Origin: Promethearchaeota archaeon
GTDB taxonomy: Archaea; Asgardarchaeota; Lokiarchaeia; Sigyniarchaeales; SOKP01
Assembly (NCBI GenBank): GCA_029838195.1
Contig: JALGVJ010000006.1
Location: 64,001 to 128,000, forward strand
DNA: 64,000 nt
Direction: 5' to 3'
Shown: piece by piece, positions 1 through 64,000 of the stretch
Position numbering within the stretch: the first letter of the stretch is position 1
Layout of the letters: each line of letters opens with the position of its first letter
Made by a program: the position numbers and the translations under genes
The notes under the pieces: model-generated
Databases searched by the model: none
Seen by the model: only the letters and a program-made list of their open reading frames with translations
Told to the model about the DNA's origin: nothing

Positions 1-488
1 ACTTTCAGATCGTGCTTCTCTGCGATTTCCATTAATCTATCCATTTCAACGGGATTTCCTCCTAAATGAACGGGAACAATTGCTTTAGTTTTTTCATTTA
101 TTAATGGTTCTACTTTATCCACATCCATTACGAGCGTTTCGGGATCGATATCTACAAAAATAGGAATGGCATTAGTAGCCACGACAGCGGAGGCAGAGGC
201 GACAAAAGTATAATCGGATACAATGACTTCATCTCCCAAGCCAATTCCTAAAGCCAACAAGGCACATTCAATTGCCACCGTTCCATTAAACACGGCAACA
301 CAGTTTTTAGCTTCTTGGTATTTAGCAAAAGCTTCTTGAAATTTCCAAACGTTTTCCCCTTTATGGACGGAAGGAGAGCCGCACCACCAATTTCCTGATT
401 TAATTACCTCAGCTAAGGCTTCAATTTCAGCCTCATCATAAATTGGCCAAGTAGGAAAATTTTTTTTTGCTTCTTGTTCAAACGCCAT
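1..488 (-). CDS. DegT/DnrJ/EryC1/StrS family PLP aminotransferase, 3'-truncated by the window edge
   Basis: Not in the ORF track. Manual translation from ATG at 488: MAFEQEAKKNFPTWPIYDEAEIEAL...VAVFNGTVAIECALLALGIGLGDEVIVSDYTFVASASAV...IPIFVDID...KTKAIVPVHLGG. Confidence 0.9.
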   Translation of the reverse strand, partial: MAFEQEAKKNFPTWPIYDEAEIEALAEVIKSGNWWCGSPSVHKGENVWKFQEAFAKYQEAKNCVAVFNGTVAIECALLALGIGLGDEVIVSDYTFVASASAVVATNAIPIFVDIDPETLVMDVDKVEPLINEKTKAIVPVHLGGNPVEMDRLMEIAEKHDLK

Positions 489-618
489 TTTGCACAACCC
501 CTTAAATTTTAATGAGAAATTTTTTGAGTTTTAATGAATATATTTAATTAAATTTGATAAAATTTTGTGTTATTTTAAAAATTACTAGGGTATCATCAAT
601 TCACGATAAAGGATCTTT

Positions 619-2361
619 ATGAAAGCTGTTACTCGAAGGGATCTTGCTAAATTCTTATTTAAGGTCTTAGAGGATTATTTAAAACCGGAATCAAGCGATT
701 TTACTTTGGATGCCATTGAGGCCATGATCGAGCTTCCTCCTCAAGAAATTAAGGCCACGTACGCATTTCCTTGTTACAAGCTGGCGAAAGTAAAGAAAAA
801 AAATCCTCAAAAAATTGCGGAAGAGATCAAGGAACAAATAAACATGCCTGATTTTTTGGAAAACGTGGAAGCACGAGGGGCATATTTAAATTTCACGGTG
901 AATAAGGAATCTGTATTAAAAAATATCATGGAAGCAAAAGAGAAATACGGCCTTCTAGGAAATAATTTGAACCAACAACTGCAAAAACCATTAAAAATTG
1001 TAATAGAATATCCCGCACCTAACACGAATAAGCCGTTGCATTTAGGACACGTGAGAAACATGTTGATAGGAAGTACTCTCGCAAATCTTCTAAGATATCT
1101 TGGTCATCAAGTTTTCGAAGTAAACCTATATAACGATAGGGGCGTCCATGTTTGCAAGAGCATGTTAGCTTATAAAAAATGTGGTAAAGGTGCCCAACCC
1201 GGCAAAATAAAAAGCGATCATTTCGTAGGGGATTTTTACGTGAAATATGCGGAATTGGAAAAAGAAAACAAGGATGTAGAGGAAGAATTGCGCAATTTAT
1301 TGAAAGCTTGGGAAGAAAATGATCCGGAAGCACGTGAATTGTGGAAAAAATTGAATAAATGGGCGTTGGATGGCTTTAAAGAAACGTTTGAAAAATTTGA
1401 AATTCATTTTGATAAAGAGTATCACGAGTCGGAATTTTATGAAAAAGGCAAGGAGCTCATATTAAAGGGATTAGAAAAAGGGATTTTTAAAAAAAGAGAA
1501 GATGGAGCAATCATTGCACCTCTAAAAGAAAAATATAATCTTCCCGATAAGGTATTATTACGAGCTGATGGAACCTCCATATATATCACGCAAGATATTT
1601 ATCTTGCTTATTTAAAAAAGAAGGATTTTAATCATGACAAATCGATATATGTCGTGGGAAATGAGCAAAACCTATATTTCAAGCAGCTCTTCACGATATT
1701 AGACCTATTAGGATTCAAGGAAGACAAGTATCATTTATCCTACGGAATGATCTATTTGCCAGAAGGAAAAATGAAAAGTAGGGAAGGAACCGTGGTAGAT
1801 GCGGATGATTTAGTGGAAGAAATGGAGAACCTTGCCATTAAAGAGATAGAAAAAAGATATCCCGCTTTACCGGAAAAAGAAAAGAAACATAGGGCATCCA
1901 TTATTGGAATGGCCGCCCTCCGATTTTTCATTTTAAAATTTAATCCGAGATCAGATTTTACCTTTGATCCTAACGAGAGCATTTCATTTGAAGGAGAAAC
2001 GGGTCCTTACATCCAATATTGTTATGCCCGGATCGAATCCATCATTAGAAAATCTAAGGAACCCATTTCCATGATCTCTAATCTGACATTATTAACTCAT
2101 GAAAAAGAGCGCTCCTTGATAAACAAGCTCAATTATTTTCCAGAAATCATCGAACGTGCGGCAAAATCCTATGAGCTGCATTTAATACCACAGTATCTTT
2201 TAAATTTATGTCAAGATTTTAATTCTTTCTATGCAGCTTGTCCGGTAATCTCGGAAGAGAAAGAATTAGAAAGGGCACGATTAGTATTGATACGCTGCAT
2301 TCAAATCGTTATTGAACTCGGATTAACCCTTTTGGGGATTAAGACCTTAAAAGAAATGTAA
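619..2361 (+). CDS. argS: Arginyl-tRNA synthetase
   Basis: PNTNKPLHLGHVRN HIGH-like motif, GKMKSREG, FEGETGPYIQYCYARI, C-terminal LGI...EM. Confidence 0.97.
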   Translation: MKAVTRRDLAKFLFKVLEDYLKPESSDFTLDAIEAMIELPPQEIKATYAFPCYKLAKVKKKNPQKIAEEIKEQINMPDFLENVEARGAYLNFTVNKESVLKNIMEAKEKYGLLGNNLNQQLQKPLKIVIEYPAPNTNKPLHLGHVRNMLIGSTLANLLRYLGHQVFEVNLYNDRGVHVCKSMLAYKKCGKGAQPGKIKSDHFVGDFYVKYAELEKENKDVEEELRNLLKAWEENDPEARELWKKLNKWALDGFKETFEKFEIHFDKEYHESEFYEKGKELILKGLEKGIFKKREDGAIIAPLKEKYNLPDKVLLRADGTSIYITQDIYLAYLKKKDFNHDKSIYVVGNEQNLYFKQLFTILDLLGFKEDKYHLSYGMIYLPEGKMKSREGTVVDADDLVEEMENLAIKEIEKRYPALPEKEKKHRASIIGMAALRFFILKFNPRSDFTFDPNESISFEGETGPYIQYCYARIESIIRKSKEPISMISNLTLLTHEKERSLINKLNYFPEIIERAAKSYELHLIPQYLLNLCQDFNSFYAACPVISEEKELERARLVLIRCIQIVIELGLTLLGIKTLKEM

Positions 2362-2383
2362 AAAACAATCGGGAAAAATAAAA

Positions 2384-3307
2384 ATGGAGATCATGACTTT
2401 TTTTGATGTAGGAGAAGTGATTGATGAGAAAACGGAATTCGTTTTATTTGGGATTCCTTGGGATTATTTAACTTCCGTGGATAATGCAAATTCGTCCATT
2501 GCTCCTACGCATCTCCGTAAAGTCTCCAGAAACCTCGCACTCACCACGGAATTAGGCATGGAAATACCAAATTTGAATTTAGTGGACGTGGGAGATGTCT
2601 CAATCTTACCCATGAAAGTAAAGAGGAATTTTACTTCTATTCAACATTATATTGAGGAGATTTATCAGCAAAAACGCGATGTAATTTTGGTCATGATGGG
2701 AGGAGATCATTTTTGCACGTATCCCGTTGTAAAAACGATTGGTGATAATTTTAAAGAGAAAGATAAATTTGGCGTGCTGATATTTGATGCTCATTTGGAT
2801 TTTTATGAGGAATGGGATAAAGGCGTTTATTCTCACGCTACAGTCTCTCATAGGATCTTTGATCTTGATTACATTTCTAATAAAAATCTGCTGATCGCAG
2901 GCACGAGAGATGTAGACATTCTCGAGTTAGAATTAGCTAAGCAAGAAGAAATCCGAGTTTTTCCAGCTCACGATATCAGCACCATGGGCCTTTCTACTTA
3001 TATTAATAATTTAATTCGATTTTTTCAAACGCACGAAATTTCACACTTGTATGTTTCAATTGACATTGACGTGTTGGATCCCTCGATAGCTCCTGGAACG
3101 GGTTTTGCGATTCCCGGAGGACTCACTTATAGGGAATTATGGCATGTAGTGAAAAAAATTGCCGAAAATTTTAACGTGATTGGTTTTGATGTCGTGGAAA
3201 CTTCACCAAACTTGGACTTGCCAAATAAAATAACATGCAATGTGGCCGCTAAAATCATCATAGAATTTATTAGTTTCATTAAAAATCGAAAAGCAGAGAA
3301 AAGATAA
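2384..3307 (+). CDS. speB: Agmatinase/ureohydrolase family protein
   Basis: GGDH, DAHLD, SHAT, SIDIDVLDP..APGTG motifs of the arginase/agmatinase family. Confidence 0.88.
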   Translation: MEIMTFFDVGEVIDEKTEFVLFGIPWDYLTSVDNANSSIAPTHLRKVSRNLALTTELGMEIPNLNLVDVGDVSILPMKVKRNFTSIQHYIEEIYQQKRDVILVMMGGDHFCTYPVVKTIGDNFKEKDKFGVLIFDAHLDFYEEWDKGVYSHATVSHRIFDLDYISNKNLLIAGTRDVDILELELAKQEEIRVFPAHDISTMGLSTYINNLIRFFQTHEISHLYVSIDIDVLDPSIAPGTGFAIPGGLTYRELWHVVKKIAENFNVIGFDVVETSPNLDLPNKITCNVAAKIIIEFISFIKNRKAEKR

Positions 3308-3311
3308 AAAA

Positions 3312-4259
3312 ATGAAAAAAAATGACTTTAAAAAATCCTTGAAGAAGGTTCATCAAATCAAGATTAATAAGGATTCCACTATACAGGATATAATCGAAGG
3401 ATTAAAAGATACGGGGTTTAATGCTAAAAGATTAGCGTTAGGATGTGAAATCTATGAAACCATGATCAAAGATGCTGATTGCGTAAAATTTTTCGGGCTT
3501 GCGGGCGCAATCGTTCCTTGTGGCCTTCAAGGAATAATCCATGATTTCGTGGAAGAAGGTTTCATTGATATTCTTGTCACTACCGGAGCTAATCTTACTC
3601 ACGATCTTGCTGAAACCTTGGGATATCACCACCTCCAAGGAGATATGAATGTGGAGGAGATTAATGATAGTAGACTACATGAAGAAGCGCTAAATAGAAT
3701 TTATGATGTTTTTTTGCCCAACCAAGCCTATGAAGGCATTGAAGATTTTATATCGAACTTGTCCATAAGAGAAGAGCAAATGACCGTGAGCTCTTTTTTG
3801 AAGCTCCTGGGAGAAAAATTACCGGAGAATGACAAGTCGATATTAAAAATATGTGCACGGCGCAATGTACCCATTTTTTGTCCAGCTTTCACGGATTCGG
3901 GCTTAGCCTTACAATTAGGATTTCATCATCCAAATGTTAATTTGAATCACATGAAAGACATGTTAACGATGGTAGATTTAGCGTGGGAAGCAAAAAAAGC
4001 GGGGATTTGTATCGTGGGAGGCGGAGTTCCTAAAAATTTCATCCTGCAATCCCTTCAATTTTCTCCAAATGCCGCACTCTATGCGATCCAGATTACCATG
4101 GACCGTCCCGAACCGGGGGGACTTAGTGGAGCCTCATTAAAAGAAGCCATTTCATGGGGCAAATTAAATGAAAAGGCGCTGTATTCTACAATCATTTCAG
4201 ATGCCAGTATTGCATTACCCCTAATGTTATGGTATTTAAAACAAGCTTTTAATAGATGA
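3312..4259 (+). CDS. dys: Deoxyhypusine synthase
   Basis: TGANLTHD, CPAFTDS, GGGVPKN, GGLSGASLKEAISWGK with the catalytic Lys. Confidence 0.93.
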   Translation: MKKNDFKKSLKKVHQIKINKDSTIQDIIEGLKDTGFNAKRLALGCEIYETMIKDADCVKFFGLAGAIVPCGLQGIIHDFVEEGFIDILVTTGANLTHDLAETLGYHHLQGDMNVEEINDSRLHEEALNRIYDVFLPNQAYEGIEDFISNLSIREEQMTVSSFLKLLGEKLPENDKSILKICARRNVPIFCPAFTDSGLALQLGFHHPNVNLNHMKDMLTMVDLAWEAKKAGICIVGGGVPKNFILQSLQFSPNAALYAIQITMDRPEPGGLSGASLKEAISWGKLNEKALYSTIISDASIALPLMLWYLKQAFNR

Positions 4260-4301
4260 TTTTTAATTAATTACTCATGTTTGACAAAACCGAGGTATGT
4301 A

Positions 4302-4766
4302 TTATAAGAAGACGCCTTTTACTTTTTGGTCGATGGTATATACATCCAAACCGAACGTCTTATCCAGGATCTCTTTAAAAGATTGTAATTGTGAAATCTC
4401 ACTAAGATTTTTCCCGTGAAATTGCTTTTTGAACTGCTTCAAGAGGTCTTTTAATACGGGATGGATGATTTTTTGAATCGTTTTATCAATATTTTTCTCT
4501 TGATCTAAAATAGCATAGGCTAGTAAATTTTCAGGTCCCCGTACTTTTTCTGAAATAAAAGTATCTTGGGCAAAAGCAATGACAAATTTTTTTCCTTCCA
4601 AGTATTCCACGTCATTTTGTTCAAACGTGGTTTTCGCAAATTGGATTAATGCGCTTAAAAGCCCACTTCTTAAATCTTTATCAATTTTTCCGTGCCCTGT
4701 TTGATGATATTGAGAAAATAAGATGGTAAAACCTCTAAAAATTAATCCAGCTTCTCGAACAACCAT
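4302..4766 (-). CDS. Longin-like domain protein (Asgard type)
   Basis: Beta-beta then helix DKDLRSGLLSALIQFAKTTF, then beta strands; size and pattern typical of Asgard longin-like proteins. Confidence 0.6.
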   Translation of the reverse strand: MVVREAGLIFRGFTILFSQYHQTGHGKIDKDLRSGLLSALIQFAKTTFEQNDVEYLEGKKFVIAFAQDTFISEKVRGPENLLAYAILDQEKNIDKTIQKIIHPVLKDLLKQFKKQFHGKNLSEISQLQSFKEILDKTFGLDVYTIDQKVKGVFL

Positions 4767-4862
4767 CGAACCACCCTTATCCTCGTTCTCACGCGAAAAA
4801 ATTTTTTTTATTCATGACAACTAAGTGATTATTAGATAAAAGTTCATGGTATTAAATTTAAC

Positions 4863-6326
4863 TTATAACTCCCTCAACCACTTATCATAAAACTTTTTCC
4901 AAATGATTAAACTCCATTTCGGAAGCTTGGGGAATAATGTTAAAAGGGGAGCATAAGAATCCTTGTAATTGCTGATTAATTCCTTTTTCGAATAATTCTT
5001 GGAAGGTTTTTCGGGAACGGAATTCTTTAACGGATTTGATTTTATTTTCCACCATTCCCTAATGAATTTGGTTCCAAACTTCTGTTCATAATATGCCATG
5101 TTTTGATACACGTGGACGTTCGGGTAATTAGAAAATAACGTGGGAGATAATTGGATGTTTTCATGGAGCGCGTGTTGTTCTACAAAATTCAAAGTTTTTT
5201 TAAAAGTGTCTCGATTTTCTCCCGGAAATCCGCATAAAAGATTCAAACGGCAATGAATACCACTTTCATCTTTATATTCCTTTAGGATTTTTTCCATCAT
5301 TCGAATGTATTCACGAGGGTGTTCCGTTTTATGCATTTCCTTTAATAATGCCTCATGGGCGGATTCAAAACCAAAACCAATGATCATGTTGCATTTTCGA
5401 AACTTTTTTAAAAGGGATAGATTTTTGCCAATAGTTTCTACCCTACACTGACACGAAAAGAAAAAGCGGTCTTGAAGCTCATTTTGAAGTATATAATCCA
5501 ATATTTTATCTCTAATAGCAATTTTATCAAAACTCTGATCAGAAAAGGCAATTTTTAAGAGTTTAGGATTATATTCTTCCACGATACCATGTAGATTTTG
5601 GAAATATTCTTTAAATTTCTTAAAAAAATAACTCCTGAACTCATAATTCTCAGCACAAAACGCGCATTGAAAGGGACAGCCCCGAGAGTAAAAAAGATCA
5701 AATTTAAATTTATTTTTATAAGGATATCTGGTCAAATAAAGTTCAAGATCAGGAAACGGCAAGGTGTTAACATCAATGAGCTCGCGGGATGTTATTATCG
5801 TGGTATTTTTTTCCCTCGGTAAGGATAAATCTTTATTTAATAACCTGTTTAAAATGCGTTCCATAGGAAGTTCTGCCTCTCCTTGAATTACGTGGTCAAA
5901 GGGAGAATTTTCATTTGCGAAATCTTCGGGTACCGCACTTGGATGATATCCGCCGACTACCATGATAACATTGGGAAAATGTTTTTTAATAATTTCTCCG
6001 ATTAACCCGGTTTGGAGATATTGAAAACTCGTATAACAATTCACGCCAATGACATCTTGCTCTTGCACGTTATTGTTTTCCATGATTCTTAAAAAAGTCC
6101 GTTCGAATTCTTGAGGAGAAATATCGTTTCCCGACAGTTTTTCCTCTTTTTCACTTTCTACCCGCAAATCAATTATGTCTGTCTTAAAAGGGCCTCGTTG
6201 TTTTAAGTAAGAAGATATCTGAAGCGTACCTAAAGGAATATCATTATGATATAATTTACGTTGGTATTCTTCAATATAAAAGAAACCCGGGATTAAGAAT
6301 AAAATATTGAGTTTATTCTTTAACAT
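4863..6326 (-). CDS. B12-binding (class B) radical SAM protein
   Basis: N-terminal cobalamin-binding region (PLG...IIDLR, VVGGYHPS, GEAE), SRGCPFQCAFC, GFESA, GFPGE. Confidence 0.9.
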   Translation of the reverse strand: MLKNKLNILFLIPGFFYIEEYQRKLYHNDIPLGTLQISSYLKQRGPFKTDIIDLRVESEKEEKLSGNDISPQEFERTFLRIMENNNVQEQDVIGVNCYTSFQYLQTGLIGEIIKKHFPNVIMVVGGYHPSAVPEDFANENSPFDHVIQGEAELPMERILNRLLNKDLSLPREKNTTIITSRELIDVNTLPFPDLELYLTRYPYKNKFKFDLFYSRGCPFQCAFCAENYEFRSYFFKKFKEYFQNLHGIVEEYNPKLLKIAFSDQSFDKIAIRDKILDYILQNELQDRFFFSCQCRVETIGKNLSLLKKFRKCNMIIGFGFESAHEALLKEMHKTEHPREYIRMMEKILKEYKDESGIHCRLNLLCGFPGENRDTFKKTLNFVEQHALHENIQLSPTLFSNYPNVHVYQNMAYYEQKFGTKFIREWWKIKSNPLKNSVPEKPSKNYSKKELISNYKDSYAPLLTLFPKLPKWSLIIWKKFYDKWLREL

Positions 6327-6523
6327 GAGCCATCAATTAATTTTTATATTAAAAGAATATAAAAAACACGCTATTTTATTTAATTCAAACTGAAAGAACT
6401 ATTCTTTTTTATTCTTCATCTGGTCAAGTTTCATCGCACGCTTTTAAGTGGTTGGCTGTTAAATTAAAAATATTTCATGAAAAAATAGAAAAAAACGATT
6501 ATTTTAACATCAATCTTCACGCT

Positions 6524-7015
6524 TTATAACCTAAAATCATTTTTAATGAAAAAATCTAACTTGTTCACTATTTCTCCGAGTACTTTTTCTTTAAACTCGA
6601 TTCTATTGGCCTTAAAATAGTGTTTTTCCACTATTGTCATTTCTTTAGCGGAAAACCCGATAAATACCAAGCCCACGGGCTTCTCGGGAGTACCTCCTGT
6701 AGGACCTGCGATGCCCGTGATGCCAATTCCTAAATCGACATTTGATAATTCCCGAATGTTCCTTGCTAACTCAAAAGCTATCGGTTCGGAGACTGCGCCA
6801 TGTTCTTGAATGTATTGGGGATTGACGCTTAATATTTCTATTTTTGCCTCATTACTATAACATATCACGCCTCTATCAAATACTTTAGACGCACCTGAAA
6901 TATTGGTTATCATGTGGCAAACATAACCCCCAGTACAAGATTCCGCCACGGCAATGGTGTATCCTCGAAGCGTGAATGCATGTAAAATTTCCTTTAATTT
7001 TTTTAAAGTGTTCAT
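6524..7015 (-). CDS. cinA: CinA C-terminal domain / NMN deamidase (PncC family)
   Basis: AVAESCTGG, GAVSE, GITGIAGPTGGTPEKPVGLVFIG. Confidence 0.93.
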   Translation of the reverse strand: MNTLKKLKEILHAFTLRGYTIAVAESCTGGYVCHMITNISGASKVFDRGVICYSNEAKIEILSVNPQYIQEHGAVSEPIAFELARNIRELSNVDLGIGITGIAGPTGGTPEKPVGLVFIGFSAKEMTIVEKHYFKANRIEFKEKVLGEIVNKLDFFIKNDFRL

Positions 7016-7223
7016 GTTCGATTTATCAAAAGGAATCCTTACTTATTATGGATCTAATTTTTTAATAATTAAATTTTCAATCCATAAGAAATCGCATGTC
7101 ATTTCATGCGTTGAATGGAAGCGAAATATCCATCTAAGAATCTCTCGCCCAGAACCCCAAGGCTCACTGAAATTAAAAAAAAAACAAGTAAACAAAAAAG
7201 AAAGTAAAAAAAAAGGGATTTAA

Positions 7224-8366
7224 TTAAATGAGATTTTTCTCTTCAAGTGTCGCCCGTGCTCGTTCCATTTTACGAGTACTAAAACCAATAATTTTCGCAA
7301 GCATTTCCGACTTTTTGATGGAAGTGTTTAAATCATACTTCTCTTGGAGGTATCCCTCCCGCAAGGCATTATTATATACCTCATCTCCCATTTCCGTTCG
7401 AATGAGAACGGTCGTGTAGCCATCTTTAGACCCCAACCCACCAAAAGAAAAATCCGCATAGATGTTAGAAAAATCAGAACACGCAAAACATGCTGGTCGG
7501 ATGAAATCATTTATAGCATTAAAATCCACGTGTAAGGTCTGATTATCTTTTAACTCCAACATGATATCTTCCTTGATGTTCATGTTCTCCACATCATCGA
7601 AAGAAAATTCATATTTTTCTTCCATCCTTTCCCGACCACTCGTGTGAAAGGAAAAATTCGCATTGCAAAATAAACCAAACGCGTATTTTACCACGTGAGC
7701 GGGAAGAATGCTAAGCTCTTGCATTTTTCTTATGGAATGAATTTGACACGGCGTTCCCACCACCGCAATCCTCATCATGTCGGAATGGGGAATGGTTTTC
7801 AATTTCGTTATGGTCGGAATGAAGGTATTATAATCTTCTAATTTCACCACGTGATTCGATATATCAAAATGAGAGCCCGCCGCTTCTAAAAACTCTTCCC
7901 TTGTTGTTGCGAAATAGGGAATTCTATTAAAAGGACCCACCCTCTTGCTGACAATGGCGCCATTAATCAGATTATGATCTAATAAATATAATAAAAGCGC
8001 CGTGACCACGCCTCCATCCGTCGCTCGAACTCGTATTTCCTCCATCGCCGCTTGGCTGGAAATGATTTTCTTCCAATTGCCAATGGGAGGCTTGTACTTG
8101 TATCTTTCATTTAATTCATCATTCAAGATATGGGTTTGTGGGCAAACAAGATAACAGATTCCACAATGCAGGCAATTATCTTTGTTCAAATAGCGCGGGG
8201 GGCCATCTTCGGACATTTGGATGGCTTTAATTTCAGAAGCTGAGCAGAAGCTCACGCATCCGCCACATTGGCCGCATAACCCTTTTTCATGCACGTCTCT
8301 AATGAGATCTTCAAATGATTTTGGCTTAATTTCACCAGGCAAGATTCTTTCTAAATTTTCATTCAT
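7224..8366 (-). CDS. FrhB/FdhB-type F420-binding subunit with N-terminal ferredoxin
   Basis: CGQCGGC and CLHCGICYLVCP clusters, DGGVVTALL, VVGTPCQI, GLFC, CFACSDF...DFSFGGLG. Confidence 0.88.
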   Translation of the reverse strand: MNENLERILPGEIKPKSFEDLIRDVHEKGLCGQCGGCVSFCSASEIKAIQMSEDGPPRYLNKDNCLHCGICYLVCPQTHILNDELNERYKYKPPIGNWKKIISSQAAMEEIRVRATDGGVVTALLLYLLDHNLINGAIVSKRVGPFNRIPYFATTREEFLEAAGSHFDISNHVVKLEDYNTFIPTITKLKTIPHSDMMRIAVVGTPCQIHSIRKMQELSILPAHVVKYAFGLFCNANFSFHTSGRERMEEKYEFSFDDVENMNIKEDIMLELKDNQTLHVDFNAINDFIRPACFACSDFSNIYADFSFGGLGSKDGYTTVLIRTEMGDEVYNNALREGYLQEKYDLNTSIKKSEMLAKIIGFSTRKMERARATLEEKNLI

Positions 8367-8392
8367 GTATTTCCCACCTCGTACGCTTTAAT

Positions 8393-9235
8393 TTAATATT
8401 CATTAGGTAATTTTTTTAATTCGGCTAATGAAAAAACCGGCCCATCTATGCAGACGTATTTATTCCCGATATTGCACCGACCACATTTTCCCACTCCGCA
8501 TTTCATGCGCATTTCCAGAGAATTTAAGATCTGATCATCCTTGAATTCAAGCTCCTCGAGGACCGCAATAGTGGTTTTAATCATGATGGGAGGACCGCAT
8601 ACGAGGGCAACAGCATTCTTAGGAGAAGGAGCCACTTCCTTGACCACGGGGGCAACGAATCCTACTTTTTTAGTCCAGCCCTCCTCGGGCTGGTCAATTG
8701 TTAAGACCAATTCGATATCATCTCGTTTTTCCCATTGCTTTAAATCCTCTTTATACAATACTTCACCGGAATTTCGATTCCCATAAATTACCATGAGTTT
8801 TCCATAATTTGCCCTGTTTATCTCATCCAAAATATAGGTAACGAGAGAACGGAGCGTGGAAAAAGCAAAACCCCCGCCAATGATCACAATGTTTTTTCCT
8901 TTCATTTCTTCCACGGGCCAGCCATTTCCTAAGGGTCCTCGCACGCCGATAATGGCCCCTACATCAGAAGCATGAAACGCTTGCGTGACTTCGCCCATCC
9001 TTTTTATGGTAAACTTGATGGAGCCTTTTTCTGTCGGAGATGAAGCAATCCCGATTGGACATTCGCCCTTTCCAAAAATGCTTAATTCGGCAAATTGACC
9101 GGGGATGTAATCAAATTCTTCTAAATCTTTCTCATTTTTGAAGGCTAATTCAAACGTCTTGATATCATTTACTTCATTTTCTTGCGTAATGGATATTATT
9201 CTCGTTAATTTTGGAATGTATATGCTACTCTGCAA
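8393..9235 (-). CDS. flxA: FlxA-like FAD/NAD(P)-binding 2Fe-2S oxidoreductase subunit (AsrB/HydG family)
   Basis: PGQF, RGPLGNG, GGGFAFSTLRS, CGPPIM, MKCGVGKCGRC. Start moved from 9337 to the TTG at 9235, which follows a GGAGGT SD and avoids a long overlap with the upstream gene. Confidence 0.85.
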   Translation of the reverse strand: MQSSIYIPKLTRIISITQENEVNDIKTFELAFKNEKDLEEFDYIPGQFAELSIFGKGECPIGIASSPTEKGSIKFTIKRMGEVTQAFHASDVGAIIGVRGPLGNGWPVEEMKGKNIVIIGGGFAFSTLRSLVTYILDEINRANYGKLMVIYGNRNSGEVLYKEDLKQWEKRDDIELVLTIDQPEEGWTKKVGFVAPVVKEVAPSPKNAVALVCGPPIMIKTTIAVLEELEFKDDQILNSLEMRMKCGVGKCGRCNIGNKYVCIDGPVFSLAELKKLPNEY

Positions 9236-10295
9236 TGTAAACCTCCTCCTTTTCTTTTTTTTCTTCAATTTCTGTAAATCTTTTGATGATCTCTCTAATA
9301 TCATTATTAACAGGACAATATTCAATGCATCTGCCACATCCCACGCAACCTAACAGGTCATAATTATTGGGATAATAGCAATATTTATGTAATATCCGGT
9401 TTCGGCATCGCTCAACCTTAGTAGGGCGGGGATTATGACCACTGGTGTGCTGCGTGTATAACTTGAACTGGCACGTATCCCATATCCTTATACGCCTTCC
9501 TCGTTTATTATATTGATCATTTTCATCCAAGACGTCAAAACAATGACACGTGGGACATAAAAATACACAAGACCCACAACTCAAGCATGTATCACTTATT
9601 TCCTTCCAAATCGGATGATCAAAATTGCTGTTTAATATGTCCGGAAGCTTTCCGACATTAACGAGAGGTTTCATGGCTAATTCTGCTTGATTTGATAATT
9701 CCAATGCTTTTTCAAGGTCCTCTTCTTTAGCATGCCCTAATCCCTTGATGTTTCCGAGCACTTCATTTCCTTTTTCCGTGATGCCTTCTACCAGGTATTT
9801 TTTACCTAAATCCACGAGAAAGATATCAACATCTTCTTTATTAAAAGGATGCCCCTGTAAAGAAGTGCAAAAACACGTGCTTCTTGGATGAGTACAAGCC
9901 ATCCCCATGAGAATGGTATTATCCCATTTCTTTAGAAAAAGCTCATCCTTGAATTCCCCGAATCCAAAAAACATGCGCATTAACTGAAATGAATGCGCAT
10001 CACACGGACGTATCCCAAATATGAGTGTTTTTTTCCTTTCTAATTTGGGAGGAATGATTTCAATATCATCATCGCCTACCTGCTTGAATTCAAATAATAT
10101 CTCGACTTTTGGAAAAAGCACTTCTTTAGGGGGAACTTTTGAATTAAAATACTCTAACGCAATTTCCTCTGAGGACGTTATCTCTTTAAACAAAATATTT
10201 CCCTCTACATTTACCGGTGCGAAAATGGTATATTCCTCTTTTAAGGACTCAATCATCTTGCCAATGTTTTCTTTCAACATTATTTTTTCTTTCAT
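9225..10295 (-). CDS. flxB: FlxB-like 4Fe-4S subunit (AsrA/HydB family)
   Basis: GIRPCD, CFCT, CLSCGSCVFLCPTCHCF, WDTC, CVGCGRCIEYCP. Confidence 0.85.
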   Translation of the reverse strand: MKEKIMLKENIGKMIESLKEEYTIFAPVNVEGNILFKEITSSEEIALEYFNSKVPPKEVLFPKVEILFEFKQVGDDDIEIIPPKLERKKTLIFGIRPCDAHSFQLMRMFFGFGEFKDELFLKKWDNTILMGMACTHPRSTCFCTSLQGHPFNKEDVDIFLVDLGKKYLVEGITEKGNEVLGNIKGLGHAKEEDLEKALELSNQAELAMKPLVNVGKLPDILNSNFDHPIWKEISDTCLSCGSCVFLCPTCHCFDVLDENDQYNKRGRRIRIWDTCQFKLYTQHTSGHNPRPTKVERCRNRILHKYCYYPNNYDLLGCVGCGRCIEYCPVNNDIREIIKRFTEIEEKKEKEEVYIAE

Positions 10296-10324
10296 TTTTC
10301 TAACCCCTCATTTTTTTATTTTTT

Positions 10325-11347
10325 TTACTCTTCCTCTCCCAACATGAATTCTTGATCGTCATTCATATCATATGTCATCATAGGTGGAATAGCCTCAAGA
10401 TCCAAACCAGAAATATAATTAAATCTCCTCTTTACAATTTCTTCTAATTTGCGATTAATGAAATTCAAATTAATTCCCATGGGACAGGCGTTCTGGCATG
10501 CCCCGCAAGCCACACACCTCCCAGCTAAATGCAACGCTCTATTCATGTGAAATATAATGATATCCGCTAATTCTGTAGTCTTTCCAAACCAAACGGGAAG
10601 ATTTTGATCCACGAAACAGTAGTTACAGTAGCACATTGGGCAGATCTCCCGGCAAGCGTAGCACCGGATACAGTTTTTTAGCGCATCCTTAAGGAACTCA
10701 TACTTTTCTTCTGGTGGTTTTGTTTCGTAATCGGTAAGATCATCAAAAGAATATTCAAGAGGCGTGGTTGGTTGAGATTCGCCCACGATATATTGTGACG
10801 TGGAATTTGAAATAGGAGGCGCTTTAATTTTGCACGTCTTGCAGAGCTCACTTAGATATTCTTGAAAGGGCAATTCCACTTCCGTGTCATTGCTTTTGAC
10901 ATAAATAGTATTATCTTTCACGGCTACATCCGTAATTTCAGCGATTCCCATTTCTTTTTTAATTCTGGCTCTATCCAAGATGCCATTGCATGAAATTCCA
11001 ATGATCTTAATATCTTCCATGTCCACCTTTCTTTCCAGGGCAAGTAGAAACACAGCCCTAGCAGTGCATCCTTTCGAGATGATGCCAACTTTTAACTTTA
11101 CGGGTTTTCCTTCCACCATCTTGGTGGGAAACGGAACGAGATATTTTGCCAGATTAATATAGCAAGAATTATTCCAGATTAATTCTTCCACCTCTTCCTC
11201 TTTTCTAATAAAACGAGGTGAACTGGTAAGAGGAAGGGTCCCTTGAGAATATCCAATAATAACATCCACGGTTTTTTCCTTAAGAAGTTTTCTAGCTACT
11301 TCTCTCATTTCTTGCTGTATTTTTTCATTTTCTTGAGCAATATTCAT
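10325..11347 (-). CDS. flxC: FlxC-like Fe-S subunit
   Basis: CIRCYACREICPMCYC, HLAGRCVACGACQNACP; position in flxDCBA order. Confidence 0.82.
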   Translation of the reverse strand: MNIAQENEKIQQEMREVARKLLKEKTVDVIIGYSQGTLPLTSSPRFIRKEEEVEELIWNNSCYINLAKYLVPFPTKMVEGKPVKLKVGIISKGCTARAVFLLALERKVDMEDIKIIGISCNGILDRARIKKEMGIAEITDVAVKDNTIYVKSNDTEVELPFQEYLSELCKTCKIKAPPISNSTSQYIVGESQPTTPLEYSFDDLTDYETKPPEEKYEFLKDALKNCIRCYACREICPMCYCNYCFVDQNLPVWFGKTTELADIIIFHMNRALHLAGRCVACGACQNACPMGINLNFINRKLEEIVKRRFNYISGLDLEAIPPMMTYDMNDDQEFMLGEEE

Positions 11348-11353
11348 GATTCT

Positions 11354-11809
11354 TTACCACCTCTTTTTAAATTGATCATTGGGTCCTAATTTCTTGATGA
11401 TTTCCGTGGCTTTCGTGACTAATTCAGCAAATCTTTCTCCTTCAGCTGCTGATGCCCACATGAATTGTACGCGTCCCGATGGAATGCCAAAATAGTCCAA
11501 TAAATCATGCAAAATCGCAAATCTCCGGCGCGCTACGAGATTTCCGGAGATATAATGGCAATCTCCAGGATGGCAGCCTGAAACGATGACTCCATCCCAT
11601 CCATCCACTAAGCTTTTAATTATGAAAAAAGGATTAATTCGTCCAGAGCAAGGGACTCGAACAATCCTGATACTGGGTGGATATTGGATTCGGCTCACGC
11701 CAGCAAGGTCTGCGCCTGCATAAGAACACCAATTGCATAAAAACGCAATTATTTTTGGCTCCCAAGGAGCTTCTTTTTCTTCTGTTCTTTCTACTACTTT
11801 TTCGGTCAT
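11354..11809 (-). CDS. mvhD: MvhD/FlxD 2Fe-2S subunit (Cys form)
   Basis: FLCNWCSYAGAD, VPCSGR, GCHPGDCHY. Confidence 0.93.
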   Translation of the reverse strand: MTEKVVERTEEKEAPWEPKIIAFLCNWCSYAGADLAGVSRIQYPPSIRIVRVPCSGRINPFFIIKSLVDGWDGVIVSGCHPGDCHYISGNLVARRRFAILHDLLDYFGIPSGRVQFMWASAAEGERFAELVTKATEIIKKLGPNDQFKKRW

Positions 11810-11811
11810 GT

Positions 11812-14800
11812 TTACATCCTCCCTGTTATCATTGCATGAATTTGCTGGGCTGTAAACCCAAATACATCAATTGCCGAGCTCCTGCAGCTGCCAGAGCAAA
11901 GTCCACAGCCCTTGCAAAGAGCTTCGTTAATGGAGGCGATCAGGCCGAACCGCCTATCCTCTACCAATTCGATAGCATTATATGCACAGATTTCGACGCA
12001 CATTCCGCATCCAGAGCAGCGTTCTGCGATGACACGGGCCACTTTTCCTTCTGCCTCGATTTCCTCCTTGGATAGAATCGTGCACGCTCTCGACACGGCG
12101 GCATTGGCTTGGGCAATGGAATCTTCAATGGGCTTTGGACAGTGAGCCAATCCCGCCACGAACACGCCTTCGGTTGCAAAATCAACGGGCCGAAGCTTCA
12201 CGTGAGCTTCCAAGAAGAATTTATCGTCATTAAGCGGCACTTTCAGCATTTTTGCGAGCTCTTCATTTTCTTTTGCGGGAGCTTCAATTCCCACGCTTAA
12301 CACCAAGAGGTCAGCTTTGATGCCAACCTTGCCCAATTTTGGATTTTCTACCTCCACTTTCAACCATTCACCATCTCGGGAGACGTGCGGAGGATTTTTT
12401 TCATCGTATCGAATGAACACCACGCCGTTTTCCCTTGCTTTCCGATAATACAGCTCTTTAAAACCATAGGTGCGAATATCTCGATACAATATCACGATCT
12501 CCGCGGAAGGGTTCAATTCCTTGGCGCAAAGTGCGTTCTTGATCGCTTCTGCACAACACATCTTGCTGCAATAGGGATGCTCTTCATTTCTCGACCCTAC
12601 GCATTGGATCATCACGATTGTCTTTTTATCTTTAATTTCATCTGTTTTATTAAGCAAGTATTCAAATTCCGACTGCGTGATCACGCTCATGTCTTGCCCT
12701 GCCATGTATTCTTTTGGTTTATATTCGCGTGCTCCCGTTGCCACGATGATGACGCCATGTTCCACTTCTTCGTTCTTGCGATCTTTCCCGTGCACTAAAT
12801 ACGTTTTAAAATTCCCGATGTATCCATCGATAGTTTCTATGTCTGCCTCCGTAAATACATGAATGAGTTCATGAGAGGTGACGTGCTCGATCAAGTCGCT
12901 CAAATAGGCCTGCACGTCCTTGCCCTCTAGTGTGGTAAAAATGTTTCGAGCGTGGCCTCCCAAGTGTTCATTCTTTTCCACCAAATATGTTTCATATCCT
13001 TGTTCGGCACAATTCAGCGCCGCCACCATCCCCGCAATGCCGCCACCAATAACCAGGACCTTGGGCGTGACCTTTAACTTGATCCTGTCTAAGGGCACGA
13101 TGTTGCGTGCCTTGTTTACCGCCATCCTCACCAAATCTTTTGCTTTCTCCGTTGCTTCTTTCGGCTGCATCATGTGGACCCAAGAACATTGATCCCGAAT
13201 GTTGGCCATTTGAAACAAGTATCGATTCAAGCCAGCTTCCCTGATGGTTTCTTGAAATAAGGGTTCGTGTGTCCTTGGCGTGCAGGACGCCACGATAACC
13301 CGATTCAAGTTATACTCTTGAATTTTTTCCTTTATGATCTGCTGCGTATCGGCAGAACATGTGTACAAATTCTGATCTGCTAACACCACGTTAGGAAGTG
13401 TTTTGGCATATCGCACGACCTCGGGAACGTCCACCACGCCACCAATATTGATTCCACAATGGCATATGAACACCCCTATTCTTGGGGGTTGCCCTGATAC
13501 ATAAATTTCTGGAGGCAACATCTTTTCCGTTATTAAAGTACCGCGTTTCTCATATAATAACGCATTCACGCAACCCGCCGCCGCACTTGCTTGTGTCACC
13601 GTTTCCGGGATGTCTTTTGGTGATACGAACGCTCCACAGGCAAATATCCCTTCCCTTGACGTATGAACCGGATTGAACACCTCTGTCTTCACAAAATTAA
13701 ACTCATTCAACTCCACGCCAAATTTTTCTGCCAAGTATTTTGCATCCCTCGGCGGATTCAACCCTACCGCTAACACCACCATGTTAAATACCTCCTCTAC
13801 GATGCTTCCATCCTCTGCTTCATAGGTGAGCTTTAAATCCTTCGTTTCCGGCACTTCCGTAATCGAAGACACTCGACTGCGAATGTAGCGAACTCCATAC
13901 TCCTCCTTCGCCCGCTCTATATACTTGTCAAAATCCTTCCCATACGCTCGAATGTCCATGGAGAAAATTGTCGGCTCCACTTGATGCATGTGCTCTTTTG
14001 CTATTACCGCCTCCTTCGCCGTGTACATGCAACACACGCTCGAACAATACGGCTGCCCTTCCCTTAAATCTCTTGAGCCCACGCACTGCAAGAAGGCGAT
14101 CTTCACGGGAACGTCTCCATCCGAGGGGCGAAGAATTTTCCCCGAATACGGCCCGCTCGCACTTAAAATCCTCTCGAATTCTATGCTCGTGACCACGTTC
14201 TTATACGTTCCATAGCCTAACCTTTTTACGGCTGTTGGCACGAACTCATCAAATCCAGGGGCTAAAATTACTGCTCCCACGTTTATATCAATGATCTCAT
14301 CTTCCCTATCATATTCCACCGCTTCAGCCCTACACACGCCCTTGCAGATCCCGCACCCAATGCAGAATTCCCGATTAATAGCATATATTAACGGAACTGC
14401 TTGAGGGTATTTCACGGAAGTTGCTTTATTCTTGGCTAGTCCTTCATTAAAAATGTCGATAGCTTCAACGGGACAATTTTGTCCACAGACGCCGCATCCC
14501 GTGCATTTATCGGGATTAATGAATAAAGATTTTTTTCGAATTTTTATTTTGAAATTACCCGCTTCACCCGTCACCTTTATAATTTCTGTATTTATGTGTA
14601 GGTCAATGTTTTGGTGACGCCCTGTCTCAACCAACTTTGGGCTTACAATACACATAGCACAATCATTAGTTGGGAAGGTTTTATCGAGTTGAGCCATTAC
14701 TCCGCCAATGCTGGTAGTAATTTCGATCAGATGAACTTTGAACCCGGCATCAGCAAGGTCAAGGGCGGCTTGGCATCCACCTATACCTCCCCCTACAACC

Positions 14801-14823
14801 AAAACAGCTCCAACTTTGTCCAT
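11812..14823 (-). CDS. hdrA: Large two-module heterodisulfide reductase subunit A (two FAD-binding modules)
   Basis: Two GGGIxG FAD motifs, LDKTFPTNDC, two QCVGSR..YCS motifs, CHCG, SCTPRTHE, EAHVKLRPV, ferredoxin motifs. Confidence 0.93.
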   Translation of the reverse strand: MDKVGAVLVVGGGIGGCQAALDLADAGFKVHLIEITTSIGGVMAQLDKTFPTNDCAMCIVSPKLVETGRHQNIDLHINTEIIKVTGEAGNFKIKIRKKSLFINPDKCTGCGVCGQNCPVEAIDIFNEGLAKNKATSVKYPQAVPLIYAINREFCIGCGICKGVCRAEAVEYDREDEIIDINVGAVILAPGFDEFVPTAVKRLGYGTYKNVVTSIEFERILSASGPYSGKILRPSDGDVPVKIAFLQCVGSRDLREGQPYCSSVCCMYTAKEAVIAKEHMHQVEPTIFSMDIRAYGKDFDKYIERAKEEYGVRYIRSRVSSITEVPETKDLKLTYEAEDGSIVEEVFNMVVLAVGLNPPRDAKYLAEKFGVELNEFNFVKTEVFNPVHTSREGIFACGAFVSPKDIPETVTQASAAAGCVNALLYEKRGTLITEKMLPPEIYVSGQPPRIGVFICHCGINIGGVVDVPEVVRYAKTLPNVVLADQNLYTCSADTQQIIKEKIQEYNLNRVIVASCTPRTHEPLFQETIREAGLNRYLFQMANIRDQCSWVHMMQPKEATEKAKDLVRMAVNKARNIVPLDRIKLKVTPKVLVIGGGIAGMVAALNCAEQGYETYLVEKNEHLGGHARNIFTTLEGKDVQAYLSDLIEHVTSHELIHVFTEADIETIDGYIGNFKTYLVHGKDRKNEEVEHGVIIVATGAREYKPKEYMAGQDMSVITQSEFEYLLNKTDEIKDKKTIVMIQCVGSRNEEHPYCSKMCCAEAIKNALCAKELNPSAEIVILYRDIRTYGFKELYYRKARENGVVFIRYDEKNPPHVSRDGEWLKVEVENPKLGKVGIKADLLVLSVGIEAPAKENEELAKMLKVPLNDDKFFLEAHVKLRPVDFATEGVFVAGLAHCPKPIEDSIAQANAAVSRACTILSKEEIEAEGKVARVIAERCSGCGMCVEICAYNAIELVEDRRFGLIASINEALCKGCGLCSGSCRSSAIDVFGFTAQQIHAMITGRM

Positions 14824-15600
14824 TTATTCCATCACCTCCATTAAGCTCACGTATATTGGAGTATTTTCAATAATTTGTTCCATGGTAACCGTACCTCGAT
14901 TTTTTAAGACGATAATGTTATCTAACACTTCGCTGGGATCAAGTTGAAGTTCCGTGGCTAATTCTTTTACGGATTTAGGACTTTCTTGTAAGGCAAGTTG
15001 AATCCGGGCGCGGTGATATTCATCGAGAACGGTTTGAGTTAATAATTGGTCAAATTCTTCGGGGGGAATTTTTTCACCATAGACATTTTCATTTTGAGTG
15101 ATATCTCGTTCTCTCCCCACGAGTGCCCGAATTCGGTAGCTGGTGGCAGCGAGCTTGATGGCTTTCAGCTTTGGTCTCAATTCTCTTGCGAGTTGTTCAT
15201 CTTTTAGAGGAGTTGGGCCAAGATTCTTGATTTGTTCCGTGAAATGGGAGATTACCTCAGCGAACCGGCTACCTTCCGAGGCAGATACCCATTCCAAGTG
15301 AACTCGTTGGTCCATGTGTAGTAATTTTAGGAATTTTTGGACCATGTGAAATTTCATTTCCGCTTCGTAATTTCCTTCGAGATAGTGACAATCGCCTGGA
15401 TGACATCCCATAACAATGACCCCGTCAAGACCGGTGAGCAGTCCTTCGAAAATGAATTCAGGGTCCACCCGTCCGCTGCACATGACGCGAATGACGCGAA
15501 GATTCGGAGGGTATTGAATGCGGCTCACGCCAGCAAGGTCTGCGCCGGCATAGGAGCACCAATTGCATAAGAATCCTAAAATTTTTGGTTCAAAACTCAT
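14824..15600 (-). CDS. MvhD-like 2Fe-2S domain fused to a C-terminal extension ending in a winged-HTH-like segment
   Basis: FLCNWCSYAGAD/CSGR/GCHPGDCHY, then SPKSVKELATELQLDPSEVLDNIIVLKNRGTV. Confidence 0.85.
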   Translation of the reverse strand: MSFEPKILGFLCNWCSYAGADLAGVSRIQYPPNLRVIRVMCSGRVDPEFIFEGLLTGLDGVIVMGCHPGDCHYLEGNYEAEMKFHMVQKFLKLLHMDQRVHLEWVSASEGSRFAEVISHFTEQIKNLGPTPLKDEQLARELRPKLKAIKLAATSYRIRALVGRERDITQNENVYGEKIPPEEFDQLLTQTVLDEYHRARIQLALQESPKSVKELATELQLDPSEVLDNIIVLKNRGTVTMEQIIENTPIYVSLMEVME

Positions 15601-17282
15601 GTTATTTCAGGACCTCCGAGAGCATGGATTTCAGATAAAATTTGATCATTCGTGAAGTGTTTAATGACGATAGCTTTTTGTGGGCAACTTGCGGCACACG
15701 TTCCACAACCCTTGCATAGGGCTTCAATGATGAGGATTTGAGCATCCTCATCCTTTTGAATGGCATTAAATGGGCAAATTTTAACGCAGATTTCACATCC
15801 CACGCATAAATTTTTATTCCAGTCGGGTAAGAATGCCGTGTTGCCTTCTACTTTAATGGTTTCTTGAGAGAGTACCGTGGCAGCTCTTGCGGCAGCGGCA
15901 TGTCCTTGCGAGATGGCTTCTGCGATGGTAGCAGGCCATTTTGCAGAACCGCACACGTAAACGCCGTCGGTTGCAAAATCATTCGGGCGTAGTTTCACGT
16001 GAGCCTCTAGGAAGAAATTTTTTTCTTCGAGAGGTACTTTTAGTAATTGAGCGAGATTTTTATTTTGAGGGCTTGCGATGAGGGGCGTGGAGAGGACTAA
16101 AAGGTCATAGGGAATGGACATGATTTCACCAATATATTCATTAAACACGTCCACGTGGTCTTCTTCCACGACGAGCTCTTTTTCGGGGGAGTATCTAATA
16201 AAGAGAATGCCGCTTTCTCTTGCTCGCCTATAATATTCTTCGCCCTCGATGCCAGGAGTATAGAGATTTCTAAACAAGATGATGATATTTCTATCCGGAT
16301 TGCGTTCTTTCAAAATGAGAGCATTTTTTAGGGCGCTCATGCAGCATACATTTGAGCAATAAGTTCTTTCTTCATTACGTGCACCAACGCATTGAATCAT
16401 CACGATATTTTTAGCCTTAACCGTTCCTTCTTTTAAGAATCGTTCTAATTCCAGTTGGGTGATTCTAATTTTTCCATCATAGCCGAAGAGATTGAAAGGC
16501 GTGAGATTCACGGCGCCCACTGCCACGATGATGGCTCCTACGTTCACCGTTCGAGGAGTTCCATCGTGGTTCATGGATACTGTAAAATTGCCGATGTAGC
16601 CATTGATATCCTCCACCACGGCTTTAGTATAAACGGTCAAATTTTTAGCATTTTGAATTTTTTCCTTGTAATCTTTTAAAAGAGTGGCAGCTTCAACCTC
16701 TTTTGGAAACGTTTTATAGAGTGATGTTAGCAGGCCGCCGAGTTCGTCTTCTTTTTCGATCAAGTAGGTTTCATACCCTTGATTATTAAGACTGAGAGCC
16801 GCAGCCATGCCTGCAATGCCTCCGCCAATGACTAAAGCGGAGGGATGAATTTCTATGAGGATATCTTCTAAAGGTTCGAGTTTAGCAGCTTTTGAAACGC
16901 CCATACGAATCAAATCGATGGCTTTATTGAATGCTGCTTCGGGGTTTTTCATGTGCACCCAGGTGCATTGTTCTCGTATGTTTACGAATTGAAACAAATA
17001 AGGATTTAATCCTACCTCCCGAATGGTTTCTCGAAATAAAGGTTCATGAGTACGAGGAGTACACGAGCATACCACGACGCGGTTCAAATCATGCTCCTCT
17101 ACTGCCTTTTTTATATTAGTCAACCCTGTTTCGGAGCATGTGTATAAATTATCTTCCGTATAAACGACATTAGGGAATTCTCTTGCTTTTTCTGCCAATT
17201 TCTTGCAATCTATTAAACCTCCAATATTGGAGCCACAATGACAAACAAAAACACCAATTCTGGGCTCCATTTCTTCATCCAT
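15597..17282 (-). CDS. hdrA: HdrA-like subunit (N-terminal cluster domain + FAD domain + C-terminal ferredoxin; QmoB-like architecture)
   Basis: RIGVFVCHCG, SCTPRTHE, GGGIAG, QCVGAR..YCS, CVGCEIC/CKGCGTC. Confidence 0.9.
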   Translation of the reverse strand: MDEEMEPRIGVFVCHCGSNIGGLIDCKKLAEKAREFPNVVYTEDNLYTCSETGLTNIKKAVEEHDLNRVVVCSCTPRTHEPLFRETIREVGLNPYLFQFVNIREQCTWVHMKNPEAAFNKAIDLIRMGVSKAAKLEPLEDILIEIHPSALVIGGGIAGMAAALSLNNQGYETYLIEKEDELGGLLTSLYKTFPKEVEAATLLKDYKEKIQNAKNLTVYTKAVVEDINGYIGNFTVSMNHDGTPRTVNVGAIIVAVGAVNLTPFNLFGYDGKIRITQLELERFLKEGTVKAKNIVMIQCVGARNEERTYCSNVCCMSALKNALILKERNPDRNIIILFRNLYTPGIEGEEYYRRARESGILFIRYSPEKELVVEEDHVDVFNEYIGEIMSIPYDLLVLSTPLIASPQNKNLAQLLKVPLEEKNFFLEAHVKLRPNDFATDGVYVCGSAKWPATIAEAISQGHAAAARAATVLSQETIKVEGNTAFLPDWNKNLCVGCEICVKICPFNAIQKDEDAQILIIEALCKGCGTCAASCPQKAIVIKHFTNDQILSEIHALGGPEIT

Positions 17283-17288
17283 TTTAAT

Positions 17289-18593
17289 TCATCCACCTCC
17301 ATTTATGATTTCAGCAATTTTTCCCGCAGCAGCACTTCCTTCTGCAACAGATGTCGGAATATCCATGGGAGCATGAGAACATCCGCAAGCAAAAATCCCT
17401 TCTCGACTGGTGAGAATGGGAAAATAAGGATCGGTCTCAATAAATGAATGTTGGTTCAATCTAATATTTAATACTTCCGCAATTTCCTTGGTGCCTTGCG
17501 AAGGAATGATGCACGTGGAGAGCACGACTAAATCTACTTTTAACTGCTTAATTTCGTCAGTATCCAAATTCTCATACGTGAGGATGGGATTTTCCTCTTC
17601 ATCCACTTGAATTTCATTCACCTTGCTCTTGATGTACTTGATGTTATATTCTTCAGCACCACGTTTAAGGAATTTTTGAAAATGCTTGCCGCCCGCACGC
17701 AAATCGATATAAAAAACGAATGATTCTATTTCATTATCATGTTCGTGAGCAATCATGGCTTCCTTCGTGGAATACATGCAGCATATCGAGGAACAATAGG
17801 GATGACTCCTCACGTTTCGAGAGCCCACGCATTGAAGGAAGGCGATTCGTTTCGGATCCCTTCCATCAGATAAGCGCCGCAAGTGTCCTCCTTGGGGACC
17901 AGACGCGCATATTAATCTTTCAAATTCTAATCCCGTTACCACGTTTCTAAATTTCTTGTATCCATAGCTACCAAGAGGATTAATATCTTCCAACACATCA
18001 TATCCCGTGGCAACAAGGATTGCGCCTACATTTGATAACGTGATGATTTCATCTTGTTGATCAAAATCGATGGCTTGGCGTTCGCAATTTTTTTCACATA
18101 TCCTACAAGCATTTTTTGTAAACCATAAACAATGCTCCTTGTCAATTGTCATGATCGCAGGAACGCCTTGTAGATAATACATGTAAATTGCCTTGCGCTT
18201 CTTGAGGTACCGATCAAACTCGTCATCCACCCGCATTGGACACTTTTCAGCGCAGACGCCGCAATTAATGCAAGCATCTTCCTTGACGTAGCGTGCGTGC
18301 TTGAGAATCTTTACGGTAAAATTTCCCGCTTCCCCATCCACTTCTTGTACATCAGAATATGCATGGAGGGTAATTAAGGGATGTCGTGCACACTCTGATA
18401 ACTTTGGGGCTAATATACAAATAGAACAGTCATTCGTGGGAAAAGTCTTATCCAATTGAGCCATCCGGCCTCCGATGCATGGTTTTTTCTCCACCAAATC
18501 CACTTTAATTCCCATGTTAGCAAGATCTAAAGCGGATTGAATGCCTGCAATCCCTCCTCCAATTATTAAAGCGCTTTTTGATTTTTTTAACAC
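17289..18593 (-). CDS. hdrA: HdrA-like subunit (FAD domain with inserted ferredoxin; lacks N-terminal and C-terminal domains)
   Basis: GTG start after GGAGG; GGGIAG, LDKTFPTNDCSIC, CINCGVC, QCVGSR..YCSSICC. Confidence 0.9.
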   Translation of the reverse strand: MLKKSKSALIIGGGIAGIQSALDLANMGIKVDLVEKKPCIGGRMAQLDKTFPTNDCSICILAPKLSECARHPLITLHAYSDVQEVDGEAGNFTVKILKHARYVKEDACINCGVCAEKCPMRVDDEFDRYLKKRKAIYMYYLQGVPAIMTIDKEHCLWFTKNACRICEKNCERQAIDFDQQDEIITLSNVGAILVATGYDVLEDINPLGSYGYKKFRNVVTGLEFERLICASGPQGGHLRRLSDGRDPKRIAFLQCVGSRNVRSHPYCSSICCMYSTKEAMIAHEHDNEIESFVFYIDLRAGGKHFQKFLKRGAEEYNIKYIKSKVNEIQVDEEENPILTYENLDTDEIKQLKVDLVVLSTCIIPSQGTKEIAEVLNIRLNQHSFIETDPYFPILTSREGIFACGCSHAPMDIPTSVAEGSAAAGKIAEIINGGG

Positions 18594-18648
18594 GTTCCAA
18601 ACCTCCTTTTTTTATTTCTTTTAAAACATTTTTTAACATTCATCCTCC

Positions 18649-19521
18649 TCACTGTGGAAAGCCAATTTCTTCAAAAAACGCTTTAGTTCGCATGCGGTGG
18701 AAATTCAAACCGATTTCTTGAGGAGTATAACCGAACGCCAAGGCAATTAATTCCGAAAGGTAAAATACCGGAAAATTATAATTCGAATTATTCCTTTTAT
18801 TCAATTCATTTTGATTGAAATCATATTGTTGGTAACATGCGGGGCAGACAACTGTCACGCAATTTGCTCCTGCTTTTTGAATGGATTTTAATTTATTATC
18901 GATCATCAAAAGGGATAAATCCTTATCCGATTTATCCACCGGATTTCCACAACACTCTAATTTCAAATCATAAGGGATGGATTCCGCGCCCAATGCATTT
19001 ACAATATCATCAAGAGTATTCGGCTCAAAGGGATCATCCCCTTGAATGATGTCTGAGGGTCTTAAATAATGACATCCATAATGCACTGCCACTTTAAATC
19101 CCGTCAATGGTTTTTCCACTTTTTCTCTCAATAAATCCAAATTCTCATGAATGACTTGAGCAAAATGCTTCACGCTCGTTTTTCCATCATATTTTCGTCC
19201 AACTTCCTTTAAAATAGCGTTTACTTCTTCTTTCACTTCGGGATCCTTGTTGATGTAATAATTGACTCCCTTCAAGGTTTCCACGCAGCCCGAGCAAAAA
19301 GAAATGATCCCTCCATTTTCCGATAAACTTAAATTTCGGGCGCCCAATGCCAACCAAGTCTCATGATCTATCTGTTCGACGCCCGTGGGATCGGGACAAC
19401 AACTAAATCCTTCAATGTCGTTTAATTCAATTCCCAGCTTTTCACATACTTTTCGGGAAGAAGCCTCCAAAAAAGGAAATCGCGCGGGAATCACGCACCC
19501 CAAAAACACGTCATATCCCAT
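18649..19521 (-). CDS. hdrB: Heterodisulfide reductase subunit B
   Basis: Two CCG-type domains: FLGC..SCC..CSGC and HYGCH..ECCG..CPAC. Confidence 0.93.
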   Translation of the reverse strand: MGYDVFLGCVIPARFPFLEASSRKVCEKLGIELNDIEGFSCCPDPTGVEQIDHETWLALGARNLSLSENGGIISFCSGCVETLKGVNYYINKDPEVKEEVNAILKEVGRKYDGKTSVKHFAQVIHENLDLLREKVEKPLTGFKVAVHYGCHYLRPSDIIQGDDPFEPNTLDDIVNALGAESIPYDLKLECCGNPVDKSDKDLSLLMIDNKLKSIQKAGANCVTVVCPACYQQYDFNQNELNKRNNSNYNFPVFYLSELIALAFGYTPQEIGLNFHRMRTKAFFEEIGFPQ

Positions 19522-19523
19522 TT

Positions 19524-20027
19524 TTAAGATTCACCTCCTCCCGTTGCAAGCTTCTTGTCAAATTGAGTACGGTGGAAGATTTTTTTTAATTCATCCAGTG
19601 GTGCATTGGTAATGACCGGCAAGCCCAGCTTTTCTCGCCGGGAAAGAATCGACTTGGAATAGGGAATGGCAATTCCATTGTCTAAAATAGCTTTTCCCTG
19701 GGCAATAAATGCCTCAGGAACTCTTCCTTTTTCAAAACACTTGTTTTTTATCAGAGTAAAGATTTCGGTCAATTCTACTTTCTGTGGGCAAAGTTCCACG
19801 CATTTCTGACAAGTTGAACAAAGCCAGGGGCTCGGATCTTGCTGCTCAATTAGTTTCTCATGGAATCCTAAAATGGCCTCCTCAATGATTTTTCTCGGAT
19901 TATACTTGCCATTTGTTAGCAAAGCCATGGGACATGCGCTCGAACACGTAGAACACTGAAAGCAGTAGCTCAGGGATGCGTTGTGTTGTAGTACTTCTTT
20001 TCTGAATTCAAAATCTATTACATTCAT
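19524..20027 (-). CDS. hdrC: Heterodisulfide reductase subunit C
   Basis: CFQCSTCSSACP and WLCSTCQKCVELCPQ; upstream of hdrB. Confidence 0.92.
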   Translation of the reverse strand: MNVIDFEFRKEVLQHNASLSYCFQCSTCSSACPMALLTNGKYNPRKIIEEAILGFHEKLIEQQDPSPWLCSTCQKCVELCPQKVELTEIFTLIKNKCFEKGRVPEAFIAQGKAILDNGIAIPYSKSILSRREKLGLPVITNAPLDELKKIFHRTQFDKKLATGGGES

Positions 20028-20290
20028 GGTTTTTTACCATTTATATTTTTCTTTTTAGATTTTAGATCATCTATTTTCATATTTTATTGCTTTCGATAAT
20101 GTTAATAATAGTTTATTGTCATTATTTATAAAAATTACTATTTATGGTATTAGGTCGGGAAAAATGTTTCAAGGTCGATCATTAATAATGGTATATTGTT
20201 TGATATTGTTCTGAATGATCTAAGAGGAATCATATAATGATGAAAATTATGGTTTCTGAAAAATATAATCATGATAATTTTGTGAAAATG

Positions 20291-20308
20291 ATCATATTTA
20301 AATATGAT
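20291..20308. promoter_or_regulatory. Perfect 18-bp palindrome centred on a TATA-like box in the divergent hdrC / Cys-rich gene intergenic region
   Basis: ATCATATTT|AAATATGAT. Confidence 0.45.
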
Positions 20309-20368
20309 AGTTACTAATAATGATAATAGGTACAAAAAATTAAATATAAAAAAAAAGTTGTAAGACAC

Positions 20369-20656
20369 ATGTGTAATTATTGCGATTGTGAAAACATGCA
20401 TCTTTGTTCCATAGTGGGAACGATTCCTTTAGGCTTTTGTTGCCCAAAATGCGTGTATTATAATGAAGAGCACGCGTGCTATAGATCTCAATGGAACGTG
20501 GAAAGCAGAATTCCTAGTAGCTTGAAAAGTGAATCGGGAAAATTAATATTATTTCCTGAGAAATTTTGTCTTAAAACCGCACGAAACACCCAACTAGAAG
20601 AGCTGAAAGAAGAAGAGACCGAAGAAGAGCTCGAAGTTTATAACGAACATCAATAA
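20369..20656 (+). CDS. Small Cys-rich hypothetical protein (paralog 1), probable metal-binding
   Basis: MCxxCxC-x5-CSIVG...GFCCxKC...HxC shared with the next gene; acidic tail. Confidence 0.75.
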   Translation: MCNYCDCENMHLCSIVGTIPLGFCCPKCVYYNEEHACYRSQWNVESRIPSSLKSESGKLILFPEKFCLKTARNTQLEELKEEETEEELEVYNEHQ

Positions 20657-20731
20657 ATTAATCTGAAATTAATTTAAAAGGAATTAATCCGGAAGGAATT
20701 AAAGATTAATAATATAAAGGAGTGAAAAGAA

Positions 20732-21004
20732 ATGTGTCAAAATTGTAATTGTGAATTTCGTGAGCAGTGTTCAATCGTCGGGTATATTACCTCGCCCGGA
20801 TTTTGTTGTGAAAAATGTTTTTTATATGATGCGAAACATACTTGCTTACTTTCCCGGACGCACTCAAAACGTGCCGAAGAGAAAAGAGATTTAGAGGAAT
20901 TATGCCCTATTAGCACCAAAATTGAGGGGGGCATTTTAAAAGTGGTAATTGAGCAGAAAGGCAAGAGGATCCCCATTTTAATTGATTTGCAAAAACATTT
21001 ATGA
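20732..21004 (+). CDS. Small Cys-rich hypothetical protein (paralog 2), probable metal-binding
   Basis: Same Cys/His pattern as 20369..20656; AGGAGTGA SD upstream. Confidence 0.75.
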   Translation: MCQNCNCEFREQCSIVGYITSPGFCCEKCFLYDAKHTCLLSRTHSKRAEEKRDLEELCPISTKIEGGILKVVIEQKGKRIPILIDLQKHL

Positions 21005-21356
21005 GTCAAAAGAACTCGAGATAGATTTCCAAGGAAACATGAGTTTGAAGGGATTGTCATTCTAAAGGATGCAATTTAGTCATGGAGCTATAATCACTCC
21101 ATTGGAACATTTCTTCATAATTTTGAGAGGAAGAATAGATGCTTTTTTCATGAAATTAGAATGAAGAAAGTATGGCATTACACTATTTTTTATACCATGT
21201 TTTTTACCCTTCGGATTCTTTTCTAAAAATTTTAATAGAAGTGTTTAAATTATGATAATATTGAACAGTTGTTTTACTTGAAATTTACTTGAACTATAAA
21301 AATTCGAACGAGAAGAAAATAACCATGAATCAGAAATTGAGGCAGATGGAGGTATC

Positions 21357-21902
21357 GTGAGCATGGAAGAGGAGGAAAGGGGTTTTGTGTTTAAGATTAC
21401 CGTGATTGGTGATGGCGCTGTCGGGAAAACATCCCTTATTAAGAAATACACGCAAGGAAGTTTTCAGAAAGATTATATCAAGACATTAGGAGCACAATTT
21501 TCAAAATATGACGAGAAGATTAATGGAGATAACGTGAAGCTCTTTTTTTGGGATATTGCAGGCCAAGCTGAGTTCATGTTCATGAGGCCAACTTTCTATA
21601 AGGGCAGTAAAGCAGCGATTATCGTATTTTCCCACGGACCGGGTGAAGAAGAGTCATTTAATCACGTAAAAAATTGGCATGACGATATAAAGCAGTATTG
21701 CGGGGATTTACCCGTGATTTTATTCGGGAATAAAATTGATTTGGTGGACGAGAAGGAGTTGAACGATGAGCCGATTAAACAATTAGTTAAGGAGAGGAAT
21801 TTCCTGGGATACTACAAGACTTCTGCGAAAACGGGAGAAGGCGTATACGAAGGATTTCAGACGATCATTAAGGAGTTACATGCGAGATATAAGGACATGT
21901 AA
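21357..21902 (+). CDS. Rab-like small GTPase
   Basis: GDGAVGKTS, WDIAGQ, GNKID, TSAK; no C-terminal Cys. Confidence 0.93.
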   Translation: MSMEEEERGFVFKITVIGDGAVGKTSLIKKYTQGSFQKDYIKTLGAQFSKYDEKINGDNVKLFFWDIAGQAEFMFMRPTFYKGSKAAIIVFSHGPGEEESFNHVKNWHDDIKQYCGDLPVILFGNKIDLVDEKELNDEPIKQLVKERNFLGYYKTSAKTGEGVYEGFQTIIKELHARYKDM

Positions 21903-21936
21903 ACATGGAATAACGAATAGCGGCTAAAAGAGGAGA

Positions 21937-22224
21937 ATGACAACAAAACGAGGATATCCTGTTATACTTTTTTTCAGTTCGGCGCATTGTCAGCCTTGCA
22001 AGCCAGTTGAAGAGATGTTGAAAAGGATCAACGTGTCGCTGTTTGGCAAGCGATTGACGATTGAGAAGATAGATATTGAAAAGAATCGGCAGCTGACGGA
22101 GAAGTACAGGATTACGTCCTTGCCGACTTTAATTATTGGGGATCGACGGCTTTCGATCCAGATTCAAGAACAAGAAATCATCGATGCGATCTTGAGTGCA
22201 TTCATTTCTTCAGTGAAGATTTAA
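21937..22224 (+). CDS. Thioredoxin-fold protein (CQPC), KaiB-like C-terminal features
   Basis: HCQPCK, IEKIDIEKN..LTEKYRITSLPTLII. Confidence 0.8.
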   Translation: MTTKRGYPVILFFSSAHCQPCKPVEEMLKRINVSLFGKRLTIEKIDIEKNRQLTEKYRITSLPTLIIGDRRLSIQIQEQEIIDAILSAFISSVKI

Positions 22225-22403
22225 AATAAAAATAGAGTTTTTAATCCATGGTCAAAGTAGGTTCATGTGAGGAGAGAAAAAAAAATAACCACCATCTTTG
22301 TTGAAAAAATTTCAGAACATTTAACATGAAAATGAATGAAAAAAAAGAAAAGGATAGAAAATTTAATTAGAATGGTAAAGGTAGCAAGAGGAAAGAAAAG
22401 AAA

Positions 22404-22883
22404 ATGAATCGTGCGTTACTTTCTCAAATTTTGAAAGAGATGAGAGAGCGTTTATTAAAGGGGGAGGAGATAGGCGACATGAAAGTGGGCGCCTTATTAG
22501 CCTTAGGGCATCAGCTCGAGGCGATTTTTTATTATTTAGGGCACGAATTAGGAACGTTTCTTCCTACCCGTGAGGAGAAAGATCCGACGAAGCTTTCGGG
22601 TGCGTTAGAAAAGGTAATACAGGAATATCATGTGGGGGAGGTGCTCATGGAGAAAAACACCCAAGAAATCATTCAGATGAAAATGAAAGGGCATTCCTCC
22701 GTTAAAGATTTAGTGGATAAGGGGATCAAGGCGGAAGGGAATTTTTGCTCGTTTGAAGCAGGGTTGTTGGCGGGTATGGTCGAGAAAATGAGCGGAATAC
22801 ACTGCTTCGCCCAGGAATTGAATTGCAGCTTGCAGACGGGAAAGGAATATTGTCAATTCATGATAGTATTTCAAACGGATTGA
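22404..22883 (+). CDS. V4R domain protein
   Basis: FYYLGHELG, CSFEAGLLAGMVE, ELNC...GKEYCQF. Confidence 0.85.
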   Translation: MNRALLSQILKEMRERLLKGEEIGDMKVGALLALGHQLEAIFYYLGHELGTFLPTREEKDPTKLSGALEKVIQEYHVGEVLMEKNTQEIIQMKMKGHSSVKDLVDKGIKAEGNFCSFEAGLLAGMVEKMSGIHCFAQELNCSLQTGKEYCQFMIVFQTD

Positions 22884-22935
22884 ATGATAAATGATATAAG
22901 GCTAAAAATAGGGATCGTGATCTCTCATCTTTTCT

Positions 22936-23325
22936 ATGGATGATAATAAAGCATTAAAGAAGCATTTGGTTAAATGTCGCACGTGTGATAATTATTATTT
23001 CAAGCATGAATTAATACCTTGCGATATTTGTCAGGAATTTCATTGTCCTGAATGCACCATAATAGCAGGGCGCAAGGGCACCACGTGTCGAACTTGTTTT
23101 AATGATTTGCCGGAGGCAGAACAAAAAGAAATTGCTGCTTTAGCGAAAAAGCTGCGTTTTTGGGCGGGAAAGGGTTATTATTTTTTAATTGTCTTAGTAG
23201 CTGCCACGATGTTTAGTTTTAGCTTGATCCTTTTAAATCGATGGTTTTTCCTCGTGGGACTCGTGTTGGTCGTGATTGATTTTTTTTATGGTTATCGTCT
23301 TTTTAAGTTCCTCTCGAACGGATGA
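22936..23325 (+). CDS. Eight-Cys zinc finger (FYVE-like spacing) with two C-terminal TM helices
   Basis: CRTC-x11-CDIC-x4-CPEC-x10-CRTC, then two hydrophobic segments. Confidence 0.7.
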   Translation: MDDNKALKKHLVKCRTCDNYYFKHELIPCDICQEFHCPECTIIAGRKGTTCRTCFNDLPEAEQKEIAALAKKLRFWAGKGYYFLIVLVAATMFSFSLILLNRWFFLVGLVLVVIDFFYGYRLFKFLSNG

Positions 23326-23418
23326 AATAAAGGGAGATGTCATTATTTAAAAATGGGAATTCTTACTATTATAATGTAAAAAAAATTATCGAATAATAAT
23401 AGGAAGAAGTTTGCTCCC

Positions 23419-23952
23419 ATGGTAGAGGTAGAACCTAATTTTAAGTTCAAGATCGTGCTTTTGGGCAATCCTGGAGTTGGAAAAACGTCCCTTGTATATA
23501 GATTTATAGAAAATAAGTTTAGAAGCGACTACAAGTCTACTTTAGGCGTGAATTTATTGAAAAAAGAGATAAAGTATAATGAAAAAGTAATTTCTCTTCA
23601 AATATGGGATCTTGGAGGCCAAGAATCTTTTCGATCTTTGCGTAAATTATATTTAGAGGGTTCTCATGGAGGATTTTTAGTTTTTGACTTGACCAATAAA
23701 AAATCTTTTGAGGATCTTCCCGAATGGATGGGGGATTTTAAAAATATTAGAGGAGAGCTTCCTTTAATTCTTATAGGAAATAAACGAGATTTATCCGATA
23801 GCGTTCAAGTAGAGGACGGACAAGTGGAAGAATTTGCAAAAACACATGATTTAACCCATTACATTACTTCAGCAAAAACGGGAGAGGGCGTGGAGGATGC
23901 GTTTTTGGAATTGACTAAAAGTATTTTAGAATTAACCGTCACCAACGTTTAA
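23419..23952 (+). CDS. Rab-like small GTPase
   Basis: GNPGVGKTS, WDLGGQ, GNKRD, TSAK. Confidence 0.94.
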   Translation: MVEVEPNFKFKIVLLGNPGVGKTSLVYRFIENKFRSDYKSTLGVNLLKKEIKYNEKVISLQIWDLGGQESFRSLRKLYLEGSHGGFLVFDLTNKKSFEDLPEWMGDFKNIRGELPLILIGNKRDLSDSVQVEDGQVEEFAKTHDLTHYITSAKTGEGVEDAFLELTKSILELTVTNV

Positions 23953-24171
23953 ATAAATGCCTCATTTTAATTAATACATGATTTTCCATTTTATCCTTCT
24001 ACTCGGACTATTTTATTGGGGAAAATAAATTCATGGTTCTTGTTACTTTCTGATTTTATGATGGAAATGAGCGTGCTTTTATCATCTTATTGAGGATATA
24101 TGGGGATCTATGGCATCATGTACATCTAGATAATACTTCTTTTTTTCAATGAAGGAAAAAATTACCTCTTT

Positions 24172-24459
24172 ATGAAACTTCCGTTTTTTGAGGAGCAAGC
24201 AAGAGAATTTCTAGATGCGTTAATAAAACACCAATGTCCAAGGTGTAGTTCTCGTTTGTTCATGGATGATCAGAGGGATTCGGTGTACGTGTCGTGTAAA
24301 AGGGATTATCATCATTTTAGGATATCAGGGTTTAAAGACTTGTATACGGGAAATCTCGTGTTGATGTATTTTAATGATGGGGAGGAGGGAATAATAAATA
24401 AGAAGCTCTTAAAGAAATTTCAGAAAATCTTATATCGAAGAATTCCAAGAACTTTTTAA
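24172..24459 (+). CDS. Small hypothetical protein, possible Zn-binding (CPRC...C...HH)
   Basis: 95-aa ORF between convergent GTPase genes. Confidence 0.6.
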   Translation: MKLPFFEEQAREFLDALIKHQCPRCSSRLFMDDQRDSVYVSCKRDYHHFRISGFKDLYTGNLVLMYFNDGEEGIINKKLLKKFQKILYRRIPRTF

Positions 24460-24583
24460 CGGGGAATTTGCAGAAAAATTAAGAATTTATGGAAAAATTC
24501 TACATTTTTTGAAAGATTAATTTTTTAGATCATTTTATAATTTCTTCAGATTTAAGCAAAAAGGAAATAAAGGGAAGATATAT

Positions 24584-25114
24584 TCATTCCAAGGAAATTA
24601 CTTTTAATATGGATTTAATTAAATTTTTGAATGCGTTTTCCACGTTTTCCCCTGTCTTAGCGGAGGTGATGATTAGTTGCAAGTTTAATTTATCCGCATA
24701 TGCTTGAGCTTCTTCTTTTGAAACTTTCATGTTTACTTTTAAATCGGCTTTATTTCCAATAAGTACGAGGGGCCATTTATCTCCGAGGATTTCTCTAAAG
24801 TCATTGATCCAATCCTCTAATTTTTCAAAACTTTTACGGTTGGTAACATCAAACACCACTAATGCCCCATTCGCACCTTCTAGGTACAATTTCCTGAGAG
24901 AACGAAAGGATTCCTGGCCTCCTAGATCCCAGACTTGAGTAGACACTTCATTATTATCAATTTTTAGGTCTTTTTTCATGAGATTTACTCCGAGAGTGGC
25001 TTTATAAGAATTACTAAATGTATTTTCGATAAATCGATGTGCAAGCGAGGTTTTTCCCACATTAGCTTCACCAAGCAAGCAGCATTTCAAAATCCAATTT
25101 TTATCTTCACTCAA
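24584..25114 (-). CDS. Rab-like small GTPase
   Basis: GEANVGKTS, WDLGGQ, GNKAD, TSAK; TTG start. Confidence 0.94.
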   Translation of the reverse strand: MSEDKNWILKCCLLGEANVGKTSLAHRFIENTFSNSYKATLGVNLMKKDLKIDNNEVSTQVWDLGGQESFRSLRKLYLEGANGALVVFDVTNRKSFEKLEDWINDFREILGDKWPLVLIGNKADLKVNMKVSKEEAQAYADKLNLQLIITSAKTGENVENAFKNLIKSILKVISLE

Positions 25115-25378
25115 TTTCTTATTCCCCCTTAATTTTTCAATATAGTATTGATTTAGTCATCATGACAAGTTAGAAATATTCTTTTAAATGAAAGAATTAC
25201 AAAAAATTGTTATATTAAAAACAAGATCAATACTTTAATAAATCTTTCTACTCTTTTACCAATATTTATCTCAGAGTTCTTCTTTAAATCTCGGGGTGTT
25301 AAATATAATGCTTTCAATATTCTCTACATTCCATTTCAGGAAAAAATTTAAGGTCAAGATATTTTTTTTAAGAAAAAG

Positions 25379-25402
25379 ATCGTGAAACATGCCTTTCACG
25401 AT
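25379..25402 (-). terminator. 9-bp inverted repeat downstream of acyP
   Basis: ATCGTGAAA-6nt-TTTCACGAT, followed by a T-rich run on the minus strand. Confidence 0.3.
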
Positions 25403-25477
25403 TAAAGATACATGCTGCCGTGATATTTTTAGAAAAGGAGAAGGGATTAGGGCTAAGAAAAAAGAGTGTTAAAGAAC

Positions 25478-25750
25478 TCAAAAGGCGTATTCAAAACTCG
25501 TGAATTTATTCGTGGGTTCCTTAAATTCGTATTCTACCCGTTCGACGCGAGCATGCCGTGGACCTTTTTTAGCAAATTCTAACAATTCCAATAATTTATC
25601 TTCGGGGCCTTCAGCTTCAATATAAACGCTTCCATCGGGCATGTTTTTAACATGACCCGTGAGTCCCAATTTTCGAGCGATTTTGCGGGTCGTATAACGA
25701 AAAAACACGCCTTGTACTAATCCATATACTTTTATTATAATCCTTTTCAT
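25478..25750 (-). CDS. acyP: Acylphosphatase
   Basis: VYGLVQGVFFR, GHVKNMPDGSV, GPRHARV. Confidence 0.95.
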   Translation of the reverse strand: MKRIIIKVYGLVQGVFFRYTTRKIARKLGLTGHVKNMPDGSVYIEAEGPEDKLLELLEFAKKGPRHARVERVEYEFKEPTNKFTSFEYAF

Positions 25751-25843
25751 AATCCTATAAGAAAGTCTTCAATTTTTTACGGCATGATTTTATAATTTTA
25801 ATATTAAGTTCTCATTAAATTTAAACGGTTGCATGAAACTCGT

Positions 25844-26977
25844 TCAATTTTCTGTGAGTTTTTTCATGATTTCTATGTACTCATTTAAGGCTTGTGGGGA
25901 TATTTCCGGAGAAATATCCAGAGCAAAGATTTCTTTAGCAATGCGTTCCACGATGGGGAGCTGTATTACATCATACTTCATTTTTTTTCCATAAAATGGA
26001 CAGCTCCACGGACAACCTTTCGGATACCCTAATTTATGTTTAAATAATTTGGTTTTATACAGCGGTTCGGGATATAAGGTTTTGCTCTGGGGAAATTTTT
26101 CTAAAAATTGGGTTTTATTCATTTTAATTATTTCAGGATGGAGTTTACCAATCCAATAATTAAAGGCGGGCTTGCAATAATCAGGGACGTGCGGAGGACT
26201 AATGCCTTTAATATTTTCCACGTTTTTTGATAAATAGAATGCATTTTGATTTCTTTTTTCAATGAATTTATCTAATTTTTTTAGCTGCACCACACCAATG
26301 GCTCCTTGGACTTCCGTCATTCTATAATTCCAGCCAAGACGCTCATACACGTACCAAGCCGATTCTCCATGATGCCGTATCAGCCTACATTGTTCTGCTA
26401 ACTCATCGTCATTGGTGATGATCATCCCTCCTTCTCCCGTCGTCATATTTTTAGAAGGATAAAAACTGAAAGTTCCTAAATCTCCGATGGAACCTACTTT
26501 TTTGCCTCGATACTCTGCGCCGTGGGCCTGACAAGCATCTTCGATCACGTGCAGATCATGTTGTTCAGCGAGGTCCATGATAGGATCCATATCGGCAGAG
26601 ATGCCGGCTAAATGCACGGGAATAATGGCTCTTGTTTTTTCCGTGATCTGTTTTTCAACGGAATTCGGGTCCAACGTGTAGGTTTTCTCATCAATATCTG
26701 CAAACACGGGGATGGCATTATTATGGATGATCGTGCTGGCAGTTGCGATGAAAGTAAAAGGGGGAATAATGATTTCATCCCCTGGACCAATATCGAGTGA
26801 AGCGATGGCTACATGGAGAGCCGCCGTCCCAGAATTTACACCTATGGCATGCTTTACACCACAATAGCGAGCAAATTGTTTTTCAAACTCCCGAACTACC
26901 TCACCTGTTAAAAGGCTGAGTTGTTGAGAGCGTAATACTTTTTCCACTTCTTTTATTTCTTCTTCTGATAATTGCAT
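25844..26977 (-). CDS. DegT/DnrJ/EryC1/StrS family aminotransferase
   Basis: NSGTAALH, FTFIAT, EDACQAHG, FSFYPSKNMTTGEGG. Confidence 0.93.
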   Translation of the reverse strand: MQLSEEEIKEVEKVLRSQQLSLLTGEVVREFEKQFARYCGVKHAIGVNSGTAALHVAIASLDIGPGDEIIIPPFTFIATASTIIHNNAIPVFADIDEKTYTLDPNSVEKQITEKTRAIIPVHLAGISADMDPIMDLAEQHDLHVIEDACQAHGAEYRGKKVGSIGDLGTFSFYPSKNMTTGEGGMIITNDDELAEQCRLIRHHGESAWYVYERLGWNYRMTEVQGAIGVVQLKKLDKFIEKRNQNAFYLSKNVENIKGISPPHVPDYCKPAFNYWIGKLHPEIIKMNKTQFLEKFPQSKTLYPEPLYKTKLFKHKLGYPKGCPWSCPFYGKKMKYDVIQLPIVERIAKEIFALDISPEISPQALNEYIEIMKKLTEN

Positions 26978-27072
26978 GATAGGGATTATCCACCTGATAG
27001 TTTAAATTTGAAGATTAAATTAAAAAAGATATTTTCATTCATGAAGGCATTCCCACATTTCATGATTACAGC

Positions 27073-27711
27073 TTAAAGCATGAGGTAATAACTATCTCTA
27101 TTAGGATTATAAGATATGATTTTCTCTTTGAGTAATGATTTTATCACCGTGGTGATCCAAGAATCGCTGGCTCTTATAGCTTTTTTCAAATCTTTAATGG
27201 TCAATTGATCATTTTGAATAAGGAGGAGAAGAATTTTATTTCTTACACTCAACCGTTTGGAGTTCAAGATTTTCTTAAACCGTTCTTCCATATCAAAAAG
27301 TTTTAATTTTAGGGTCATGACTTCATTACTTAATTTCAATATGACCTCATCCGTGGTTCTAAATACTCTTAAACTGAGATTAAATACTTTTTCCAAGTTA
27401 GCTTTCATGGCTTCTTCCGATTCGGGGTATTTTTCCAATTCTTTATTAAATTCGGCAAGAACTTCCCTATAATCACTACCATTATCATATTTATCCAAGA
27501 CTAATACGATTACTATCTCTTTATTCGGGTTATAAAAAGAAATGGAATTCCAGTTCTCTTCATTCGTAATGATATAAGATTCCACGAAGTTATGGGAGAT
27601 TTGAATCTGCTGAACAATATTTTGGGGAGTTTCTAAATCCTCGGGATATTTCATGTAGACCTCCCCGCCTTTAATCCTATCAAATTTTATGAGAAAAATA
27701 CCCTTAGGGAT
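27073..27711 (-). CDS. Longin/uDENN-like N-terminal domain + coiled coil + C-terminal winged HTH; start extended to a putative ATC
   Basis: In-frame upstream sequence (I)PKGIFLIKFDRIKGGEVYMKYP precedes the annotated Met; wHTH-like C-terminus LTIKDLKKAI...TVIKSLLKEKII. Confidence 0.55.
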   Translation of the reverse strand: MPKGIFLIKFDRIKGGEVYMKYPEDLETPQNIVQQIQISHNFVESYIITNEENWNSISFYNPNKEIVIVLVLDKYDNGSDYREVLAEFNKELEKYPESEEAMKANLEKVFNLSLRVFRTTDEVILKLSNEVMTLKLKLFDMEERFKKILNSKRLSVRNKILLLLIQNDQLTIKDLKKAIRASDSWITTVIKSLLKEKIISYNPNRDSYYLML

Positions 27712-27920
27712 TGTACTTCACATCCTCTTTTAACAATTCCTTTTAAATAATCCATAAACTTTATTAACCTATACCATTAGAAACAAGTTGATTCATGCAA
27801 TGCAATTATTCATGTTCATTCCGAAGCTTCCTATATTTTCTTATTTTTCTTAATTATTTAAATGTATCTTAAATCCCAATAGAACTAAAAAAATTTTTAT
27901 ATGTTCGAATAATAGTACAT

Positions 27921-28208
27921 GTGGTTGAGAAAAACTTGGATGTATATTACGTGTATATCTTGGAAACGATATCAGAAAATGGAGATAAGCATTATTACAC
28001 GGGACATACAAAAGATCTTTTCACGCGAATAAAAAAGCAACATGGAAAAGGACACGGTGCGAGATTTTGCCGGAATAAAAAAAAGATTTCCTTGGAATAT
28101 TTTGAATCCTTCTTAACAAAAAAAGAGGCCATGAGGCGAGAATTAGAAATAAAATCGTTTTCTAAAAAAAAGAAAGAAGAATTAATCAAGAACTTTAATG
28201 AGAGATGA
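27921..28208 (+). CDS. GIY-YIG nuclease family protein (UPF0213-like)
   Basis: YYVYIL...YYTGHTKDL..R..QH..G.GARF...EAMRRELEIK. Confidence 0.88.
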   Translation: MVEKNLDVYYVYILETISENGDKHYYTGHTKDLFTRIKKQHGKGHGARFCRNKKKISLEYFESFLTKKEAMRRELEIKSFSKKKKEELIKNFNER

Positions 28209-29001
28209 ACCCTTCTTGCCCAAACTAAAGAATTTTCTCATTTGTTTGACGGGATTACCGGCGAGTGGCAAATCTTTTTTTGCGAAGAAGTTGAAGGAGG
28301 ATTTAACCTGCCAGCAATCAAATGTTAGTGTAAAAATTATCGATCCCGACCTCATTCGAGCCGCCATTCAAGAGGAGGGATTTGATCCTCGTAAAGAAAA
28401 ACTTGTTAGGAAAAAGAATTTGGAATTAATTAGAAAATACTTGAAAGAGGGTCATGTTGTTATTAGCGATGATCTAAATTATTACACGAGCATGAGACAT
28501 GACCTCAAACAAATTGCTGATGATTTAAAGATCAAATTTATCATCCTTCACATCTCCACACCGGTTCAAACCTGTGTAAAATGGAACGAAAAACGAGGAC
28601 GTCCCATCCCGGATCATCTCATTCATGATATAGCTAATAAATTTGATAAATTTGGCAAATATCAATGGGATCAACCCTTCCAAGTGCTTGATTTATCTAC
28701 GATTACGGATATCGATGCATTCATGAGAAGTTTCATTCCAAAATTGGTTGAAAAAGTCCATGAGATAAGAGAGATTGAAGGCATATCAACTTTATCCTCA
28801 CATTCTGCTCATGAAAAATTAGATCAGAAAACAAGGTTACTCGTAGGCTCAATATTAAAGCAAGAGAAATATAAATCCCATAAGAATGCCATCCTCGATT
28901 TCCGAAAGCGATTCTTGAAACAATACTTGGACGTTCCTTTGGAAGATTTTGAATTAGAAAAAGAATTTAAAAAACAATTACATGAATTCTTAAATATTTG
29001 A
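28198..29001 (+). CDS. pstK: O-phosphoseryl-tRNA(Sec) kinase
   Basis: LTGLPASGKS, DLIR, DDLNYYTSMRHDL, NEKRGRPIP, KYQWDQPF, KLDQKTR..V: the archaeal PSTK pattern along the whole length. Confidence 0.85.
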   Translation: MRDEPFLPKLKNFLICLTGLPASGKSFFAKKLKEDLTCQQSNVSVKIIDPDLIRAAIQEEGFDPRKEKLVRKKNLELIRKYLKEGHVVISDDLNYYTSMRHDLKQIADDLKIKFIILHISTPVQTCVKWNEKRGRPIPDHLIHDIANKFDKFGKYQWDQPFQVLDLSTITDIDAFMRSFIPKLVEKVHEIREIEGISTLSSHSAHEKLDQKTRLLVGSILKQEKYKSHKNAILDFRKRFLKQYLDVPLEDFELEKEFKKQLHEFLNI

Positions 29002-29121
29002 TAGGGGAAAAATTGAAAATGAAACATTTTTTTTACTCTAATAGTATATTCATGAAAATAAAAACACGAAATTTTTTTACTTGATCATTAAATGAATAAA
29101 TTTTTTCGAGCATAATTCAAA

Positions 29122-31404
29122 ATGGAAGGAAGCTCATTTAATAGCACTATAAAATTAAGAGTAGAACGGTTAGAAAAGAATCGCAGTGGAAGAAGGTTAT
29201 GCTACGTGGACCAAGCCGTCATGGAAGAATTAGGCTTAGTCACGGGAGATATCATCGAAATTATTGGAAAGAAAACCACGGCAGGTATTGCGGTAGCCAG
29301 CGTGGCGGACAGAGGTTCAAGAATCATAAAGTTAGACGGCATTCAGCGATTAAATGCGGGCGTGACCATTGGCGAGCTGGCAACCATACGAAAAGCAGAA
29401 GTATATCTCGCAGAAAGAGTGGTCTTAAGTCCTACAAAAGCAAATATTGATATTAAACGGCAAGCTGAAGCAATTAAAGCCAAATTGATTGATAAACCGG
29501 TAGTCACTGGAGATATCGTAGATATCGTGGGGACATTCACGATTCGCAAGTCAGAAGATGACCCCATGGAAGACTTAATGAAAATGATGCCTTTTTTCAG
29601 GGGTGGGAAAAGAGGTCCCACGCTCGGCACGTTAAGATTAGTAGTGGAAGAAACTTCCCCATCCGGGTGCGTGGTTAAGATTGATCGCAAGACCGTCATT
29701 AAAGTGACAAAAAAGGTCGTGCTCTTAAGTTCCTCAGGGGATGTTTACACTTACGACGATGTTGGAGGTTTAACGGAAGCCATTCAAAAAATTCGAGAAA
29801 TTATTGAACTTCCATTAAAACATCCGGAACTCTTTCAAAGATTAAATATAGAACCTCCAAAGGGCGTTTTGTTTACGGGGCCTCCTGGAACGGGAAAAAC
29901 ATTAATGGCAAAAGCCGTTTCTCAAGAATCTAATGCTAATTTTTTCACAATAAATGGTCCGGAAATTATGAGCAAGTTTTATGGAGCAAGTGAAGGAAAT
30001 TTACGGGCAATTTTCGAAAAAGCAGAGCGAAATGCACCCTCCATCATATTCATAGATGAAATTGACTCAATAGCTCCAAAGAGAGAAGAGATTACGGGAG
30101 AAGTGGAGCGGAGAGTTGTTGCTCAACTCTTGAGTTTAATGGATGGCTTGAAGGGAAGGGAAGACGTAATATGTATTGGAGCTACCAACCGAATTGATTC
30201 CCTCGACCCCGCACTTCGAAGACCGGGAAGATTTGATAGAGAAATCACGTTCGGAGTCCCTGATAGAACCGCCCGCAAGGAAATTTTTCAAATCCATACC
30301 CGTGGCATGCCTTTAAAAGAAGATGTCAATCTCGATAAGTATGCAGAAATCACGTATGGCTACGTGGGTGCCGACATCATGGCAGTTTGTAGAGAAGCAG
30401 CGATGTTTGCGTTGCGGAAAATCTTGCCCAAGATTGATCTTGATGAGCCAATTCCCAGCGAGATCATCCAAGAGCTAAAAATTTCGGACGAGGATTTCAT
30501 AAAAGCTATAAACATTATTAAGCCGAGTGCCATGAGGGAGATCATTATTGAAGTGCCGAATGTATCATGGGATGATATAGGAGGACTTCATGAAGTGAAA
30601 CAAGAGTTAATAGAAGCCGTTCAATGGCCATTAAACTATCCTCATCTTTTTAAAAAAGCCGGAATACGTCCGCTTAACGGCATCCTCTTATTTGGACCAC
30701 CCGGCTGTGGAAAAACGCTATTAGCGAAAGCTGTAGCCACGGAAAGCAAATCCAATTTCATATCGGTAAAAGGTCCCGAAATCTATTCCAAGTGGGTAGG
30801 GGAAAGTGAGAAAAGAATAAGAGAGATCTTCACGAAAGCACGACAAGTAGCGCCGGCGGTGATCTATTTCGATGAAATCGAAGCGTTAGCTTATGGAAGA
30901 GGATCAAATCAAGGATCTCACGTGTATGACTCCGTTATAAATCAACTATTAGTAGAATTAGATGGTATTGAAAACCGCAAGGGAGTGGTGGTAATTGCAA
31001 GCACCAACCGACCAGATATCGTGGATCCTGCCCTATTAAGGCCCGGACGTTTTGATCGCTTGGTTTTCGTGGAAGCTCCCAATTTAGAAGGAAGGGAAGA
31101 AATATTGAAAGTACACACTAAAAACATGCCCTTGGCGGAAGATGTTTCCCTTAAGAAAATAGCCTTGCTCACGGAAGGGTTTTCTGGCGCTGACATAGAA
31201 AATTTATGTCGCGAGGCGGGCATGAACGCGATTAGAAGGAAGATGGAGGATTTTGATAAAGTAGAGCTTCAAGATTTTGAAAAAGCGCTCTCTAAAATTA
31301 AATCCACCTTACCCAAAGAAGTCGTCGAGAGATACATTGAAATGGCGAAACAAATAACCAAATCTCGCAACATTGCCGAACCGAAGGCTGATTTATATCG
31401 ATAA
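29122..31404 (+). CDS. cdc48: Cdc48/VAT AAA+ ATPase with C-terminal HbYX motif
   Basis: N domain, two AAA modules ([16 protein letters not shown]; RPGRFDR twice), ends -LYR. Confidence 0.96.
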
Positions 31405-31662
31405 TTAGAGGATCTCATGTATATAATTCCGGGAGGGTTTTTTTCAAGAGTTCCAATAGGATTTCCTCACTTCATAAGTGTTGAATAGCGGAACTCTTAA
31501 GATTTTTCTATTTTGATCATAGTTCTCCATCACTAAATCCTCAGGGATTGCGGATTTAAAAATCCTGGAACTTTTTTCCGATTCAATTCAATTTAAAAGC
31601 TAGAGGAATCTAATATAAATATTAATAATGTTAAAATTAATGCAGGAAAAGTTAAAGAGAAA

Positions 31663-32868
31663 ATGAGTGAAATTAAAATAAATTGGGAAGGACATGTTCA
31701 AAAATATCAGCAAGCCATGGAAGAGCTGAATTTAGATTTTTGCGTGCTCACGCGAGTAAAATCCATAACCTATTTAACGGGATGTTTTGTTCCTTGGAAA
31801 AGTTATATTTTCTTACCAAAAGAAGGACACGGGCTCCCGATCTTATATACGGTATTGTTAGATGTGGAACGAATCAAGGCAGAAAAGCAATCAAATATCG
31901 AAATCCAAGGTTGGGGCCCCATGAAAGGATTTTTTTGGGAAAAAAAAATGCAATCGGCGGCTAAAAAAGCCGGCGTGTATGAACCGAAAGGAAGAACCCC
32001 ACGAATCGGTGTGGAACAGGGATTGGATATTTGCGTGACTGGTCAATTGATTTCTTTAACGGAAGCACGACTTTTAGAAAAAATGTTTCCCGGCTGTGAA
32101 TTAGTAGATTTTAATGAAAAAACCGAACGAATTCAATTGATCAAGGAACCAGAAGAAATTGCCATGTTAAGAAAAGCAAGTGAAATCACGGATATTGGCC
32201 ATGAAGCCGTTAAAAAAGCATTAAGCGAGCGCCCTCCTCAAAAAAAATTCACGGAAAATGAGATTGCCGGTATTGGCACATTAGCCATGAGAAAAGCTGG
32301 CAGCAATTATGAATGGACGTTCACGGGAAATCAAGAAATAGCCTCAGGATATCGAGCGAGCTGGACATTTAACGGATGTACGCCAGCAACCAATAAAATC
32401 GTGGAAGAAGGAGAATCCTTATTAGTGGATCTTCATAGCGAATACGGATGTTATTTAGGAGATTTGAGCCATAATTACCTGCTTGGAACGTGTCCGCCGG
32501 CACTGAAGAAATTCAATGAAGTTTATGAGCAAGTATGTCATGCGCTCTTTGAAAACATGTATCCTGGCAATACTTTTGAAAACTGCTATCAAGAGGTAAG
32601 AAAAGTGGCAGAAAAAGAAGGCTTCGGAAATGATCTATTTTTCGGTTTAGGGCATTCCTTAGGATGCATAGGAAACGAATCTTGGCCCATGGTTCTGCCG
32701 GGAAAGGATTGGGGATCCATGATTTTTGAAGAGAACATGGTGGAAGTAGCTGCCGTGGTATTTAATCGCCCGGGTTTAGGAGGGCTGCGATTAGAGGCGC
32801 CCACGCTCATCACGAAAAATGGCTCAGAAATGCTTCCCAAAACACCCGTCGAAGTAGACTATGTTTAA
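31663..32868 (+). CDS. M24 peptidase / creatinase-fold protein with a divergent active site
   Basis: IKEPEEIAMLRKA, VDL...YLGDLS, GHSLG, GLRLE. Confidence 0.8.
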   Translation: MSEIKINWEGHVQKYQQAMEELNLDFCVLTRVKSITYLTGCFVPWKSYIFLPKEGHGLPILYTVLLDVERIKAEKQSNIEIQGWGPMKGFFWEKKMQSAAKKAGVYEPKGRTPRIGVEQGLDICVTGQLISLTEARLLEKMFPGCELVDFNEKTERIQLIKEPEEIAMLRKASEITDIGHEAVKKALSERPPQKKFTENEIAGIGTLAMRKAGSNYEWTFTGNQEIASGYRASWTFNGCTPATNKIVEEGESLLVDLHSEYGCYLGDLSHNYLLGTCPPALKKFNEVYEQVCHALFENMYPGNTFENCYQEVRKVAEKEGFGNDLFFGLGHSLGCIGNESWPMVLPGKDWGSMIFEENMVEVAAVVFNRPGLGGLRLEAPTLITKNGSEMLPKTPVEVDYV

Positions 32869-32903
32869 GCAATTTAAACATGAAAAATGGCGATTTCTAA
32901 ATC

Positions 32904-34043
32904 ATGAAATTAAATAAGTGGTTGGAGAGGGATTTAATAGCAATTTTACGGGATTTGGTAAAAATAAATACGGAAAATCCCCCCGGAACCACGAAGGAGA
33001 TCATTACTTATTTGATAGAAAACGTGTTCGACGAGGACTTGGGGTTTCAAAATGAAATTTTTTCCTATAAAAAAGGAGGGACCGAATTACATGATTTAAT
33101 CACATCAATAGGGTCGGGAGAAAAAAAAATTATTTTATGTGGTCATTTTGACGTGGTTCCTACAGGAGAGGTTTCTGAATGGAAATTTCCTCCCTTTTCT
33201 GCCCATATCGAGGGAGATCTCATGTATGGACGAGGTACTTCTGATATGAAAGGGGGAATTGCTATGTTCTTATGGGTCATGAAAAGTTTAATGGAAAATA
33301 CACGGTTTTTGGAAAAATATACCGTGGTATTTGCGGGGACAGCAGATGAAGAGTTAGGAATGACAGGATCATATAAATTAAGAAAAAAAAAGGTGATGAA
33401 CGATGCGATCTTATTGGTAGTGGGAGAACCTACTTCCTTGGACGTGGGCATCGCTGAAAAGGGGGTGTCTTGGCTCAGGTTAACTCTAAAAGGAAAGGCT
33501 GCTCATAGCTCCATGCCTGAAAAAGGAATAAATTCCATTGAATGTGCGGCAAGATTAATTCCAAGGTTACATCAATGTTTAGGAGGGAAATTGAATCCCA
33601 TTCTTGGTAAATCTTCTTTAAATATTGGCAAGATCGAAGGAGGGAATGTCATAAACGTGGTGCCCGCAAGAACTTCCTTATATTTAGATTATAGATTAAT
33701 CCCCGAAGAATCCGCGCAAGATTTGGCAGAAAAAATTAAAAAAATTGACGTGAAACCTTGTAGTATGGAAATTCAAGTATTAAGCGAATTACCTGCCCTT
33801 TATACTGATCCTAATGAGCCAATCATTAAAAATTTACAAGAAACTTTAGAGACCAAGATAATTGGTCTCCCTTATGCTACGGATGGCGCACGTTTAATTG
33901 ACTCGGCCCGCCCCATTCCTTTTATGATATTTGGTCCGGGTAATCCCGATGTCATTCATAAAATTAATGAAAGCATACATATCCACGATATTTTTAAAGG
34001 TGCTGATGCCCTGACGAGAGCTCTTCTGAAAACTTACACCTAA
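32904..34043 (+). CDS. M20 metallopeptidase, ArgE/DapE family
   Basis: GHFDVVP, GRGTSDMKGG, DEE, GEPT, GKAAHSS, GPG...H. Confidence 0.92.
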   Translation: MKLNKWLERDLIAILRDLVKINTENPPGTTKEIITYLIENVFDEDLGFQNEIFSYKKGGTELHDLITSIGSGEKKIILCGHFDVVPTGEVSEWKFPPFSAHIEGDLMYGRGTSDMKGGIAMFLWVMKSLMENTRFLEKYTVVFAGTADEELGMTGSYKLRKKKVMNDAILLVVGEPTSLDVGIAEKGVSWLRLTLKGKAAHSSMPEKGINSIECAARLIPRLHQCLGGKLNPILGKSSLNIGKIEGGNVINVVPARTSLYLDYRLIPEESAQDLAEKIKKIDVKPCSMEIQVLSELPALYTDPNEPIIKNLQETLETKIIGLPYATDGARLIDSARPIPFMIFGPGNPDVIHKINESIHIHDIFKGADALTRALLKTYT

Positions 34044-34067
34044 TAAGTTTATTTTTACTAATTACTT

Positions 34068-35219
34068 TTAAAGAGTTTTTAAAAAATCTTCAATTCGGTT
34101 CATGGCTTCCTCCAGATTCTGCAAGCTCGTAGCATAGGATAGCCGCAACAAGTCATTTGAAAAGCTTCCAAAAATATCTCCAGGAACGATGGCTACTCCT
34201 TTTTCTTTTATCAATTTTTGCGAAAATTTAGAAGCGGACATGTTAAAAGGCTTCACGGAGGGCATGATATAAAATGCTCCTTTAGGTTTCATGACGCGAA
34301 ATCCCAATTCTTCAAGTCTCGAATGAACATAATCTCTACGTTTTTCGAATTCCTTCAAAATCTTATCAAAAAAAGAAGGATCCATTTTTAAGGCTTCAAT
34401 AAAACCATATTGCGCCGCATGATTCGTTCCTGCCACCGTGTATTGATGATATGTTTCCATTAAATCCATGATCTCCTTCCTCGCAACGACATATCCTAAT
34501 CTAAATCCCGTTGCGCTAAACATTTTGCTCATTGCATTGATCGTGATGGTTCTATCAAACATTTCCTCGTGTGAAGCTGGGCTCACGTGCTTGAGTCCAT
34601 CATATAAATAATTTTCATACACCTCATCACTAATTAAATAGAGATCGTGTTCTAACACGAAGTCCATGATGGCTTTTAATTCTTTTTCATTAAGTGCATA
34701 TCCGGTGGGATTATTTGGAGAGTTAATCAAGATGGCTTTCGTTTTTTCCGTGATTGTCTTTCTCATTTGCTCAAGATTAATGCTAAAATCGTCATTTCTC
34801 TCGATTTCAATCGCCTTGACTCCAAAAAACGCACTGCAATAAAAATAAGAAACGAAATTTGGCGAAGAAAGTAATAGTTCATCTCCGGGATTAAACACGG
34901 ACGCCATGGCAAGCGTGATAGCTTGGCTTCCACCATTAGTTACCATAATATTCTCTTTCCAATGGGCATCAATATTATTTCGTTTTCTTATTCTTTGTTC
35001 TATTAATTGAAGTAATTCCGGAACTCCCCGCGTGGGAGCATACATGGTAATTTTATTTTTTAAGGCTCGCATGTTTCCCTCGATGGCGGGCGCTGGTGTT
35101 TCGAAATCAGGCTGCCCAATACCCAGACTAATGATGTCCGTACGACCCGCAGCTAAATCAAATAATTCTCGTATTTTTGATTTGGGTGTTTGAGAAATTA
35201 TTCGGGATAATTCTTTCAT
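34068..35219 (-). CDS. Class I/II PLP aminotransferase (aspartate/aromatic)
   Basis: GQPDF, NSPNNPTG, SDEVY, SKMFSATGFRLG. Confidence 0.93.
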   Translation of the reverse strand: MKELSRIISQTPKSKIRELFDLAAGRTDIISLGIGQPDFETPAPAIEGNMRALKNKITMYAPTRGVPELLQLIEQRIRKRNNIDAHWKENIMVTNGGSQAITLAMASVFNPGDELLLSSPNFVSYFYCSAFFGVKAIEIERNDDFSINLEQMRKTITEKTKAILINSPNNPTGYALNEKELKAIMDFVLEHDLYLISDEVYENYLYDGLKHVSPASHEEMFDRTITINAMSKMFSATGFRLGYVVARKEIMDLMETYHQYTVAGTNHAAQYGFIEALKMDPSFFDKILKEFEKRRDYVHSRLEELGFRVMKPKGAFYIMPSVKPFNMSASKFSQKLIKEKGVAIVPGDIFGSFSNDLLRLSYATSLQNLEEAMNRIEDFLKTL

Positions 35220-35358
35220 GAGTTCACTCCTACCGTTAATTTTTCATGAGGAAAATTTCATTTCTTTAATTTGGAAAAATGAATGATGAAACTTTAATAC
35301 GAATGAACAAGAAGATTTCTATTAAAACTTTGGGAAAAATGCGTTAGCGGCCCCCTGA

Positions 35359-35916
35359 TCATAATTTAATTACCTCTCCTTTTAACAAGAGGATTTGTTT
35401 TACCAACTTTTCGAATGCTTCCTCAACATTATCACCATATTTAGCGCTGGTTTCCACGAAGTCACTGGCTTGAATGTCCTGCGCTAACTTTTTTCCTTGT
35501 TCCGTCGTAATGACGCGCAAATCTTTTAGATCTATTTTATTACCAATCAAGATAAAAGCCGCTTCTTTTTTCACGAATTTATTAAAATCTCGCAACCACT
35601 TTGAAGTAATATTTTCAAAAGTAATAGGCCGTGTAATATCATATACTAATAACGCTCCTGAACAACCTTGAAAATACATGGAACGAATAGCATTATATTT
35701 TTCTTGCCCTGCAATATCCCAAATGATTAACCGAACGTTTGCATTCATTTTTTCTAAAAATACATCTTTTCGAATGATATTTGCTCCTAAAGTCGGCCTG
35801 TAATCTTCGGAAAAACTCTCATCAATGTATTGATTAATCAAGCTCGTTTTACCGACTGCAGAATCTCCCAGAAGGATGAGCTTGAACACGAATTCTTTAG
35901 TTTCTTCTACGGTCAT
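35359..35916 (-). CDS. Rab-like small GTPase
   Basis: GDSAVGKTS, WDIAGQEKY, LLVYDIT, GNKID, ETSAK. Confidence 0.95.
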   Translation of the reverse strand: MTVEETKEFVFKLILLGDSAVGKTSLINQYIDESFSEDYRPTLGANIIRKDVFLEKMNANVRLIIWDIAGQEKYNAIRSMYFQGCSGALLVYDITRPITFENITSKWLRDFNKFVKKEAAFILIGNKIDLKDLRVITTEQGKKLAQDIQASDFVETSAKYGDNVEEAFEKLVKQILLLKGEVIKL

Positions 35917-35994
35917 GAGAAGGGCCTTTTTCGGATTATAATTAAATTTAAGTTCTTTTTCTATTTAAAAGTACTATTTTTTTTTTATTAATGG

Positions 35995-36576
35995 TTATTC
36001 AATTTTTAACTTGATATAAATCGTATCTTGAGAACGAGATTCCTTATTTATTGCAATCTTGTTTATAGGCATGAAAATAATCTTTTTTTCAGGTGATAAC
36101 GTTTTTTCTAAGGAATTAATTAAAAATCCCTTAATTAAATCACAAATTTCATGGGAATTGGAACAAAACACGCAATTTTTAAGAAGCAAATGGATTTCAT
36201 TTTTAGTATTTTTAATAATTTTAAGACTCCAATCCGTTTGAATTAATTGGTTGAGTTCTTCAATCGTATCTTCAAAAGAATTGCCAAAAGGAAATAAATA
36301 AAAAGAAAATTTTTTTCCAATCAAGAAAAGCAATTCATGGGTTTGAAATAACAAGATATTTTGAGCGGAAATTATTTTTTTAAAAGAATCTAATTTCATG
36401 AGCCCCCTTGGATTTAAGGACGTTAAATCGGAGAGAGATTCCATGTTTGCTTCTCTTAAGATGGAACGCATTCCATCCTCATCTAGCAGTTCATAATAAG
36501 CTTGAAGCAAGGCTCTTACTATTCGATTTCCAACTAAATCCTTAGAGTTTTCATTCAATCTGAGGTACTCCTTCAT
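35995..36576 (-). CDS. V4R-like protein
   Basis: NRIVRALL...GMRSILREA N-terminus; CVFC...ICDLIKGFL motif. Confidence 0.6.
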   Translation of the reverse strand: MKEYLRLNENSKDLVGNRIVRALLQAYYELLDEDGMRSILREANMESLSDLTSLNPRGLMKLDSFKKIISAQNILLFQTHELLFLIGKKFSFYLFPFGNSFEDTIEELNQLIQTDWSLKIIKNTKNEIHLLLKNCVFCSNSHEICDLIKGFLINSLEKTLSPEKKIIFMPINKIAINKESRSQDTIYIKLKIE

Positions 36577-36898
36577 GTGTCTTCTTAAATGGATATAACA
36601 TAGTACTTAATTATGAAGCATATTGGAAGTGAAGGTCACGTGCTTTTAATTCATCGTTGATCGGAATGCGTGGTATTATATTTAAGTGAATGGAATCATG
36701 AACAATTGAGAAAAGCATGCTTGTTCTCATTAAAGATTTTATAGAATTAGTGTAAGTAATAGAAAATCTTATTGGAATCCATGCTTCTAAAGGATACCAT
36801 TTTTAAATATTCAACCTTCTTGTATTTAATTCCCTCTTATATTCATAAGTATTATTAGGTTTTATTCTGATTATAAATTTTTTCCTTTAATAAAGATT

Positions 36899-37330
36899 TT
36901 AATTTAAGTCCAAGAGATAAGCATCTTGTTCAAGGTCATGGGTACGTGTTATGATTTGATTGATTTCAAAAATATATACTTCGGCGGTGACGGAAACCCT
37001 ACTCGGTCGACTCAGGTGACCGCCTTTCATCCCATAGCCCTCCATTCCAATGGCAACGTGAAGGTGAATCACGGGTTCTCCATTCTTGAAGGATATATTA
37101 CCCAAACAAGAGATTAATTCAATATTTTCATAAAATGTTTTATACCTGTACCGTTTTTGGTCAAGATCGAAATATCCTATAGTTGTAATATTTAGAGCTC
37201 CGATAACGCTAATGAATCCTGCTTTAATTTCATGCCTTTTAACCATTTCCGTAATAGCATCTATTACATCCTCTCCAGGCATGATTCTTCCTACAAATGC
37301 CCGTCCTATTGTTGTTTCTAAACTTTTCAT
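36899..37330 (-). CDS. PPC/DUF296 domain protein
   Basis: RIMPGEDV, ELISCLGNI, HLHV, GGHL, TAEV. Confidence 0.9.
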   Translation of the reverse strand: MKSLETTIGRAFVGRIMPGEDVIDAITEMVKRHEIKAGFISVIGALNITTIGYFDLDQKRYRYKTFYENIELISCLGNISFKNGEPVIHLHVAIGMEGYGMKGGHLSRPSRVSVTAEVYIFEINQIITRTHDLEQDAYLLDLN

Positions 37331-37415
37331 GGATAAAAAATTTACTTGCTATCTTCTCATGCGATTTTTTATTAACTATATGCTTAAATAAGAAAATTCA
37401 TGAATTTAAATATAT

Positions 37416-39926
37416 ATGAATGCAAGAAAAAATGAACTCCATCCGATCCATTATAAAATTCATTTAGAATTCGATTTAAGGGAAGAGCATCATTTTAACG
37501 GGCGTACGGAATTATTGCTCAATTCAGAACGTCCTACAAGTCAGATTATCCTAAATATCGAGAATTTAGCAATTTGGAGTTGTACACTTAAAAAGAAAGG
37601 GGAAATGAAAACTTGTTCTTTTAGAGTAAATCCTTCTAAACAAGAACTTCAAATCATTTTACCGGAAAAGATGAAAAAGGAATTTAGCATTCGCATTGAA
37701 TACATGGGAAAATATAGTCCGGATTTGCTAGGAATATATCGATGTAAGTACAAGCATGAAAACACAGAACAATACATGATCTCCACGCAATTTGAAGAAC
37801 ATTTTGCCCGAAGAGCTTTTCCTTGCTTCGATCATCCCTCAAAAAAAGCTACCTTTGAGATAGAATTTGTTATTGATAAAGATTTAGTTGGAATCTCAAA
37901 TACTAAGATAAAACATGAACACGTGCTTAAAAACCGAAAAAAACTCGTGGTGTTCGAAAAAACGCCAAAAATGTGCACGTATTTACTGTATTTCGGAGTG
38001 GGTCATTTAGAATTTCTTGAAGATGAATCGGGAAAACATCTCGTACGAGTTGTTTCCACGCCAGGAAAATCCAAACACGGTACATTTGCCTTGGATATTG
38101 CAAAAAAATCTTTAGAGTTCATGGAAAAATTCACGAGATTGGCATATCCCCTCTCTAAATGTGATCTAATTGGCGTGCCCGATTTTCCTTTTGGAGCCAT
38201 GGAAAATTGGGGCTCTATTGCTTATAGAGAGACCTTTCTATTTTTATATCCTGAGTTTACTTCAAATCGGATAAAAATATTAATTGCGGAAATAACGGCT
38301 CATGAAATTTCTCATTTCTGGTTTGGCGATTTGGTAAGTCCTCATGATTGGAAAGATATCTGGTTAAATGAATCCTTTGCTTCTTATTTTACACTTGCCA
38401 TTCCTTCAGAATATTTTCCAGAATGGCGTTCTTGGGAATTTTTCCTCATTGAAGTTTATTCCCCCGCTTTAGAGCGAGATGGCCTCATTGAAACTTTTGC
38501 CGTCGAATTACCGGGCGATGTGAAAGGGTTCGCAAGTCCTGCGAAAACGGATATCGTATATAAGAAAGGAGCGTCTATCTTGCGCATGTTGGAAGGTTTT
38601 TTAGGAGAACTTCCTTTTCGAAAAGGAATTAATCATTTTCTAAAAAAATATCAATTTGTCTCAGCAAACACGACTCAATATTGGGAAAGCTTTGAAGAAG
38701 CTACCGGAGAACCGGTAAAAGAATTTGCAGAAAGTTGGATTCATCAAGCCGGATATCCCCTCCTCCACGTCAAGCGAGAGAAAAATCTTTTAATTTTAGA
38801 GCAAGAGGTATTTACCTATTTACCTTGCAAGAATGAGAGAATTTGGATGATTCCAATAGAAATACTACTTTTCCTCGATAATGGAAATACCAAAAAAATT
38901 TCACATCTCATGTCAGATAGAACATTGCATCTTAAAATCCCTAAGGAAACCTCTTGCTTTAAATTAAACGTGGAACAAAAAGGATTTTATCGCGTAAAAT
39001 ATGAAAAAAAAAATTTAGAACAGTTAGGAGAATTTATAAAACAGGGGAAACTAAGTGCGATAGAGAAACATGGAATTGAAAATGATTTATTTGCTCTTTT
39101 AAAAAGAGGAGATTATTCTCTCGCCGAATATCTGGAGTACCTTTCAAAGTATTTTCTTCAAGAGGAAGAATTCTTACCTTTAATGAGCATTAATCCTCAT
39201 CTTTTGTATTTACATTTAATTATAAATTCACGGGATGAAGAAATTCGAGAAGTCATAAATAAAATTTATTCTATATGGTTCAACAAATTTGGAATTTTTC
39301 CTAAAGATTCACAATCAGAACCCCTTCATCAGAAAATTATACGAGAGGCTTTCCTTTGGAACGCATATTTCATGAAAAATGAAGAAGTTAAGGAAATGGG
39401 AGAAAACTTATTTAAAAAAGCATTAAACGGTGAAAAGATCGACCCTGATTTAGTTTCAAGCGTTTACAAGATTGGTGCGGCAACTCATCATGAGGCAATG
39501 AATTTCTTTTTGAAAAAAATATTCTCCCCTGAAACGTCCGAAATTGAAAAATTGTACATTTTAGAGGCATTAGGATGTTTTGATCAAGAAAAAAGAATCA
39601 AGGAAGCGTTCAAACTCACGATAAAACACGTCCCCTCTTCCAGTCGCCATTATGTTTTTAACTCAATGGGAAGAAATCCCATTGCCTTGAAACTAATATG
39701 GGATTTATTTTTAAAATATCAGGACGAATTGAAAAAAGAAGGACCTTTAAGCTATTCTCGAGCTCTAGTTTCCTTAATTCCGACCGCAGGATTATTCCAT
39801 GAAAAAGAAGTAAAAGAGTTTCTTGAAGCAGAATTAAAAAATAAAGATCCTTCCTCTGAGGACACTATTAAAATGACCATGGAATTGTTAGAAATAAATT
39901 TAAATCTTCGAAGAAGGAATGAATGA
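37416..39926 (+). CDS. M1 family aminopeptidase (puromycin-sensitive/tricorn-factor type)
   Basis: TQFE..ARRAFPCFD, GAMENWG, HEISH-x18-E, YKKGAS. Confidence 0.95.
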   Translation: MNARKNELHPIHYKIHLEFDLREEHHFNGRTELLLNSERPTSQIILNIENLAIWSCTLKKKGEMKTCSFRVNPSKQELQIILPEKMKKEFSIRIEYMGKYSPDLLGIYRCKYKHENTEQYMISTQFEEHFARRAFPCFDHPSKKATFEIEFVIDKDLVGISNTKIKHEHVLKNRKKLVVFEKTPKMCTYLLYFGVGHLEFLEDESGKHLVRVVSTPGKSKHGTFALDIAKKSLEFMEKFTRLAYPLSKCDLIGVPDFPFGAMENWGSIAYRETFLFLYPEFTSNRIKILIAEITAHEISHFWFGDLVSPHDWKDIWLNESFASYFTLAIPSEYFPEWRSWEFFLIEVYSPALERDGLIETFAVELPGDVKGFASPAKTDIVYKKGASILRMLEGFLGELPFRKGINHFLKKYQFVSANTTQYWESFEEATGEPVKEFAESWIHQAGYPLLHVKREKNLLILEQEVFTYLPCKNERIWMIPIEILLFLDNGNTKKISHLMSDRTLHLKIPKETSCFKLNVEQKGFYRVKYEKKNLEQLGEFIKQGKLSAIEKHGIENDLFALLKRGDYSLAEYLEYLSKYFLQEEEFLPLMSINPHLLYLHLIINSRDEEIREVINKIYSIWFNKFGIFPKDSQSEPLHQKIIREAFLWNAYFMKNEEVKEMGENLFKKALNGEKIDPDLVSSVYKIGAATHHEAMNFFLKKIFSPETSEIEKLYILEALGCFDQEKRIKEAFKLTIKHVPSSSRHYVFNSMGRNPIALKLIWDLFLKYQDELKKEGPLSYSRALVSLIPTAGLFHEKEVKEFLEAELKNKDPSSEDTIKMTMELLEINLNLRRRNE

Positions 39927-40343
39927 ATAAATAAATAAAATTTTTTAGAAGTTTGGTTTTTTTAAATTAATTTATCCCATGTTTGGGCATCCTCATTCAT
40001 GTTAACTAAAAAACGTCGAGAACTTGTTATTTATTCATATATGGAACTCCCACAAACACACAATTCCGAGAAATGAAAAAACCTTAAATCCTTTTTTAAT
40101 CTCATGTGACTAACATTTAGTCATACTGCATCATGAAGAAAGATTTTCTTATTTTCGATTATTTTATCATCAAAATCTTACCTTGAATCATGTTTAAGTT
40201 ATTTTAAAAAGAAGTAAAATAGTGCAACTTTAGATTTTAACTTAGTAGAAAACAAAAGAAATAAAAAATAAAATAAGAATGAAAAAACAATGCTAAATTT
40301 TAATAAATAATACACGTATCTAAACAGAAAATATAAAACAAAT

Positions 40344-42044
40344 TTATTTATCGATGGAATCAATAAGACTTTCTATCTTATTTTGAATTACCTCTGGTTT
40401 TTCTGCTTCTTGATCTGCTAGTGCCAATCGTTTTTCTATGTTCTCTCTGTGCAAGGTATTATGTGCACAAAAGGGTATTTCTAATACTCGATTCGGATTA
40501 TCAGGATCGATTACACCGTAATGTACCAAGCATTTGCAAACTCGGTCAAGATCAAAATTATATGCATCTTGAAAGTGCATAGAAGAAATCATGAGATTCT
40601 TAGTTTGTAAGAAGTTTCCCGCCGATGCTAAGTTAGGAGAGAATACCAAGCGTGCAAAGGATTGATAAGTCTTGTTTGTAAAGATTTTTTGAGGATTTTT
40701 GATGTATTTCACGGCACCCGCAAAAAAATAAGCTTTCATCATCTGTCTATAGCTTAAATCCGTCATGTCATCCACAAATTTTCCGATGGTCTGAGCAATC
40801 GCTCCAAAGTTCTCTAATTTGATTCCTTTTAATAATCCCGTTGGTCTTGGTACTTTTCTTTCGATTACCATGTCATAGACTTTATTTGCCCATTTAATTA
40901 ACCCCTCCACATCAAAAAAATTCTCAATCGGCTCCCATTCATTCTCATCATTGATAACAGCAATGGTCGCAAAACCGCAATCCGAATGACTGAGCATGGA
41001 AAAGGGAGGCTGGTTGTCAAACCAAGCTAATAATTTCGTGAATTTTGAAGTCGTGGCAATGGGATAAAATTTTGTAATGACATTATTAGTATGTTTATTT
41101 ATTGCTATTTTTAAATCGGAAGTGGTATAGCGAAGATCCATGAGCTCTTCATAATTAATTCTACCACATAGGGAAACTGGCTGAAATACAATCCCAGCAA
41201 CCACATCTGCATTATCCCGAGCAAAATCTAAAATATTACCAACTTGATCATCATTGATCCCTTTCGCAATCGTGGGCACTAATATGACCCCCTTGAATCC
41301 TGCTTTCCGGCAATTCTCTATTACTCGCTTTTTTAAAGGCCATAAATTTACGCCCCTTACCTTTTTCCATATCTCTGGAGCATCCGTGGCGTCAAATTGT
41401 AAATAAAGAGCATCCATTCCCGCATCTACCAATTCTTTAACGTATTCTGCTGATTTTCCCATGCGTACTCCATTGCTCGTGACCATTACTTCAACAAATC
41501 CCAATTCTTTTCCTTTTCGGATGATCTCGGGCAAATCTTCTCGAACGGTAGGCTCTCCTCCTGAAATCTGTAATAATACGGCAGAAACAGGCTGCATGGA
41601 TCGAAAGTGAGTCATGATCTGAACAATCTGCTCAAATGTCGGCTCCACCACGTATCCTTTCGCACTAGCGTTAGCAAAACATATTGGGCACGCCAAATTG
41701 CAACGATTAGTGATGTCTATTAAGGCAATGCATGGAGCATTCTTATGATTCTGGCAAATCCCACAATCATAAGGACATCCACTTTCAGTAGGTTTAATCC
41801 CGGATAATACGTATTCTGGTTTGGTAGACACATTAATGGTGGACCCGATATCATCCGTAAAGCTCTGCGCCCACATATATTCCTCAGGATCGATGGAAAT
41901 CTTATCTTTAAAATCTCCATGAGCATCACAATGTTTCCTCATCATGACCCAATTTTTCTCTCCATCAACATAAATTTCTGCCGGAATTGGTTCTAAACAT
42001 TCGGGACATAAGCTAGTAGTCTTGCGAATTATTTTATCCGTCAT
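40344..42044 (-). CDS. tes: Tetraether lipid synthase (Tes/GDGT-MAS)-family radical SAM protein
   Basis: N-terminal SLCPEC...KHCDAHG, CPYDCGIC..H, TNRCNLACPICFANA, HSDCG, MHFQDAYNFD..R..KC..HY...IPFC. Confidence 0.82.
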   Translation of the reverse strand: MTDKIIRKTTSLCPECLEPIPAEIYVDGEKNWVMMRKHCDAHGDFKDKISIDPEEYMWAQSFTDDIGSTINVSTKPEYVLSGIKPTESGCPYDCGICQNHKNAPCIALIDITNRCNLACPICFANASAKGYVVEPTFEQIVQIMTHFRSMQPVSAVLLQISGGEPTVREDLPEIIRKGKELGFVEVMVTSNGVRMGKSAEYVKELVDAGMDALYLQFDATDAPEIWKKVRGVNLWPLKKRVIENCRKAGFKGVILVPTIAKGINDDQVGNILDFARDNADVVAGIVFQPVSLCGRINYEELMDLRYTTSDLKIAINKHTNNVITKFYPIATTSKFTKLLAWFDNQPPFSMLSHSDCGFATIAVINDENEWEPIENFFDVEGLIKWANKVYDMVIERKVPRPTGLLKGIKLENFGAIAQTIGKFVDDMTDLSYRQMMKAYFFAGAVKYIKNPQKIFTNKTYQSFARLVFSPNLASAGNFLQTKNLMISSMHFQDAYNFDLDRVCKCLVHYGVIDPDNPNRVLEIPFCAHNTLHRENIEKRLALADQEAEKPEVIQNKIESLIDSIDK

Positions 42045-42187
42045 TGTAGTTTCCTCTATTTAATTATTATTTGATTAGATTATTTTAAAATTTATTTGAT
42101 TAAAAAACCATCTATTTAATTTAAGTTTTATAAGATTGCTCATATTATCTTAAATCTTAAATATTTAATTTTTCAAGTGAAGACAAT

Positions 42188-42668
42188 GCCACACTCTTGC
42201 TTTTTAGCAGAAAATTTTCTTGTTCCTGGATAGGTTTATGAACATGAGAAAACTTTATACCGTACCATTGGACAGCCGGAATTTAAATTTGCCAGCTAAA
42301 AGAATTCTTCAGTTCACGGAATTTCTTACTGAAATAGGCTTTTAAAGCCTCAGAGATTTTAAAGGAGTAACTCTGGTAAAATATTGAATTATTACATGGG
42401 AGAGCTTCAAGCAAGAGGATATAATTTTTTCCTAGGATAGTTTTTCCTCACTTTTTTACTACAACTTGAGGAGATTAATAGGTATAAAGTGAGCGTAAGT
42501 GTCGCAACCAGAAAGGGTGACTCTCTCCTAAACGGGCAAAAGGGGCCAAACGAGCGGGCCCACGCAAACGAAAAAGGGGAAGGAGGGCGAATAACAGCGT
42601 AAATTTTTACGCTAACCAAAAGACAAAAATCCAGGTTTCCCAGTTTAGGAGAGGAGTCTTATTTTTTT
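42188..42668 (+). ncRNA. Candidate large structured non-coding RNA, family unknown
   Basis: No credible ORF; multiple helices including a long bulged stem 42519-42536/42639-42658; TATA-like CTTAAATA at 42156-42163 and a T-run at 42659-42668. Confidence 0.45.
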
Positions 42669-43078
42669 ACATTTTATCTCACATGGGTGTTCTATTTCAC
42701 GTATTTTATTTTTTGGGTTTGACTTTTATTTATAATGTCGTGCTATTGTGTATTAATTAAATTTTACCTTTTTGCGTGTTTTTTTCAATTTTTGTTTTTT
42801 CTTTTTAATAGATGTTATTTATAAGATTATTTAAATTTTTCTCCAAGAGAACATTAATATTCTTCTTGCATTTGGTTAAATTTAAATATTTTTTGACAAT
42901 TTAAAATTCTTATCTTATTAAAGTAATAGGAATGAAAGTATTTAAATAAATCGAACCCGCCGCATGTTCATTTTAAAAAGGAAAAAAGGATGACAAGGAT
43001 GATTCAAGGAGGGGGGTAAAAATAGAGAAATCGTTAAAAAACGAGAGAGGGAGAGAAAGATGTAGGGGAAACTTAGGC

Positions 43079-43393
43079 ATGATATTTTTCTTGATAATCG
43101 GAACCATTATATCATGGATAAACATGGTACTTATTTTACGATCAATGAAGGTGTGGGCTTACTTGACAATAATATTTACAACGATTATGCCTTGCGTGGG
43201 CATTGGGTTAAAGAATAGGCGATGGGCTTATGGATACATGGCAGGCTTTTCTCTTGCCGGAATTCCCTTCATGGTGTTTGTTGATTTATTTATAGGAGGA
43301 TATACTAGTATTACCACTTTTTTCATATTTTTGATAATATGGCTTATATTTTGGAAGATATGGCGAACTGGTTCAATAAGGACGGTGGGCTAA
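43079..43393 (+). CDS. Small multi-pass membrane protein
   Basis: About four hydrophobic segments in 104 aa. Confidence 0.7.
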   Translation: MIFFLIIGTIISWINMVLILRSMKVWAYLTIIFTTIMPCVGIGLKNRRWAYGYMAGFSLAGIPFMVFVDLFIGGYTSITTFFIFLIIWLIFWKIWRTGSIRTVG

Positions 43394-43581
43394 AAGGAAA
43401 AGTGGTGGAAATTTTCTCTGTTGAACTTCGGGAAAGATATTTGGGAATAAAATTATTAACCGGTGAAAGTTCTGTAAGAAGAACGAATTAAGGATGGTGG
43501 ACTGAATTGGACGGGGTAAAAAACATTAAATTTCAAGAAATTCATCGCCATGGTAATATTACGTTCGGCTTTAAGGGTAGA

Positions 43582-44043
43582 TCAGAAGAGAGCCCGCACG
43601 TTTTCAATGAACACGTTCGTGATATTTGGGACTTCCATGAATTTATCTTTAATGGTTTGAGCCGTTAATTGGCCACTCTCGATTAAATCAGCAGTGAGAT
43701 AGGTTTCGTAGAAACACTTTTCCAAGTCATAGCATAGACCCGTGGTATGTAAGATATTGTTGCTGAGGTTAAGGTCATTTAATACTTTAGAAATACCTTT
43801 TACGAGATCGGGAGAGAATTCTTTGAGCTTGATAAGAATTTTTTTAACATTAGCTTTATCGGTTGGGAAGCAACTTACTTTCACTACATCTTCCCGAGAG
43901 ATATAAATAAGGAGATAATAGGGAGCATTCATGATTTCCTCTTTAATTTCGTCGGGAAAGAAGGGGTTTTCAAATAATTGTTGGTTCGTGATGAGCAAGC
44001 CGACGGAGATTTTATTCTTTTCTTCATTATCCTTTAATACCAT
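43582..44043 (-). CDS. Hypothetical protein with an ACT-like C-terminal domain
   Basis: IKLKEFSPDLVKGISKVL...NILHTTGLC beta-alpha-beta pattern. Confidence 0.6.
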   Translation of the reverse strand: MVLKDNEEKNKISVGLLITNQQLFENPFFPDEIKEEIMNAPYYLLIYISREDVVKVSCFPTDKANVKKILIKLKEFSPDLVKGISKVLNDLNLSNNILHTTGLCYDLEKCFYETYLTADLIESGQLTAQTIKDKFMEVPNITNVFIENVRALF

Positions 44044-44327
44044 TTTGAATCACGCTAAAAAAACATTTTTGAAACAATCAAGTTAGATATTTGAGATTAT
44101 TAAAATATATGATTTTTAAGATATAAATATTGTACATTTATTCAATTCGAGAAATTTTTTGCTAAAGGGTAAAATGAGGGGATCGAGGAAAAAACTTTAG
44201 GAGTAATTTAAATATGCTCGTGTAAAATAGGTATTATTATCGTAATATTAACATTTTATATCGAGAGAAATCTCCTTTTATTACATGAAATAAAAAGATA
44301 ATAGAAGGAGAAAAAATATTTGGTTAA

Positions 44328-44819
44328 ATGGTCATGTCAACTAAACAAGATGAGCATGGGCATGGATTCCAATTAAAGGATTTAAATGGAAATGAGAATG
44401 GGGCGCTATTTCATGCGATATATTTTATTGATGAATTCACGGGTTCCTTGTTAGTGAGCAGGAATAACCCTTATACCACGGGCTTTTTCGCAGAAAAGAA
44501 GGAAGATCTCATTTCAAGTTTTTTAAGTGCCATGAACATGTTCATTAATGAGATCAAGAAAGATGGACTTCGAGAAGAGATTCAAGAGATTAATTTTAAA
44601 GACACGAGACTTTTATATCAGAGAAAAGGACGGATTCTTTGCATAGGTATTTCTAATAAGCAAGATTTAGAGGTAGAACGAGCTTTATTAAATAAAATCA
44701 TGAATGATTTCTACTATCGATTTGAAATACAAATTAATACATTTAATGGAGTCATTGATCCCGCAATTCAGCGTTATTCCCATGAATTAGAACGGTTTTT
44801 AATGACCACTCTTCGATAG
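44328..44819 (+). CDS. Longin-like domain protein
   Basis: HAIYFIDEFTGSLLVSR, EDLISSFLSAMNMFINEI, IQEINFKDTRLLY...ILCIGIS. Confidence 0.7.
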   Translation: MVMSTKQDEHGHGFQLKDLNGNENGALFHAIYFIDEFTGSLLVSRNNPYTTGFFAEKKEDLISSFLSAMNMFINEIKKDGLREEIQEINFKDTRLLYQRKGRILCIGISNKQDLEVERALLNKIMNDFYYRFEIQINTFNGVIDPAIQRYSHELERFLMTTLR

Positions 44820-44962
44820 ATCTTTCAATATAATAAGGTTTTATTCTTTATTCCTGAATGACTAATAACACGGAAGGGTATAAAAATAATAGTACTTCCC
44901 CTCTTCTAATTAGTAAAACCTTTTTGACCCCAAACCTTTCCATTAAAAAGGAAAACACTCAT

Positions 44963-45706
44963 TTATTTAATGGGAATTGGTTCACATGAATCGTTCTCCA
45001 ATGAATCTTCCAAGCTAAGCAAAACCAATTTCATGGTACACATTTCTTTAACTTCTTGGAAGATTTCACTACAGTCTTGAGTATCTTTCGAAATCCCGTG
45101 TTTTTCGAGTAATTCATTAAATTTTTTTTCCAATTGGTTGGTAAGTTCCTCTTGATTGTCCAAGTCAAGGGATACGGAATTTAACCATTCGTGAATCTCG
45201 TTTTTTATTTCAAGTTCTATGTCGCTTAAATGAACATATTCTACTTCGATTTCTTTAAGTTTTTCCATGGAATTAAGATAAGCCTCATCCTGATAAAGGG
45301 GTTTTACTAATAATCCGAGGTTTAGAATCAAGGGTTGTGCATCTAATCGTTCCAATGAGGTGGTTAATAGATCTAATACTTGATTTTTTTGAGAAAGATT
45401 ACTATATTTAATATATTCTTCAATCAAATGCAATAATGTAATTTTTATTAATAATTCACCGAGAAAATCTAAAGATTCGAAATTAAATTCAAGAGCTCTC
45501 ACCACGCACGCATGAATTACTTGCATGAAGGGTTGAATATTTTTAAATATTTCAAAATAATGAATGAATTGAGAGATTTTATTTATTACAGTGAGCTTTT
45601 CGGACTCCGAGCTGAATTTTCTTTCGAGAATATTGTCCAGCTCTTTATTTTCAAAGGGAATCCACAAAAATTTTTTAATATTCCATAATTTCGTTTCAAG
45701 GTCCAT
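44963..45706 (-). CDS. Hypothetical alpha-helical protein
   Basis: 247-aa ORF, no recognisable motif. Confidence 0.7.
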   Translation of the reverse strand: MDLETKLWNIKKFLWIPFENKELDNILERKFSSESEKLTVINKISQFIHYFEIFKNIQPFMQVIHACVVRALEFNFESLDFLGELLIKITLLHLIEEYIKYSNLSQKNQVLDLLTTSLERLDAQPLILNLGLLVKPLYQDEAYLNSMEKLKEIEVEYVHLSDIELEIKNEIHEWLNSVSLDLDNQEELTNQLEKKFNELLEKHGISKDTQDCSEIFQEVKEMCTMKLVLLSLEDSLENDSCEPIPIK

Positions 45707-46200
45707 TACATTAAATATTAGAGAATAAGGTTAATAAATATTTTTAATAAATTCATTAATTATTTTATTTATTAAATAGTCATTCAAGTAAAAAATTGGC
45801 ATGTTTTATCATTAAATTTAGAGTAAGTAGTATATTTGTTTAGATTCTTGTAAATTCTTGGAAATTTTCCAGCACTTCAACATTTTCTTAATTGGGTTTT
45901 AAAAATTGAAGACGATTAATTTTAAAAAATCGTGTAAATAATGATCACGAGATAATTTTTTGCCGTTCTCGAGTAACATGAACTTACAAGCGTATAAATT
46001 GATTCTGCCGATTCATTTCCACAATAAAAATGAAAAGATCATTCCCAAGGAATTTAAAAGAGAGAGTGAACCCCTTTTTTGACTTATTTTTAAAAAAGAG
46101 AAAAAAATTCCTTGCGAACTAATGTTCGCTTCTAATCACTAAAATTTTTTCCTTTAATTATAAGATGGATTATATCAAGGGAAAAAAAAATAAAAAAATT

Positions 46201-47529
46201 TTATAAAGGTGTTAAAGCCGTACTGCCATTTTTTACAGCTTCATCTACTAAAGCCATCAATTCATTTGGAGGAATGGGTACCAAATCAAATACCGTCATG
46301 CCGGCCAGCTTGAGTTCTGCTTTCACGGTTTCTGCTAAATTATTACAATCTCTTGAAAAGAAGACTTTCCGCTTTCCAAATGCCTTTTGCAGCTTTTCGC
46401 CCACTTCTTCAATTGCGCAATATCCCGCCACGAGACCTTTCGTATAACCTTCTGCTTTCAGTTTCTCAACCAAATCGGGATCGTGCCCCTTCCCCATGAC
46501 AATGAACCATCCTCCCTTGAATTTTTCGGGATAATCATACGCAAAACCTTGTAAGGTTGCCAAGGGATTATTTTGACACCCTTCAATGCACAAAAGCTCC
46601 TTTCCTTTTACAATTTTTACATTGTCAGGAAATTCTGGTAATAAATTCCATTCGTATTTTTCTTTAAACTCATCCAAACTTTTCCCGATAACGTTGATTT
46701 TATTCAGATCTCCTTCTCCTAATCCCCGTTCATGGGCGATTTTTAAATGTGGCACCTCATCAATGGTTAAGCCAAACACTCTTGCTCCTACGACATCGAC
46801 AGCAACAGTATCTCTTCCACCAATTAGAATATTGAACTTTTTAACAAGTCGGTCTACAAAAGCTGTAGGAGGGTAATGCCCATGGATGGTTCCTTCAATT
46901 CCATCGATGATTGTAATATCAGGGCGAATGTATTCATAAACATCCACGATTTTAGAGTGCAAATTGAAGTTATGGTCTTTTCCACGATCCTCATGGATGG
47001 GAAAGCCCCATTGGTTTTTTATACCGAGAGTGACTCTTGCCATGGAGTGAGTCTTTAATTTTGGAATATTAATATAGGTGAATTTTTCTCGATTTTTAAT
47101 GATTTTAACCACGGTTTTGGGCAATCTAAAATTTTTTAATATGTATCCTTTTGGATCTTCTTTATTAGATGGTTTTCCTTTAAATTCAAATATTTCTGAC
47201 TCTTCTTCATCCAGGTAAATCACGCTTGCTCCAGTTCGCTTGCAGACTTCTTCATAACCGGTAATTGCAAACACCACCCTCGTCATATTGGCTTGCGTGG
47301 AATTTTCCATTACATGAACTTTCGCTCCTAGATCATTTAAATAATTAATGACAGCTTCTAATACCTCGGGAGAAGTATGCACGTGTTTTTTAAAATCGAT
47401 TCCATTTACTTTGATGTACACCTCCTTGGAGCTTGTTAAAATGGGACCCTCTTTTTCTAAATGAGCGAACATTTCTTTAACGGAAGCTTGCAAGCCTTGA
47501 TTCGTATCCATAATATAAACATTTGTCAT
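46201..47529 (-). CDS. DUF362 family Fe-S protein
   Basis: IKVN, INIPKLKTH..ARVTLGIKNQWG, PDITIIDGI, DTVAVD, CIEGC. Confidence 0.85.
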   Translation of the reverse strand: MTNVYIMDTNQGLQASVKEMFAHLEKEGPILTSSKEVYIKVNGIDFKKHVHTSPEVLEAVINYLNDLGAKVHVMENSTQANMTRVVFAITGYEEVCKRTGASVIYLDEEESEIFEFKGKPSNKEDPKGYILKNFRLPKTVVKIIKNREKFTYINIPKLKTHSMARVTLGIKNQWGFPIHEDRGKDHNFNLHSKIVDVYEYIRPDITIIDGIEGTIHGHYPPTAFVDRLVKKFNILIGGRDTVAVDVVGARVFGLTIDEVPHLKIAHERGLGEGDLNKINVIGKSLDEFKEKYEWNLLPEFPDNVKIVKGKELLCIEGCQNNPLATLQGFAYDYPEKFKGGWFIVMGKGHDPDLVEKLKAEGYTKGLVAGYCAIEEVGEKLQKAFGKRKVFFSRDCNNLAETVKAELKLAGMTVFDLVPIPPNELMALVDEAVKNGSTALTPL

Positions 47530-47730
47530 GTAAATTTTTCACCCACTTAATTTTCATGCTATTTCATATTCATGGGAAACATCTTTTTTTTATAAATTTG
47601 TTGCTTTAGTTAGAATTGTTTTAAACTATTGTCGGAAGCGTTGATTTTTTTATCGCATTCATGAATATTTTACCAAATAGATAAAAACCTGCATTATCCT
47701 CCTTCTGAAAAATGATTGGGAAAAATTGGG

Positions 47731-47770
47731 CTACTATTAACTACTATTATTAACTACTACTATTAACTAC
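47731..47770. repeat. Short degenerate tandem repeat
   Basis: CTACTATTAA / CTACTATTATTAA / CTACTACTATTAA / CTAC. Confidence 0.75.
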
Positions 47771-47973
47771 CAATATGAAATTATATAAAAGATTTAAACT
47801 TGAGACGAGAAAGTTTAAGTGGCCTAAAAATCAAGTTTTTTCTTTTTCTCACGCGGTTCCAAGCATTATTTTTTTTAATCGAAGGTCAATATCATCTTAA
47901 TTGTTCTAATTAATTTTTTTTTTAATTCATTATTTATAAATTCAAAAATCAAGAAAGCAGTTTATAATAGAAT

Positions 47974-48753
47974 ATGCCGTTCATTCAATATGAAAATAAA
48001 AACGTATTTTACATGCTGAAAACCCCAGGCACCATGGAATCGCCTAAGCGAGCACTAATTTTCATTCACGGGTCGGGAGGAAGTTCTAATACTTGGAAAT
48101 ATCAGTTGAATGCCTTGAATTTAAACATGAATTTGATTGCGTTAGATCTTCCTTCCCATGCGAATTCCGACCCATTTGAAGAACTTTCTCTCGAGTTGTA
48201 CGTCGATGTGGTAAAAAAATTAATCGAAGAATTAGAGCTGGAGGAGGTAATTTTATGCGGACATTCATTAGGAGGAGCTATTATTCAATCATTTTATTTC
48301 ACGTATCCGAAAAAAGTAAAGGGATTGATTTTAGTGGGGACAGGAGGGCGATTGCGTGTGAGTCCCCTGATTCTGGACTCTTTAGCTAGTAATTACCAAA
48401 AATTTTTGGAAGAACTCCCTTCAGGAGCGTTTTATAGGAAAATCCCCCGGAAAATCATTGAAGAATACGTGGCAGAAACTTCGCAAATACCCTCGAGCGT
48501 GGCCCTTGCCGATTTTCAAATTTGTGATGCGTTTGATACATTGGACAAGACGGAAACCATTGATGTCCCTTGTCTGATCATCTGCGGGAAGCAAGACCAC
48601 CTCACGCCCGTAAAGTATTCCAACTATTTTCATGATAAAATAAACATTTCCGAATTAGTAATAATTAATGGAGCCGGGCACATGGTCATATTGGAAAAAC
48701 CAAAAGAATTTAATAGTGCTATTGAATCATTTATTAAAAAATATTTTTCATGA
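47974..48753 (+). CDS. Alpha/beta hydrolase
   Basis: FIHGSGG, GHSLGG nucleophile elbow, GKQD, AGH. Confidence 0.92.
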   Translation: MPFIQYENKNVFYMLKTPGTMESPKRALIFIHGSGGSSNTWKYQLNALNLNMNLIALDLPSHANSDPFEELSLELYVDVVKKLIEELELEEVILCGHSLGGAIIQSFYFTYPKKVKGLILVGTGGRLRVSPLILDSLASNYQKFLEELPSGAFYRKIPRKIIEEYVAETSQIPSSVALADFQICDAFDTLDKTETIDVPCLIICGKQDHLTPVKYSNYFHDKINISELVIINGAGHMVILEKPKEFNSAIESFIKKYFS

Positions 48754-49565
48754 ACTGGAACTTCATGGTTAGAGAATATACATACGGGCCGTTTCCTAGT
48801 CGCCGTTTAGGGCTTTCTTTGGGCGTTGATATTCTTTTAAGAAAAAAAACGTGCTCGTTTAATTGCGTGTATTGTGAAATTGGTCCTACATTAAGAAATA
48901 ATTGGGTATCTCCTTTTCATGAAGTTAAAAGAAAGCCTTCACCTAATTTTAGGAAAGAATTATCATCAATTTTGAGATATTATCCCCACTTGGATTCGAT
49001 CACGTTTGGTTATAATGGAGAACCGACATTAAATCCTCATGTAGACGAATATCGGAGGATTGCAAGTAGCGTGAGAGAGGAATTTTCGTGGCAAAAAACC
49101 CCTCCAAAAATAACATTATTCACGAACTCCAGCACCTTATTTCGAGAGGAGGTTCGGGAGAAAATTATACATTTTGATTTAATTTTAGCAAAATTAGATG
49201 CTGCGAATGAGGTAGATTTTCAAGAAACAAACCAGCCTCATGAAGAAGTGCCTTCAATTCATGAGATCATTGATTCTTTAGCTCTTTTAAGAAAAGAATT
49301 GCCTCCTGGCAAGGAATTGGTGCTTCAATGCTTATTTTTTAATTCCTATAGAAAAGATCGTCCTTCTAATAATAATTCCAGGAACCTCCAGTCCTTGATT
49401 AAAGCTATCAAAAAAATTAAACCTTCACGAGTTCAAATCTACACCATTGGAAGAATCCCTTCAGAGCCTCACGTGCATGCGCTCTCTCCCGTTGAAATTT
49501 TTAATATTGCAGAAACGATTGAGCGAGGAATAGAAGATAAATCAATAATAATAAAGCCCTATTAA
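48750..49565 (+). CDS. Radical SAM protein (COG0731-like)
   Basis: YGPFPSRRLGLSLGVD, CSFNCVYC, GEPTL. Confidence 0.88.
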   Translation: MNWNFMVREYTYGPFPSRRLGLSLGVDILLRKKTCSFNCVYCEIGPTLRNNWVSPFHEVKRKPSPNFRKELSSILRYYPHLDSITFGYNGEPTLNPHVDEYRRIASSVREEFSWQKTPPKITLFTNSSTLFREEVREKIIHFDLILAKLDAANEVDFQETNQPHEEVPSIHEIIDSLALLRKELPPGKELVLQCLFFNSYRKDRPSNNNSRNLQSLIKAIKKIKPSRVQIYTIGRIPSEPHVHALSPVEIFNIAETIERGIEDKSIIIKPY

Positions 49566-49809
49566 ACTAAGGCCTTGATTAAAAGTTTCAAAAATGAAAG
49601 CAGGACAATACGAGTTCAAAGTAAGCACACGTTAAAAGCACATGAGCCCATCATGTCATTCAAATTTATATACGCTCGTTATCAATTGCAATTAGTACTA
49701 ATTAACACGTAAGGAGCAAAGGCAAAGGGATAATTTCATAAAACCAAAATTTAATATGAAGAAAAAAATTCCTCTATGACATTAGAGCAATAAATAACTC
49801 AGAAGAGCC

Positions 49810-50823
49810 ATGAACGATAGGAATTATTTCATTGGTGCGGATATAGGGGGTACATGGATTCGGGTAGGGGCGTGTACTTCTGATTTAAAAGAAGAGAATT
49901 TGACTATCAAAACAGCTCCTACTCTTAAAGAGAATAAATTCTCGATTAGTAGTACGGTATGTGAATTGATCTCGGAGATCATGGAAGAGAAGGGAATTTC
50001 TAAAGAAAATATTGCTGGAATTGGAGTAGCAACGGCGGGACCCATCGATATGGAAAAAGGGGAGGTCTTTAATAATGCAAATTTGGGGTTTAAAATAATT
50101 CCCTTGAAAGAGCCCATTACGGGAACATTTCCAGGCATTCCTTTTTTCATCATTAATGATTGTAATGCTGCCGTGTTAGGAATACATTATTTTGAAGCGG
50201 AAGAGAGGGAAAAAGATAATATCGTGTACATCACGGTATCCACGGGAATTGGAGGAGGTGTAATATGTAATTCTCATTTATTATTAGGCAAGGAAGGAAA
50301 TGCCGCAGAGATAGGACACGGAAAGGTCGCTCCAAAGAGTCCTCATCTTTGCAATTGTGGAGCCAGGGGATGTTGGGAGGTATATAGCTCCGGTACAGGT
50401 GTACGAAATAGAGCTTTAGAACAACTTGAAGAAGGAATTTACAATTCCGAAATCTTATTAAAAATAGTGGAGGGCGAAGTTTCAAAAATAACGGCTAAAG
50501 AAATCTTTCAAGCAGCTCGAGAAGGAGATGAATTGTCAAAAAAAATTGTTGATGATTGCATTTTCTACATGATGGTAGGAATTGGCCTTGTAAATAATTT
50601 TTACGATTGTTCTACCATTTTTTTCGGAGGAGCCATGATGAAAGATAGTGAGCAACTCCTGCCTCCCATTATCAAGCAATTCGAAGAAGATCCCATACAA
50701 TTCACGATTAATCATCCGCCAAAACTTAAATTAACCCGATTAGGAGATGAAGTAGGCTTAAGAGGAGCATTAACGCTAGTAAAATATAAATTAGAGAAAA
50801 ATCCCATAGTTCCCTTGGAGTAA
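49810..50823 (+). CDS. ROK family sugar kinase
   Basis: GADIGGT, NDCNAA, STGIGGG, EIGH, CNCGARGCWE. Confidence 0.93.
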   Translation: MNDRNYFIGADIGGTWIRVGACTSDLKEENLTIKTAPTLKENKFSISSTVCELISEIMEEKGISKENIAGIGVATAGPIDMEKGEVFNNANLGFKIIPLKEPITGTFPGIPFFIINDCNAAVLGIHYFEAEEREKDNIVYITVSTGIGGGVICNSHLLLGKEGNAAEIGHGKVAPKSPHLCNCGARGCWEVYSSGTGVRNRALEQLEEGIYNSEILLKIVEGEVSKITAKEIFQAAREGDELSKKIVDDCIFYMMVGIGLVNNFYDCSTIFFGGAMMKDSEQLLPPIIKQFEEDPIQFTINHPPKLKLTRLGDEVGLRGALTLVKYKLEKNPIVPLE

Positions 50824-50947
50824 TTTAAAGAACTCTATTATGTTACGTCGTATTATTTAAAAGATTTTACATTACCGCTGAACATGAACTCCAGTACACC
50901 AACTTCATGCGTTAAGTTTTAAGAGGTTTTTTAATTAATTTTACATT

Positions 50948-51125
50948 AATTCATGGAAAACTGATACTAAAGAGATTATTCTCAAGAAATTAACAAAACA
51001 TTGAATGAACAATATAGTTCTGAAAATCTAATTAAATTCATGGAAAACTGATACTAAAGAGATTATTCTCAAGAAATTAACAAAACATTGAATGAACAAT
51101 ATAGTTCTGAAAATCTAATTAAATT
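50948..51125. repeat. Exact 87-bp tandem duplication
   Basis: AATTCATGGAAAACTG...GAAAATCTAATTA repeated at 50948 and 51035, with terminal AATT microhomology. Confidence 0.95.
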
Positions 51126-51433
51126 GGCAAAAGACTATCATTCTATCGTAATGGAAACAAAAGGTAAGGTTGTTGGAACGATAGATTTAAGGAAGATTTA
51201 ATTAGTACTTTATTTATACATCCTATCTTCATGAAACAAGGTATTGGACGCAAATTAATGAAAAAAATTGGTGAAGGTTTTCCACGATAAAACCATGTAA
51301 GAATTTATAGTTATTTTAAAGTTTGACTGCTAAAAATTTTTATTTAAAATTAGGATATAAACTCATGGAGAAAAATGTAGAGGAGAGTCTAGGAATTAGG
51401 CCCTTAATGAAAAAGATTATAGAAATTAATTAA
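50953..51433 (+). pseudogene. Degraded GNAT acetyltransferase
   Basis: Fragments IVMETKGKVVGTI, ISTLFIHPIFMKQGIGRKLM (motif A) and AKNFYLKLGYK (motif B), broken by stops and frameshifts. Confidence 0.75.
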
Positions 51434-51605
51434 AGGGAATTTATCTTCTATTTTGTTTAATAGTTTAAATTTTTTAACACGTGATTGAGAGTAAAATTCT
51501 TAAATAGGTATTATCGTGATTTTAAGGAAAAATTTTTTTAGTCATGTTAAATATAAAATAGTATTCAAGAGTTTGAAAATGAAATAAATAGAGGAATATT
51601 AAAAA

Positions 51606-51782
51606 ATGGCAAAGGCAGAATGTCCCTCGTGCTTCTTTGAATTTGAGCTAGATGAGGGAACGATTGTTGGCGAAGTTATTCCTTGTCCTGACTGCGGCGT
51701 AGACCTTGAAATAATTGAAATTCAGGGGGACGTGGCAAAAGTGGAAGAGGCAGAAATGGCAGAAGAAGATTGGGGAGAATAA
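51606..51782 (+). CDS. lysW: LysW amino-group carrier protein (58 aa, below the ORF-track cutoff)
   Basis: MAKAECPSC...GEVIPCPDCGVDLE...EEDWGE C-terminal signature. Confidence 0.95.
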   Translation: MAKAECPSCFFEFELDEGTIVGEVIPCPDCGVDLEIIEIQGDVAKVEEAEMAEEDWGE

Positions 51783-51866
51783 GGAATTTATCGAAAGAGG
51801 CTCGATGAATAGAAGCAATTAACCACCAAGTGGACATTTAATTTTAAGGAATAAAGATCTCTTTTC

Positions 51867-53705
51867 TCAAGCTTTTTTATTTAATTTTTTAATTATTTCT
51901 CCAGCAACTTTTTTATTTACTACGCTCGTTAATTCTTCAAAAGAGGCTTTTTTAATCCCTTCCAAGCTTCCAAAGGTCATCAGTAGTTTATTTCTGGTAG
52001 CGGGACCAATTCCTTTTATTTCGTCCAAAATTGAGCCCGTTATTTTTTTCTTTCGTTTAATTTCATGAAGTCGTTTAGCAAAACGATGGGCTTCATCCCG
52101 AATTCTCTGAAATAATTTTAAAACTGGTGAGTTTTCCGGTAATAGAATCGGATCTTGCTTATTGGGAAGATAGATCTCTTCTAATTTTTTGGCAAGTCCA
52201 ATGATGGGAATGGATAAGTTTAATTCCTTTAATACTTCCAACCCAGCATTTAATTGGGGTTTTCCTCCATCTACTAAAATTAAATCTGGTAACTCTTTAT
52301 TTTTCTTTAAAAGGGACATGTATCTTCGTTTAATTATTTCTTTCATCATGGCTACATCATCAGGCGTGGATTTTGACACCACGTTATAATGACGATAATT
52401 TTTTTTATCGGATTTTCCGTCTAGAAAATATACCATAGAACCAGTAGCGTTTTTCCCTTCAATATTAGAAATATCAAATCCCTCGATTCTTCTGGGGATG
52501 GTGGGCAAGTCTAAAAGTTCTTTAATTTTTTCTAAAATAGTATTGATATTTTCTTCTTCTTTTTCTTGAATGGCATCCATTTGTATTTGTTGTTCTACCA
52601 TGACCCGAGCGTTTTTATGAGCAATTCGTACTAATGCTTCTTCTTTTTCATCACGTGACACGCGTAATTTAACGTTTTTCTTGGTCTCAAGCAAGAGTTC
52701 CTTTAATAAGGTAAAGTGCTCGTTCCATTGTGGAAGGATGATAGTATCAGGGACCAGATGATTTTCATCTTGATAATATTGTTCTAATAAGTGACTCAAG
52801 ATTTCTTCTCTCAAAACGATTTTATCTTTTAAATCAATAAGAAAGGCACTCTTGTTAGACATGCGGCCATCTCTAACGTGAAGGATTACTAATGCGAAAT
52901 ATCTATTTTGCTCATCAAGAAAATAATTGATTATATCTTTGTTCGCTTGAGAATCTAATAAAACGTTTTGTTTCGTGGTCGAATGATTGATGGATTCTAT
53001 TTTATCCCTCCAAAATGCGGCGAGTTCATAATTCTGAGATCCTGCAGCGTTTAACATCTTTTCTTGAAGTTCATTGATTAATTTAGCGGTATTTCCTTTT
53101 AAAAATAATTCAATCCCTTTAATATTTTCAAGGTAAGCTTCTTTAGAAATCGCATTAATGCAAGGCCCCGGACATAATTTAATTTGATAATATAAGCACG
53201 GTCGCTCTCTTCTTTTAACCTTTTTTTTACAAGAACAATAGGGAAAGATCTTTCTCAAATCCCGTAATATTCTCTGAATTTCTTTTTTATCGGTATAAGG
53301 TCCGAGTAGCGTGTTGTTCTTTGCAAATTTTTCTGGTCCCCGAATGATGCGAATGCGTGGAAATTCTTCAGAATAAAAAATACAGATCCATGGATAAGAT
53401 TTTGAATCTCGCATGATAACATTAAATCGAGGATAATGCTTCTTTATTTGAAGATTTTCAAGAATGAGTGCCTCTTTTTCATTTTGCGTTACTATATATT
53501 CAATGGAGTGAATGTTTTTGACCATTTCTCTTATTTTTTCTTCATAATAAGGATCATTATAAGTAGATTTTCCAAAATATTGAGAAACCCTGCTTCTCAA
53601 GTTTTTTGCTTTTCCCACGTAAATGATTTCATTATTTTTATTTTTGAACATGTAAATGCCGGGATCTTTCGGCAAGCTCTTTCTTTGCAATTCTAAATCT
53701 GACAT
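51867..53705 (-). CDS. uvrC: Excinuclease ABC subunit C
   Basis: PGIY...IIYVGKAKNLR, RIEGFDISN, DGGKPQL, RDEAHRFA, C-terminal HhH. Confidence 0.96.
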   Translation of the reverse strand: MSDLELQRKSLPKDPGIYMFKNKNNEIIYVGKAKNLRSRVSQYFGKSTYNDPYYEEKIREMVKNIHSIEYIVTQNEKEALILENLQIKKHYPRFNVIMRDSKSYPWICIFYSEEFPRIRIIRGPEKFAKNNTLLGPYTDKKEIQRILRDLRKIFPYCSCKKKVKRRERPCLYYQIKLCPGPCINAISKEAYLENIKGIELFLKGNTAKLINELQEKMLNAAGSQNYELAAFWRDKIESINHSTTKQNVLLDSQANKDIINYFLDEQNRYFALVILHVRDGRMSNKSAFLIDLKDKIVLREEILSHLLEQYYQDENHLVPDTIILPQWNEHFTLLKELLLETKKNVKLRVSRDEKEEALVRIAHKNARVMVEQQIQMDAIQEKEEENINTILEKIKELLDLPTIPRRIEGFDISNIEGKNATGSMVYFLDGKSDKKNYRHYNVVSKSTPDDVAMMKEIIKRRYMSLLKKNKELPDLILVDGGKPQLNAGLEVLKELNLSIPIIGLAKKLEEIYLPNKQDPILLPENSPVLKLFQRIRDEAHRFAKRLHEIKRKKKITGSILDEIKGIGPATRNKLLMTFGSLEGIKKASFEELTSVVNKKVAGEIIKKLNKKA

Positions 53706-53926
53706 TCTTAATACGTGCGGATTATTTTTGATTCAACACCAAGCCGATTGTATATATTTTATTACGATAAACATCTCTCAACTAATAAATAATTAAATTT
53801 CCATGAGTTTAAATTTATTTGTTATAAAACCATGCATCTTGTTAAGAAACAAGGTTTTTTTATCAAGAACACTTGATGTTTACATGAGTATTTTTTAAAT
53901 GATTATCGGAAAGGATTTACTTTTCC

Positions 53927-54121
53927 ATGAAAAAAATTAAAATTTGCCCGAAATGCAAAAGCTCGCGGTTAAAAGCCGCCATGAACGTGAGTGGATGGCT
54001 TGCTCCGGACTTGTATGAATGCTGGGATTGTAATTACGTGGGGCCCCTTTATCTTGAAATGGATCTGGAAGAATATGAACAATTAAGAAAGAAAGAACAA
54101 GAAAAAAATAATAAAGATTAA
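53927..54121 (+). CDS. Small zinc-ribbon protein
   Basis: CPKCKS...SGWL...YECWDCNYVGP. Confidence 0.75.
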   Translation: MKKIKICPKCKSSRLKAAMNVSGWLAPDLYECWDCNYVGPLYLEMDLEEYEQLRKKEQEKNNKD

Positions 54122-54172
54122 ACCTAAATCTTTACAATTTTAAAAAGTATTATTTTAAAAAAAATCAACCTT

Positions 54173-55456
54173 TCAACTCCATTTCGATAGTGCTTTAGCT
54201 AATTCGTCATGAGTCTTTGCATGGTCTTCCAGGGACGTGCCTTTTAGAGTGGCTTCTAACGCTTGTACTATTGCTTTAGCACCTGCTTTCGTTCCATCCG
54301 GATGGCCATGACAACCTCCTCCAAATTGGTATACCATGTCGATTCCCAAAATATCTATTAAAGCAGGAACGTGTAAAGGACTTAATCCACCAGAGGCCAC
54401 GGGAAGAACCGGCTTAATTACCCCCCAATCTTGGTCTAAACGAGTTAAATCATTCCCTATTATTATTTGCTGAGTAATGGTTTCATTAATCTCCAGCACT
54501 TCCTTTTTTCCGCCTTCCATTTTCCCGATGATTGTACCTGTATGGAGTTGGTCCATGCCGATTAGACGCATTATTTTTGCCAACACGAGCATGGTTAAAC
54601 CGTGTTTTTTATTGCGCGTGAGAGCTGCGTGGAGAGCTCTATGTGCATGAATGACAAGGTTTTTATCCTCTAAATAATCCCGCAATTCTTGTAAAGCGGA
54701 AAATCCAACGGTGAGAATATCGACCATGACATATTCTCCTCCATTATCTGCCACGAAATCAGCCCGTTTTTTCATGATGCTCATTTTTGCCGTGATATTT
54801 GGCATATAAATTTTTTTATCCCCCGTTTCATTTTCTATTTTATCCCGAATTTTTAGTGTTTCCTCGATTCGTTTTTCGAACCGATTAAAAGTCATGTTCG
54901 TGAGATTTTCATCATCTTTTACGATATCCAAGCCTCCCTCCCAGGCTTCTCCACAGACTCTGGCGTGTTCCGTTTCATTCAATCCTACTTTTGGCTTCAC
55001 GATAGTGCCAAGGAGCGGTCTTCCATGAACTTTTAAGGTGTTGCGTATGCCTTCTATACCAAATTTTGGCCCCTTATAGGAATTTACGATGTCTCTTGGA
55101 AAAGAGATATCTAATAATCTCAAATTTTGTAAGGCTTTCATGCCAAAGATATTCCCTGCGACGGCACTGAGTATTTGAGGCATGTTATCCATCTCAAAAA
55201 GTTCCTTAGTATAGGCGATTTTTATGACTTGATTTTCTTTATCGATGTAAAAAACCGATGGTTTCAATCGTTTGGCGATTTCTGGAGAAAGCGTTACAAT
55301 ATCCGTCCACGTGCCGATAGAACTTTCTTTTGCGATTTCCATGCTGGCGTGTTCTAGACTTTTACAAGAAGGTGCCTTTTCCACATGATACATGGCAATT
55401 AATTCGTTCTCATCGGGCACGTGATCTAAATCTACATAATCAATAACTTGTATCAC
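54173..55456 (-). CDS. rbcL: RuBisCO large subunit, archaeal form III
   Basis: ESSIGTWT, KPKVGL, GGLDIVKDDE, HAHRA, GKMEG, SGGL, QFGGG. True start is probably GTG 55456 or ATT 55444, not TTG 55486. Confidence 0.92.
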   Translation of the reverse strand: MIQVIDYVDLDHVPDENELIAMYHVEKAPSCKSLEHASMEIAKESSIGTWTDIVTLSPEIAKRLKPSVFYIDKENQVIKIAYTKELFEMDNMPQILSAVAGNIFGMKALQNLRLLDISFPRDIVNSYKGPKFGIEGIRNTLKVHGRPLLGTIVKPKVGLNETEHARVCGEAWEGGLDIVKDDENLTNMTFNRFEKRIEETLKIRDKIENETGDKKIYMPNITAKMSIMKKRADFVADNGGEYVMVDILTVGFSALQELRDYLEDKNLVIHAHRALHAALTRNKKHGLTMLVLAKIMRLIGMDQLHTGTIIGKMEGGKKEVLEINETITQQIIIGNDLTRLDQDWGVIKPVLPVASGGLSPLHVPALIDILGIDMVYQFGGGCHGHPDGTKAGAKAIVQALEATLKGTSLEDHAKTHDELAKALSKWS

Positions 55457-55528
55457 CTCTTTCTTCAAAAAGAGGGAAAATAACAAAAATTTTATCTTAT
55501 CTTTAATTCTCTAGCTCGTGATTATATC

Positions 55529-55828
55529 ATGAGCTCGGATACCAAAAAAATGATAAAAGTCGATCTTAAAGACTTGCTTTTCAAGGGAGAACAACACGTA
55601 GAAGATCTCGTGCGATTTTTAAATGAAGCTCTGCCTCTCGTTGAAATCACCCGAAATGGGAATGTTTTAGAGTTAAATGTACATTCAACTTTATCAAAGC
55701 GGGCAGTGAAGCTAAGATTAAAAAAATTCTTTCATAAAAACAAATTGAAAGATGATTTACGGGCCATCTCTTTTCCAGAAGGATATATCATAAAGGAAAA
55801 AAAGCGCCCGGAATTAACCTATTATTAA
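55529..55828 (+). CDS. rpl22e: Ribosomal protein eL22-like
   Basis: LSKRAVKLRLKKFFHKNKLKDDLRAIS resembles the eL22 SKRYLKYLTKKYLKK..LRD.LRV motif. Confidence 0.75.
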   Translation: MSSDTKKMIKVDLKDLLFKGEQHVEDLVRFLNEALPLVEITRNGNVLELNVHSTLSKRAVKLRLKKFFHKNKLKDDLRAISFPEGYIIKEKKRPELTYY

Positions 55829-55883
55829 TTCGTTTCTATTATTAGGGACATAGAAATTAATAACTTAATTTCTTATTTTAAAT

Positions 55884-56852
55884 GTGGATTTTAGAAAATC
55901 ATGTCTCATGATAAGCTCATTGAATGACGTGATACGATGTTCTACCCTGGCAAGCTTGCTAGAAATTGCGGGATGGCCCAAGCCGGGAAACGTGCATCGC
56001 ACGAGAGATTTTAAAGACGCTCGGTATGAACATTTTTTAGCGGGAGTTGTTGCCATGCAACCTTGTTTTAGGACATTTTGCGAAAGAATTTTTAAGAATT
56101 GTTCAGAAAAAGATAAAGGATTGGAACGAGTCAAACTTGGTAATTTCTATAAGGAAGCGGCAGAAGCGATGATGATATGGCAAAAAGGAGGCAATGTATT
56201 ATTAGGCCATGTTTTGATCTTGGCTCCTTTAGTAGCATCTGCTGTTTTATGTCTGAAATTTAATGAAAGGGATTTATTCTCCTTTAGAAAGTACTTGGGG
56301 AATGTTATCAAAAGCGCTACTGTCGAAGACACTATTAATCTTTATGAAGCTATTCACATTTGTAACCCCGGTGGATTAGGTAAAGTTGAAAAATATGATA
56401 TAAATGATCCGGACGTTATTCATCAGTTAAAAGAAGATAATATCACGTTAAAGGGTATTTTTGAGTATTCGAAAGATTACGATCTCATCAGTCGTGAGTA
56501 CGTGACGAATTTTAAAATCATTTTAGAAGAAGGATTACCATATTTTCTTGATATTTTTCACGAAACTGGCGATATTAATATTGCCACGGTTAATACTTAT
56601 TTGAAATTACTTGCTTCTCATCTTGATACCTTGGTAATTAGAAAATCGGGACATGAGGCTGCGAGGATGATTTCTAATGAAGCCTTGAAAATTTTAAAAC
56701 ATGAAGGGATAATGACTAGAAAGGGAAGGATCTTGACAAAAAAATTAGACAAGAAACTACAAGCGCAGAATGGAAGAATGAATCCCGGAACTACGGCAGA
56801 TTTAGTCTCCGGAATAATTTTCATTGCACTAGCGCTTGGCATTAAATTTTAA
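55884..56852 (+). CDS. citG: CitG-family triphosphoribosyl-dephospho-CoA synthase-like protein
   Basis: LLE...PKPGNVHR, DTLVIRKSG, NPGTTADL. Confidence 0.85.
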   Translation: MDFRKSCLMISSLNDVIRCSTLASLLEIAGWPKPGNVHRTRDFKDARYEHFLAGVVAMQPCFRTFCERIFKNCSEKDKGLERVKLGNFYKEAAEAMMIWQKGGNVLLGHVLILAPLVASAVLCLKFNERDLFSFRKYLGNVIKSATVEDTINLYEAIHICNPGGLGKVEKYDINDPDVIHQLKEDNITLKGIFEYSKDYDLISREYVTNFKIILEEGLPYFLDIFHETGDINIATVNTYLKLLASHLDTLVIRKSGHEAARMISNEALKILKHEGIMTRKGRILTKKLDKKLQAQNGRMNPGTTADLVSGIIFIALALGIKF

Positions 56853-56925
56853 AGGGAAAAAGAAAAAAATTTTTTTGAAACGATGCTTTATTTAATCATA
56901 AATCGATAAAAGGGGTTGAGCGAAG

Positions 56926-57276
56926 CTGGTAAAATTCTGTGAATGTGGAGGATTAATGCTTCCTACTACCATTGACGGGAAAAAAGTGTTCAAATGTAAA
57001 TGCGGAGCAGTCGAGCCATTTAATGATCAAGAAAGTAATTCCTATGTCCTCACGACTAAAGTCAAGCATTCCGCACGGGAAGAAATCATGAATGCGGCGG
57101 AAATACTTAAATGGAAAGAAGAGAATCTAAGAAGCTCGATCAAAAATTTCAGGTGCCCTAAATGCGGTTATGATAAATGCCAATTAGAAACCAGGCAAAC
57201 TCGTCGTGCGGATGAAGGAATGACCCATTTCATTATTTGTTTAAAATGCGGAAAAATGATTAAAATTGGGTCATGA
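56926..57276 (+). CDS. tfs: Transcription factor S (TFS/RpoM); start extended to CTG
   Basis: In-frame upstream LVKFCECGGL completes the N-terminal Zn ribbon; C-terminal CPKC..QTRRADEG.T.F..C..C. Confidence 0.85.
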   Translation: MVKFCECGGLMLPTTIDGKKVFKCKCGAVEPFNDQESNSYVLTTKVKHSAREEIMNAAEILKWKEENLRSSIKNFRCPKCGYDKCQLETRQTRRADEGMTHFIICLKCGKMIKIGS

Positions 57277-57278
57277 AT

Positions 57279-57578
57279 TTACTGCTTGATTATTTTATGA
57301 ATGAGCTCATTTTCGGTAATTTTTCCTGGAAAATGAATCTTCACGATTTTATCTCGTGAGCGTATTCCGGCGATAATTTGAATATTTTTGGAGCTGATCC
57401 TTAATTTTTTTCTCAAAAGGGTTATTAATTCTTTGTTTGCTCTAAATTTCTGGGGAGAAGAAGTGAGAGTTATTTTTATTTTTTCTTCTTCAAGAGAAAT
57501 GGATTTATTTTTAGAGCCTGCAATCACGTGGCATTTTAAGTGAAATTCGTGTTCGGATTTTTTTTCAATACCTTTCAT
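57279..57578 (-). CDS. DUF167/YggU family protein
   Basis: P.K.RANKELI..L...L.I....IQIIAG..SRDK. Confidence 0.8.
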   Translation of the reverse strand: MKGIEKKSEHEFHLKCHVIAGSKNKSISLEEEKIKITLTSSPQKFRANKELITLLRKKLRISSKNIQIIAGIRSRDKIVKIHFPGKITENELIHKIIKQ

Positions 57579-57593
57579 GTTTTTTAAAAATGG

Positions 57594-58991
57594 TTATATA
57601 AAATCATTGATTTGTTCTTTTAATCTATTATAAGAAGGAATGGAAAGTCGAATTCCTCCTGCCAGCTTATGACCGCCACCAATTCCTCCAAGTTCTTTTT
57701 TAATTCGAGCTATGATTTGATTCACGCCCACGCCGTTATTTTTTTCCAAAAATTTTCGTGAACAACGAATACTTAATTTAATCATGTGATTTTTCTTTTC
57801 TTCTCCTCCTAAAAAGAGAATTTTATGGGGATCCAAGAGTTCGTTTACGGAACAAAAACTCGTGGTGTCCGACCAATTACTTGGAGGCAACCTATCTCCC
57901 ACTTCAATGAATATAGCTTTTTCAGTTTCCGTTTTAGGAAGATTTAGCACTTCTTTTAAATTATGAGTCAAATTAGAAATATATTCTTGATAGAGACTTT
58001 TAGCTTGCCGGGAGGGAGATTTTTGTCCCGTTATAGAGAGAGCATGATGGATGTTTTTAAAGCAGAGGATATTCAATAAAAGGGCATGTTCAAAAGCAAA
58101 ACTCAATAATCCACTTTTTTTTGGAAGGAGGCAATAATGGCCTCGGTTCTCCAATCCAATTTCTTGCTGAATTTTCTCGATTTCCGCATTACTTAAATTT
58201 ATAACTTTTTTATTCGGATCGATATTTAAATTTCTTAGAAATTTCTTGATCTTTGCATCTTCTTCTCCTCCCAAATCTTTAATGAAGGGCAAAATGCTAT
58301 ATTTTAATCCATTTTTAATGGTTTCGTGCATGGCGCCAAATAAAATCAAGCCTTCTTTATCTTCGACTATTTGTTCACGTACTAATTCTTCATATACTTC
58401 CCGGTTAAATGATTCCAGCTTGTCCATGGGTCTCAAGGAATCTCCCGCAATTCCAATGGCAGTTAGCCAACCTTGAGCGAGGATGCTGGGATCAACTTTA
58501 CGGGCGAATAGATAAACCAGAGTAGCGCCTGCGATGTGGTCTAACCCATCAAATCCAAAAAGAGTAGGATTTAAGAAATGGAGATTTTCCGGATGGGTTT
58601 TTATTTTATCGTAGGATTCGACTTCATGATGATCTAAAATGAAATAATGTTCATATGGGGTCTCTTCTATGATTGGTAATAATTCTTCAAGGTTTGAACC
58701 GATATCCGTGAGAAATAAAGTAGTCTCCTTGGCTTTTTTGGAATCTTTTTTAGGCAGTATTCCTTTTAAATATTCTGCCCATGAGACGGATCGATTATAG
58801 ATGAAATAATCAAACTCTAAATGTTTTTTAAATAATAAATTTTGGATGAGGTGTAAACTGGAGATGCCATCTGCATCATTATGACTGATTAAAATAACAT
58901 TATTTCCGCATTGATCTAAAAAGTGATTTACGGTATTATCCAATTCTGTTAAAAATTTCTCAAGATCAGGTTCTGAAGCCATTAATATCAA
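57594..58991 (-). CDS. DHH family RecJ/Cdc45-like (GAN-type) protein
   Basis: SHNDADG, TDIGS, ILDHH, NP..FG.DG, GGGHKLAGG. Confidence 0.85.
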   Translation of the reverse strand: MILMASEPDLEKFLTELDNTVNHFLDQCGNNVILISHNDADGISSLHLIQNLLFKKHLEFDYFIYNRSVSWAEYLKGILPKKDSKKAKETTLFLTDIGSNLEELLPIIEETPYEHYFILDHHEVESYDKIKTHPENLHFLNPTLFGFDGLDHIAGATLVYLFARKVDPSILAQGWLTAIGIAGDSLRPMDKLESFNREVYEELVREQIVEDKEGLILFGAMHETIKNGLKYSILPFIKDLGGEEDAKIKKFLRNLNIDPNKKVINLSNAEIEKIQQEIGLENRGHYCLLPKKSGLLSFAFEHALLLNILCFKNIHHALSITGQKSPSRQAKSLYQEYISNLTHNLKEVLNLPKTETEKAIFIEVGDRLPPSNWSDTTSFCSVNELLDPHKILFLGGEEKKNHMIKLSIRCSRKFLEKNNGVGVNQIIARIKKELGGIGGGHKLAGGIRLSIPSYNRLKEQINDFI

Positions 58992-59198
58992 TCTAAATGC
59001 TTTTTAATTAAAAGAGGAAGGATGATGATGATGTACAAAATTATACACAAATCCATGTTACATTTTATATAGAAATTTGAAAATTTATCTTTTCTTTTTT
59101 AGAGAGAGCATGAATTATAAAATTTAAAATCTGAGAAATAATTATTTGATCTATATTATTATTTTAAGCTTCCATGTATGAAAATGGATTAAAAAAGG

Positions 59199-60932
59199 AT
59201 GAGAAAAGAGCATTTACTTAGAAAAATCGTTTACTTTCTGATAATCACGAGCCTCCTCTTAACATGTTTTAACAACATTAGGGGAGAAGGAGATAATAGA
59301 ATATCTTCTCTAAAAATTTCCCCCCAAGAACCTGTCCTGGAGCCTCAATTATTTTCCAAGGAGGATTTCGAGCCAATTCTTGAGGAAGAACGACAAGGGT
59401 TGGGCTCTGTATCCATTACCAATCTTTTATTTAATGAATCGGGGTTTTTCAACCATTCCGAACAATATCCTGCTTATGATCTAGATCTGAGGACTAAAGC
59501 GCTCAATATCAGTTATGAGAAAACGGAACTCATTAGAACCGTGAAAGAAGCAACCGTGGATGCTTTTGAAGAAGTATCACCGTCGTCTAATATCATCACG
59601 GTGGAATTAAACGAAAGCCTAAGGGTGAAGTATGATACTTCCATCGATCTATTAGAAGGCTATTTAGTATACGGTCCACGATTATATCCCTGTCTATTAA
59701 ATCGCTTGTACGCTCATAATGCCTCTTCTTCAATAAAAGAAGTTTATGAGGGAAATTATACCATCGATGATAGGAAAAACGTGATTTTTTATTATTCCAC
59801 CTTCTTTAACGGAGCTGAACAAGGAGATTTCAAGTTATATCTTATATGGCATTATAATATCACCTTAGAAGATTGGACGATAAATCAAGTAAAAGAAGAG
59901 GACCTTTTCATGAGCAGTTCCGAACAAAACATCACGGCTACCTTCAATTATAATTTTAACGTGTTAGGAAAGAAATTAAAAGGAGAAAAATTAACAGGAG
60001 CCTATCCATTCACCAGTTTACAAGTGGCCGCTGATAATTTAAACGTCACGTTAAGGATCAACATGCCAGATAGAGAATTGCTGGAAAATCATGCATTTAC
60101 CGGCCAAGGATATGTAGGATCCAATAACATCATATATGCCTCTTTTTCCGTTAATAATAGCTTATTCGACATGGATTTCGATGCCACCTTTACCATAGAA
60201 TTTTTAGACCCGGTCAACGTCACATGGGCAATTGATAGATTGATAGAAGGAACGAATTATCGGGAAAGAATCTATTTTCCAAACATCACCTGGGGGCCCG
60301 AACAATTATTCTTAAAATACGTGAAAATTGAAGAAAGAACGATCAGCATCGATCAAATAAAGGAAGTAACCTCTCAATTTGGACGTGTGGTGGAATATGT
60401 CGAAAAAAATTTCACGGAATTTCAACAAGTTGAAGAAAATAGCTTGATTTTTACCGAAAAAGTCATTCAGAGAAGGGGATTAGAAATTACCCTCCCTTAT
60501 TTTATTAAAGGAGAAACATGCCCATTTCGAATCAAGTACGAGCCCTCTGAAGATTTGCGCGTGATCATCACGGATAATATTCGCATGCCCCTTCGAAATG
60601 TGGAAGTTAAAATCCTCTATTATGGCAGGGTTTTCGGCACGTATATTTCTAACACCTTCATTCAACCAACGTCAATTACTAAAACCGATGAGAACGGAGA
60701 AATTTTCATCCAAAATGTTCCTAACGGAGATTATACTGTAATTCTATACGAGCAAGGGACGCCCGTTTACAACTCAACAGTAATGGCTTACAAGAGGGTA
60801 AACTACGTTATAACTGATATATCTCATTTTCCTTTAGTCATTCTTTCCTTTTTAATTCCTAGTGCGATTTTTCTAATCTTGGGCGTGTTAATATATCTTC
60901 ATTATAAAAAAGAGCGTGAAACTCGTACTTGA
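59199..60932 (+). CDS. Secreted, C-terminally membrane-anchored beta-rich surface protein
   Basis: N-terminal signal-like hydrophobic segment, many NxS/T sequons, TDENGE...NVPNGDYTV beta-sandwich, C-terminal TM helix + basic tail. Confidence 0.75.
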   Translation: MRKEHLLRKIVYFLIITSLLLTCFNNIRGEGDNRISSLKISPQEPVLEPQLFSKEDFEPILEEERQGLGSVSITNLLFNESGFFNHSEQYPAYDLDLRTKALNISYEKTELIRTVKEATVDAFEEVSPSSNIITVELNESLRVKYDTSIDLLEGYLVYGPRLYPCLLNRLYAHNASSSIKEVYEGNYTIDDRKNVIFYYSTFFNGAEQGDFKLYLIWHYNITLEDWTINQVKEEDLFMSSSEQNITATFNYNFNVLGKKLKGEKLTGAYPFTSLQVAADNLNVTLRINMPDRELLENHAFTGQGYVGSNNIIYASFSVNNSLFDMDFDATFTIEFLDPVNVTWAIDRLIEGTNYRERIYFPNITWGPEQLFLKYVKIEERTISIDQIKEVTSQFGRVVEYVEKNFTEFQQVEENSLIFTEKVIQRRGLEITLPYFIKGETCPFRIKYEPSEDLRVIITDNIRMPLRNVEVKILYYGRVFGTYISNTFIQPTSITKTDENGEIFIQNVPNGDYTVILYEQGTPVYNSTVMAYKRVNYVITDISHFPLVILSFLIPSAIFLILGVLIYLHYKKERETRT

Positions 60933-61246
60933 TTGTCATATTCGTCGATATGTTGGAAGATTTTTTAAGATTCTTAGAACAACGCATTATGGATGAGGTT
61001 TTTTATGAATACAAAGAGCGCACGAGCTCGGATTTATCAATAAATAATAAAATCGAGATCGTGCTTCACTTCCTCTCGAAATTAGAAAATTTTCTCGTCC
61101 TTTACGAAACAAAATTAACCTTGGAAAATTTCACGCCTTCAGATATAGACCAGCAAATTATCAGGAAATTAAAAGAAGTTTTCAAGAAACACGAGATTAA
61201 ATTAATCAAAGGAAAAATACGGGAAATCTTTCTCTCTTACTCGTGA
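60929..61246 (+). CDS. Hypothetical protein
   Basis: 105-aa ORF coupled (4-nt overlap) to the upstream gene. Confidence 0.65.
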   Translation: MIVIFVDMLEDFLRFLEQRIMDEVFYEYKERTSSDLSINNKIEIVLHFLSKLENFLVLYETKLTLENFTPSDIDQQIIRKLKEVFKKHEIKLIKGKIREIFLSYS

Positions 61247-61347
61247 ATTTTTTGGTAGCCATCGGAAGATCCTTAGGAGCTTTTGAAGATATCGAGTTCC
61301 TTAATATTATTATCATGCTAAGGTTCATTCACGCTAGTTTAGAACAA

Positions 61348-62886
61348 TCAGCTGGCTTCATCTACTTCCATACCATAACCAATCAATCGATACCGCTGGT
61401 TTATCACGCGGGAAATGGCGTAAATAAATCCCTTAGGAGGACAAATCGGGGGATTTAATTTTATCTCGTAGGAATCTTTTAAGATCCTGCTTACTACGCC
61501 TCCCGTCTTTTCTGTCCCGACCACTATCAATAACCTTTCATTATGCTTTAGGGGGTGCACTTTTAACTGCAATTCGCTTCCAATTACCTTATCAAATAAA
61601 GTAATCTTTAGCTTCACCTTATCCTTAATTTCCGGTAAAGCACCTATTTTCCCCGCAATGTTTCCACTTAACGAATCACCCTTCGTCAGAGAGGGATCCA
61701 GCTTTGTACCAATCCCTATTAGCCCTCCTGGCTTGGCTTTCTCTAATAGATTCCTCCCTTGACTTATACTGGTAACAATGGTTCGAATGGGTTGATATCC
61801 ATCTTTTAATCGTAATCCCGGTCGAATTTCTATTTCCTCTCCTACCGAAATCGTGCCTTTTAACACGGAACCCCCTATTACCCCTCCTCTTAAATCTTCT
61901 ATGGACGTTCCCGGCTTATTAATGTCAAAAGACCGGGCCACCAAGAATTGAAAATCCTCATTTTCATCCAATTTCGGTGTAGGTATGATTTCCTCGAATG
62001 CCTTCACTACTAATTCCATGTTGGCTCCAAACACCGCCGATACCGGAATGATCGGAGCGTTCTCGGCTATAGTTCCTTTGACGAATTTTTTTATTTGATC
62101 CCGATTGCGTAAAGCCTGTTCTCTCGACACCGCATCAATTTTATTCTGAATGATGATGATCTTGTCAATCTTCGCAATTTCTAACGCTGCCAAATGCTCT
62201 CTCGTCTGCGGCTGCGGACAGTCCTCATCCGCCGCGATTAATAAACACGCACCGTCCATTAAGGATGCTCCACTTAACATGGTAGCCATTAAAATTTCAT
62301 GACCGGGCGCATCCACGAATGAGATGTTCCTTTTAAATTCTAACTTGCCCTTGCAATTTGGACACGTGAACCGTGGTTGGCCTTTTTCTCTTTTTTGTTC
62401 CGCCATATAGTCGGTTAAATATAAATCGCAAGCAGGACAATATAAAATGGTCGTGTTTGAATATCCTAATTTGATGGAAATTCCACGTTCCTGCTCTTCT
62501 GAATGTCTATCCGTCCAATCTCCGGTAAGAGCTTTTACCAGAGTAGTTTTTCCGTGGTCTACATGTCCTACTAATCCAATATTACATTCAGCTTGAGATT
62601 TCATCAATTCTTTTATATTGGTCTTTCTCTTCTCTTTCTTTTCTTTTTTTTTTGTTTTTACTTTTTCTTTTGGTTTTACCATTTCCCCTTGTTCATTTTC
62701 TATTTGTTTAAGGTAATTTTTTGCGTTTTCAATGTATTTTTGAGCGGTAGATTCGCGGATTCCCTTGATTTTAAGGAGGGTTTCTATTGAGGCGGAGGCG
62801 AGGTCTTCGATGGTATTGATTCCCGCTTTTTTTAGGATTTGGGCGGTTTTTTTTCCAATTCCACTGATTTCTTCTAGAGAGGCCAT
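61348..62886 (-). CDS. eif2g: Translation initiation factor 2 gamma subunit with N-terminal HhH domain and Lys-rich linker
   Basis: NIGLVGHVDHGKTT, RGISIKLGY, DAPGHE.LMATMLSG, PQPQTREH, QNKID, RSFDINKPG. Confidence 0.93.
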   Translation of the reverse strand: MASLEEISGIGKKTAQILKKAGINTIEDLASASIETLLKIKGIRESTAQKYIENAKNYLKQIENEQGEMVKPKEKVKTKKKEKKEKRKTNIKELMKSQAECNIGLVGHVDHGKTTLVKALTGDWTDRHSEEQERGISIKLGYSNTTILYCPACDLYLTDYMAEQKREKGQPRFTCPNCKGKLEFKRNISFVDAPGHEILMATMLSGASLMDGACLLIAADEDCPQPQTREHLAALEIAKIDKIIIIQNKIDAVSREQALRNRDQIKKFVKGTIAENAPIIPVSAVFGANMELVVKAFEEIIPTPKLDENEDFQFLVARSFDINKPGTSIEDLRGGVIGGSVLKGTISVGEEIEIRPGLRLKDGYQPIRTIVTSISQGRNLLEKAKPGGLIGIGTKLDPSLTKGDSLSGNIAGKIGALPEIKDKVKLKITLFDKVIGSELQLKVHPLKHNERLLIVVGTEKTGGVVSRILKDSYEIKLNPPICPPKGFIYAISRVINQRYRLIGYGMEVDEAS

Positions 62887-63019
62887 GGTTAAAATTTAAA
62901 TATAGTAATATTCTTTTAATAGTGAAACTTTTCTCACGCTTTCTATTGTAATGTAATGTGATATTTTTTATTAATTTATTTAAAAACTTAAAGCTATTTT
63001 GTTGAGGGTCGTAAGTTCT

Positions 63020-63259
63020 TTAGCTAATTGTATGGATGGTTTTGATTTTTTGTCCTTGTTTCACCTCTTTTTTATAGGATTCTTTATAACTCACCTGTAA
63101 GAGACTATCGAAGTAAAAAGTGGAGGTTTGATTGCATGCATCATCGGCATGATGGATGTAGACGGGGGCGGGATAACGACTCGTATCAAGATCTTTTGAT
63201 TCGATTTTAAAAATTATTTTTTTATTACACGCAGGGCAAGTATTAAATCGTATGGGCAC
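63020..63259 (-). CDS. Small Zn-ribbon-like hypothetical protein
   Basis: CPAC...HH...C...FYFD. Confidence 0.65.
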   Translation of the reverse strand: MPIRFNTCPACNKKIIFKIESKDLDTSRYPAPVYIHHADDACNQTSTFYFDSLLQVSYKESYKKEVKQGQKIKTIHTIS

Positions 63260-63483
63260 TTCTTGTTCTCTTGTTTAGTTTTAAATGTATTTTATAAAGA
63301 AATAATTGTTTGATTAATTATTAATTTTTTGAGCATTTAGAAAGATTCATGGATTTTTCATGGCATGATTATAAAAAATTGACTGGAGAGGATTCCCTCT
63401 TTTAATTTCAAAAAAAATGATATTAAATTAGTGTGTAATTATTTTACATTATATTGGAGAAAATATTTCATCCATGATTTAAT

Positions 63484-64000
63484 ATGAACCGTATTTGCCG
63501 GAAAAGAAGTATTCTATTCTGTCTCGTTGTACTTATTTTAATGGGTTTCTTAATAATTCCCGAATGGGGCAAAAAAAAAGAAATAATTGGTCCAGCTACG
63601 GCAAGTCAAGGAGTTAGTTTATTTACTGGAACGGAGACTAATGCCATTTCCATTAATGCAAGCGTATTGCCAAAAATAAATAATAGTGCGTTAAATTCTG
63701 CTTGGAAAGACACTACCATTGATATGATAATTATTACACCCGATAAATCTGGATTCATAAATGCCATTACTCCCCTCATGGAATGGAAAAATCAAAAAGG
63801 CGTGACAACAATAATTTTATCTAATTTCTCTAAATATGAAGGGAAAGATACTTCGGAAAAAATTAGGAACATGATAAAATTCTATCATGAAAATCATGGT
63901 ACTCAATGGGTCTTACTGGCTGGCGATGCGGAAGAAGATTTAATTCCTATTAGAAAAGTATATAATCCGGACGTCGTGGAAGTTGGTCAAGGAGAAAGCG
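63484..64000 (+). CDS. Secreted C25 (gingipain-like) cysteine peptidase, truncated by the window edge
   Basis: Not in the ORF track. Signal-like N-terminus, then DMIIITP...PLMEWKNQKGV...EKIRNMIK...WVLLAGD...IPIR. Confidence 0.82.
   Translation, partial: MNRICRKRSILFCLVVLILMGFLIIPEWGKKKEIIGPATASQGVSLFTGTETNAISINASVLPKINNSALNSAWKDTTIDMIIITPDKSGFINAITPLMEWKNQKGVTTIILSNFSKYEGKDTSEKIRNMIKFYHENHGTQWVLLAGDAEEDLIPIRKVYNPDVVEVGQGES

Follow-up and report, generated by a model that had tools for sequence, protein, structure and literature searches.

Positions 42510-42666 of the window, by which we mean the whole 64,000-nucleotide stretch of DNA analysed, contain what we take, with a probability of about 0.7, to be a stand-alone gene whose product is a folded non-coding RNA some 150 nt long. 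The gene, one of the genome's five paralogues, is most likely read from the minus strand, and its product would act in trans; our best guess is that the RNA is bound by Sm-like proteins. The probability applies jointly to the gene, its strand and its proposed role. To our knowledge, the non-coding RNAs of Asgard archaea, the closest known relatives of eukaryotes, have been little described. A preliminary description of this locus had placed a structured RNA of some 470 nt at 42188-42668, next to the tetraether synthase gene (tes). An unannotated, structured RNA that belongs to no Rfam family does lie beside tes, but its size is about 150 nt (42510-42666) and not 470 nt: of the flagged stretch, no more than the last third is a real element. 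The absence of any credible open reading frame between tes (40344-42044) and the small gene on the other side (43079-43393) was borne out. The features of the locus are collected in Table 1.

The stretch 42188-42668 splits into two parts that differ in base composition. A GC island at 42500-42650 reaches 57% GC and is flanked by DNA of 15-30%, and the GC content of 42188-42500 is 29-36%, as in ordinary spacer. Comparison with shuffled sequences, a check proposed in the preliminary description, came out in favour of the 3′ part but not of the 5′ part. The folding z-score of 42510-42666 was -3.5 for the plus and -3.9 for the minus strand, and none of 200 shuffles folded as well; for 42188-42505 it was -1.7, and 5 of 100 dinucleotide shuffles folded equally well or better. 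Much of the signal of the whole stretch (z = -2.3) therefore comes from the 3′ element, which alone gives about -3.5 as against -1.7 for the 5′ part. The number of inverted repeats of at least 9 nt within 42188-42505 was borderline relative to dinucleotide shuffles (p ~0.04-0.08), and so were the two long-range helices proposed earlier. No second copy of 42188-42505 was found within the genome by DNA similarity, the segment did not align to the syntenic locus of a same-genus genome (L006), and comparison with 40 relatives returned scattered 20-40 nt matches (E ~1e-3), which is chance level. When the syntenic region upstream of tes was followed in relatives, 42510-42666 was thus conserved but 42188-42505 was not. 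The latter is ordinary variable spacer, which separates the RNA from the tes promoter region. The spacer between RNA and tes is 224-1150 nt long in relatives, so that its 466 nt in this genome are unremarkable. The sole part of it that is conserved with the same-genus relative is 42053-42167 (74-84% identity, in two blocks), which is probably the tes promoter and 5′ leader and includes the TATA-like CTTAAATA (42156-63). This string had been read as a promoter of the RNA; it is present, but within the tes-proximal conserved region.

Table 1. Features of the tes-RNA locus (window coordinates; z, folding z-score)
Feature	Position	Strand	Remarks
tes, radical-SAM tetraether-synthase-like gene	40344-42044	-	Pfam Radical_SAM and HMPTM zinc ribbon
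Non-conserved spacer	42188-42505	.	z -1.7; unique in genome; no syntenic or relatives' match; not part of the RNA
Small structured RNA gene, member of R1 family	42510-42666	- (likelier strand)	84 bits, E ~1e-21; z -3.9; GC 57%
3′ tail ACCCUUUCU, consensus WCC(C)UUU(U)	42510-42518	-	Fixed position directly 3′ of P1 in most members
P1 closing stem, 3′ arm	42519-42536	-	Predicted fold
Second hairpin GGGCC...GGCCC	42543-42561	-	All 5 pairs covary
Unpaired pyrimidine-rich linker	42562-42595	-	Predicted unpaired probability ~0.9-1.0
Box-adjacent hairpin, AGCGUAA-AAAU-UUACGCU in this copy	42596-42613	-	All 6 pairs covary
Invariant box ACCUGGAUUUUUGUCUUUUGGUU (plus strand: AACCAAAAGACAAAAATCCAGGT)	42614-42636	-	Invariant in alignments A3 and A4
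P1 closing stem, 5′ arm GACUCCUCUCCUAAACUGGG	42639-42658	-	Pairs with 42519-42536, 18 bp; all modelled P1 pairs covary
Small membrane-like protein gene, family unknown	43079-43393	+	No Pfam match; homologues flank the RNA in at least 11 relatives

All the segments, hairpins and motifs listed in the preliminary description were found where it had placed them, including the complementary pairs CTCTTGCTT (42194-202) with AAGCAAGAG (42409-17) and ACTTTATACC (42252-61) with GGTATAAAGT (42481-90), and the repeated CCT(A)GGATAG motif. From them a pseudoknotted plus-strand RNA of ~470 nt (42188-42668) with a helix order like that of RNase P or MRP RNA had been proposed. We find such a molecule hardly credible, even though the complementary segments exist and the stretch as a whole folds with a z-score of -2.3, for much of which the 3′ element is responsible. 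The proposed P1-, P2- and P4-like long-range helices all lie in or reach into the non-conserved spacer, neither helix B′ (42481-90) nor the arm of the ‘closing stem’ (42498-505) falls within the conserved element, and the 5′ 318 nt are neither conserved nor repeated nor significantly structured. Across the whole window no Rfam 15 model matched at its gathering threshold, and no tRNA or tmRNA was found. Within 42000-43150, allowing E values up to 10 yielded only chance snoRNA and lncRNA matches at E 7-10, and no match to RNase P, MRP or SRP models.

The genuine RNase P RNA of this genome lies on another contig: a canonical archaeal RNase P RNA (RF00373) was found at C93:16110-16440 with a score of 134.8 bits, above the Rfam cut-off. 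RNase P RNA is encoded by one essential gene per genome, and a multicopy element of ~150 nt therefore cannot be this RNA. What the element shares with archaeal RNase P RNA (RF00373) or MRP RNA is only its structuredness and its paired ends, whereas it measures ~150 nt rather than ~300 nt, is without the conserved P4 sequences, gives no covariance-model match and is present in several copies. An SRP RNA was located on a further contig (C56:133401-133642, 81 bits). Identity with RNase P, MRP or SRP RNA was thus rejected on three grounds, namely the presence of real RNase P and SRP RNAs on other contigs, the lack of a model match and the five copies. The account of the locus is corrected accordingly: it holds no divergent RNase P/MRP RNA, and the flagged 470 nt are for the most part spacer. 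As a separate observation, the SRP match scores less than the Rfam cut-off of 96.5 bits and starts at model position 65, and its 5′ domain may be divergent or may have been missed.

A DNA-similarity search of the genome with 42050-43080 returned three further copies, in each case of 42510-42677 only. These copies share the invariant segment and keep the closing stem and the two hairpins through compensatory changes. By DNA search the element was also detected in 23 of 24 genomes of the same family. A covariance model with 23 pairs, R1, was then built from 16 canonical copies. It identified five copies in the host genome, the window copy being matched over the full length of the model (positions 1-136); the closing stem, the two hairpins and the box CCAAAAGACAAAAATCCAG (plus-strand spelling) that mark members of the R1 family are all present in it, with the exact box at 42616-42634. 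R1 matched 98 of 101 genomes of the host's own family (f1), at 1-12 copies each, and 2 of 14 genomes of the sister family (f2), all of one genus. In a phylum-wide sample, all 25 genomes of f1 were positive and none of 125 genomes from 26 other Asgard families was. The RNA is thus restricted, as far as sampled, to one Loki-type Asgard family and one genus of its sister family. The exact 19-mer of the box occurs on at least 120 contigs of species-representative genomes, and those with organism titles are nearly all Promethearchaeota/Asgard; it also occurs on at least 120 metagenome contigs, these matches being to DNA contigs of at least 1 kb. Full-text searches of the literature found no description of this Lokiarchaeal multicopy small RNA. 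The family is uncatalogued, in that Rfam 15 does not hold it and we found no paper describing it; what emerges is a deeply conserved, multicopy and strongly structured RNA with a 22-nt invariant box.

Covariation in relatives had been suggested as a check for the entire 470 nt, and the outcome concerns the 3′ element only. Among 61 distinct sequences, all 23 modelled pairs of 42510-42666 showed compensatory changes affecting both sides. In these sequences 92.8% of cells were paired, compared with 23-46% in slid controls, and none of 500 shuffles reached the observed values; the alignment was fitted to the model, so these counts lean somewhat towards R1, yet they exceed the controls by a wide margin.

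Read on the minus strand, the RNA is predicted to be closed by a long stem that joins its two ends. The stem encloses, in order, the invariant U-rich box CCUGGAUUUUUGUCUUUUGG, a hairpin often capped by a GNRA loop, a C/U-rich linker and a second hairpin. The long linker would be unpaired and carries CCUCC in most members, and a short ACC-UUU(U) tail follows the closing stem. The box comprises 22 nt and is invariant in nearly all copies. It contains a sequence resembling an Sm site, AUUUUUG, and further AU4-6G-like runs occur elsewhere in the RNA. Part of the box can be folded into a mini-hairpin, GGAU-UUUU-GUCU, with two G.U pairs; as the box is invariant, this hairpin is beyond a covariation test and stands as a prediction. 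In the linker, CGCCCUCCUUCCCC is found at 42576-42589. The 3′ end of the host 16S rRNA reads GGAUCACCUCCUAUU and contains the same CCUCCU, so that the linker carries the anti-Shine-Dalgarno core. This tract is well conserved in canonical members; it is degenerate in two paralogues of the host (C59 and C89), which lack CCUCC. The tail ACCCUUUCU may represent a short oligo-U end, though a weaker one than the runs of T5-T7 that follow about two thirds of the host tRNA genes (identified with aragorn); the window copy has only UUUCU.

The strand of the RNA deserves separate treatment, as the element is a structural near-palindrome and both strands fold. We consider it very probable that the minus strand is the one transcribed; wobble-pair counts, folding energies and GNRA tetraloops all favour it, and none of these depends on the flanks. 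When alignments were read as the plus strand, A.C/C.A cells outnumbered G.U/U.G cells by 57 to 8 in alignment A5, by 62 to 21 in the best 80 rows of A6, and by 48 to 28 in 72 new metagenome sequences, with 23 to 4 within the two hairpins. Such A.C/C.A cells turn into G.U pairs when the minus strand is read. In the closing stem the excess is smaller, with a ratio of about 1:1 in set A7. The minus strand folded more stably in 51 of 59 members, and in 51 of 72 members of the metagenome set. Where the box-adjacent hairpin had a 4-nt loop (n = 106), the minus-strand loop was GNRA in 34 cases and UNCG in one, and the plus-strand loop in none.

Terminator signals point the other way. On the plus side, 26 of 61 copies have a run of at least five T no more than 12 nt from the stem, as against 10 of 61 on the minus side. 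Four host copies, those of the window, C45, C59 and C89, have T6-T7 on the plus side directly after the stem, and similar runs end about two thirds of the host tRNA genes. These runs are the better oligo-T terminators, and they argue for reading the same small RNA gene from the plus strand. On that reading the invariant segment would be AACCAAAAGACAAAAAUCCAGG, an A-rich single strand of a kind common among the unpaired regions of structured RNAs, and the linker would be a purine-rich, Shine-Dalgarno-like tract, GGGGGAGGAGGG, with the 16S 3′ end or a pyrimidine-rich sequence as its possible binding partner. A TATAAAG box (42483-89), which precedes the start at AGAAAGGG by about 25 nt, would also suit transcription in this direction. 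We regard this as unlikely: on the plus strand the commonest non-Watson-Crick cells would be A.C/C.A (57 to 8, 62 to 21 and, in the hairpins, 23 to 4), the fold would be the less stable one in some 75-85% of members, and not one of 106 four-base loops would be GNRA or UNCG, compared with 35 on the minus strand. TATA-like strings flank the element on both sides in this AT-rich DNA, and a promoter consensus sought in the flanks of the host tRNA genes did not appear in any crisp form. A motif beyond the RNA, CCCTATTTT, was seen at only 36 of 205 copies, tes-linked and unlinked alike; depending on the strand, it could serve as a promoter or as a terminator. The preliminary description had taken the T-run after 42658 as a sign of a plus-strand transcript. 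The run exists, but on the minus-strand reading it marks the 5′ edge of the element, and the plus-strand transcript itself is disfavoured by the pair counts, energies and tetraloops given above.

With the minus strand as the RNA strand, all tes-linked copies are co-directional with tes, and the RNA of the window is not divergent from this gene as had been stated. In 47 of the 153 copies examined, the RNA precedes a tes homologue by 224-1150 nt, with a constant relative orientation; a count of linkage gave 48 tes-linked copies against 92 that were clearly unlinked. At least 10 genomes share the arrangement tes, RNA, small protein gene, and the tes-linked copy is orthologous across the host's family. 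Other paralogues examined in the host adjoin unrelated genes, which encode an LRR protein, FdhD and proteins without a known family. When the neighbourhoods of paralogues were searched for a conserved protein partner none was found, and only the tes-linked copy has conserved neighbours. The unrelated neighbours of the paralogues favour a trans-acting RNA and argue against a dedicated leader or riboswitch of tes.

A cis-acting role was nevertheless considered, in which the RNA would be a leader or attenuator of tes and its weak U-tail would tune read-through into the gene. The recurrent position of 47 of the 153 copies at 224-1150 nt upstream of tes in constant orientation would fit such a role, as would a minus-strand tail that is weak as a terminator. 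We judge it improbable, since most copies are not beside tes (92 clearly unlinked, 48 linked), the other host paralogues examined have unrelated genes as neighbours, the spacer to tes is variable and unconserved, and the conserved tes-proximal region 42053-42167 lies downstream of the RNA. A Shine-Dalgarno-like motif, GAGGA, precedes tes. On the other side of the RNA, a TTTAAATTTTTATCTT-like box was noted 55-65 nt beyond it at many tes-linked loci (for example L041, L044 and L047); its counterpart in the window is ATTTAAATTTTTCTCC, at approximately 42828-42849. This box probably serves the neighbouring small protein gene as its promoter.

Multiple copies and paired ends are also what a mobile DNA repeat of the MITE type would display, the closing stem then being mimicked by terminal inverted repeats and the element having no function as RNA. 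Copy numbers of 1-12 per genome, the long inverted termini, and the occurrence of copies on a few bacterial-binned contigs and on four IMG/VR contigs are compatible with this explanation. It is, to our mind, very improbable. The termini vary and yet stay complementary while the interior box is invariant, which is the reverse of what is seen in MITEs; one copy is syntenic beside tes across many genera; the imbalance of G.U against A.C indicates that selection acts on one strand as RNA; and the flanks looked at contained neither a transposase nor a target-site duplication.

For the minus-strand RNA we propose a trans-acting function within a small RNP. Invariance is concentrated in 22 nt that are unpaired or weakly paired, while the stems drift, and this suggests that a conserved partner reads the box. 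The box would then be a docking site, the most plausible partner being an Sm-like (SmAP/LSm) ring, and the C/U-rich linker, being exposed, would be available for pairing with purine-rich stretches, for example Shine-Dalgarno regions. Candidate partners are encoded in the host genome, which has four LSM-domain genes (C24:10866-11060, C1:244466-244681, C8:9673-9867 and C23:72083-72499). The one on C23 specifies a protein of 139 aa in which an N-terminal LSM domain is followed by a C-terminal extension. Of 151 genomes of the phylum, 131 have this protein; such a phylum-wide distribution does not track the narrow one of the RNA. Neither part of the RNA led to a target elsewhere: a genome-wide search for antisense targets of the 20-nt box, allowing up to 3 mismatches, and one for extended complements of the linker both returned only the RNA copies themselves.

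In several respects the RNA resembles the Sm-class snRNAs (U1, U2, U4, U5 and, above all, U7) and the small RNAs bound by SmAP/LSm or Hfq. It likewise contains a short invariant U-rich element, GGAUUUUUGUCUUUU, flanked by stem-loops, an exposed pyrimidine-rich tract of antisense type and a short U tail. The U7 site, AAUUUGUCUAG, has UUUGUCU in common with GGAUUUUUGUCUUUU. There are also differences. No snRNA homology was evident from Rfam sequences or models, and the site departs from RAU4-6GR: the minus-strand sequence between closing stem and hairpin is GGAUUUUUGUC, with U at the 3′ purine position. The Sm-like site is predicted to lie partly inside the 4-bp mini-hairpin, with half of the box base-paired, and the invariant stretch of 22 nt is longer than an Sm ring requires. 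We know of no archaeon with a spliceosome or with U7-type histone mRNA processing. Should Sm-like proteins indeed bind the box, the workings of Sm-site RNPs outside eukaryotes could be tested on this family as an archaeal model. A bolder version, that the family is a true archaeal Sm-class RNP in which an Asgard LSm/SmAP ring assembles on a U7-like box and the pyrimidine tract guides it to purine-rich RNA targets, strikes us as distinctly unlikely; were it true, the archaeal lineage closest to eukaryotes would possess a prokaryotic equivalent of the snRNP design, and perhaps even one related to it.

Two other groups of small RNAs were compared. Klein, Misulovin and Eddy are reported to have found, in 2002, the RNAs HgcC, HgcE, HgcF and HgcG of AT-rich archaea by base composition. 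The present RNA resembles these in having a free-standing small gene, of unknown function, that stands out by its high GC content from the AT-rich intergenic DNA around it; it differs in that none of the Hgc models in Rfam match it, in its occurrence in a different phylum, in being multicopy and in its invariant box. With Y RNAs it shares 5′ and 3′ ends paired as a long bulged stem, a U-rich tail and several paralogues, but no Ro60 gene was found in the genome, and there is no Rfam match. A search of the 96.6%-complete genome for the TROVE domain of Ro60 (PF05731) was negative and its controls matched, and identity as a Y RNA was rejected on this basis together with the missing Rfam match. The Vault domain gave no match in the genome either, and its controls were likewise without a match.

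Several observations were made on individual loci. The syntenic orthologue in a genome of the same genus (L006:1443-1617; C75) has an insertion of about 30 nt, AGCCTATCCCGAAGCGGAAATGGGTATCC, directly after the box, which may form an extra hairpin, and one base of its box is changed (AAAATTCC versus AAAAATCC). The exact 19-mer is also carried by contigs binned as Clostridia, Saccharibacteria, Patescibacteria, Nanopelagicaceae or simply ‘bacterium’ (L091, L121, L150, L174 and L185); R1 matches two of them as well, L121 and L150, the latter in two copies about 3 kb apart. These are likely to be mis-binned Asgard contigs or mobile DNA. Four IMG/VR contigs classed as viral (L193-L196, up to 225 kb) carry the exact 19-mer box too, and may represent Asgard viruses or proviruses, or misclassified pieces of chromosome. 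Finally, 44328-44819 in the window encodes a 163-aa protein that weakly matches, at a score under the Pfam cut-off, the first longin domain of FUZ/MON1/HPS1 and may be an Asgard protein of the ‘eukaryotic signature’ type.

Follow-up and report, generated by a model that had tools for sequence, protein, structure and literature searches.

What could make the bias between G and C reverse abruptly within a single gene? The question is raised by the aIF2-gamma gene of a Loki-type Asgard archaeon (GCA_029838195.1), which lies in the 64,000-nucleotide stretch of DNA analysed here (the window, JALGVJ010000006.1:64001-128000). The gene occupies positions 61,348 to 62,886 on the minus strand as a single 512-aa reading frame, in which an HhH domain (aa 1-67) and a Lys-rich linker (68-92) precede the aIF2-gamma core (93-512). 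Pfam matches to the translated product run in the order HHH_5 (residues 4-56, 3e-14), GTP_EFTU (101-302, 4e-31), GTP_EFTU_D2 (334-399) and eIF2_C (423-506, 4e-21). On these predicted domains the product is an aIF2-gamma, with HHH_5 as an extra at its N-terminus. The HhH/aIF2-gamma fusion is found in one frame in 12 genomes of the family. The five-gene order, together with the fused ORF, is common to more than ten genomes, and synteny holds across genera.

A preliminary description of the window had reported a passage from C-rich to G-rich sequence on the plus strand, and its hand tallies were reproduced exactly by recounting: G37/C48 (60,661-60,900) and G33/C69 (61,501-61,740) on the left, G45/C25 (62,701-62,880) and G56/C33 (63,001-63,240) on the right. 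The accompanying change of synonymous codons within one ORF is also real, the first ~60 codons being C-ending (GCC, ACC, ATC, CTC) and the remainder rich in G at third positions (G3-rich). On the coding strand, the third positions of codons 1-67 hold 4 G and 22 C, versus 107 G and 66 C in codons 93-512 (Fisher p=9.3e-6). Four-fold sites differ across the point as well (2 G/12 C versus 55 G/31 C, p=7.8e-4), and first and second codon positions show no difference across it. Ranked by heterogeneity in third-position G/C, the aIF2-gamma gene comes third of the 2,121 ORFs that have 250 codons or more. As a synonymous index we used the G minus C residual conditioned on amino acid. On this index the flip reaches z=5.8 at 600 bp and z=6.3 at 1 kb, ranking 4 of 129 and 12 of 193, respectively, among C-to-G peaks. 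Codon 59 is the last that ends in C, and G-ending codons first form a run from codon 66, which places the flip at about 62,690-62,710. This is the edge of a T-tract (62,601-62,700; plus-strand composition T65/A9/C20/G6), which on the minus, coding strand is a homopurine tract of the Lys-rich linker that includes a pure run of 32 nt.

Two arms of unequal length extend from this zone. The left arm (59,199-62,688), in which plus-strand synonymous sites are C-rich, contains genes on both strands: a 577-aa gene and a 105-aa gene on the plus strand and the aIF2-gamma core on the minus strand. Their plus-oriented third-position skews are -0.21, -0.16 and -0.24, respectively. The conditioned index is -0.25 (z=-2.9) in the 577-aa gene and -0.36 (z=-3.8) in the core, and its 300-bp bins range from -0.2 to -0.8 across 59.7 to 62.4 kb. 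The right arm begins with the HhH-coding segment (62,689-62,886, minus strand), whose coding strand is extremely C3-rich, equivalent to a G-rich plus strand; A or C occupies 78% of its third positions, and the conditioned index is +1.16 +/- 0.25 (z=4.6). The arm continues over the non-coding gap upstream of the aIF2-gamma gene (62,887-63,019; plus strand G18/C11), where searches for tRNAs and Rfam families gave no match and RNA structure was not in excess. It then takes in a small Cys-containing ORF of 79 aa (63,020-63,259, minus strand) with a C3-rich coding strand (third positions 7 G/21 C; index +0.46, z=2.0). This ORF is kept at the same position in at least nine relatives, and a Pfam search assigned it to no family. 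The end of the G-rich arm is marked by the start (63,484-63,999, plus strand) of a C25-peptidase-like gene (Pfam annotation), whose first 172 codons hold 23 G and 26 C at third positions and whose index is +0.03 over the first 1 kb and then -0.41 (z=-4.0). In all, the left arm measures ~3 kb (to ~59.5 kb) and the right arm ~0.6 kb (62.7-63.3 kb); a neutral stretch of 1.2 kb follows, and from 64.5 to 70 kb the plus strand is C-rich again. AT skew at the locus shows no flip.

Since third-position and four-fold sites differ, first and second positions do not, and the non-coding gap is skewed likewise, what flips is a local property of the strand, borne by synonymous and intergenic sites and not by the protein sequence. 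The switch had been described as independent of gene direction. This holds for the left arm, where the plus-strand 577-aa gene and the minus-strand core are both C-rich on the plus strand. The genes of the right arm are all on the minus strand, so a coding-oriented explanation is possible on that side.

The flip is absent from all 11 orthologues, and in a genome of the same genus the HhH part is G3-rich (+0.29). The eight HhH paralogues of the same genome are not C3-rich either. Domain-specific codon usage was rejected as a cause of the flip. When lineage-specific synonymous changes are polarised and read on the plus strand, the left arm has 39 T>C versus 25 A>G (42 to C versus 26 to G), and the right arm, with only nine changes, has 8 to G versus 1 to C (arms compared, Fisher p=0.009). 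So polarised, the lineage-specific changes appear to be mainly A-to-G on the strand that points away from the flip. The sister species partly shares the C-rich plus strand of 59-70 kb; the left arm may therefore be regional and older, with the 0.6-kb island as the only new part.

Looking across the genome, the aIF2-gamma flip is one of several dozen kilobase-scale switches of equal polarity, many of them at tRNA genes. At third positions (W=1 kb, z>=4.5), 28 sharp flips run C-to-G versus 3 G-to-C (binomial p=5e-6). The conditioned index gives 38 versus 12 (p=3e-4) and 19 versus 3 at 600 bp; on four-fold sites alone the excess is weak (24 versus 17 at 1 kb, 44 versus 22 at 1.5 kb). The polarity is unchanged by reverse complementing, and contig orientation is therefore not its source. 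Background flips in the G-to-C direction occur at 8-12 sites at the same thresholds, and roughly one in four to one in six of the strong C-to-G flips may be background.

Taken as an unbiased set of anchors, 15 tRNA genes agree with this: the index climbs from -0.48 on one side of them to +0.59 on the other, each arm is ~3 kb long, and the flip is seen individually at 13 of them. The sign of these arms is equal in plus- and minus-strand flanking genes, and the arms are symmetric relative to tRNA orientation. When centres were located blindly, 5 of the 20 strongest had a tRNA within 500 bp, versus about 0.2 expected. Elsewhere, convergent gaps hold three of the strong centres, and others are found far inside transporter genes; one strong local flip adjoins the second orc1/cdc6 gene, and aEF-1alpha joins aIF2-gamma as a top intragenic case. 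The tRNA flanks of the same-genus genome and of one same-order genome show the flip little or not at all. The aIF2-gamma locus has the synonymous C-to-G polarity and the lineage-specific outward gain of G that mark the class. Its centre is without a tRNA or other RNA gene (tRNA search, Rfam and structure of the gaps), and its right arm is ~0.6 kb long, versus ~3 kb for the arms at tRNA genes. A search of the switch points for shared motifs had been suggested; no motif, AT-rich tract or homopurine tract proved common to the centres.

We consider it somewhat probable that the flip is a local, lineage-specific footprint of strand-asymmetric mutation and not a product of coding or selection, belonging to a genome-wide class of short, two-armed switches of the same polarity. 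The counts above establish that the flip is strand-based and synonymous, which polarity it has, that it is specific to this lineage and that the class exists. In such a footprint the strand running outward 5' to 3' would gain G, chiefly through A-to-G transitions, equivalent to T-to-C on the opposite strand, over about 0.5 to 3 kb on each side and whatever the gene orientation. The centre would here lie at ~62.4-62.7 kb, at the HhH/linker boundary, with arms reaching ~59.5 kb on the left and ~63.3 kb on the right. Repeated outward DNA synthesis, or single-strand exposure, from a fixed point could leave a mark of this kind. Local initiation, fork restart beyond a barrier and fill-in after break resection are candidate sources, and the asymmetric spectrum of errors or damage would be that of the chromosome-scale asymmetry between leading and lagging strands. 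The earlier suggestion of a site of strand-asymmetric mutation, such as an initiation or helicase-loading site, thus survives in part: a local, strand-based site within a polar class is retained, whereas an origin on the scale of a replichore is not, given the 0.6-kb arm and the lack of a skew extremum and of ORB repeats.

A bolder and rather unlikely extension, read from composition and substitutions, is that this archaeon may start or restart DNA synthesis bidirectionally at several dozen fixed points, including tRNA genes, aEF-1alpha, aIF2-gamma and a point beside orc1/cdc6. If this were true, dispersed initiator-independent replication or recombination-primed synthesis would operate in a close relative of eukaryotes. 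The A-to-G footprints left over kilobases on the outward strands would then allow this mode of synthesis to be read straight from the genome.

Error-prone synthesis occurs near breaks or behind forks restarted by recombination, as in the break-repair hot zones of E. coli and at RTS1 in S. pombe, and the tRNA genes of yeast are fork barriers. Those systems are known from experiments, and we know of no compositional genome footprint described for them. They are like the present case in their strand-specific, kilobase tracts running outward from a fixed barrier or break. A second parallel is offered by human CpG islands, across which A>G/T>C changes sharply (<1 upstream, >1 downstream) and C>T/G>A is roughly symmetric, and from which replication was inferred to start (Polak and Arndt 2009, PMC2817419). 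The archaeal flips share both the polarity and the substitution type that dominates. However, in human the asymmetry amounts to 7-9% and stays level over hundreds of kb (PMC2817419), whereas that in the archaeon is several-fold and fades within kilobases, and it is centred on tRNA genes and assorted coding genes rather than on CpG islands.

The strongest alternative, though an unlikely one, is that a G3-rich gene body and a C3-rich 5' part represent an extreme draw from a heterogeneous background, with no site-specific process. On this view the synonymous composition of the genome is patchy, and the flip would stand out because the 64 kb were scanned for their oddest spot. Third-position skew is over-dispersed between genes (variance 0.027 versus 0.012 binomial), the right side is short (about 145 codons), and 8-12 flips of opposite polarity occur at comparable z; on four-fold sites alone, flips of that polarity are nearly as frequent as the C-to-G ones. 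Counter to this, the gene ranks third of 2,121 and the peak fourth of 129, and the polarity of the flip is over-represented 3- to 9-fold. Nor does a chance draw sit easily with a non-coding gap that is skewed likewise or with lineage-specific substitutions that follow the expected direction in each arm.

Asymmetry caused by transcription is improbable. It would involve divergent transcription from the internal AT-rich, promoter-like tract, with sense transcripts entering the core and antisense transcripts crossing the HhH part and the 79-aa ORF, so that to left and right the non-template strand would be exposed; R-loops might play a part. The polarity suits non-template strands that are G-rich in both directions, no other spot of the locus matches the tract in AT content or purine asymmetry, and an in-frame Met stands at the canonical aIF2-gamma start directly after the tract. 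Transcription-associated asymmetry makes the non-template strand G- and T-rich, and the coding strand of the core is likewise G3-rich; high transcription is, moreover, a property of both the tRNA genes and aEF-1alpha. However, the HhH part, the upstream co-oriented ORF and two convergent genes, which the left arm crosses, carry the opposite sign. The flip lies ~190-240 nt inside the ORF, so that within one mRNA the 5' part is skewed in the 'wrong' direction. At average gene starts there is no flip (at most 0.03), and strong centres lie in three convergent gaps, others deep in transporter genes. At tRNA genes the upstream and downstream arms match, and they run across genes on either strand.

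Selection on the 5' part of the mRNA is very unlikely. Under this explanation, A/C-ending codons poor in G and U would prevent structure from forming in the first 200 nt and in the small upstream ORF, allowing efficient initiation, as might suit a gene for a translation factor whose HhH part has A or C at 78% of third positions. Against it, there is no general 5' gradient past the first 20 codons, which are themselves G-rich, and the pattern is missing in 11 of 11 orthologues yet continues here over a non-coding gap and a separate upstream ORF. The highly expressed aEF-1alpha lacks the same codon pattern and has a G3-rich body, and both the C-rich left arm in convergent genes and the tRNA-centred class would be left unexplained.

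We give equally little credence to a recent import of 62.7-63.3 kb by recombination with a relative whose codon usage differs, or to gene conversion in which a paralogous HhH module was the donor. The genome contains many HhH modules and the edges of the segment are sharp, but the nearest HhH paralogue is just 60% identical and the paralogues are not C3-rich. The sister species is still the closest for the HhH part (74% versus 48-63%), and gene order is kept on both sides. A recombination junction is contradicted by the synteny across genera and by a divergence of the HhH part from the sister that is proportional to that of the core.

A classical chromosomal origin dependent on Orc1/Cdc6 is highly improbable and was rejected for this site. 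The preliminary description was right that a C-to-G switch has the polarity of an origin: in this genome the plus strand of contig C69 is C-rich up to the orc1/cdc6 gene at its right end. The flip resembles the GC-skew switch at bacterial and archaeal origins, where the leading strand is G-rich, in passing from a C-rich to a G-rich plus strand, in affecting synonymous and non-coding sites, in the left arm regardless of gene direction, and in a polarity that agrees with the way the contig-scale skew runs towards orc1/cdc6. The locus also has an AT-rich tract. Unlike such a switch, which spans a replichore, the arms here are 0.6-3 kb long, dozens of sites occur per 4.5 Mb, and there is no initiator gene, ORB repeat or AT-skew flip at aIF2-gamma. 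The absence of a nearby cdc6/orc1 gene, also noted earlier, was borne out: TIGR02928 scores above its cut-off only at C69:63876-64976 and C86:78923-80002, and nowhere on the contig of this locus (C42). ORB-like repeats were not found, 58.8-63.6 kb holding only two-copy short repeats of chance size. In addition, the AT-rich tract encodes the Lys-rich linker, the centre falls within an essential ORF, the right arm is short with skew C-rich again within about 2 kb, and the cumulative skew of the contig peaks at ~59 kb with no minimum at 62.7 kb. An assembly chimera at this conserved gene, a typical place for chimera points in metagenome assemblies, is excluded for practical purposes by a second, independent assembly with the same 7.5 kb (1 mismatch in 7,539 bases, 99.99% identical) and by the five-gene order with the fused ORF in more than ten genomes.

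As to the T-tract around which the switch had been placed, its role as a general determinant is contradicted by 360 other homopurine runs in the genome that show no skew flip, and the coincidence of tract and flip is therefore probably incidental. The linker tract is itself one of the 19 homopurine runs of at least 30 nt in this genome.

The silent positions of one minus-strand gene in the Promethearchaeota archaeon genome (G000; 4.5 Mb, 94 contigs, 33.5% G+C) change strand composition abruptly. The relatives of this genome indicate a Loki-type Asgard archaeon. The gene, at window 61348-62886, encodes a 512-aa protein that consists, in order, of an HHH_5 module (aa 4-56), a Lys-rich linker and an aIF2-gamma core with matches to GTP_EFTU, domain II and eIF2_C. 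In the ORF survey it is surrounded by a DHH/DHHA1 protein (57594-58982, minus strand), a membrane or secreted protein of 577 aa (59199-60932, plus), a 105-aa ORF (60929-61246, plus), a 79-aa Cys-containing ORF (63020-63259, minus) and a C25-peptidase-like gene (63484 onward, plus). Our recount agrees exactly with the four G/C hand tallies from which the preliminary description had read a plus-strand switch from C-rich to G-rich. Third positions of the coding strand hold 4 G and 22 C in codons 1-67 vs 107 G and 66 C in codons 93-512 (Fisher p=9.3e-6), and the check proposed there at four-fold sites also gave a significant difference across the flip (2 G/12 C vs 55 G/31 C, p=7.8e-4). First and second codon positions do not differ between the two sides, and the flip is therefore synonymous. 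Read codon by codon, C-ending codons stop at codon 59 and G-ending codons begin at codon 66; the switch therefore maps to about 62,690-62,710, on the border of a T-tract.

Within-gene heterogeneity ranks the aIF2-gamma gene third among the 2,121 ORFs with 250 codons or more (sliding 67-codon test). With the 79-aa ORF counted in, the conditioned index (the G minus C residual given the amino acid or codon family) yields z=5.8-6.3 at the flip, rank 4 of 129 at 600 bp and 12 of 193 at 1 kb. Oriented to the plus strand, this index is +0.19 in the DHH gene, -0.25 in the plus-strand 577-aa gene, -0.36 in the minus-strand aIF2-gamma core, +1.16 in the HhH segment, +0.46 in the 79-aa ORF, and +0.03, then -0.41, in the C25-peptidase-like gene. 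The right arm is short and contains minus-strand genes only. The C-richness of the left arm is partly common to the sister species. A fairly sharp G-to-C change occurs at window ~59,100, in the divergent gap between the DHH and 577-aa genes; from there to ~70 kb, synonymous sites are plus-strand C-rich in genes of both orientations, a feature found in the same-genus genome and absent from two other genera.

The aIF2-gamma flip belongs to an unusual class, in which it is one of the strong cases. Across G000, coding-strand third-position skews of neighbouring genes correlate positively when the genes are co-oriented (r=0.24) and negatively when they lie on opposite strands (r=-0.20; -0.30 for gaps <50 bp), so plus-oriented skew is patchy and independent of gene direction. 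The correlation length of the patches is ~1 kb. Sharp third-position switches (1-kb arms, z>=4.5) comprise 28 distinct C-to-G vs 3 G-to-C cases along the plus strand, and the conditioned index gives 38 vs 12 (p=3e-4), or 19 vs 3 at 600 bp. The polarity excess persists but is weak in a genome scan of four-fold sites only (44 C-to-G vs 22 G-to-C at 1.5 kb), partly because these sites have a C bias of coding orientation (-0.10) that creates additional flips, of either sign, at the borders of genes; sharp flips without polarity also form a background. Further strong centres are found within or next to TFB, three MFS transporters, a permease, hdrA/flpD, aEF-1alpha and the second orc1/cdc6 gene. Like aIF2-gamma, the gene ranked first in the sliding test, aEF-1alpha, combines a 5' part rich in C3 with a body rich in G3. 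Full-text literature searches returned no account of skew flips at short range in archaea, whether Asgard or not, which does not prove that none exists.

Several of these sites have features of their own. The aEF-1alpha gene, in the locus C22:86052-89015, is the most heterogeneous in G000, with 8 G and 23 C in codons 10-77 and 139 G and 52 C in the rest; beside it, an Arf-like GTPase (minus strand) and Endo dU (plus strand) are both plus-strand C-rich despite their opposite strands. The window itself holds a second C-to-G flip at ~14,450 (C42:78450; z=5.1), within the hdrA/flpD gene pair and 373 nt from a gene start.

Transfer RNA genes provide an anchor set that was not selected by skew. Around 15 of them the conditioned index rises abruptly from -0.48 to +0.59 and falls off over ~3 kb, and the flip is individually present at 13. 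Flanking genes of both orientations carry the same sign within each arm, the pattern is symmetric relative to tRNA orientation, and AT skew shows a weak flip in the keto direction. A tRNA gene lies within 500 bp of five of the 20 strongest centres found blindly. In the same-genus genome and in a closed genome of the same order, the sequences flanking tRNA genes have little of this pattern or none. ARAGORN reports only 15-16 tRNA genes in the 97%-complete, 4.5-Mb G000; Rfam finds more at flip centres, missed or mislabelled by ARAGORN, so many tRNA genes of this genome are probably intron-containing or otherwise atypical.

Synonymous changes specific to G000, polarised by parsimony and read on the plus strand, number 39 T>C vs 25 A>G in the left arm. 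In the right arm 8 are to G and 1 is to C; counts are small, and the arms differ (Fisher p=0.009). The sister lineage has no flip. The substitution pattern is local, polar, lineage-specific and strand-asymmetric, and the changes match G being gained, chiefly through A>G, on the strand pointing away from the centre. Thus far the reading of the preliminary description, a local site of strand-asymmetric mutation, is borne out; its further step, to an initiation or helicase-loading site, is not demonstrated. We infer that DNA synthesis, or exposure of single strands, repeatedly proceeds away from a fixed point. This geometry would be expected from local initiation, from restart past a barrier and from fill-in following resection, and the three cannot be told apart.

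Transcription is a weaker candidate for the cause of the asymmetry, because the flip sits inside an ORF, convergent gaps can be centres, the arms at tRNA genes are symmetric and gene starts are generally flat. Genome-wide profiles of average gene starts and ends show no flip.

Strand-composition switches are a standard computational marker of replication origins, and G000 does have replication-type strand asymmetry: net plus-oriented third-position skew is significant on several contigs (C38, z=7.5; C84, 4.7; C28, 4.6; C42, which holds the window, 3.7). On contig C69 the plus strand is C-rich all along to an orc1/cdc6 gene at the right end, which matches the polarity that the preliminary description had assumed for an origin. 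This first copy occupies the extreme end of C69, where 65 kb of uniformly C-rich plus strand precede it, and the main origin is likely to lie just past the contig end. The second copy, on C86, has a strong but local-only flip (C86:78650) in the 790-bp gap on its 3' side. Both are on contigs other than C42, in line with the earlier remark that no cdc6/orc1 gene is nearby. Arguing against a chromosomal origin at the aIF2-gamma flip are the short G-rich arm (62.7-63.3 kb only, followed by 1.2 kb of neutral sequence and renewed C-richness at 64.5-70 kb), a cumulative skew curve of C42 that has no minimum at the flip, the lack of ORB-like repeats at the locus and the lack of orc1/cdc6 on the contig. 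To the extent that sequence can show it, the site is not a classical origin. Rfam, ARAGORN and folding found no RNA gene or structured RNA at the flip centre. In practice, a local flip of GC skew must not be annotated as an origin in genomes of this kind.

The T-tract or homopurine tract fails as a barrier or unwinding element, given that 360, 72 and 18 other pure runs (>=20, 25 and 30 nt) have flat profiles; the homopurine tract at the flip, whose 32-nt pure run is one of 19 such in G000, is probably incidental. Flip centres are not enriched in AT-rich tracts or 7-mers and have no common motif. Loss of endonuclease V was rejected as the cause of the lineage-specific A>G changes, as G000 and its flip-less sister both have a similar divergent homologue.

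Ordinary explanations are set aside. Against an assembly chimera or junction, the exact protein is also encoded in an independent assembly at NCBI, with a single base difference over 7.5 kb, and the fused ORF and five-gene order are retained in >10 family genomes. Inversion of a local segment, whether at 59.1 kb or at the flip, is contradicted by the same order and relative orientation over 46-68 kb in three other genomes, and import by recombination by an HhH part closest to the sister species (74% vs 48-63%), in proportion to the core (85% vs 72-76%). Domain-intrinsic codon usage is dismissed by eight other HhH modules of G000 that are not C3-rich, a general 5' codon gradient by its absence past codon 20, and expression-linked codon choice by the functional mixture among the genes richest in G3 and in C3 (Endo dU, Arf-like GTPase, aEF-1alpha, thiolase, TGT, SfsA and acyl-CoA dehydrogenase). 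None of 11 orthologues shows a flip; the HhH part in the same-genus genome is rich in G3, opposite to the C3-rich part of G000.

The asymmetry reported around human CpG islands, attributed there to replication, has the same dominant substitution and polarity as the aIF2-gamma flip (PMC2817419). The effect in G000 is far stronger and far shorter-range. An origin-like signature appears at kilobase scale, dozens of times in a single Asgard genome, among other places inside an essential gene and around tRNA genes. This lineage holds a central place in the question of how eukaryotic multi-origin replication arose, and to our knowledge its replication has never been studied by experiment. If the footprints mark repeated start or restart of synthesis, they would constitute a sequence-only map of initiation or fork-restart sites. 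If they instead reflect repair or damage, they would indicate a strong and very recent (species-level) change of mutational regime, affecting codon-usage and horizontal-transfer inference in these genomes.

The locus offers further observations. The 79-aa ORF (63020-63259) has a CxxC motif and one more Cys and matches no Pfam family; at least nine relatives keep it on the aIF2-gamma strand, directly upstream of that gene, and it may therefore form an operon with the factor. The fusion of HhH, Lys-rich linker and aIF2-gamma (window 62560-62886) is in one frame in 12 family genomes, with varying linker length. In relatives G004, G005, G010, G012 and G016 the HhH and core match in separate frames or a stop intervenes, which could represent frameshifts in the A-rich linker or split genes. 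In G000 the same HhH module also stands at the N-terminus of an FKBP-type isomerase, a 133-aa Zn-ribbon protein, RadA, two ~570-aa proteins and a 354-aa protein. Beyond the window, the pair 69357-70366 is inverted relative to two other genera, and two inverted duplications (C42:133845-135590 and 138942-142822) occur in G000, one of a 173-aa gene and one of an acyl-CoA-dehydrogenase gene. Each of the two dehydrogenase copies shows a strong C3 excess on its own coding strand (-0.40), which makes this bias coding-oriented.
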